From positions 3,448,152-3,512,151 of the forward strand of contig NW_002060944.1 in NCBI RefSeq assembly GCF_000150275.1: a stretch of 64,000 nucleotides of DNA, in the 5' to 3' direction. The position numbers were made by a program, and so were the translations under genes. Shown here in pieces: positions 1 to 64,000 of this stretch. The stretch is from Trichoplax adhaerens (Eukaryota > Animalia > Placozoa). A model generated the notes under the pieces. That model saw only the letters and a list, made by a program, of their open reading frames with translations. It made no database searches and was not told the origin of the DNA. How positions within the stretch are numbered: the stretch's first letter is position 1; the number at the start of each line of letters is the position of its first letter.

Positions 1-1324
1 AAACTAGTTAAGATTTCTAGTAGAATAGTTCTAATATACAGTCTTGAATATATATTTTTATTTGCAAATCCCCACCGGAGCTAATACGCGTATATTAGTA
101 CTGAACAAAGTGTTTATATAAAAGTTTGATAATTAATTGCTTATTAATTTATTGTAGCTTAAATACCTTCGTTACTGACTAGCTTATATGGTACAATATT
201 CGATTTTTGTGGCTTACAAATTAATCGTGCTGCACCATGCATTTGACAGCAGGCCCTCCGATGATCATGACTATTTCACCTCTTATGATTATCATGGGCA
301 TCGAACTTCCGCAAATATTCATTGGTCAGAAGCAATCACTTGTAGTAGAATGTATCGCCGGTGATACTTAGTATAAATATAGTGTTCTTATAACAATAAT
401 AATATTTAGTTCAATTCAATACTGTACTGGATATATGCATCAATTGAGGCTTAGATACACGGAGGTGTATTTACACCTGTTAGAGGTTTTTTAAATTAAA
501 AAAACCTAATAAAGGACCATTCGCCGTTAAATTATACAGTAAAAAATTGGACAATGGACATTACTGTATTTGTATTTTAGTAATTTCAGTACTGTTTGTA
601 GTTGTGGTGATTTCCCGGATGATTTTATTGTTTACTGACAGATAACAGGTTATCTTCGTCACTGCGTTTTATAGTCGGTTTTCGATGTTCGATGAAACGC
701 CTCGTTTATTCCATGTGAGCGTTTAACACACCGTACAGTATCTTGTCCAGTAGTAAAGTAAATATAAAGGAAAGAAATCAATTCTTTATTGGAGGCTCTA
801 CGTTAAAGCCTTTTAAAAAAGTATCTATTCTGTATTTACTGTACATGTGACATATTTATAGTCAGTTAATGCAGAAAGATAGATAGGGTTTGATGCAGAA
901 TTTTATGAAATTATATATTAGATAATGGATGTACTGTACTGTATATTACAAAAAGATGTGATTAATGAACTCTATTTACATTTGCAATAAAAATTTTGCT
1001 GAATAACCCTCATCAATCGAACCTTTTCGTATTTATCACGTGCTGTTTTATAAGTCAATACAGTAAGATAATTAATTATACAGAATTATACAGTACAATG
1101 GGTAATGAGGGAGCGAACTTTGTCATTAGTTGTGTTTTAAAGTTTTGGTTACTGTAGATAATAAATACGTATATTAAAGTGATTGGCTCACTACAGTAAC
1201 TATTTAATCTGGCACACCCATAAGTACTACGAGTGGCACCTCTCTCCGACGCAGTTCACTATTACGCAGTAATTTGTATTTTGAAAGCTTAACTATCTGT
1301 ATAAATTTTTTTATCCATATATAG

Positions 1325-2976
<1,652 letters not shown>

Positions 2977-5900
2977 GCTCGCGAGATGATGAGATGAAAG
3001 AAACCTGACAAATCTGTCCTTTGGACATGCAGATATTTTAGCATTGTCAATAATACTGTCCTGATGCAAACTTAGTAAACCTGTACTGGTGTTAATTTGG
3101 CAAATCATACAAATTCCTCAGTTGCTTAAATGTATTGTACTGTATGATTGTATTTATATTTTATACTTCACTGAAGTTTTATTAGTGTGGAATAAGATCA
3201 TATATTACCCATGTACCTGTATACATGGGCGGTTAGTTGACGTGAGTAATCTTGTCTACGTTCACAACCAATCTTCATAACTTGTTCAAAATAGCCTGGT
3301 AAGCTATTGTTACCATTGAGTCTTACAGTGGTAGTAGCTAGACTACACCTAGAAACTATTTGTATACCGATAAAAGAATATATAGACTACAGCTCTGTGA
3401 GCTTTAATTTAGCGTTAGCCACTTTATTAGAACGCTATTTAGTATAAGTTGCGATTTGATTTTGTACTGATTGATCGCTTTCTTGTTTATGAATGTATTG
3501 TATACATCATTCACAGTTATCGCCCAATGACATATGAATTACTTACCGGAATGCTAAATGCACAAGTTGTGTTATTTAATCATGATGTTAAGTTTCATGC
3601 CAGCAGGCTGGCGAAAGATCATCCGGATGTAGTAGATTCACTTAATGCTGTGTTATATCTTCCGAGTTAACACTATCAAGTAAAAGGCTTCAATGTACGT
3701 TTAAGATAAATTGCACTTCCATTTACAATAAGAATAAACTAACAGAACCTTTCATCCAGTCTTGTTGCTCTCTATTGTTAGTATTTAGTATCCTTAGTAC
3801 TGACGTTAGTGACAAAAGTTCAAATCGCGCATGGATGTTTGCGATGTTATCACATGTCCCCAAATTTGGGAATTTAACAATCGAATGCATGTTTTAGTGG
3901 GATACAACTTCGGAATGTACTTATTAATTAATCAGTGGTACTTTATGTTACACTGTTTATAGCGGATGTAATGCTTGTAATATAGCAGTGTAAAGCTACG
4001 TTGTCTACAATTACAGTTTGTAAAAACATTGACGTTTACAGCGTTAGAACGTTACGGAATAAGAAATGCCAAGATTGCATTGCACTTAATAAACTGTGAA
4101 TTAATATGCTAGGGTAACTTTGCGTAACTCAAGCTTATTCCCAAAAATGAAAGTTATGAACGTTATTTGTAATATAAGCGTTATTAGATTTTACGACAGA
4201 TTAGGGCAGTGATATGAGAAAGTAAGATTAGGTGGTGCTTTATGTTAGCCTAGTAAACTTGTTAGGAAGTCTGTGACAAGTCATAATTCCTAATATTCAT
4301 TTGTGGTTATAAAAAGGTTGCGATAAGCACGCATACTCTGCGTTTAATTTTTATTATGAGGATACAGTATTATTCTATAGTAGTACATTTGATTTAAATA
4401 TATAGTATACTGTAGAGAGAAACAATCTAGTTCTTGTACAATTTAATTCATAGTAACGTAAAAATGATTTAACTAAACAGTTTCTTGAATGTAACGTTAT
4501 TAACATTAGATTATAAAAGTTTTGATAAAACTTTAAAAACAATGATGGGCTATATTCACAATGCCAAGTGCTCTTCATTTGTTAGTATCATTACATATTT
4601 TCCATCACAATTGCTTGCAATATACAAAAATGAACTGCGCGATATAGTTAAACAGGTGAAACTTCATTTAATCTTATAAATAGTTTTCGATCTACGAACA
4701 TGATGACTGTTTAAACATTTGATTTTTATAGTAAGATTAGAAGAAATCTATATGCATGCACGCTATTTACAGTAATAGTAAATGCGTACGCATACCCTCT
4801 TTGCCTTCTGTTGTATTGAGTCGAACGCTTTACAAACAATTTTGCGACTTTAAGACAAGATTACTGAAATACATCATTGAGACCAAGATTTTCCAATTCA
4901 TAATATACTATCGTTGAGTCGCTTTCATATACAGCCAAAACAATTGATCTTTAGCACGCAATGAATAATGAAACACGATCAGTTAAAGCATAGGTTAATC
5001 GAATTTTTAACGATTATTATAAAGGCATTAATGATTTAGAACAACCATGGTACAACGTTATTGCTACAATATTTTTTTATATTACGTTTGTTCGCTGCAG
5101 TATTGTCAAATATTGACTAATTACGCTCGCACATTAAAATTATTACGACGAGGTACTTCAGCTTTGTGACTATGATACTATGATGCAAGCATCATATAAT
5201 AGTTTCCCCATAATTATGAATATTACTAGATAAAGTAAATTTAATTTAATACTGCTATCAATAAATCTACAATTACAGTATTATATATGATTGCTTCACA
5301 TTAAGGTTGAAGTAGTAATTAATAATAATTATCAACAAAGGACATATAAATATGATTATCGAAAGAGGTTTAATTAATTAAGGTACCGCTCTCAAGCGTC
5401 ATTATCGCTATCGCAAAGTCATATGTCTAACCTGTTGTCGGAAATTTGATCGATAGTCTCGAGTAATCTATTAATCAGATAAAGATTTCGAAATTCAATA
5501 AAATAATTTATAAGATAATAACGTATCATTGTAGTTTTATTATCTTTGTTGATAAAGTAACTTGATAAAAAATCTTGCGTTATAATCTTTGCTAAACCTT
5601 GTCATAGTTGTCTTCGATTGAGCGTTGACGGGTAGAACGACACTACTTTGATTCTAAGGCAATATTATCAATGGGTTGATTAGTTCATTGTACACAATAC
5701 CTTTGGAGTAAGCATTAATGACATAGGAAATTGGTTGTATAACAATTTACGCTATTACGAAACTGAATAAGTGATGAACACGATTTTGTTTGTGCTGATA
5801 TTCGTTGTGTTTATTTTACGTATATTAATAAATTGGCCGTTATATTCTAATTCGTGGATAGAACTTTTACGTTCCCTGCTATCTTTTCAAATTACGTAAA

Positions 5901-7482
5901 TACCTAGCAAATAATGTAGGTATATCTAATGCGATCTGAAAGAATATGTTTCTTCATTATTGAGTTTACAATTGTTACTTATTTCTAATTTCTGGTTCAA
6001 TATTACTATACTGTATGCTTTACTGATGCGTTTACTGTAAAACAGAACGCCAATATAAGCCTTAGATTATGTATTGTAAGAATCTTCATTATCACGTACA
6101 TGCTGCATCCAACTACAAACTCACCTTACGATCTGATTTTCCCGTTATGTATATAATCTCATGAAGTGGGAGTCCATGTATCGCTAGTTGAAACCAATTT
6201 TTGACTACGATATTAAAAAAGCCCAAAGTAAAAATGTACGTTGATTCAATATATAACTAAGCAACTGCACTATTGTGCGACATTATACTGCAAATCACAG
6301 TTGCATTATTGCATACATGTGCACCTTCATTTAAAAATATCAGTCTGCTTGGAATGAATAAACTGTAGTGCAATATTGACGCATGTACTGTATGCTGACT
6401 GAAATGTTTAATAACTCGTGTACTATTGAACAACAATAATTGTTACATTTTTGATACAAGCTATGAGTGCACTATTACCTTCACATAAATCTAAATAGAC
6501 TTGCAGGACAGCTTTCTGATATGTTGAATTGCCAATATTCCATCTTTTAATTTCCTCCGCCTGTACAGAATCCCAAGGTACATACTTTCAGAAATATGCA
6601 ATTCTTTGTAAATAGCGACTTATACCAGCATACTCGATTAAGAACTAATCTTCCTCAAGTACGGTATACGCGTGTATGAATCGTGGAGCATCTTAATTTA
6701 AAAAAAGTCTATGGCATGTAAAGGGTAAAACAGACATACTATAATATAGATACAGATAGTGGCCTAATCTGTCGGTGATGGTGTAGTCAATAACGTTCTT
6801 AAGATGCAAAATCTGCAGTATCTGCCGGTATATAATTCACGATGTAACTAATTGTGATACATCTATATACATATTCATGCACCATTAAAACGTAGTGCTA
6901 CCACTATATTAAGATGCCGCACTGTAACCTAACATGGTATCATATACTGTAGATTAAATACGCTTATGGGCTATTGCATGACGTATATAAGATATGTATT
7001 CAATACACAGCTGAGTTGTACGTAGATGTTTAACAACTAAGTTCGTCCAATTATTTTCTGAGTTTCTCAAGTTGGAAGTGGTCGGCATTTTGTGTACATA
7101 GACATCAGATAGTATAGACATTTAGAGAAGATTTATCTTGCGAAGGTGCAGATGCAGGATATCGTAGGTCAATTTTTAGCAATAAACATACTCGCATACG
7201 AGCATAGTGCCATCTTTACTACTAATGGGCTTTTTACCTGATACTGTAGTTAATTTTAAGATCAAGTCAACTGTAAATAACGGCTACTAATGTACTGTAC
7301 TTGGAATTGATTTACAACGCCCTCATTACATGAGAAGTGTGTCCGGTACGTTAACCTATATCGTTCATTTATTCTTTCGTTATTATTATTATTATTAGTG
7401 TAAGACCACGAATAAAGTTCGTGATTGGAATTTGAAGCTATTCGGAGTAAAGTATTGCATAGTGTACGTATAGGAAGTAGAT

Positions 7483-7890
7483 TAGAAGTGCAAGTCATGT
7501 ACCTTAACTCGTTTTTATTATCTGATATCTGATATTGACAGTTTTTTTACTCCTGCACAAATTACTGTAATTACTGTACTGTATATTTTTTTTCAGTATT
7601 GTTACCTGTAGTACAGTACAGTACTATACTATGATATAAACGATTTTAAAAGTGTGGTCTAGAGCTACTTTACCATACATAAATAGAAAGTATAGAAAGT
7701 ACATTAGAATTATAAGTCATGTATCTTAACTAGTTTTTAGTATCTGATATCTGATATTGATAGTTTTTTACTCCTGCACAAGTTACTGTATATTTTTTTT
7801 CAGTATTGTAACCTACAATACAGAACAGTACTATACTATGATGTAACCGATTTTAAAGTGTGATCTTGAGCTACTTTACCATACATAAAT
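7483..7890. repeat. Direct tandem duplication, 2 copies, ~222 bp period
   Basis: The block AAGTCATGTA..TTATCTGATATCTGATATTGA..TTACTCCTGCACAA..GAGCTACTTTACCATACATAAAT starts at 7492 and again at 7714. Confidence 0.9.
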
Positions 7891-9023
7891 CATCGTTTAG
7901 TATTTGATCATAGGTAAACCAAAAACGGATACTGTAATTTTGATTTTATTAGCATAAGGATTTGTATCTACGAGTCTACGCATAGTACTTGATTCATTAA
8001 TTAGAGATGAAAGAAATTCTTAGCTGGATCGTAACCCATGTTGCAATATTGTATCGTACTGTTGCATTCCACTAATCATGTACATATCCCAATTTTTGGC
8101 CAATGACTAACCTTTGGGTGATTATCTAGCCAAGTGTATCTATCTAGAATGGATTTCCTGGGGATATTTGGAGGTTCCATTCAGGAAATCATTTAGTTTG
8201 GATTGGATTCATGAATCAGACCTAAACCCTGTGAGCGAACAGCTTACAGTACAGTAGATACTCGATTCGGACGGTCGGACATTTTGACCTGATACGGCCA
8301 AATTCTATACTAGCTATATACTGTTTGAAACACTTGTATTTGTCATAATGCCATTAAGCAGATGGTTGATTTTGTCATGTGTTAATTTTTCTAAATGGAA
8401 TAATATTACATTGAATTCTGTTCTATTTTACCAAGTTCTACACGACAACAGTTCTATAACATCATCCATGTTCTTGAATTAGAGACGTGGTTAAGAAAAA
8501 GAGACACAGAAGATTGATACTGCAAGTAAAATAATTTTCGATATTTTCGTCCTCATTTGGTCTTGGTTTCTTGTCTGTCCGAAGAATGTGCTATCAGGAA
8601 ACTTCCAAGGTTCTGTCCAATGTCCATCCATACAACATAGTGATCGTACCATTAAATTACTGCTTACTGCTGAGTCTGACTATGGTGCTGTCGACATTTA
8701 TTCGCTATTGTACGTCGAACAGTATTTGTCTTAGATGCATACTGTAAGCTACAAGATGGACTATAGTACTGTACTGTATATTCCATGGCAATGGCAGGAC
8801 TGTACTATGGTGGTCTACTTCTTGTCAGGGATTGCTGTACACTGTGTACAGTCTATACATCCATACGATGGACTACCAGAAGAATACCTGGCACTAGCCC
8901 TAAGCATTTTGCATAAATTACTTTCGAATGTATCAGTGGGACAGCTTAAACGAAGTGTACAAACTACAAAGTAATTTATGCAACTCCACTGCAGCGTCCA
9001 TTGCACATACCAACCATTCTTGC

Positions 9024-9270
9024 GTACAGTACAGTACAGTACAGTATTCATGGTAGAGTACAGTACATAGTACTACACTCCGCACAATCTACTGTACTGT
9101 ACTGTACTTTATGACGTGCGGTCGCCCGCCATTTTACCGTACAGTACTGGAGCTGTACTGGTGCTGTACTGGTGCTGTACTGGTGCTGTACTGGCACTAG
9201 ACTGGCACTAGACTGGCACTGGTCTGGCACTGTACAGAACCGCACGGTACGGTACGGTACGATACGATAC
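9024..9270. repeat. Compound micro/minisatellite: (GTACA)n, (TACTG)n, (CTGGTGCTGTA)n, (CTGGCACTAGA)n, (ACGGT)n, (ACGAT)n
   Basis: Directly visible 5-mer and 11-mer tandem units that grade into one another. Confidence 0.9.
9111..9135 (+). promoter_or_regulatory. Putative core promoter elements of the PRRC2 gene: CRE-like ATGACGTG plus YY1-like CGCCATTTT
   Basis: The motifs sit in a locally GC/CpG-rich patch. Downstream are a strong donor (TTG|GTAAGT, 9511) and an acceptor (TCTTTCTTTAG, 9906) that define a 5'UTR intron before ATG 10041. A second CGCCATTTT lies near 10480. Confidence 0.45.
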
Positions 9271-10023
9271 GCAAATCCATACACCAGCCTGGGACGGTAG
9301 CCGGCTGAGGCACTTGACAGTTCAATCGCATAACAGCTCAACTTCACCGTGCACAATAGGCTCCAAATTGGCCAGAGCCACATTCAGTTGTTTTGGAAGT
9401 GAAAAGAATCGCATTTGAATCGTTGGCCATCGAAGCCCTATTTGACTTGTTTTTGTCCATTTTTTTCGTATTTACTACGATATAAGTTCTACCCAAGCGA
9501 ACGCGCCTTGGTAAGTACTTGAATAATGTCTTTGAAATGTAAAAATGATCAACGATCGATGATGACCCAATGTCGTTATTGTTGTACTCCCTTGCTGACA
9601 AAGCAAAAATTGTGCATGATTGTATTGTATTCCTGTTGACTAAGGTGTATTCAATGGTAGTGGATGTACTATACTGTAGCCAATAGGCATCATCCAGGTG
9701 ATGATTGCGTATGCGAAGCAAGACTTGCTCTACTAGCTTATGGTTGACAACGACCTTGCCAGACTGTACTAATAGTATAGTCAAAGGGCCGTTGCATGAT
9801 TTTGCAATGACTCATAATTTGATACTCCCTTGTACTATGACGAAGCAGTGAATGATCCAATATTGTACAGTGTAATTTTATTGCCTGATATCTTGTCTTT
9901 CTTTAGACATTACTTTGGAGGCATATTCAAGTTGAAGAAGGTTCATTAATCAATCTATTCTTGTCTTGGACTCTTTTTCTTCCATAATATAGCACGTTCT
10001 ACGGGCTTTCAAGTGCTGTCTTG

Positions 10024-10098
10024 ATGACACAAGCTGCAGTATGTCAGATCAGCTTTCGTCACTTAAAACTAGATCGAGTTCACAGAAGAAGAATTTAG
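10024..10098 (+). promoter_or_regulatory. Out-of-frame upstream ORF (24 aa, [24 protein letters not shown]) overlapping the PRRC2 start codon
   Basis: ATG at 10024 is in a weak context (ttgATGa), 17 nt before the main ATG at 10041 (agtATGt). TAG is at 10096-10098. All of it lies in the predicted exon 9907-10155. Confidence 0.55.
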
Positions 10099-13000
10099 GT
10101 CGTAGTGCGAACTCAACTCAAAATATCACCAAGAGGAAGGCAGATAATAAATCAGGTAAGAGAAAAAAAATCTCTCAATCTTGTTCTACAATACAACTTA
10201 ACAAGCCAAATGGAAATGATCCATTTGGTCTTTCTTCTCACTCAAACTAGCGTTCTTCTCTATGTTGAGTGACTAAAAAACGGACTTGATAGTGTCTTGA
10301 CAGTACCCTAGGCTACATCTCGATACACTTGACTACAACGAAAGGCTGTGACAACGATTATAACTATACTACTACTGTGTTCCACTTAGCAAAGACAGTG
10401 TTTTATAGAGCACAGCGTAGAAGGATCATCAAATCATTTTGAATCAGCACTTTTTAGTAGTCCACCAAGGTAAATTTTGTCGCCATTTTTTATTCCTAAA
10501 CAAGGATAAGAAGAAAAAAAGAATTGGCTAGTGTCTTATCTCCCCCCTCGCTAGTCTTTTCTATCATAAACTGCGGTAGTATTAGCATGGTGTGTGTGCG
10601 TACATTTTTTTACCCCTTGTCTTGACGAGTCTTGACCGTGCTTGCTAGCATTGTCTCGGGCCGTTTCTTGACCTTGTATTCCCCCCCCTCTATACGTACT
10701 AGAGAAATTGCATTTTTTTTTTCAATTATGTATAAATTATATCTTTGGATATGAACATAGCACAATATCATTCACTCTCATACATGGACGCTTGTCCTCG
10801 ACACGATATAGACTGGACGTAAGTCATCTCGTAGGATGTCGTTATCGTTTTGAAGAGGAATGGAGAGGATTTGTGCGAAGAAAGTGATCCTTAGTTTACG
10901 TGTAGCGATGTTACGCGATAAAATACAGTAAACACTGCAGTGAATTTTCTCCATTAATTTTCATGCCTACTCTGTATGTAGAAACGATCGTGTAGAATTC
11001 ATCAATTTAGGACAGTAAAATATGAAGGATAACGGTGCCAATGGAGCGCTACAGCACATAGCGATGAAATGACTTGGGCATCAATCCCGTTTTCAACCAG
11101 AGAAATCGGGAGGAAAACGCGATCACCAATTCTATACTAGCTTCTCGTCATCTTAGAGGAAAACAAGACAAATATTATAATGTCTCTCTACATAGAGTCA
11201 ATAGCTTCAAAATGATCTGAACAAGAATGAATCGTAACCTTAGTTAGTCCTACTTTGTTCATCATCAATGTACAATATCCATGATACTGACTACTAAACG
11301 AGTATCTTTCAAGTCAATCAATAAAGAGCCTTTATCTTCCAATGCCCTTTCTTAATTTGATCCTGTCCTCTAGATTGTACTCATAACGATCTATAATATA
11401 ATCGCCCATGGGATGCTTGTAGTAGTGCTAATGACCTATTTTGTTGCCCTCAAAATGTTCAAAAAGGCTTTTTCAAATACTATAAAATACTAGCAGATTT
11501 CTCATATAATACTTTTTACAAGTTCTGGTAGCAGAAGTGGATACAAACAACTACTACTTGTAATACATACGTATAGCCTCTTGATGTAATCTATGAACTT
11601 AATAAGTGTTCGATCAAAATTCTTTTACGTTACCTGTCTTTAATTAAATCCAATGGACTGTTGGGGCTGACTTTTTCTTGAATATAAACCCGATTATAAC
11701 GGCGTGAAGTTACTGTACACAAGAGTTTTTGAGTTTCTCTTAACGATTATAATACTGTACCATATCAACAGCATACCCACTTCAAGATTCTACAGCTCAC
11801 AGAAACTGCCAACAAGTACAGTGCCGTGTCGTAAATTATTTACAGCAAGTTTATCATCTTCCGCAAAATACATTCCATGTCGTTTAATTAATTATCAATC
11901 ATCACATTTGGATTTCTTGTTGTGTTAAGTATGCTTGACGTGGGAAAAGAATGGACGTTGAAACGTTTTCAATCGATATTTCTAACCCTTACATATTTTA
12001 CTCTTACTATCATCCTGAAGTCATCACTTTAGTACCTACGCTGCTTCGTTATGCAAATATTCCAGTTGTAACTACTTCAGGATCTAGTCGTAATGTACAG
12101 TAGTGTGATAAGTGTATAATAATGTTCTCTAATTTTTAGACACTTTTAATAAATGAACACATGTACAGTATGTTATGGAAAAGACAAATGATGATGCGAA
12201 GATGATCGTAAATTCTAACCTAAACTATCGATTACTAGCTAGATTACACTCTTTGTGACTTTGCACACTTACTACATACAGTCTGTATACAGTACATCAG
12301 TGTCGTTGTAGTTCTCTTAGTAATTTAATGGAATGAATTATTCAGGTATTGGGTAATTTAGTCGATAGTATAGATGCTTTTAAGTTTAGTTCTTATCGAC
12401 ATCTTTAATCATGTTGTGATATCTAATCAATTTTAATCATTGCACTAAGGATTGTTGTAACCTATATACGCGTACTAGTACTGTAGGTTGATACTCTTTT
12501 GAAGTGAACTTTAAGTCGCTTAAAAAAAGATGTTATTTATTTATGCTTTAACGTTAAATCATTCGAGATATACCGGTCTTGATTACAATCTATTGATGAT
12601 GCTTTAAATTTTATCGTAGAGCTCAATACAATGAACGAATTGAAACACTTAATACTGTAAAATATATTATTTCAATCAATTGCTGAGTTGGGTTAGCAAG
12701 TTAATGCACTAGCTATCGTTAGGTAGTGCATTAACTGTAAATTAAGTAAATAACCATATTGTCGTCACCATGTAATGACATCAAGACGCGCATAGCTCCA
12801 TTATGCCAATTTTATTTTCTATGTAGTACTTCCGCATTATTAATAGCTAGAGATAGTTATAGTTTTAGTGGTGAATTTATAGTTATAGCTACTGTAGACT
12901 TGAAGTCGCGACATTCCATGTAATATATTAATTGTGATTAAAGTAAATCTGGACAATATACCTCTCTAATTAATAAAATAATTACTTATTAATGCAGATT

Positions 13001-16000
13001 TACTCGTGCACTTATATTCTTGGATAACAATCTTCTATTCTACAGCTTAACTTGACCTAGGAGTTACAATATCTACTACCTTCAACATTATGCGAGCGAA
13101 CTCGTATATTGCTTTTAACTCATTCTTATATTACGGGTAGAATGATATGCTACTCTATCCCCATTGATCACCTTAAATTACCATTTTAATCACTCTATGA
13201 TTTCATTATTTCGCTGTTTTGGCAGCCTATTTTAGTTGATATATATATATATATATTATGTGATTGACATGATATAGCAGTATTGCCTGGTTAAAAATTA
13301 TTCTCCTCGGTACTGCGTAGAATCTGAAAGATATACTAGATTGGAAACATAGCTTGCTTGTCATTAACTCTAATGTAACACTCGAAATATAAAATTGAAA
13401 CAATCTCACTTTGCGGTACAGTACTTTACAGGCTATCATACAAGAAACTTCAGTTGATTTATATGGTAAATTAAAATGTTATCTCTTGTTTAATTCTTAA
13501 TTTTGCATTAATTAAGAATTAAATTGTTCATTTTAAAACAATTATAACTTACAAACATAGTAAAGGTTGCTAACGCAGTCTCATATGAGATATTTGTGAA
13601 ACCTTGACCCATAAAACGAAATGCAGTAGTATTAAATATGTACGTATCATATTAAAATAAAAAGGTCATAGTGAACTTAAAATACTAAATGTACTGCTAT
13701 TCTATACGTTCGAATCAATGAATTAACAATTTGAGACCAATATAGCGATTATTCGGACTTATTACTTATAATTATCTCAATGTTAATGAGTATTCTTTGG
13801 GAATACTATCCATCAGCAATCGAATTTTTGCACTAAACATATTAGCCTGTATGATCGATCGTAATACGTATATATCGTATAATAATTAAAATTGTTAGTA
13901 TATCTATTAACCTGCAATGACCTACAACGATTTACAATTTTAGCGTTTTGATTGACCCTGCGGAATTTTCTTTTCACATTGTTTGACATTAGTTTTTTTA
14001 CAATTGGACGTCATCCTTTTTAGATATTCAAGTGCAAACTTGTAAGAGCGTATTGTTGCTACTTTCCCATAATCTTAGTTATACCAGGACTTGAATAAGT
14101 AAAAGTTTCTTTCTAAAGTCTCTGGTTAAGCGATGATATCAATACAAATGTTTTTAAATAATACTGTATTGTATAATAATATGTCTTTCTACTGATTAAT
14201 ATGAAATATAGCAACGTAATATTTCAATATTAACTTGAAATACTTTCCTGATATGAATATTCTTGCAGGTACTGGACTTCGTTCTGCTGCTGGCGCGAAG
14301 AATGTTCGACGTGTACCAGCGCCTGCTTCATTACCCAGTTTAAAAAGTGAAAATTTGGGAAATGATCCTTCTGTAAGCATCGTACCTTCTGGTGGCTTAG
14401 GATGGGGAAATGTAGAAAAAAACGATCAAAGTAGTAATAATACACCAGCCACGACAACTACTCGAGTGTCCCCAGCTGTAAGCCAGTCAGAATCTACTAC
14501 CTCTGGTGCAACGCAACGAAGCCAAGAAGTAGATCAAAATGAATCAACCGCTAATCAAACTGTGTGGAGTGGCAGTACTGTCGTTGCAGAAGCAAAAGTA
14601 GCACAATGTAAGCCATAATTGATTATACGTGGGAAATATTACATTCGTAATCCTGTTAATCCAAACAAGTATAATCGATTGATTGTAGTAGACCGAAATA
14701 ATGCAATGAGCATAATAATATTGCATATTAGCAACAGGGTCCGTATCTATTTTACCTACTTAGTATCTTTACAGTGCATTCTTGTTATTATGCAGTAGGT
14801 TAAAATTTTTTCCTTGAATTCAGTAATAAACATTGTAATTCTCATTATTACCTTATTACGATTACGATATATTACCACCGCATACTAATTTAACCATAGA
14901 TTATACGTATCGCTCCTAATAGTCAATATTATACTAGTTCGACATATTTATACCCTATGGCGAAATAATTAGAAGTTTTATTTATTGATATAGCAAATCG
15001 ACCACTATCCCAGCGTGAGTTCCCAGCTTTAGGCGATCCTGTTGAAGCTAGTGAAGAAGAACCGGATGTAAAAAATACCTACGGGCAAGAGCAAAATCAC
15101 CCTCAAGGTACTTTATTATCGTATAGTGTCAATGTACAGTGTTGGAATGTTGATAATTATAAATTGCTGTATCTTTGTTAATACATTTATACATTATTCT
15201 AATTTAATCTAGGTACTTTTATTCCTGAAATGCCGTATAATATTGGAATGCCCAATCGTGGAATGATGTACCCACCTGGTGCTTACTTTCAACCAAATGT
15301 ATGCTTAGAGTTTCTAGTATAGCTATGTTTTTCACACCTTATCTGGGGTACTTTATAATATATAACACGACATATTTATATATTTTATTATTATAATGTG
15401 ATCTAGTTTAACGCGGGAATAGGTAATGATCCTAGATATTATGCACCTAATGAAGGTTTTCATGATGCCGAGAAGTAAGTTTAGACCCAAATTTACTCTT
15501 AAATAATTAGCACTGTCATGTTATATCAATGATACAAATCTATTGACACTTTATAAGCTGACTTCGCAATTGTCTATACATCAATAGTCGGAAAATGTTT
15601 AATCAAAGCAGTAATAATCCTACCAACAAATATCAGTCTCAAGCCGTAAAGAATAACAACGTAATTGAAGATGATACAAGCGATGAAGGTTGGGCAGGTC
15701 AACAGGAGGAGATGGATTTTACGGATCGATTATGCTTCGATACAGATGATACTGAAGATGATGAAGAATCAAATTCAGATTCATCACATAAATCTAGTGT
15801 AAATAAATGTAGCGATGAACAAAATATTGCAATACGTGATGAATCGCATAATATAAGTATTGAAAAGCCTAAAGATAATGTTCAAGTTGTTGATACAACA
15901 ACACGCGAGGTTAGCTATATATATGTATATATACAACGTGCTAAACTATAAATTTTGCTACCATTTTTTTTACTCACTTTTTACATCATGTATCGTTTTA

Positions 16001-19000
16001 TTATAGCCGTCAAAAGGAAATGGTAGAGCAGTACCTCGTCAAGCTTGGCATCAACCTGATGATAATTTTAAAGTATCACCAGCTAGTCCTAACAGAGCTA
16101 ATGAACATGGCCCTCCTGCTAAACAGAGAGGTAGAACTGATATGATTGCTGATGATTGGTCTAACCCAGACGAGGAACAACAAAGGGACAAAGCAATGGG
16201 TCGTACCAAATTTGAAATATCTAGAGAATCGATAGAGCAAGCGAGACGTAGGCGTGAAGAAGAAGAAAAAAGGTTGAAAGAAGATCAGGCTAAAGCTGCT
16301 CAGGCAAAGTTAAAGGAACTTGAAAAAAAATGCCAGATTAAAAGTAACGATGGTGCCACTAGGTTAACTGATTCAATGCATTTAACTGACGCAATAACAG
16401 AAAATTCTAGTGGTAGGCATGCGCATTCAGATTTTTCTTCTCAAAAATTTGACAATAAGCAACAAGGCTATAGAAGGAATGAAAATAAATTTCATCATGC
16501 GCCTCATGATGCTGCCAGTAGCTCGCGTAAAGAAGAAGTTCCACCATTTCAGTTGTTGCGTAGAAATACATCTGATAATTACGACCACAACAAGGATGCA
16601 GTAGCCGATAGAGATGAATCACAATCGATTGGTGAGGTTAAAAACGCTGCTAGTTTGGATAATATTAATAACGATGGGGTTATTTTAGCAAAGAATGACA
16701 GTACTGCCAATACTAAAAAAGTCACTTCAACCGATGCCACATTGCTAGATTCCAGTCAAGCATTAACTAAGGCAGACGAAAATCTTGCAAAATCTAATGA
16801 TGTAAAACAAGATAATATGAAAAACACAGCTAATACCGGAATGTCAAGAAATGTCGGTATCACACAACACCAAAAGAGACCAGAAAAACAGCCTGCTTAT
16901 TATTATGACGAGTATGATAGTTATCAAAATTATGGGGGCGAAAATAATTACCACAGTAACAGTATAGGACGATCTAACCAAAAATATCGAGGTAGAGGTG
17001 GTAAACGAGGATATCCTGCTCGTCAACAATATGATAATCGTCCATACCCCAACAATCGTAGAGGTAAAGAATATCCGTACGATCAAAGTGGAAAGAGACA
17101 ACCGAAAAGGATAATGGAAAGGGGTCAAAGAAATTTCAAACCTACTGAAAAGCACGAAAAAAGATATGATAATGCTACTGTTGAACCAGTGAGAAAAGGT
17201 GAAGTACAATCAGTTAAAGCAATACAGAATAATGCAAGAACAAGTAGTTCGTTTTCCTCTCGTGGATCATCAATTGATGAACGATTAACAGAATCTGCAA
17301 TGGTAGAATCTGACAGCAATCAAGTGGAACTTGCTTCCAGTAATGAAAATAATCCAAATTTAGTAACAAGTATACCTGATTTGGGTAATCAATCCGTGAA
17401 TCAACAAATAAATGAAATTTTTAATCAAGAATTAAATAATGATAATATATATGTTGAAAAGGGTCATTTACTTGCAGAGATTGAAAATAGAGATAGTTGC
17501 TTAGGAATTGAAAAGATGACATTATCGGATCATGAAAGTAGAGAAAGAGTTGGAAAGAGTCTAGTTAATGATGAAGATAAGAGTGATGTGACAGAGAAAT
17601 CAACAACGATAGATAACAAAGAATCAGGTACTAGGATCGAAAGCGTTGAAAGCGATCATGAAATCTTGGCTGCCAAAGATAGTAATAATAGTGGTAGAGA
17701 AAATCTGCGTGATTCCAGTAAATTAGAAAGTGCACCAGCAGATGATAGGGAGCAAATTTTAACAAAAGATGGTAATACGGAAAAACTGTTAAAAGCTGGT
17801 TATACTGGCGCTCAAATGCGGAGAAAAGATAGCAATAATTACTCCACTGAAGAAGCTATACATAATAAATCTAATCGTTTCTTAAAATATAAGGACAATA
17901 CCGACATGAAAGGGAGAGTTAATAAACGAAATTATAACAAAGATTATGAATATGATAATCGTGGTGCGTATAGAAATGATAGACGTAAGCCATATGATAA
18001 AGGAGTATCATATCCAAGTACACAAAGACAATACGAACAAGCAAAAAGCTCTCATCGAGATATCAGTATTACAGTGCCGACTGAGAAAGATGCGCAAAGA
18101 GTAGTTATAGTCGAAGACGAAAAACAGCATAGTAAGTCTTATGAACCATCAGCTAGATCTGATAACACTAAAAGGAGACAGGAAAAGCATCTTCCACCAA
18201 GTAACCGTAGAAATTACGAAGATGATGATCAACATCATTGGCCCCAGGATCGGTCAAGATTTGATAAACGTAATATCCACTCAAATAATAGACACAATGA
18301 AGGAAAGAGATATAATGATTCATATTATCGTCCTAATAAGAATTTTTCTAGTAAACCTCAAACTTCAAAATTTGATCGACCTGGCAACAAAAATCAAAAC
18401 CGAAATTACAATGACTATGGTAGTCGTTCTGAACCGCAACCATATAAACATATGCATAAGAAGGTAGAAGAAACTAAAACATCGAAACGTGATCAATCTT
18501 ATCATGACGATATTGCACAAAATTACGAAGGACGGAAAGCTGATGCTGACGGTAATGGTAATAATAAAGGAGATGACGATAACCGCCTAAGTGGGTCATC
18601 GCAGCCGAAAGGTAACGTTAGCGGATATCCACGAAGTGATACAACTCAAACAGTTGGTGACAACAAAGGGAAAAGTAAACCACCTACAAAAGATCCTCTT
18701 GACAAAAGTAATAAAGGATTCACAGAAGTTAGCTACAATAAAAGAAAAGGTAATGATCGTCAACGAAATGACAATGAACGTTCTAGCCATAAAACAAATT
18801 ATAATAATGTCCCTACTAGCTCCGTAACTAGCACTGGGCAACAGCGAGAGCAATTAGAAAAATCTTCACATAATCAAAAACTACAGGAGAATGCAGCAGC
18901 TTCAAAACCACTAGATAAAAATTTAGTGGATAAAGGAAATGTTCCTGATGGTAAAGAGCGAGCGACTGGTGCTGGTAACAATGACCAAGTTGAGCGTGCT

Positions 19001-21893
19001 TGGGATATACCTCTAAAAACGAGTAAATTGGCCGCGTCAGCACCTACTCATCAAACCAACAGGCCAAATTTAATGCAATCACAGCTGGATGAAAAAATTA
19101 ATGTAAAGAAATCTACCGATATAGAGGAGATTCATCGAAAGAATTCGCATACTATTAAAGATACATCACAGGGAAAATCTTCAAATACGGGAAATAGGCC
19201 TGATAAACCTATGGCACAAACTGATGAAAAAGCAAATCGAAAGCCTACCGGAAAATCTCCTCCAATTGGAATGGAAAGAATAGATGATGCTAAAGCTGAT
19301 AAATCATCAACTAGAAGTAATTCAGAATGGGAACGAAGGAAAACTACTGATAAAGCTGAATTTTTGGGACAAAGAGATATAGAAGATCAAAATATTAAAT
19401 ACAAATCAGAAAGACAACAATATAGAATTGATGAGAAAGCAGATAAGAAAAAAGTAGCGGAAAGAAATGAATACTTCGGTCATTATGCTCAATCTAATAA
19501 AGACCTCGATGATAGAGGTCATAAACATGTTAAAAAATCCAATACGAAACCGGAAATTGAATTTTACCAACCAAAACATCGCAGAGATAATACCTCACGA
19601 AATGATTTTAAGAATCCTAATTATAGGAATAAGAATGATAAAAATAATCAAACAGATACGAGGAAACCTGGCAAGGCGGAAGACAGCCAGTACCATGAAC
19701 AGCGAAAAAAGGTAAATGTGACTACTAAAGTTTTAAAACTAACTTTATTTTAGAAGCGACGCCATTTTAATTCATATTCTGATTTCTGATAGATTAATAA
19801 TGATAGTTTGGGCTCCCATTCATCGCCAAAATCAACTGGATCTACTGCCCACCAATTAGTTGACAGCGATAAAGTCGTTTCACCACCAAAGAAACGGACT
19901 AATGAAGTACCCAAATCAGCACCGCTAACTTCAAAGTCTAGTTCCGACACACCCGACCAGGTAGAAATTTTTTATCTTCTCGGTTTACTTGATATCTTAA
20001 AACTATGACTATTTCAGCTGAATACAGTTGACATTATAATGTTTCTGTCGTCCATGTTATTAATGCATGTCGTAGTTGATAATTTGTACTGTTTATTTAA
20101 TAATTTCAAAGAACCTTTTAGCTACAAACGTTACAATCAGTGTTAGATCTGTAATTAATAAAATATCTTGATTTTGTTTTAAAATACAGGATATTATAAC
20201 AAATCGATCTAGCATGATATCAGGCTCGGGGAATCAGGAACGATTTCAAGTAGAGGATGAAACTGTAGTAAGATCATCTCATCCTGTTGTTGAAAAGGAA
20301 ACACCTAACGCATCGGACAGCGGACGTAATGATACCTCGGTGAATAAGCATCAAGCATCTTCAAACTCTGTAAAACAGAGTGAAATTATGCCATCGATTG
20401 AATCTGTTGTGTTTAACAAGGAAACTACTACTGGTGGTGATTCAATGAATCTTGCTGGGAAACAGTGGTCAACTAGTACTAACATTAACAACAATAAATC
20501 AAATAAAAGTAGAATCGATTCAAGCGAAGTACCGGCATTGGAACCAAAAAGAGATGCACCTGACGTTGGGATACCTGATGCTATGGCAGGGCATGTCCCG
20601 GTATCTCAAGCTTATAAAGCCCAAAATAATCCGGTTGATTATCATCAAAATGGAAATCAACAGTATTACGTTCATAACAAACCGAAATTACCAAATGCAT
20701 CACCTACTGGTACTCTAGGATCTCCAAAACAGTTATTTCAAGGGCAACAATATACTGTTAACCAACACCAACATGATCAAATGATGCGTCATTCAGTAAA
20801 TAGATTAAGCCATCATTCTCACAGTCCTCACTTATATCAATCTGCAAGCCAAAGTCAACAACGGGTTGATGCAGTCGGAAATCATGGTATGGTGAATCAT
20901 TCACTATCTATGTCAGTTAATGCTACAACGCCTAATTTACCTATATCGAATCCAAATTATAACAGTCAAGCGTATGGTACGAAGAAAGCAGACTATCAAA
21001 CAATTCAGTCGATGGATCCTGTGCACCATTCATTATTATCCGCAGCTGGTATGCCTCCTCAGCAATCACAATCGCCTGGATTGCATTCTCAACCAGCATC
21101 TTTACAGTGGTCAGTTGAACAAGCGAATAATCCAGTCCAATCGACAGTTGGTTTAAGAGGGCCAACGGTACATGATGGTATTAACCAAATACAAACAGTA
21201 TCATATATCGATAAACAACATAAACCTCATGGAGGTTCGTACGAAACAGAAGTATCGCCAATGTTTAGTAATTCCGTGGATGGTATAGGTAATTCAAATT
21301 TAACTGGAACAAATCCTCGAGTCCCTAGTCCAGGTGTCAATACTGCTGTTGGTGTGAATCTTCAAAACTCTTCTTATCGAGATTACACTGGACAAAATTT
21401 TGCAGCCTATCAAGCGTCACAACAATTGACAACTAATAGAAATTTTAATATGCAACCTAGCGTAAGTGGATTTCAATCATATGTTATGCCAATGAGTACA
21501 GTAGTAGGAAATAGCAATCAGGCTGTTGTTGTAAATCCGCAACAGGGTAATATGAGTATAGCTACAGGTACTGCTAGGCCTATTGGACCGCTTCACTCGA
21601 CCACTATTCAATCGGTTCAGTTTCGACCGGCATCTATTGGTGGCGGAGTAGTAGGACAAACTACACGAATGGCTCCAGATGTTCAAAGTCTGGACCAGCT
21701 TGTTGTAGGGCCAAATGTACGTGGAATTATGACTAATTATAGTATGAATAATCAGCAAGGACAGCTGCAAGTTCGACCAACAAAGAATCTAAACAATCGC
21801 AATGCTAAATCACCTTATGAGCGACAAAATGGCAGCAATAACATGCATAGACTAAAGCAACGAGGGGACGTTTATAGGCATCGCAAAGGATAA
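10041..21893 (+). CDS. PRRC2: PRRC2/BAT2 (Nocte)-family large disordered translation/stress-granule protein, ~2,200 aa, 9 coding exons
   Basis: Phase-consistent exons 10041-10155, 14269-14607, 14994-15107, 15213-15298, 15407-15474, 15588-15909, 16007-19711, 19793-19960, 20190-21893. Family motifs present: BAT2_[60 protein letters not shown], the coiled coil [30 protein letters not shown], an RG-rich segment and a Q/N-rich C-terminus. Exon 1 is less certain than the rest. Confidence 0.9.
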
Positions 21894-23084
21894 TATCAAT
21901 ATATATAAATTAACGCTTCATGCGCATACGTACTTACAAACTGTTATGTAAATGCGATAGTTTGATGAATGCAATTTTGCAAAAATATCCAAACTACAAG
22001 TGTATTAATTTTATGCCACTGAATTAAAATTTGTCTGCTATAACAAGATTTCTAGGGCGTTTATGATGTGGAAAGTTGGCATGCATATTGTGTATTATTT
22101 AGATAAGATTTCTTATACATTAATATTACGCTATCCACTAACTGCTACTTAAGCAATTGGTTTTGTTGCGATGGTTAATTATAACAAATGGTTGACCATC
22201 TTTACTTATGTACAGTAAATTATTGATTTGCGTATTTGTAGTCTAAATTGATATGTTCATCGCTGCTGTACTATTATTATTATTGTTATTATTATTATTC
22301 CTATTCTTATTACTCTCTATATTATCGTCATTATCAATGGTAACAATAGCAAGTTGTTTCTGTATTATTGATGTTTTCACCATTGCTGTTACTCTTTCTT
22401 TCGACATTCTACACTCTTGAATGGTTTAATCTTCTAATCTCGTTTTTTCGAATTATATCGATGCGATTAAAAGTATGTGAAATATATCTAAAGTGTACAT
22501 TAATTAGTCTCTACCAAACACACACTCTCACACACACACAAAAAAAAATGGGTTTATGAATTGACTGTGTTAGCAATTAGACATGGTGCATGCGTTGTCA
22601 TAATATAATACTAATCAGTTTACTGTATTGCAATGCGATTGTTTATTTTATCCAATTTTAAAGTTTAGGCGATACTATTTCGAGTCTAAAGGTCATATGC
22701 TGCTTAGACGCGCTGTATCTTGTTTATTGTATTTTAAAACTACTTATATATGTGTAGGCATCTATTTGTATACCTATTTACGCGTATAAGTACATATCTC
22801 TATGCCTGGTACTATTAATAAAAAAATTAATTAATTTACGCAATGCAAGTCTATCGATAGTGAAGCTGACTAAACGAATTGATATTGTATGATATTGCCT
22901 ATGTCAGAGACTACAGTGAAGAAAATGAGTGAAGGACAGGAAAGGACTTTTCATTGATGAAAATGTGAGGGCCGACTTCCTTTACTGGTCATTTTAACTG
23001 TACAGTAGATCTGTAGCTGTGCATTGTGCCTCTTACTAGTGGCTCCCATAGTACCTTTGCAGTTATCACGTATAGTAAACTTGA

Positions 23085-23590
23085 TGTTTAATTGATTTAC
23101 GCGTAGTATGTAATCACAAAGTACGCTCGAGTATTCTTTAGAACAAGATTGAGTTAGAACTATGCTAATGCATTTTCTTCTCCTCCCGCACTCCATACTC
23201 ATGTCTACCTTCATCGTAGAGTTTGGGTGTTCTACCTAACTTTTGGCCTATATGTAATTATTATTCTAGCCTAATTATGCTAATTTTATTAATTTAAGGT
23301 CGAGTTGATTTACGTGCAGTATGTAATCACATAGTACGCTCGGGTATAGCACAAAATTGAGTGAGAACTGTGCTAATACTTTTACTTCTGTAGTCCATGC
23401 CTATGTCTGCCGTCATCGTAGACTTTAAGCATTCTGCCTAGCTATTGGCTTATATACGCGTATAAAATTATTTTAGTCTAATTATGCTAATTTTATTAAT
23501 TCGATGTCGAGCAGATTTACGTGTAGTAGGTAATCACATAGTACGCTTGGGTCTTAAAGTACAAGATTGAGTTAGAACTGTGCTAATACT
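23085..23590. repeat. Degenerate tandem array, ~2.4 copies, 207-213 bp period, directly upstream of the COLGALT ATG
   Basis: GATTTACG.G.AGTA.GTAATCACA.AGTACGCT..G...A.ATTGAGT.AGAACT.TGCTAAT recurs at ~23093, 23306 and 23513. Confidence 0.9.
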
Positions 23591-23657
23591 AATGAATCAT
23601 TAAATTAAAATTATTCATCAAATTATCCATAAAAAGTAGCACTTGCGATTGAATACA

Positions 23658-26600
23658 ATGGCTCGTGTTTATATTCAAATGATTCTTGCTATCAATATTT
23701 TATTGATAACCATGACATTAGCCGATACGACTGCCTTGGAGTATAATCGTTTGCCCGCTGTAGTTATTGCCGTTCTAGCCCGTGATGCTTCTGATTTTCT
23801 ACCCACCTCATTGGCATGCCTAGCTAATTTAAATTACGATAAAAAAAGGATTGCTTTCTGGTAACTGGTAATTGTATCAATATTTGTTAATATTACATGC
23901 AATTAACTCACATCAATGTAAACGTTCTGAATTTCTGCTTTAAATTTATTAGATTCTATTTTTATAGAAATTAAATTGCAAAAGAATGAGGATAGAGTTC
24001 AGCTTCCATGAATGCTATCTACTTACAAGACTGTATTTTACACGATATTTACTTATCATTATTACTATCTTATTTTAAGGTTTAAATCTACGTCATATTT
24101 TTTTATCACCTGCTTATGATTTACAACCCAACTTGTTGGCATACCTTGCTAAATTGAATTGCAATAGAAAGAGGACGGCGTTCAACTCTCATCAATGACA
24201 TATTACATAAGAAAGTTTCATGTTACAGGATATCCTTTCGCATATTTGTTATTACTACTTCATCCATGTGACTTGAAGCCACCCATGATTTATATTTTTA
24301 TCACCTACCCCTGGTCTTCTGTCCAACTTATTGCTAAATTAAATTGCAATGGAAAGACGATGACGTTCAACTTCTTTTAAATAGGATATTACTTAGAAAT
24401 ATCGCAAATGAGCATATCGTAAAATTATAGGCATTTAGCTAATTTATGATTGCTGCTTTGTCTATGAGGATATCATTTCAATACCTGCACGATATTTTCT
24501 ATCCAGCTCGCTACTATTCCTTGCTAAATTGGGCTATAGTAATAAGGATACCACGCTAGCAATCGATAATACAACCATTACTTAACATTATAGGCTACCA
24601 TTTCGTAGCTATTGTTGCTGCTCTATCATATGATTTAAATGTGTAGCATTCTATTATCCGCAAGCGATAGTTATGCTCTAGACCAAATCATTTTTATCTT
24701 ATCAAGCCATTTTGATCTTTTGACAGCCATAACTCTTCTTTGATAGCAAATCTGTTCGATTCTCTTCTAGGTGTTCATATAACCACTAGTTCATAGAGTG
24801 ATTTTAAATCTAAAAGCACCCTATTAGGTGCATTTTATCACCTTTAGGCAATGATTCATTTCTGGAACAGTCGAATTTTATTTTATTAACTCATTTCGAT
24901 CAATTGACAGTCGTGAGCATATTTCTTTGATATCGGTAGCTGGTCTCTTTCATTCCCTTCTAAATTATTCATAAATGCATAGCTAGCTTAATTAGTAATT
25001 TTTTATTATAGGTGCTGTATATCTAATCACTTTCAAAGTGTAAACATTTTTCTAGCTGAGTTCACTTTTTTCCAACGTTCGTCAATGTGTAGCTAGCTTA
25101 ATTAACAGTAAAAACTTAAAAGCATCGATACCACATATCATACGATGTATTTTTAACACCTTCAACGTATGATTATTTCCCAATTGAGCTCATTTCTATC
25201 CATTAAAAGCAGCAATAATTTTTTGATAGGTAACTTGGTTTGATTCTCCTCTAGTGTAAACCATGTATGAACATAGCTAGCTCATTCAGTAATTTTAAAG
25301 CTCATCAATCGATGTATTTTACTACCTTGTAATAGCAATTATTCTCTACATGAGCTGATTTTTATTTACTGTTAATCCAACTCATTTCTGATCTATTAAC
25401 GGTAATGATACGCCTTTGATAGCTAATCTGCTCAATTTCCTTCCAAGCTGTTCAGAACATATTCGATAATGTAAAAAAAGCAACAATACATCACTCCTAC
25501 GATGCACTATTTAATCAATATTTCTCAATTTTAATCGCTGTCCCTAGAGTACACTTTTCTATTTCAGAATCGTAGCATTATAATATGAATTCATTAAAAC
25601 AGCGATTGAACCTGCTGCAGATTTACTTTTAACCCAATACAATTTAATTTATAGTCCAGAATGGTAACGAATATTTATTATAGGATAGATGCTACAATCG
25701 ATATTTAATATCATTCTGGATAACGTATAAAGCCAGCTTATACCTTGTCATTTCTTCAATTTTATTTCTAATATAGATTAATAAAATACTAAATCTATTC
25801 CTTAAAATGAATATTATCTAGGATAGCAACTGATAACAACCAAGATCAAACCGAAGAAATGCTGGTGGAATGGAAAAGTCAAGTCGAATCAGATTATCAT
25901 CGAGTTGAAATTATGACCAGCAATAACTATTCATTGCAGACTGATCTTTCTCTGCAATGGACACCATCAAGATATAGACATTTACTTCAACTTAGGCAAC
26001 TAGCATTAGCCGCAGCATTAAAATATTGGGCTGATTACGTATTAGTAAGTCTAAATTTAGCCAAGTCAAGTGTTTTCCCGTTAAATTTATCTTTCAACAA
26101 AATTACTTTAGCGTCGTGTCGCATGGAAATAATCAACTAACTTAATGTAAAAGAATTTATTTAATATTGGTGAGAATCAACGCTTGCATGTTTAATAAAC
26201 TTATTTTAACGATTAGATAATTATAATTCATCGACTTTTCCGTAGGCATCAGTCGAGATTACTGTACAGAATCTATAATGATAATTCATAAGCTCATTTA
26301 TACGCACGTAAGGCCTCGTTATCTTTTCTTAGTATCCTACACACTAGCCGATTTCATATTTACTCAAACTACTGTATATCGCCTATACCGATAATGGCTG
26401 TTTCTATTTATAATCGAGAAGAGAATAACATATACTCGTAGATATCTGACCAGTAACTATAGAGTGAATTGGCTCATATTTAGATCGTGGAATGGCTAGA
26501 AATATTGTCGATTTTTACTATTTTGGCTGATGTATTGATAATTATATATTATACGTTTATGTTATACAATACTAGTACAAACTCACGTCGCTTTGCCGAC

Positions 26601-29600
26601 GGTTTACAATAATGTACCCATTTGTTAATAATTAACAGATAGTATTACCATTCGACATTATATATATCCCGGTAATAGCCAGGCACTACTATATTCATAG
26701 CTATGCTTGTAGAATACTACTTTTCAATAATGCATTCACGGATGAAATGCTATGAAATGCTATATTAAGATTAGTTGATGGTCCATAGCACATTTTGACA
26801 ACTAATGTGCGGTGATGGATATACCAAGTTAAGATTAGCAGGTACTGTAAGATATCTACAGTGCAGTACAATGCTCTTAGTACTGTGGTCAATTCTATAC
26901 CAACCATTATAATGTGTCTAAGGATCGCTTGGGTGCAAGCGCTTGCTCTGTCGATAACAACCGTTATAAGTCATCTAACAGTAGTATAAATACCCCAGCG
27001 CTGCTCGTTTAAAGGGTGGAATTGGGTGGGATTATACAATATTGGATATACCGAAATAAAGGAGTTTAGAAAATGATATTTAGCCATATTCGTAGTAATT
27101 AATTTTCACTAGTTTAGGCAATTTCAAATTTTAATAACGCCGATACTACAAGCAAGCTCGAGCAATTTTCATCGTAAAATTGCTACAAATATGCAGCATA
27201 TTTCAGCTAGGGTATTTATAAATATCAGTACAAGGGAAATCGCTTATAGAAAGTAGTTAATCCTGTCCTCACGAAAATATCCAATTAATATTATTTGTCA
27301 AATTTTATTTCTAAATTCATATATGCTTATTTTAGTTTGTAGATGCGGACAATTTTCTAACTGAACCAGACACCCTGATTGAATTAATTAAATCTAATAG
27401 GTATAATAACAGATCAATTCTTTATATACCATATATAACTACTGTTAATTACGGGTATGGATGTATAACATCCTAGATTTGTTGTATAGAATATTTGTTA
27501 ATTAAGACACTAATTACATCTTTATATATTGTAATGTCAAGGTAAAATAATTCATTCTTTACAATGCTTCAATAACTCAATCATGACTTCTATCTTGATT
27601 CAATAAATTAAATTTAATGAAGATAACAACGAATTGTTTTTTATTTGTTAATTATTAATTACCGATATAAATACATAGCATCACTAATTATGATATATAA
27701 TGTTAATTATAATATTATATGTATTTTATATTTACTTATAATTATAAGTCATTAATACGAATGTACTATAATTTTTTCTTTATAATGTTTTGAAAACTCG
27801 ATCTTGATTTCATTAGTAATTAGTTAGTTGAAAATTTTTCAAACCTCTACCGATAGTTTCGGAATAAAACGGCTATAACTTTATCAAGTTAAGCTGTAAC
27901 AGGATAGAACTTATAAACAGTGCCTAACATGTTAGAAACCTGAAAAAGGTCGTTAGAGTATGTTCCGATAGCTATAATTGGGGATATACAGATACAATAG
28001 CTATTAATTAAACGAGAAGCTTGTATACCAACGCTAGATGATTTATTCATTTTCTGGATTTATTATCGATTAGTAGAATGCTAACCTTAGTTTAGCATCA
28101 TTTGTAGTAAGCAAAACGATGGAAAGCGACTAACTCTGCTTTATTCTCACTTAGAACGATGGTTGCTCCATTGTTAATTGAATCTAGACATTCCTATTAC
28201 TCTAATTTTTGGTGTGGCGTAGATGAGCAGGTAGTTCAAAAATTTTTCAAGAAGCCTTATATTTATATTTGCTTCTTCCTTATATAACTCTCGATTGACC
28301 TTTTAACTGTAGGTATTTTATTGCTCCCATCACCTTACTGCATTAGCTATGATAAATCTTATTCTCATATCGTATGTATTTCGGTTCACTGCGAGGAGAA
28401 ACGCACAGAATCTTCCGCATATGATTTTATTTTAACAACTACTCTATTAACATTATCGTACGTAGAACCCTAACCCTAACCCTAACACCGCCAAGGGAAA
28501 GACTAGCTATCCTATTATGTTATATCGTTATATCCTGCAGTATACGCAAAATTACAGATGGCAATTTAATTTACTCTCTTCGATGTCGCGCATAAATTCC
28601 AATAGTAACCCTAGAAGTTATCATTGATCGCACTTTCTTTTGATTCTAAAACTAGCATATAATTTATATTTTAATTAATCAAGTTTTACCTCCACCCTTA
28701 TATTAACTAGATGTTTGTTTCCAATACCGTATACGGCGTGTAAGTTTAGCCACTAGTTGCCTTTTGGTGCGTCGTAGTAAATCTCACTTTCATTATGCTT
28801 ATCGGTCTTTTAAGGGCTACTATCGCCGGACAGAAGATTATTTACCCACGCTTAAGCGCGAAAGAAAAGGAGTTTTACAAGTAGCCATGATCCACTCAAC
28901 ATTTCTGATAGATTTAAATCGAAAATCCGTCGAGAAGTTTTCATTTTATCCTCCTCATTCAAGCTATCAGGGACACATAGATGATTTATTAATCTTTTCC
29001 TATAGTGCTAAAATGGCAGGTAATTAACTTTAATTTAAACAATTTTTAAATAATTGAGTAAATTAAATACTACAACTTTCAAAATAATATTAAAAGCTTT
29101 TATAGTAAACTAGTATAGACTTGTACAGATAACATTTCGGTTCGAAATAAATACCGTCAGTAGTCTGAATTTCAGAGAATTATCTTGGCTATTCTCAACG
29201 TCAGAAATGTTAATAAGTACCTGATGGAATTCTAGTGAGATTTTGACCTAGTACGAGTACTTAAATTGCGGCAAAAATTTTAGATATACTATATCTGTCC
29301 TTCACTTTGCTTCAAGGACAGAAGATGAAAATGTAAATACAACTATTGATTAAAAATTTTCCTTTTCTTAATAGGAATACCCTTCCACTTATTAAATAAT
29401 AAAATTTATGGTTATTTGTTCTCTTCGCCACAAGTGCAGGAACTAATTACAAGGAGAGAATCTTTTCTGAATTATAAATTAAATCAACTACGTTAGTCCT
29501 GTGAAATTCTGATAACTAAATTTCACAACCAAGATATTTCAAAACCATAGTTAATTTTGGATATTGCTGAATTCGACATTTATTTCTCTTGGATATCTAT

Positions 29601-32163
29601 ATCTAGTTGATGGAATACAATTTCCAAGATGGAATTTAATCTCTGATCCTTGTCGGCAATGGGGAAAATTGCCCTTCGATCAGGTTTTGAATTTGTTTCT
29701 TTCCATTTTCAAAATATAATGTTCATCTTATGTCGTATGTGGTAGAGCTAATTTCATCCAATTATTCCAGCCAGACTATATCTAATTATGCATTCAAGAC
29801 TTTCAGAAATACAATGTCACTTTAACTACATTACGATAGATTTCTACGTATATTTGTCTCATTTATATCCCTAAGTCGCTCTTTAAATTGATGTGCTTAC
29901 AGGTTTATGTCATTAATTTACTGCGTCGAAAAGAAAGAAGACAATATATGAAAGCTTTACTAGATGAAATTTGTTTAGATGCTGAATTTTTCGAAGCCAT
30001 CGATGGCAGGTATCTGCAGCTGTAGGATAGATATTAGGAATTGCATATTTAGGATTACTATAATTTAGCTTTTAAGCAATTAGTACTAAATATCGTAGTG
30101 ATCGAAAATTATTCTAGTATTCACTACTATCAGTGTCGATTATTTCAGGTGATTAAAGATTGTTCTTAGTTATTTTAAGCTATTAACGCTATAAAACCGT
30201 AAAGAAATGTTTTAATTTTAAAATTCTGTTATAAATATCTATGACCATTAATCTATTTCAGACAGTTAAATGAAGAAAAAATAGCTAAATTAGGCATTCA
30301 AATATTACCTGGCTACTTAGATCCCTTTCATCAACGGTGAGATAGGTTTGCACCTACATTATAGACCAACATAATTGCACTTACGCTATAGTCTTGTTAA
30401 CAACAATGCAGAAATAAAACTCAAATATACTCTAACATTATCCATTCATACAGTATGAAAGCTTGTAAAATACTCTTATTTATCCACCGGAGAATATATG
30501 ATCAAAGTCGTTATGGTAAATTCGAAAGTCTCTAATAGATTATGCGTTATTTACATACTTGCAAATGGAATAAGTTACCTATAGCCAACGAAACTACTAA
30601 TAAGATTGTAATAAAGTATAGCGGAAGGAACACATTAGTGCATGAGTACGCATCAGCAATTAATTTATAGTCTATCGAAAGAAAGAACATCAATACAAAG
30701 ATCTACTGTATGTCAACATATCCAGCAATAAATACATAGTTCTACGGGCGCATTGTGAGAATTTGCTATGTCTATACCGAAGAAAATAATATTCATTTAC
30801 GTGTCATGCCAGCAAATCTTAAAATTAACATATACATATAAAGCTAAAAATTTGATAACTTTGTTTAATTATTCGATAAAATTATTTCATGCAACATAAT
30901 AGACCTATGAAATATGGAGAAATCGGTTGTTTTCTGAGCCATTACCAACTCTGGAAAAAAGTTATAGTGATTTTATGCAAGAGTAGCATCCAGCTTTAGA
31001 TGGATTTCATCATTTATTAGCTACCAAAGGTATCCATAACTATTCCAACTTAATATTTCACCTTATTCTTGAATAGGTTATCCAATTCAATTATTCATCA
31101 ATTCTTATCCTTGAAGACGACGTTAAGGTAAAAATGGGCTTCCATCGCCAACTTAGCCAGGTTATGCAAGAAGTTCAGTCGCTGTCACTACCATGGGATA
31201 TTATGTTAGTATTTATGGCAGCTCATTAGGTTATGGTAAATCTCTATAGACTAAAATAAGATTCACATTACAAACTTGAAATCCTGAAAATCGTTGATTA
31301 TTATCATCACCTCTTCTACTAATTTATGGTTATAAGTCGTACATATTCCCAATTTTTCTACAATGTCCTAAGAGCATAAAAGAACTATTATTTTTTCTTG
31401 GTCATTCTCTCTCTAGCTATATTGGTAGGAAAAAATTACTTAGTGAAGCAGAAATACCTGTTAAAGGAGCAAATTATTTGATTTGGCCTGATTATTCTTA
31501 TTGGACGGTGGGTTATATCTTGTCTGCTAGTGGTGCAAAGAAATTATTAGCATCACAACCATTAACTCATATGATGGCTATCGATGAATTTTTACCAATT
31601 ATGTACGACAAGCATCCTAGGTACAAACTATATCAGCGAATATTTCCGACTGATGAAACAACCTAGCCATCCGATTTAGAATCTATTAATTTAAAGCAGT
31701 TTCTATCACTAGTAGCATCAATAAATACTATATAGAATACAGTAAGATAGGTTATACGTTACTAATATACTAGACTACTAGATTGATCAATTGCCCTATT
31801 TATTCTTTTTGTATTTACAAATCATTAAAACTGCTATTAGCAGAAATAGTAAACACAGAACATAGGATAGATAATGTAACGTCGTTGCACCACCAATGGA
31901 TAGGTTTCTGGTCTATTTATTATTTACTCAGCCTATAACCTACTTTAGCTACATATGCATTAGCATATGCTAAATTTCATCTCATTTGAAATTGTTAATG
32001 CTATAGAAAAGACTGGAAGGAAATTTTTCCTGAGCGAAACTTGATTGCAATTTCTGCAGAACCACTGCTGATCGAACCAGCTTTTTACGTTGCGGATAAA
32101 GATTATGTAAGCGATACTGAAGATTCGTCTATAGTGGTAGCAGACCAGCATGACGAGCTCTAG
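23658..32163 (+). CDS. COLGALT1: Procollagen galactosyltransferase (GT25 family, COLGALT/GLT25D), 13 exons, signal peptide and C-terminal HDEL
   Basis: Phase-consistent exons 23658-23860, 25822-26044, 27336-27400, 28155-28230, 28815-29019, 29375-29491, 29607-29683, 29903-30009, 30262-30336, 30903-30960, 31077-31204, 31417-31620, 32007-32163. Motifs: [19 protein letters not shown] (DxD), [65 protein letters not shown] and terminal HDEL-stop. Confidence 0.95.
23970..25460. repeat. Two adjacent old, degenerate tandem arrays filling COLGALT intron 1
   Basis: TTGCTAAATT.AATTGCAAT.GAAAGA...GTTCAACT-like units at ~23970, 24146, 24331 and 24521 (~185 bp period). A second unit, TTTGATAG...TTC.C.TCTA...TAGCTAG, recurs at ~24720, 24905, 25205 and 25395. 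Confidence 0.65.
28466..28486 (-). repeat. Short interstitial telomere-type repeat (TTAGGG)3.5 in a COLGALT intron
   Basis: Plus strand reads AACCCTAACCCTAACCCTAAC. Confidence 0.75.
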
Positions 32164-32977
32164 TAAATGCGCAAAATAATGAAACGATCTTACCTAAATG
32201 ATCCAGGTCAACATTACAAAGCAGCGCAATGATTTGAAAGTGATAGAATGATAAGGTGTAATTTAAAATCTAGCGGAATAAAAAATCCTGATTTATTTTT
32301 AGCGTCTACCGATTTGATACGGATTTTAATTGAAGGCTATGCTATACCTTATTAGGGCTACTATGTCTTACTAACAAGATATCAATCTGGTCGCTAAATA
32401 TTGTCAAATAAATGCTATTTATGCTATGTTGCACACTGTTATCATCTCTTTTTAGTGTACAAATATGTAAAAAATAAATCAGACCCATATCGAAAAGAAA
32501 ACTCGAAACAAGGAATAATACCTTAGTTGCTGGCCATTAAAAAGAAATTTCACACCTATGAAATATACATACGTGATATATATACTATACTTGTATACCG
32601 ACATATACTCGTACATATGTGATATGCTGTAATATATACTGGATGAGCATATATAGATGTTGATAATAAATCAGCTACTAGTTATCTACCGGCAGTGGCT
32701 AAAGTCTTTTTAGTAGATAATTGAAATTAGGTGCAAAGGTCCTATTTATCACTTTCTTATTAGTCTAGACTCAGCGCATAACTAGGGCAAAATGAAATAA
32801 ATCGTTAAATAACTCAAGTAGATATTGTTTGCTGACTGAAAGTGCTATAAACTATTCTACTTTACAAGAAGTACAGGTATTAAAATCGTTAGAACTAGTA
32901 GATTAACATTGAGAACTTGTCAACGTTCAAGTTATTCAGATAAATTAGCAATAAGCCAATTTACTTGTATTTCAGCT

Positions 32978-33469
32978 ATGGAGAAACCATGTTATGCCAC
33001 GCCATATCCCTCGCGTATTCCCATTCTGGTTAATAAAAACTACCTCTATTCAACGCCTATTTCTTCAAAAGTAGTCAAAAGTCAAGTTCACTATAACTCT
33101 ATTCCATGTCGTATCCCTCAATTAATTCGACGCCTCTCGCCATCTCCGGATCAAGCCGCTAGCCATAAAAGACTGCCCGATATGGAGATAGAGCTACAAA
33201 ATTATATAGATTCTGAATCGACTAAGAGTTATAATGATGAAGGCAAGAAATCTCTGGCTGGAAATGTATCTGATTTGAAAGCAAAATCAATCAGCGGAAT
33301 TGTCTCCAAAGTCATTAGTAAATGCATCGACAACAATTTATTTATCGACAGCCACGACACCAAGCAAAATCATTATTTTCATACACCTAGTTTAGATCGC
33401 CGGAGTAAAGTCAGATTTCAAAATGCTCATTCATTTTGGAAAGATATTGAGATACGAGATCGTCTGTGA
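32978..33469 (+). CDS. Uncharacterised 163-aa protein with a single coding exon and short linear motifs (SxIP, RVxF)
   Basis: The ORF is long for this AT-rich background. Its ATG lies 2 nt after an acceptor (TATTTCAG, 32975) that pairs with a donor CAG|GTATTA (32877), giving a 99-nt 5'UTR intron. No recognisable family. Confidence 0.55.
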   Translation: MEKPCYATPYPSRIPILVNKNYLYSTPISSKVVKSQVHYNSIPCRIPQLIRRLSPSPDQAASHKRLPDMEIELQNYIDSESTKSYNDEGKKSLAGNVSDLKAKSISGIVSKVISKCIDNNLFIDSHDTKQNHYFHTPSLDRRSKVRFQNAHSFWKDIEIRDRL

Positions 33470-34142
33470 TTTTAATCTGACTAAGAATTATTCAGGCAAT
33501 GGATTATGAAATACAAAGCAAGGTTAAGATAAATACATTTATGTATTGTCTGAAATAGTATCGAAATTTGCAATTGTAATTTAAATTTGCTAATCTGATC
33601 CAGTAGAACGTATCTTATAGAGTGCAAATAGTAACTAATGTTTACTAGCCATAATTAAGGCTTTCATTTATCATATATCGAAGAGTAAAAATTTACTTTC
33701 TACAATTGGCTAATAACAGTAATAAGTACTAGTTTGGTTGCGCTAGCATTCAAGGTATCCGGGTATTTAAACCTGATGTTACACTTGCATGTAGAATTTG
33801 CAATACTCTGGTATAGCAAATTGTTTTACATGTTACTTTGATTGATATTAAAATATTATCGTAAGGGCTGCTTTATTCTCTCCCGATGATCAGTATCTAT
33901 AAATTCTTTATTTGATCAATCAAGAATTACTTCATATAAGCTGTTTTCGAAATATTAAGTATTCAACACATTTTCTAGAATAATATACATGCTAGCCATC
34001 TTGTATCACGAAAATAGTACACGTTATAAATAAAAAGCATACTAAGACTAAGAACCATTTACAGTAATTATATTTTCCAATCAATATGATAGTCTTAAAC
34101 ATGCTGCTGCATGTATTGCACGTTTATTATAGGTGAAATCTT

Positions 34143-34772
34143 CAATCGTGTAACTTATTGCCGTTTGTATGTCTAGAGGGATCAATTACTAGTTTGTGGA
34201 GTTCATCAGATAATTCAACTCTTAGCCATATCTTGATAGAGCTAATGCAATCAATTTTTAATCCTAAAAAGGCGTAGTAAAAGATATTATGAGATATCCT
34301 ATTAATTAAAGCCTTCTTTACGGGTTCAATTAATAAGTATACCCTAGATATTTTCAATCGCTTAACTAATTACCGATTGTGTAGCAAGGGAGGTCAACTA
34401 CTAGTTTATGAAGCTCGTCAAATAATTCAGCTCTTGTCTATACATTAATAAGAACTGGTGCATCCAATTTTTAATCCTAAACGACGCAATAAAAGATATT
34501 ATGAGATATCCTGTTAATTAAAGCCTTCTTTGCGGGTTCAATTAATAAGTATATCCTAAACATTTACAATAGCGTAACTTATAACCAATTTATATGGCAA
34601 CGAGAGGTCAATTATTAGTTTGTGAAGCTTGTCAAATAATTCAGCTCTTAGCTATATCTTAATAAGAGCTGATGCATTCGATTTTCAATCTTAAACATAC
34701 GTAGTAAAAGATACTATGCAATTTTCGGTCAATTAAAACTCTCCTCGCAGGTTTAGTTAATTAATAAGTATA
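34143..34772. repeat. Tandem array, 3 copies, 212-215 bp period, abutting the CCDC180 promoter
   Basis: AAAAGATA.TATG..AT.T.C..T.AATTAAA recurs at ~34283, 34495 and 34710. TAGTTT.TG.AG.T..TCA.ATAATTCA.CTCTT recurs with the same period. Confidence 0.92.
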
Positions 34773-34844
34773 AGTAATATAGAATTCCGGGCAAGGCGTG
34801 GCACTGGCCAACACGGTCACCTGAAAGACGAGATCGACTGCGCA

Positions 34845-34867
34845 GTCGTCATGGTTACCGTAGCAAC
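34845..34867 (+). promoter_or_regulatory. Overlapping RFX X-box motifs (GTCGTCATGGTTAC / GTTACCGTAGCAAC) at the CCDC180 promoter
   Basis: The motifs resemble the X-box consensus GTNRCC(N0-3)RGYAAC. They lie in a GC-rich patch just before a 5'UTR intron (donor 34899, acceptor 35114) and the ATG at 35130 of a ciliary gene. Confidence 0.75.
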
Positions 34868-35129
34868 GCTACTAACTAGATGATACTATTGATTTATTGT
34901 AAGTTCATCATCTCGTTATTGATGATTAGTATAGTAACGATTTTACTTACCATCTAGCTATTCATTTTATAAAGGATTTAAATCGGTAGTAGAATTACAC
35001 AAGCATAAAGTCTATAGCAATTGCTTTACTTGTTATTTGCTCTATTAAGAACTGAACTGCATATGTAGTAGAGTCATTGCAGCTTGCTAGATTAAAAGGT
35101 ATTCTATTGTCTAGGTAATATAAGTAAGG

Positions 35130-48013
<12,884 letters not shown>

Positions 48014-48845
48014 CTATAAATATCCGTTCGAGTATTTCAAAATGCCAGGCTTGGTTTTTATTGTCAATCTATTAGCCTACTGCTTCGAATTTGTATATAG
48101 TCCATTTAAAATTCGCATTTATCAAATGTATGATGATATATCTTTATACTTAAATTGCAGTAAACGACGTTTTCTAGCTATATGAACTTGATCATAGCGG
48201 AAATAGTCAAGATAGCTTAACCAAGTTGAAATAAAATTCAACGTTACAACGTAGGACTATTTATACTGATAATATTTGACAAATCAATGCGGCAAACAGC
48301 CGATTAATAATTTTGTAATTAAGCTCTTATTAAATAGAATGTTCTTATTGTAATAATAGCATACACAGCAGCATAATTTGTACAGCAATTATATTGCAAC
48401 ACTTCTTCAAAATATAAAATTTCATCAAACAATTTCGACTTTCCTCATATGGTTAATTAATAAAAATAATGAAACCAGTACAATCAACTTTTGATCCTAT
48501 TCAATCGTTTGCATAAAATAGAAACTTAGAAATAATACAACTTTTAAATTAATTTTACATAGTTTCTTAAAAGATCTCTAATTGACTAAAATGACGAGTA
48601 ACAACGTCGTGCTAAACACTTAGAAGAGCCTAGAAAAAATAAAACATAAATCTTACCTCAATAATCAAATAAGATCAATGTATAACCTTGCTAATGGAAA
48701 TTTTGAACAGATTAAGTTTAAAAAAAATCGTAATAAATTATTCTACTAGTATCTTATAGTTTCAATAAAAATACCTATCCTAACATCATGTAAATTTGCA
48801 TGTTAATACAGAGTTTGCTACAAATAGAATGAAAATTCAATTAAG

Positions 48846-51800
48846 TTATGACACTTTCTTCTTCCAGCCTTTCTGAACTGTTTTTGAGTATCTTGTCACG
48901 ACTTCCTTAAATAGGTCTACATAGGAGTACTTAGTATTAGCATAAATAATCCAGTAATATTTATGGAAGAAAAACAGCTAAGATATTATTTATATAGTAA
49001 TTATGAAATGACTGTACCACTTTCTAAGGCTTTCGATGCTGCATTCTTTTCTGCCATTTTAATACTGTTTTAAATAACACAAAATTAATCAGTAAAAAAG
49101 TAAATTACATAATTGCATGCTACATGCTAATACATTTATGCTTACCTGCTTCCAATACCTGTAGCTATACATTTTCCATGTAAGTGGACCTCAACTGACA
49201 ACAGACAAAAGAGCGAATCATAGAGTCATCGCTATTGCTAAATAACACATTTTTAGCATCCAAAATTTCATTATGACTGTTACTATTATCAACATACCTG
49301 TAAATTCTCTTTGGTTTCCGAAGCTATAATTTCTGATTACGCTTTAAAACAAATAGTAGTGAATTAATAATTCGTTTTAATTATTCTACTTATACTGTAA
49401 ACTGACACCCTTACACATATTTTGGATATTCTGGTTGCTTATTAGTTTTACGCATCATAATGCAATAATTATTTAGTCTCGACTTGGGATCGAATTTTCC
49501 CAGATCGGGAATTATATCCTACATCAAGATGAAAATCTTAAATCAAGCTCAAATAGATACATTTAGTCTTAACAGTATCACTTAAGAAATTCATTCTTGT
49601 AATACTGTAGTTGCAATCTATAAAAATAATATATTGTTATCGTTAGTGAAGTTCTATTAATAGTACCTTAATTTTTGAAAAAAAACAAACACTGCAAAAG
49701 GCTTCTACGTATGATATCCCTTTATCGATGAATAATGCCCCAATAAAAGCTACATAAAGTTAAAATCGGGTAAAATGATAATTTTCATCATTTTTCGTAA
49801 ATAGAGCACTTTTAAAAACACTAATAAATAATGTCTTTTCAAAATGCTATCAGCTAATTACATTCCAGTATGTCTGCCATGATCTTTTGTCGCTTTGAAT
49901 GTAAAATCTACCAACAAAAGATTAAAAATCAACAACTTTGCTTAATGACGAATCATTCGTATACGGTATGCTCTATCTAAGTTAGCAAAACAAAGGTAGT
50001 ATAATCTTTACCTTATCTCGGTCATTCACACCGGTATACAAATACTTATCCAACAACAAATCCTCAGCGACTTTACTTTGTAATTCATTATTGGAAAGTG
50101 AACTCCTTAAAATCTTAAAAATTATGATGGAATATCCACCAAATGTTATGCTAAATTTTTAAATCGCTTAAAGTCAAAAGTCAAGCAATTATCTTACACT
50201 TAGATGACCTTCACGGTAATGTGGAAATTGGCGATATACATGTGAAGCTAGCATGTAACTTAAGATCGCATCTCCAAGAAATTCTAGCCTTTGATAATCT
50301 CCTCTGGACAAATAAACAAATAACATTAAATCTTCAGTATAATCGAAATATCAAATGACGTAAGAATTTATAACGCACATTGTTAAATGATTTAATCCAG
50401 CTGATGGATGGGTAAACGCTTTAGCTAATAACCGTATATGTTTAAATTCGACACCGATCGATTCTTCAAAATCGGTTAAACCCTATTAGATAGCGATATA
50501 AATAGCCGGTTGAATTACTTTTATTAAACCTTATCACGAAACAATCATGGCAGTGTTTAAGTTATTTAACCTGCAAAAACTGAGATTTCGGAATCAATAT
50601 TCGGTCACCGTCTGGAAACTGTTCCTACAGCGGTGCATAATAACAATAAAGCATTAGACAGTAATACAGATAAGCTATTGCCAAGAAAGAGTTTAGTGTT
50701 TCGAAATATAAGCTAGTTTGTAACTGAATATTGAAACAGCTCACCTGCAATGGGTGCGTTACAAGATTCATCCAAGTTCCCATAAGTTCACTCTGCGCGT
50801 AATAAAACGTATTGTTTGATTAATAAAATAACTGTACTTAAATACTCTCGCTAAATGACAGTGGATTCGTATTACATCGTCATCGAATGTTAGCTTGCCA
50901 AAAATTTCTCGGACTCTATCAAGTCCATTTTCCAAATACATTGCACCTGGTGTACATTATAAAAATGAAATACTATTAAAATTAAGAATAAAATTTGCAA
51001 TTTAGATTCAATGAACAAAATGTCTTAACCAAATAATGCTTCTACGCCGTTAGCGATGGAGCGATCTAGATTATTGTTTTTAAGGGCTCTAAGAAATTAT
51101 TTGAAGATTAGAGGCAGATATGATCTTGTCTAAAAGCTTTCCGAGATTGAATTCTTAGCTCGTACTCATGAGAATAAGCCAAAAATTCGTCGAGTTTGAG
51201 TTTCTGAAAAGTAAAGATACCTTGTTTACAAAATTTGTATCTAATAATTAATTTTATGATATAAAGCGTACCTTTCCTAATCTTCCCAGTTGTTTATTAT
51301 TTACTAAGGCTGACCGATACACTGATAAATCTCCCTCCGATAGGTCAGGAAACATAAAAAATAGTTCGACGCTAAAAGTATCAACGGTATGTTATAAGCA
51401 AATATTCGTAGATTAGGTCCAGTCTAAGCTTTCAAAATATAGCAGTTATTCCAGTCTCCACAAGATGGAAATTGATTATCGAAGATTAGTATGTGAGAAA
51501 ATCGAAATTAAATATAAATATACGTTATTAATGCCAACAAGAACACACCTTGAAATATAATTTATTACTGCATCACCAAGATATTCTAGAGTTTCGTTAT
51601 CCAAGATACTTATTTAAATAGAATGATATTATTGATAATTTATACAATACTAAATAACATGTATACGTGCATAATACTGTATTTATTTTATATATACGGA
51701 TCTACCTTGTTTCAAGCTCTGTTGATAAAATTTTTCTGGCTTTCTGTGGATTTAATTCTAATTATGGTGACAAAGGCACATAGTTCATCGTGAACACACG

Positions 51801-54800
51801 AGTATATTAAATACTAAAGAAAAAGCTATTTATCATGAAGATGTGCAGCAAATTATACCCTTAAGGTCATCGATATCAGTCATATGGTTTCCTCCAGCAT
51901 AGTGCGGATTCTTAATGCCACAATTAAATAAGCTACAAAGAATATGATCCATTTCGCAGCCGTCTCGAATGTTGGCATGGGTTTTATTCGCAAGAGCACG
52001 CTTTGTGACCGAATTAATTTTGGACATGAGTATTTATCAAGGATATTATAATTTAGTATTATTTTATAGGCCAAAAAGTAACCAACTAGAGTGCACAACA
52101 TAAAAGTAAACAGTTTGTACTTATATTGCGTTACGTTTATACCAATTGCTGTTTTATTGTATCATCGCAACTTAGATTTACGCTTTATACGTCGTCTAAT
52201 GTAATAGCATACCTCACTGACTAAATTTTTAACGAAACCAGGATTAATTATCAGCATTGTAATAAAATTTCAGTTTTCAAAACGAAATTAAAATGCATCG
52301 GATATCAATAAAAACTTTGGTTTCTGTTTAACTATTTTAAGATGGTATTATAAATAGAGTAAGCATACAGTTCATAGCTTAATAAGGTACATATAATCGA
52401 GGTGAAATCTACGATAACCCCTCTCCAACTATTTGAATACCTGCAGCAAAGATTTGCGTTTGAAAGAATATCCTATGGCTTCTTCAAAGTAGTAAAGACT
52501 GCGATGAAACCGGATATGATGCACAAGAGTTGGCAAAAGTAAGGCATGCTATGTTAAGTACCAGTAACAAAAGTTAGTTGTGGAACGAGGTCTGAGAATT
52601 TCACTTCTTCTCGATACTAATGAAAATTTTTCTTCTTTACCTGTGTTATATCACCTTTTAAGCCGATTCTGTTAAACCTCTCTCCGTCAATTACAACCCT
52701 TACTTCACGTTTAAGATTACTAATATATAGGCCCAAATAATTTAATATGCTGATGATTTTCAATTATAAATATTTTATTAAATAACGTTAACCTAGATTC
52801 TTTTATACGTGATAACTTTTCTTCAGCTTTTCGCATCAGTTCGCTGACCTGCTTTCCACTTTTTAGCAAGACTCTAGATTACCAGGAAAATTGACAGCTT
52901 ATTAGTAGAATTATAATCTTGTTTATGAATAATGTAAAAAAAACAGTACATTATCAGTACCCGGCTTTAAACCCCTCTCTTAGAGTATTTCGTTCATGGC
53001 AAATTTCTAAATATCTACAATGAGAGTACAGCCGATAAAATTTTATGTAATTCACGCAAATAAACAACTTCGGTTTCACCATTAGTTGAATTCATGAATG
53101 CTTTAAACTAGCAAATTTACTTCTTGTTATTTAAATAGCTATGATGGTGAGGCCGATGACTGCAATGAATAACTTTCGGGTACGTCTAGAAATAGACCAG
53201 ATGCCAACAACTCGCTTTAAAAATTAATTCTTCAAAGCATACATATTTCAAATCGTATATTACCCTAGACTCGTAGCAGACTTTACTCCAATCAATATCA
53301 TCAACACGAATAGTAGACGGTTTCTAATAAATAATATCAGAGTATCAGCTGTGTTTGCAGTATCAGTATTGCTACTTCATGTATATTGAGTCCGATAAGG
53401 AGCATTACTAAGAAAGGCGAATAGACTAGTGATCCAGTAACTTCATTCGTAATTTTTTTTCTGTCTTCGTTGTCATACAACAAACACTGAACCTAAAAAG
53501 AATCATTACATCTATCTTAGATTAATTTAAATGATCAATAAGATTATCGACTCGATAACTTACATCAAACAGAGGTTGAGAAAAGTTTAAAATATACTCC
53601 AATACTTCAGCTACAGATAACGTCTCTACGCTTTTCTCTAAATTTTAAAAGTCAGTTATGCACAGTATTTACGTGTGAAATATTCTGGATTGCCCCAAAA
53701 TATAAGCAAAATGTATAACACTGCAAGTATAAAAAGTAAAGCGACTACTATAATAACAGTCTTACCATGGCTTTTTCTGACGAATAGAGGTATAAAATAA
53801 AATAATCTTCCATCACCGTTTGGATCTGTAGTACAAATATTTATTATCAATTAATTTGGTATTAAAATTGAATAATCGTACCTTTCGTATAACATGTGTT
53901 ATTACATCATAACACCGCAATAATCACTCTAAAAGATGTATTTATTTAATTAATTATTCGTATAAAGCGTTATATAATTCTCCATTATCAATTGTTGTAC
54001 GTGGCCCAATTAAAAAGTAAAAAGTGATATCGCTCCATAACACTTATACGTTTATTCAATATCAGATTACTTTGAAATAAATTTATGACGACTATAACTG
54101 TAGATATTCTTTAACTAAGCCGCGTCGTATGTTAACCAACCTTTTAAGCTCCAATCCGGTAGCTCTAATAGATGATCGAACAAAAATTCTTGAAATAATT
54201 CGAGATCTTGTAAGGTATACGCCTGGTCGTAAAGAGTAATAAATATGCAGTTAAATAACCCATGACTAACGGATAGAGTCAACTAGTTATAAAGGTCAAA
54301 GCACTTTCCAATATTTAATCTAACATACCAATGAAATTGGTTCAGCATTAGCAGAGATTTTATACTGGCGATTATACCGATGAAGAAGACAAACCGGTAT
54401 ATTCTCGAGAGGATAATGAGATAATATAGAAAAGCCTTCAAATACATATTCGTTGTTGTTTTTCCGTATAACTGTTGGATGATCACTCTATACGAATGTT
54501 AAGTTATAATATTTAATAACGAAGAAAGAGATTTTTAAGTATTAGTTGTCAAACATTTAATTACTTTAAAATTGACTGAAGGCCAAATTGCAATTCTGTA
54601 ATGGTAGAATTTATTGTAGGAACATGTCCAGGGATCGTAAGCAGGTACGGCCTTCGTGATACAGGGAAAATATAGAAGTTTAAATTGCGATATCATAGCT
54701 GCAATCTAATGATAAACTAAATATGATGCTATGGCGATTTGATTTCTTTTATTTACCTGTTCTCCTACATATTTATAGTGTAGTAGGCCTTTCTTATTAG

Positions 54801-56759
54801 TTGTACATTTGCATATACATCCACTGTAATTCTTTAAGAGCAAAATATGCAGAATCAAAGGAAATTTCTAAACCTGTGCCGGTTAAATAGCTTCACCGAC
54901 GATAGCCATAATTAATTAGCACAACTTTATTAATATACTGTACAGCGTACAGTATCTATCACTATACTTAATATGCTTCAAGATAGAGATGTAAATTTAA
55001 CTTAAGACTAGAGTACCAGAACACTGAGCTAAATTGTGTACAGCTGTTAGCTGCATTTAATAATTAATTAACGAAACCTCAGTACAATTTCAGTAAACTT
55101 CTTAGTTCTATTGATAAGATTAAGGTAAGTGTAATTAAAATAAAAAGATTCATTAGTGCGAGTTGCGCTAATTGCATGTAGTAAACTAGCACCAGAATTA
55201 TTTTTTATGAAATTGTAAGTAATTTACAGTAGAGGAGGTGGGATTCCTACCATGTTAGACTCATTATAATAGACGTTACTATGCATGATACTCTTTCTCG
55301 ATGATGCAATATCAGGGATTAGTCTTTTTTTAAAGTTGGCATGTAACAGCTTTAAATTAAGAGTTGCAGAACACAGCATCAGCCTCTTTCCCTATAATTA
55401 ATAGCCAATAGTGATCGCTAATTAGACAATTCAAAGCGTTGTACCAGGTACTTAACTAGGTATAGTTGAGGTTCACCTGCACTTCTATCAAATCTTGTTT
55501 ATAATAATATGGATTAACAGTTCTCCAAAGTACTCGGTAATTTTCTTCCTTTACTAGGAGTTCGTCATTTTCAAATTCAGCATCTTGGTCATTGTTGATG
55601 TTTGACACATTTTGTTTCGAGCTTACGCCTTCAAATTCATCTGGTGCTAACCTATGCGTGTCCATATCCATTTCATTCCGGAATAGATGAGCATCAAAAC
55701 TAAAAGGAGACATTTTAAGACAGCAGGATTTATCATAAAGAACAAGTTTCATTCCATCTCTGTTTAATTAACATAAGAGCATGCCTATTCAATTACTTCT
55801 TGCTTACCCTTGTGGGCTATGGTTATAATCTACTACGATTGGCTCACATGATATATTTACGTTCCTATTTCTTGAGCCTATTGCTGTAGATTATCACACA
55901 ATCTGAATTATTCTCATCCATGTTTTGAGTAGATATTCAACAAACTGTGTACGAATTATACAGGATATGTTACATTCGTTAGGTAATATTTCTACTACGA
56001 ATAATGCTGACCGGTAGGTTGGTTTTCTGTTACTCTTGTTGGATTAATCCTTTGGTAATTACTATCGCTGGTAGCTTTCCTATAGTAGTAATTGAAAGCA
56101 AGATTAATCATTATACTTTACTGTATATCAACGCCTATAATTGTAAACAAGCTAGTTGGATTTTTCTGCATTTTCTATAAAGGATACGTATAAATCATTC
56201 GTTGCATGCACATTGCACAGGTGCTACAAGGGGTAAATATCTTAATAAATCAAGTATTGCGCTACCTACAAGATCAGTATAGTATCATGTTGTCACACAC
56301 CACTAGAGACAAAGTAAGTTTACACACGATAACGCCTCTTACTGACTTAACGAGACGAGATTAGCTATATCACGGTTATTATCACCAAATAGTTCAGCTC
56401 TAACGACTAAATACTATAGTATAGCTATAGCGCCACTGATAGTGTAGATGAGGTAGTCAGAGAATGATCTACTATTGATTACTGAAGAAATCTTAACAAC
56501 CAAGATTGTAGTCTTGCCAATTCAATAGCAATTGACAAACTAGTTAACTCACTAACCGACTACTAACTACAAAGTGATCTTCATGCACTAGCCTTTTCTA
56601 GTCTCGTCAGAAACTCCTGGAGCACATAAAGTAAAACTATCCTTCTATAGTTATAGGAACTAATATGATAAGGATACTAATATTACTATGCGTATGATTC
56701 ACTCAATGTCAAGCTTGGTTTACCTCCACATTACACGTCAAGATTGCTCACCTCTTCAT
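48846..56759 (-). CDS. DROSHA: Drosha (class 2 RNase III): central Platform/PAZ-like domain, RIIIDa, RIIIDb and dsRBD, ~30+ exons
   Basis: Minus-strand exons translate colinearly with recalled human Drosha: ICKCTTNKKGLLH, FYHYRIAIWPSVNF, PTVIRKNNNEYVFEGFS, KPSTIRVD, HALLLPTLVHHIRFH..IGYSF, SLFNCGIKNPHY, NETLEYLGDA (~51570-51600), IANGVEALFGAMYL, LTDFEESIGVEF, QRLEFLGDA (~50268-50294), MADILESFIGALFID, DPKSRL and GIGSSIKMAEKNAASKAL. The stop is at 48846-48848. The 5' end is uncertain: an in-frame ATG exists at 55671, and small upstream exons may extend to ATG 56759. Confidence 0.93.
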
Positions 56760-57084
56760 CTTGGCTTTGAAATGATTTCTTACAGCATTCTACTCAGATG
56801 CGATCATCCAATGCATATGCAGTTTATCCAATCTATGTAAAATTGAGTCTTTCTACTAGTGTAGCTGCACTAACTTCTGCTTAATATATCAACCAGACTT
56901 TTCTGCATTAATTTTGTTGAACTTTGCCCTTCTCAAGCCACTATTAAGAGACCGAAACAGGAAGCAGATTCGATTACTGATCTGCTCTCAGCCCTCAGGT
57001 CCTTTCATCGATTTTCCAGTACTGGACAGTATTATACGTCCAGCAGTAGATACAAACTGACTAGTGTACCATGCCACAGTACGG

Positions 57085-57226
57085 AATCGATGTCACTCGT
57101 CCGAACAGAGCTTTTGGCCAGTTGGTGACATGATTTTTTATTCCAGAATATAGTCTAGTCTGGGATCGGGAACAGAATGATGTCACGTCGCCTCTACTGC
57201 ATTTAGGCCATTGGCGACATGATTTT
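57085..57226. repeat. Two diverged copies of a ~50-nt self-complementary element upstream of Drosha
   Basis: Copy 1 (57085-57135): AATCGATGTCAC..TTTTGGCCAGTTGGTGACATGATT. Copy 2 (57176-57224): AATGATGTCACGTCGCC..TTTAGGCCATTGGCGACATGATT. Confidence 0.7.
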
Positions 57227-58052
57227 AGCTCGATCTGGGCAATTAAACGCCGGTTTTAGCTCTGGCTTTTTACTCAATCCCTACGATTTTTACTACAAAC
57301 TACTGTCTAAAGTACTGTAGCTGTTTGTGTTTGCCCACGGCACATTTGTTGCAAATATTGTACTCTCCTTATTATGAAGCTCAGCAATAAGCATTCGTCA
57401 GCACCAACTGCAGTTGTCGGCAATGCATGCAATCTTTTAGAACTTTAAAATGCCAATCATAAACAGCAGTTGAAGTATCTCTTGCATACTACAAACGGAA
57501 GTCTTTCTTTATTGCAGTTCAGCTGTCTAATACAACATTTTAGAAGATAGACCATGACAGAGTATGGATTAATTAACCTACAGAATGAATACATGTTACA
57601 ACGATCCGTGTTGCTCTTCATGAGAAATATTATTATCGTACGGTACATCGTTAATAAAGCGTGAAGTTGTATACTCCACGTTAAATAATCGTGGAGCTGA
57701 AAGTAAAATAGTTCATAGCTTGATCTCGTACAGCAATAGACGACGTAAGTGCAATAAACTAACGAAAACGAAACAAGAATTCCTGCTGGCACTTTTCTGC
57801 AAAGGCATGCTACTATTGCAGCACATTTGTTTTTTATAAAATGGTCAATTCTGCTGTGTGTTACTACAATAGCTAGCTAATTTTGTCATACGCGTACAAG
57901 TACAGCAGTAAAAACATAACAGTTATTTATTTTCAAATAAAAGCTATTGGTGAACGGCCTTCAGGTGTACAGTATATAGAAATCAAATGAGCTACCATAC
58001 AGTATACAGTACAATACATTAAATTGGCAAAGATCCAAATTTTATAGTCAAT

Positions 58053-58460
58053 TTAAAATAATTTGGAAGATCCGTCGGCATGAAAATATTGCAACAAATA
58101 GCAACAGCAAAATATTTGAGTGACTTTGTGGCCGACGGAAATGATATAAAGTGTTAAAGGATATCCTTGGAAGGACACGTGTGGCGCGTCGAGTGCAGCT
58201 ATTAACACCGCCAAGACAGTAGCGGTATGGCAAGCACTGAATTGGCTTTGGCTCAAAAACCACTGATCCAAGACATATCCTAGCGATAGAGAGCACATCC
58301 AGGTAATGAAAAAAGGCATAAAGGAAGGCTTAGGCTCCTTGTCTCTGAGTACAATTTTAATCCAGGGATTACCGAAGAGAAGAGGCGAATACCAGAACGC
58401 CCCAATGATTTGATCCACTACGAGGTAAGATACGAGTCTGACCCAAAGTTCGTAAGCCAT
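58053..58460 (-). CDS. DUF1761-family four-helix membrane protein, copy 1 (intronless CDS, 135 aa)
   Basis: Signature IGAFWYSPLLFGNPW followed by three more hydrophobic segments and a C-terminal PH..F...P...Y.I..GH pattern. Paralogous to the ORF at 61888. Confidence 0.8.
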   Translation of the reverse strand: MAYELWVRLVSYLVVDQIIGAFWYSPLLFGNPWIKIVLRDKEPKPSFMPFFITWMCSLSLGYVLDQWFLSQSQFSACHTATVLAVLIAALDAPHVSFQGYPLTLYIISVGHKVTQIFCCCYLLQYFHADGSSKLF

Positions 58461-59007
58461 GTCTTGTTATTTCCGTAAAACTAAGAATAGCTAAAAAAAA
58501 GCGCAAATAGAAAGAGGTTGGAAAATAAGAAAACGAGCCAACTTGAATTAGACCTGAATTTTATACAGTAGACAAGCCTGATGATGACACTATCATGCAC
58601 GTTGTTCATGTTGCATCCAGTTTTGTTGTATAACATTGTCCATCTCACAGTCAATACTAGCACATTGCTGTATTCCTGGAGGTCACTGGATGAGCATTCG
58701 AATGCAGCAGCGTTGCTCTACCGCTGACTTTTGTATACTGTCTGTTTTTAACTCGCTAAGCAATAATCTCAGCAAGATTGCAGATACTTGGCTACAGTCC
58801 ATATGCAATGCAATCCATCAAGCTTGGCAAATACAATAACAGAGGTAAGATAATCATACCATCGACTTGTATACTCTAATCTTACCTTGAAAAGAAGAGC
58901 AAAATTGAAAAGATGCCTGCAAATTCTTGTCTCCTTTAGCAGCGAACAATCGACAATATTAGTCCAGCATTCAAGGTCTCAAGTGCATCTGTAGGCAATG
59001 CGCTTGC

Positions 59008-59015
59008 CTTATATA
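59008..59015 (-). promoter_or_regulatory. Putative TATA box for DUF1761 copy 1
   Basis: Minus-strand TATATAAG lies ~125 nt upstream of a strong donor AAG|GTAAGA (58885). That donor pairs with the acceptor TTTTTTTTAG (58491) just before ATG 58460. Confidence 0.45.
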
Positions 59016-61887
59016 ACTGAATGTTAACTAAGGGTTATGCTAGCCCATACCATACATTCATACTGTACACTGTAATCGGTTACAGGTAGAGTACAGACGC
59101 ATGAGTAGTTTACTGCATACTGTAACTGTACTCTACTGGACTGTATAGAGTAGTTGTGCTTTGGGGCTAATGGGACAAGTCTCAACTTGCATTTGCCTAT
59201 GTTGACATGGCATCAGCAACCATTTCCGAAATTGTGGGCCTTGGACACATGTTGACAAATAAACTATTTACTGTTTTATGCAGAATGTAAATACAAATGC
59301 ATATTCTATCCAGCAACGCATTCATTTTATGTTAACAAGCAGAACCCCCTGTACCTTCGTAGAGCTATTAGTGAATCATACAGCAATGGAATCAAATTGC
59401 TCTCAAGCAAGCAGATACATCGATTGTTATTTTTGCAGCAAGACGAAGCAGTTTAAAGGAGAATTTGGCGCCATTCCATCGGACTACACCACAATACCAT
59501 GTGCTTAAATTACTCGAGCAATGTACAGTCTAGTGTACACAGTAATGTTCTATCTTTGCTGTTGAACTGAATAAATGTCAACATCTGACAGAGCGACAAA
59601 ATCCTGCAGCGAAAAATAGCTGGACAGTAATTTAATTTCGCTACAAAATTAAGCTGGAAAGTCAATCCTTTTTTCTCCAATCACGTCAACGGTCCCAACA
59701 CAATGCCATAGTTATGTCTATTTTACTGTAGTATTTGTTCATGACTTTATACTACGGCATAATCTTTTAATCCTGATAGATATTTATTCTGAACAAATAG
59801 ACTCATCCATGGACTACTAGATTACAGGTTATATCGAGTAGTCCATGAACATGACTCATCGTAGTCACGGTTGATAGAAATAAATTACTACGTATTCTAA
59901 TTAAAGACACTGTGCACCAAAATTATCCATGAGGTACGTATGAGCTCATCTTTTGCATCTCTGAAAGTGAGCGTGAAATTAAGGTATGTAAAGTAAATGG
60001 CAATATACCAAACCGAGCAAGCAGAGAAAGTGCTATACACCTAGTGTACGTTACTTTTCGTGATGCTTATCCGGAAATTAAAAGGCTAACAAAGAAAAAG
60101 GAGTTCGCGAGAATCCTGACTGCCGTATGCCTTTATGCACACTTTGAAACGTAACCGTCTATTGAAAAAAATTGATATCAAAGCAGACATGAATAATATT
60201 TAAAATTTCCGTGATACTATTACGGTCACATCTGACGATGCCTTAAACAATACGTTCATATAATTAGTTCAATAATTAAATCAGGTTGAAACCTTATTTT
60301 TCCATCAAAACTTAATGTTTATTTTTCATCTAGTGTATGGCACTAGCTAAATAGCGCACAGTATTTGTCTATTTACCTTACCCTGAAAAAACAAAATTCC
60401 TCAAGAGAGATGCCAATCTGGACGGGTTGACTGTAATTGTGGTCTCTACAGTAGTTGTGAGCAGCAAGCCCATGAAATTTGTAGCACAATACGTACTTTC
60501 ATGTACAGTAGTGTTATTTACTTCGAAGCAGAATTTAACAAATTTTCGAGTACTCGGGGAGATAAATTTAGTTCTAACTGTGCCGCTAGCTAACTTCCAA
60601 CGGAAATGTTCTTCTTGTACGAGTATATTCTTTACAGTATTGAACTGCCTACAGTACATACAAGCACAAAATCGGAACATGTTGCCGACATGTTGTGTAC
60701 TTTGCAAATAACAGCACGTTGCATTTAGCAACTTTACAGCATGCTCTACAGCATTGAAAAAGAGTCTGATAACATTTTTATCATACTGCATCTCGGACAT
60801 TCACATATTAGTACAGTACTATACTGTACTATAGTCTGCAGCTATTTGATGTAACTTGAAATACCAGCATACTGGCAAATATTTCGAATCCGAGCTCTGC
60901 AAACGATGCCAAAAATTCTGAGTGGATGACAGTTTATTAACATGAGAATACTGTGTAAAATGCAAAAAAGTTGGATTCTATCCAAAAATACTCATTTGGA
61001 TCAATTGCTTTTCATTATCTTTCATACTGTACTGTTATTGCTTGATCACTCTTGCAGCCAAGTGCACTATTCTATTCTTTCTTACGATATACGAGTACAA
61101 TATATGATCACTGTAACTGTAGGTGATAGAAATACTAGCATGCTTTAGCAGAAGCCTTGGAGGAAATATCGCAAGGTTTTATTGAACCAAGTACAACTTT
61201 AAAATCAATGAACGTTTCATTGCAATTGAGCATGTATCCCAAGGAAACAGTACTAATGCATACTGCTGCTAGTCTTGAAGCACAATGTGCAAAATTTGAA
61301 AATAGAACGTATCACGAAATCAATCATACACGAATAGGTACTATGAGATTTGAACATTATGTTTATCATTGCGAAGCCGCAGCTCATGGCTACAAACTTC
61401 GAATGAAAGTCTTGTAAAACAAGGCATTTACGAATTTGACTAGCAAGTAGCGATAAGTAGCAATACCTTGCCTACACTTCATCAGTGAATCAACATGTAA
61501 AGCATTATCGTGGTATGTTTTTACATTTGTCCAAAGCAACACGAGTGCATTGTACTTTGATAGATGCAAATTGAGAGAACATTGCATAATTTAACAATAA
61601 CCGCAATTGTAAGATTGTACATTTACTTGCATTAAAGACAACGAATCAAATATAAAAACTAGCTATTCGTGTTAATCACGACATGAGAAAGATCTTCAGG
61701 TCATGGAGCGATATGGATGTACAGAGGCACATCTACACGCTAGACATACTACGGTATACAGTACTGCATAAAGCAACTCTAATTTACAACATGCATGTGG
61801 TCTTAAAAGCCACCTTACAAGAAATAGATCAATTGATTGGCTTTGATCCTTCATCTCTCACCGCAAAGGAAAGCACCAACATTTTGA

Positions 61888-62289
61888 TTACTGTTGATGA
61901 ATCAGATAACGATGTATGTAGGCCATGGCTGCAACACAGGCAATACTATGGCTACAATCGATTAAATAGACTATTGGAGACCACTGAGAGAAGGCAAATT
62001 GAGGTGCTGCAAGAGCCATGATTACAACCGACGCAATGGCAAGAGTTGGAACGAAGCCATAAGTTGTTTGTGTGCCAAACCATACATACAGCAAGTAGGA
62101 CGCGACGACATTACTTGTAAACGAGATGAGATAAGGTAAGACAGAGTTATCATTTTCCATTTTACGATTCGGAATCTTGTAAACGCGTGTATACCAAGCT
62201 TGACCAAACAGTATACCGTACCATAAAGCGCCAAGAATATGAGCTGGTATAGCAACTGCAACAATGAGACCAATTTCAACTAGATTCAT
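61888..62289 (-). CDS. DUF1761-family four-helix membrane protein, copy 2 (intronless CDS, 133 aa from ATG 62289)
   Basis: MNLVEIGLIVAVAIPAHILGALWYGILFGQAW...APQFAFSQWSPIVYLIDCSHS carries the family signature. A minus-strand TATAAA lies at ~62434-62439 and a polypyrimidine-CAG lies just before the ATG. Confidence 0.82.
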   Translation of the reverse strand: MNLVEIGLIVAVAIPAHILGALWYGILFGQAWYTRVYKIPNRKMENDNSVLPYLISFTSNVVASYLLYVWFGTQTTYGFVPTLAIASVVIMALAAPQFAFSQWSPIVYLIDCSHSIACVAAMAYIHRYLIHQQ

Positions 62290-62540
62290 TGTGATACGTC
62301 TGGAGAAAACGGAAAGCAACAAGACAAAAAAGTAGATGCAAATGCTTCAAAACTTTGCCAAGCTCAGGTGGAACTTTTCGACGAGCAGATTTTTTAGCAG
62401 CACTTAAAGTGGACAACGCGATCACGGTTGGCATTTATACTGTACTGTACCCGCCTCAGGAGATCACGGCCTCTACAATGCAAACCTTATAGTACTCTGT
62501 AGTCTGTACTGTAGCGTACTGAATTTTCTAGCTTAAGCGC

Positions 62541-62566
62541 AGTACAGTACAGTACAGTACAGTACA
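62541..62566. repeat. (AGTAC)5 microsatellite in a TACAG/CTGTA-rich patch
   Basis: AGTACAGTACAGTACAGTACAGTACA read directly. Confidence 0.9.
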
Positions 62567-62989
62567 TTCTGTAAACACACTACAGTACGCAGTACTGTAG
62601 ACCATAAACATGAATATGGATGAAGCTGAGCTCGATGTGTCTGGACACGCAACTTTCAAAACATAAAGTTTGAAGTTTTTATTGACTGTTAATTAATTGA
62701 ATTAAAGGCCCCGACACCACAATTAGTAACATGATTCTTCCCATATTATTTTGAAAACTCAGTATGTACTTACAAGGCAACGTGTTCTACAGTTGGCAAA
62801 TTACTTAGTATAGATACTGCACGCATCAAAAAATGCGTTATGTCATCGTTGTAAAAAGGTCGTCGGGTAGTCGCCTATCAGTGGGCAGTATGGTAGTTGA
62901 GGAATGCTTTAGTTATGAACAGTTTTGACAACATCATGGTCCGACTGTCATTGATTCAATTAACAAATTTTGTTGCAGAATGCATATGC

Positions 62990-63900
62990 ATAAATGAAGA
63001 TTTCGTTTTATACGGTATATATCCAAGTAGCCTATAATATAAACGCATGAGTCGTACAGTCTCATTCAATCGATGCAATATTGGCATAGGTTCAATGACT
63101 GCTGCAATGTAATTACATCCATTAGGTCGGTCAGAAATTTCTGTAGATAGTGTATATCATTATTATTATTATTATTATTATTATGAGATCCTGAGCCTAA
63201 GGGTCTCTAGCGCGCATGCTGCATATACGTGTACACAAAATGAAAATTTCAATCGATATACAGCCTGTGATATAAACTCGTGACTCGTTAGATACGGTAA
63301 GGTAGTAACCAACAAGTCTCAATCAATCGATTCATTGTATATTGGCATAGATTCTAATAACTATTACTACTGCACTTACATCCATTAGATTAATGGAATT
63401 TCTGTAAAATAGTACATACAAGCGTGTATGCTGTACTAATGAAAATTGTATTCTATACAGTATACATACGATATACATGCATGTATAAGTAGTCTTTAAT
63501 AGAGTAAACTCGTGAGTTGTTGGATACAGCAATATCTAACAAGTCTCTATCAATCATTGGCATAGATTTAAACATCGCTGCATTACACTTAAGGCATACC
63601 GTACAAAGTAAATGGATCTACAAGTAGCCTTTAATATAAACTCGTAGTCGTTGAATACCGTAATAACTGAAAAATTTTAATCAATCAATTATTGGCATAG
63701 ATTCAATTATGCTGCTGACTGTACTTACATGCATTAGCTTCTGTAAATAGGGTATATGTAATATGCAATAATAAAGATTTCGCTTTATAGGATATATACG
63801 CATCCTCTGGTACCTGCATGCTACTATAACCTTTAATTTAACAAATTACCAATTAATCATTCCTTGACATAGATTTAAGTAGTTCTGCTGTACTTATATC
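62990..63900. repeat. Degenerate tandem array, 4-5 irregular units (~135-260 bp)
   Basis: ATTGGCATAG(A/G)TT recurs at ~63080, 63340, 63556, 63691 and, degenerate, at 63862. TAGCCT.TAATATAAACTCG.GA.TCGTT-like blocks recur at ~63027, 63260, 63489 and 63624. Confidence 0.75.
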
Positions 63901-64000
63901 ATGTTATTATCCTTTTTATTGTTCTTTTGTAGACTATCAATGTGGTGAAAGATAACCTGGACAATTCATAGTACTTTTTGCAATAGTATAATCATTATCA

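Follow-up and report, generated by a model that had tools for sequence, protein, structure and literature searches.

The Drosha gene of Trichoplax adhaerens: an intact, core-only class II RNase III with its partner DGCR8 probably hidden in an assembly gap

Drosha of Trichoplax adhaerens is a ribonuclease encoded on the minus strand of the window, the 64,000-nucleotide stretch of contig NW_002060944.1 analysed here. The gene occupies positions 48846-55671 and comprises 34-35 exons that encode 945-961 amino acids (Table 1). As built from coordinates, the exon model contains 35 candidate exons and 34 GT-AG introns, totals 2886 nt, and closes in one frame with 0 internal stops at a stop codon in 48848-48846. 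The 48-nt micro-exon at 53720-53673 is doubtful; its removal keeps the frame and yields 945 rather than 961 amino acids. The gene is intact with no sign of interruption, and its product is the catalytic core only, consisting of the central domain, RNase IIIa, RNase IIIb, and the double-stranded RNA-binding domain (dsRBD). A preliminary description of this DNA had claimed an uninterrupted multi-exon Drosha frame with both RNase III signatures, which the closed GT-AG model and the PF00636 matches bear out. It had also placed the gene at 48846-56759; the lower boundary coincides with the end of the stop codon, but no coding exon was found between 55767 and 56759.

Table 1. Coordinates of the Drosha gene and its exons within the window
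Feature	Positions	Strand	Basis
Drosha coding region	48846..55671	-	ATG of H2 annotation to stop codon; exon model and H2 CDS start mapped to 55671
Exon 1, short mildly acidic N-terminus	55477..55671	-	ORF and exon model
Central domain (CED) exons, span	52441..55391	-	Splice sites and phases, human DROSHA match, PF26050 on H2 ortholog
CED exons, first part	55391-55251, 54831-54757, 54705-54565, 54487-54329, 54222-54141, 53825-53766	-	
CED exons, second part	(53720-53673 doubtful), 53637-53564, 53492-53409, 53323-53264, 53185-53121	-	
CED exons, third part	53014-52961, 52873-52793, 52719-52641, 52548-52441	-	
RNase III domain a	50876..52000	-	PF00636, motif positions, exon model
RNase IIIa exons	52000-51859, 51757-51706, 51608-51549, 51371-51272, 51203-51166, 51088-51030, 50946-50876	-	
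Linker exons between RNase III domains	50571..50792 (50792-50745, 50624-50571)	-	Position and frame only
RNase III domain b	49667..50482	-	PF00636, DROSHA RIIIDb as best solved relatives
RNase IIIb exons	50482-50379, 50303-50198, 50113-50012, 49907-49862, 49749-49667	-	
dsRBD and C-terminal tail	48846..49518	-	DROSHA dsRBD matches; PF00035 on H2 ortholog
dsRBD/tail exons	49518-49415, 49341-49298, 49194-49146, 49064-49018, 48916-48846 (including stop codon)	-	

The two tandem RNase III domains share one closed frame, and PF00636 matches four exon-bearing ORFs. In RNase IIIa, these are ORFs 51479-51613 and 51257-51391; the signature E..D motif lies in exon 51608-51549 and the second catalytic motif in exon 51088-51030, where exon translations set against the human alignment show Asn in place of Asp, a substitution shared with human domain a. 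RNase IIIb has both of its acidic pairs; its signatures fall in exon 50303-50198 and in exons 49907-49862 / 49749-49667, and ORF 50192-50350 scores 34.2 bits against PF00636 (cut-off 27). Retention of the catalytic residues, as first proposed, can be read directly in the translations of both domains. In a PDB search with the RNase IIIb exon, the top matches are human DROSHA chains (E 3.5e-12), which rank above all Dicers. Exon 49518-49417 retrieves from the PDB only dsRBD chains of DROSHA, which align collinearly; these matches are weak (E 0.08-0.8, with 2khx at E 0.08), and together with PF00035 on the ortholog of Trichoplax sp. H2 they uphold the dsRBD of the preliminary description. Exon 54222-54141 aligns with the human DROSHA central domain at 9asm_A 600-634 (E 0.002-0.004).

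Other exons yielded less. PDB searches by exon returned no match for exon 1, exon 2, exon 4, ORF 52957-53091, or exon 52000-51860, Pfam scans of the central-domain exons taken one at a time were blank, and a phmmer search with exon ORF 51836-52033 retrieved only a spurious repeat protein. Short diverged exons lie below the reach of exon-level Pfam and PDB searches. Exons with no matches were assigned by splice sites, phase, and position, and for a few of them likeness to the human sequence gave a further lead.

The placozoan origin suggested earlier is supported by comparison with Trichoplax sp. H2, whose contig NOWV01000039.1 is 99.15% identical to the window over 12.1 kb. The H2 ortholog is annotated as Drosha, has 927 amino acids, and contains PF26050 (Helical_CED_Drosha), two copies of PF00636 (Ribonuclease_3), and PF00035 (dsrm). 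Its CDS start maps to window position 55671, the same ATG, and the two genes also share their neighbours, with two DUF1761 genes upstream. The annotated H2 product is 18-34 amino acids shorter than the present exon model, so that the H2 annotation must differ from it in the calling of some small exons. Within 1600 exonic nt compared, the Drosha exons of the two lineages differ by 2 synonymous changes and 1 non-synonymous change.

These features bear on the possibility that Drosha is a decaying relic, a gene that degenerates into a pseudogene once the miRNA pathway is gone. In its favour, no miRNAs are known from this animal, and the divergence of several N-terminal exons puts them out of reach of exon-level searches. 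However, the 34-35 exons have intact splice sites with no stop or frameshift, all catalytic motifs are kept, and the same structure recurs in H2 with the few substitutions noted above. Decay is thus a highly improbable account of the gene.

The N-terminus of the protein is short. Its start corresponds to approximately residue 360-375 of the human isoform-4 chain (1337 residues). Codons 1-100 contain 3 Pro, 6 Arg, and 7 Ser. The exon 1 ORF extends without a stop as far upstream as 55767, and positions 55713 and 55752 are in-frame ATGs too. A search for Pro-rich and Arg/Ser-rich tracts in 30-codon windows, covering all minus-strand frames of 54800-58060, found at most 4 Pro and at most 10 Arg plus Ser, and all frames as far as the next gene upstream are free of stretches rich in Pro or in Arg/Ser. 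The lack of such an N-terminus had been remarked on from the outset, and it stands, as the H2 CDS begins in the same exon. The N-terminal tail of human DROSHA carries nuclear-import and regulatory sites. The human N-terminal domains are not needed for cleavage in vitro (PMC8616936), and their absence in Trichoplax is accordingly uninformative on DGCR8 dependence. The core-only architecture is natural, and it is a minor point.

DGCR8, also known as Pasha, is the partner that Placozoa were presumed to lack. Kamm et al. (2018) list DGCR8 as TrispH2_009617 on Scaffold_214 of Trichoplax sp. H2, a scaffold that by their account is unmatched in the T. adhaerens reference (PMC6057997); the gene's domain content, with Rhed/WW, two dsRBDs, and a C-terminal tail, is by supplementary-table label. 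The same scaffold also lists an Argonaute, RFC5, and Tektin-1 (PMC6057997 supplement). Bråte et al. (2018) accept the H2 finding as overturning the presumed absence of Pasha in Placozoa (PMC6206976). Because of these two reports, the premise of Pasha independence is out of date. The older summary, in which placozoans keep Drosha and lack both Pasha and miRNAs, survives for the intact Drosha and for miRNAs, none of which has been reported, but it fails for Pasha, since DGCR8 is reported in H2.

The assembly searched here comprises 105,631,681 bp in 1414 contigs. The genome search for DGCR8 called for in the preliminary description gave a mixed outcome: six-frame dsrm and WW scans found no locus combining WW with two dsRBDs, but these scans are insensitive and missed Drosha's own dsRBD, and the H2 scaffold region in question is missing from this assembly. 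A dsRBD locus at C1414:7853774-7854274 was considered as a DGCR8 candidate and rejected as Loquacious/TRBP-like, and an orphan dsRBD-like ORF on C1403 has no solved relative. RPL37A is present in this genome, though Kamm et al. list it on another "missing" scaffold. Not all genes in their table are therefore absent, and for this reason the DGCR8 scaffold was tested directly.

This comparison covers the first ~11 kb of the 120-kb H2 scaffold. The N-terminal half of the H2 Argonaute lies at the extreme start of NOWV01000214.1, and this end matches at 97% a 6,539-bp orphan contig that carries the sole Piwi-domain gene found in the present genome. The adjoining 5.2 kb of the H2 scaffold, which holds an NFACT gene, has no match in the present genome; elsewhere there is only a weak NFACT-R-like exon. 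The absence of DGCR8 here is probably an assembly gap, and the organism itself probably has the gene. It follows that Drosha need not work alone.

The preliminary description had gone further and proposed a Pasha-independent RNase III system, in which DGCR8 was lost and a core-only Drosha cuts a class of non-miRNA substrates alone or with a new partner. The assembly scans without a DGCR8-like locus, the older literature in which Pasha and miRNAs are both absent, and the intactness of the enzyme are consistent with that proposal. It is nevertheless improbable, because the sister lineage H2, 99% identical, reportedly has DGCR8 on a scaffold absent here (PMC6057997, PMC6206976), and the gap beside Argonaute is confirmed by the present comparison. 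In the human complex, DGCR8 binds through the RNase III domains (structures 5B16, 6V5B, and 6LXD). The missing N-terminal tail has no bearing on this mode of binding.

The locus is thus best explained as the ordinary, annotated Drosha of T. adhaerens, with DGCR8 very probably present in a region missing from the assembly. By this account, the two RNase III domains would form an intramolecular dimer and cleave both strands of an RNA hairpin in staggered fashion close to its base, with the central domain and dsRBD measuring and holding the hairpin stem. A DGCR8/Pasha dimer would use its C-terminal tails to bind both RNase III domains and would clamp the hairpin in its apical part. The "Drosha without Pasha" puzzle of Trichoplax is an outdated reading that probably stems from missing sequence in the reference assembly and not from biology. 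The role that a complete Microprocessor would play in an animal from which no miRNAs have been detected is a question already on record.

No miRNAs have been reported from Trichoplax (PMC3563456, PMC2655684, PMC6211395). A mir-10 family scan of the genome, in which 60 of 6973 candidates were scored, was blank, and no Rfam families were found in the window. The enzyme's canonical substrate is thus lacking from the present record, which weighs against the favoured account. The question of Drosha substrates in this animal has already been raised (PMC2655684). One answer, which we regard as a real if minority possibility, is that a complete Microprocessor would have a main job in placozoans other than miRNA production, either destabilising hairpin-bearing mRNAs or transposon RNAs or regulating its own components. 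An intact Drosha, the DGCR8 reported in H2, and the failure of small-RNA sequencing and homology to find miRNAs speak for such a role, and mammalian DROSHA has known non-miRNA targets (for example, PMC5473138). However, low-abundance or lineage-specific miRNAs may have been missed. The "twin hairpins" at 57085-57226, a single-copy stretch upstream of the gene, are an unlikely Drosha substrate, as their fold z-score of -1.26 makes them no more stable than shuffles. Our best guess at the substrates of the enzyme would include hairpins in mRNAs, transposon RNAs, the DGCR8 transcript itself, or rare undetected miRNA-like precursors.

A more specific proposal is that placozoans keep a complete minimal Microprocessor of core-only Drosha and DGCR8 whose physiological substrates would be non-miRNA hairpins in mRNAs or transposon RNAs; this is speculative and somewhat doubtful. 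If it were true, Trichoplax would be a natural system for a miRNA-independent, and possibly ancestral, function. The enzyme itself has been on record since 2008-2009, and the suggestion that it is retained for non-miRNA work appeared in print in 2009.

Drosha of Trichoplax and human DROSHA (5B16, 6V5B, 6LXD, and 9ASM) are collinear in the order of central domain, RNase IIIa, RNase IIIb, and dsRBD. Both have Asn at the second acidic position of RNase IIIa and a full acidic set in RNase IIIb. The truncated human chains in solved structures contain 986-1016 residues, which is close to the size of the Trichoplax protein; according to the explicit exon model, the placozoan enzyme is in its natural form the same core to which human DROSHA was trimmed for structural work. 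The first ~360-375 human residues, which hold the Pro-rich and Arg/Ser-rich domains, have no Trichoplax counterpart, and the N-terminal half of the Trichoplax central domain is too diverged from human for exon-level matches.

The Dicer-like genes of the same genome, at five loci on contig C1414, resemble Drosha in having tandem RNase III domains. Unlike them, Drosha has an RNase IIIb exon that scores best against DROSHA, and its central domain is present. The DROSHA enzymes of fly and worm contain the same core domains as Trichoplax and partner with Pasha/PASH-1 (PMC8616936). Their N-termini retain Pro-rich and Arg/Ser-rich domains, which vary in length (PMC8616936), whereas Trichoplax Drosha is built without them.

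The window is AT-rich (~32% G+C), and its minus strand from 48846 to ~55770 holds a series of short open segments bearing both of the RNase III signatures named in a preliminary description of this DNA. The Pfam Ribonuclease_3 model matches four of these segments, with the one at 50192-50350 scoring 34.2 bits against a curated cut-off of 27. Among all solved structures, five human DROSHA chains (E 3.5e-12 to 7e-12), aligned at the RNase IIIb position, come out as the top relatives of this exon and rank above every Dicer and bacterial RNase III. The central-domain exon 54222-54141 (minus strand) aligns to residues 600-634 of the human DROSHA chain 9asm_A (E 0.002-0.004), and the first dsRBD exon matches DROSHA dsRBD chains only, weakly (E 0.08-0.8) and in a collinear position.

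Exon borders were placed by coordinates after reading the minus strand, and homology was searched exon by exon. The Drosha model comprises 35 candidate exons and 2886 nt in all, with GT...AG borders at 34 of 34 introns (median 87 nt), consistent phases along its whole length, and no internal stops. This upholds the uninterrupted multi-exon frame described previously; its upper coordinate of 56759 is to be lowered, as coding exons are not seen above 55767. Omission of the micro-exon (see table) keeps the frame and yields 945 rather than 961 residues, and the adjoining 45-nt interval can likewise be read through in frame, which gives three in-frame variants at that place. Several exons of the N-terminal part of the central domain are assigned by splice sites and phase alone because exon-level searches with them were blank.

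Coordinates of Drosha-associated features and related loci in the T. adhaerens assembly (C, contig; L, excerpt from that contig)
Feature	Coordinates	Strand	Remark
Drosha stop codon	window 48848-48846	-	
Candidate micro-exon, 48 nt	window 53720-53673	-	doubtful; adjoining GT-AG intervals 45 and 35 nt
Pair of short inverted repeats	window 57060-57250	-	upstream of Drosha
Two intronless DUF1761 genes	window 58053-58460 and 61891-62289	-	directly upstream of Drosha; order kept in Trichoplax sp. H2
Argonaute exons	C1079 4479-2911 and 3007-1988	-	genome's only Piwi-domain gene
Two-dsRBD protein, 254 residues, single exon	C1414:7853774-7854274 = L011:1126-1887	+	only tandem-dsRBD gene found in scans
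RNase III-like/ankyrin gene	C1409:3646567-3650889 = L017:3568-7890	+	intronless 1441-residue open frame

The RNase III-like/ankyrin frame is neither Drosha nor among the genome's five Dicer-like loci. Its RNase III-like domain is N-terminal (PF00636, 25.6 bits, just below the cut-off of 27) and is followed by ankyrin repeats.

The same locus is present in the sister lineage Trichoplax sp. H2, where NOWV01000039.1 matches window 51907-64000 at 99.15% identity over 12.1 kb, with the same gene order. The exact sequence of the more distal DUF1761 gene is in a public protein collection, its 90% cluster includes RDD43348.1 of H2, and both corresponding H2 products carry PF08570. The H2 gene next to this pair is annotated as a 927-residue product with Helical_CED_Drosha, two Ribonuclease_3, Ribonucleas_3_3, and dsrm domains, and its CDS start corresponds to window 55671, within exon 1 of the model. 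The window accordingly belongs to T. adhaerens or a very close lineage, and its gene is the Drosha of published phylogenies (PMC3563456, PMC6206976). The two lineages differ at three of 1600 exonic nt of Drosha (two synonymous changes and one Asp to Asn), far too few for dN/dS, and at six of ~2165 intronic nt. That this open frame with intact splice sites is a decaying relic is highly improbable.

Older literature credits Trichoplax with Drosha, Dicer, and Argonaute but neither Pasha nor miRNAs, and already suggests a role outside the miRNA pathway as the reason for Drosha's retention (PMC2655684, PMC3563456). Publications thus far cover the gene itself, its persistence in an animal lacking miRNAs, and the non-miRNA hypothesis. 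A Drosha without Pasha, the key premise of the preliminary description, was stated in those papers and is superseded by the report of DGCR8 in H2 (PMC6057997, PMC6206976). Kamm et al. 2018 report 10 H2 scaffolds, each 48 kb or longer, for which the T. adhaerens reference has no equivalent, with DGCR8 among their genes; their supplement, also the source of its domain content here, places it (TrispH2_009617) on Scaffold_214 with an Argonaute, RFC5, and Tektin-1 (PMC6057997). Bråte et al. 2018 state that Placozoa were wrongly believed to be without Microprocessor (PMC6206976).

The T. adhaerens assembly contains a single Piwi-domain match, on the orphan contig C1079 (6,539 bp). A search with the N-terminal half of this Argonaute finds "Protein argonaute 1A, partial [Trichoplax sp. 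H2]", whose coding sequence lies right at the beginning of NOWV01000214.1 (120,563 bp), the accession of Scaffold_214. The Argonaute end of this scaffold matches C1079 at 97%, which doubles as a positive control for the DNA search of the assembly, and the adjoining 5.2 kb, with an NFACT-family gene, has zero matches anywhere in it. One weak NFACT-R-like exon occurs elsewhere in the assembly. The matched end and unmatched continuation indicate that the assembly ends in repeats beside Argonaute, without what follows. Argonaute is also split in H2: one part lies at the start of Scaffold_214 (120 kb) and the other on a 6-kb contig.

Six-frame dsrm and WW scans of the genome did not find a WW plus two-dsRBD locus, and these scans are insensitive, having missed Drosha's own split dsRBD. 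A truly DGCR8-free Drosha, as proposed initially, is unlikely, since DGCR8 is reported in H2 and the assembly lacks the DNA beyond Argonaute. The most likely reading, with good confidence, is a canonical Drosha whose partner is in the organism but absent from the assembly. The tandem-dsRBD gene was rejected as DGCR8: among solved structures it is closest to Loquacious and TRBP, which suggests that it is likely a Dicer partner.

For a canonical Drosha, the cutting mechanism would be that expected from its conserved core. MiRNAs have not been reported in Trichoplax (PMC3563456, PMC2655684, PMC6211395); a shallow genome scan for the mir-10 family was blank (60 of 6973 candidates scored), and no Rfam families occur in the window. 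A complete Microprocessor with a mainly miRNA-independent role is conceivable and somewhat improbable. The inverted-repeat pair does not appear to be a Drosha substrate: folded on the Drosha strand, its stability does not exceed that of shuffled sequence (z -1.26; 19 of 200 shuffles reach it). It occurs once in the genome.

The description of this Drosha as streamlined is correct. Between 54800 and the adjacent gene at 58053, all minus-strand frames are free of Pro-rich or Arg/Ser-rich tracts, and no 30-codon window there exceeds 4 Pro or 10 Arg+Ser. Codons 1-100 include 3 Pro, 6 Arg, and 7 Ser; over the whole model, Pro makes up 3.4%. Two anchored alignments pair model residue 238 with residue 602 of 9asm_A and residue 748 (732 if the doubtful exon is omitted) with residue 1106, which places the Trichoplax start at ~residue 360-375 in the human chain of 1337 residues. 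In solved human complexes (5B16, 6V5B, 6LXD), DGCR8 contacts the RNase III domains of DROSHA, and the missing N-terminal domains are uninformative on DGCR8. Solved N-terminally truncated human constructs, at 986-1016 residues, approximate the length of Trichoplax Drosha. In human, fly, and worm DROSHA, the N-terminus is Pro-rich and Arg/Ser-rich, varies in length, and is dispensable for in vitro cleavage (PMC8616936). Trichoplax Drosha is without such an N-terminus, a real difference between these systems.
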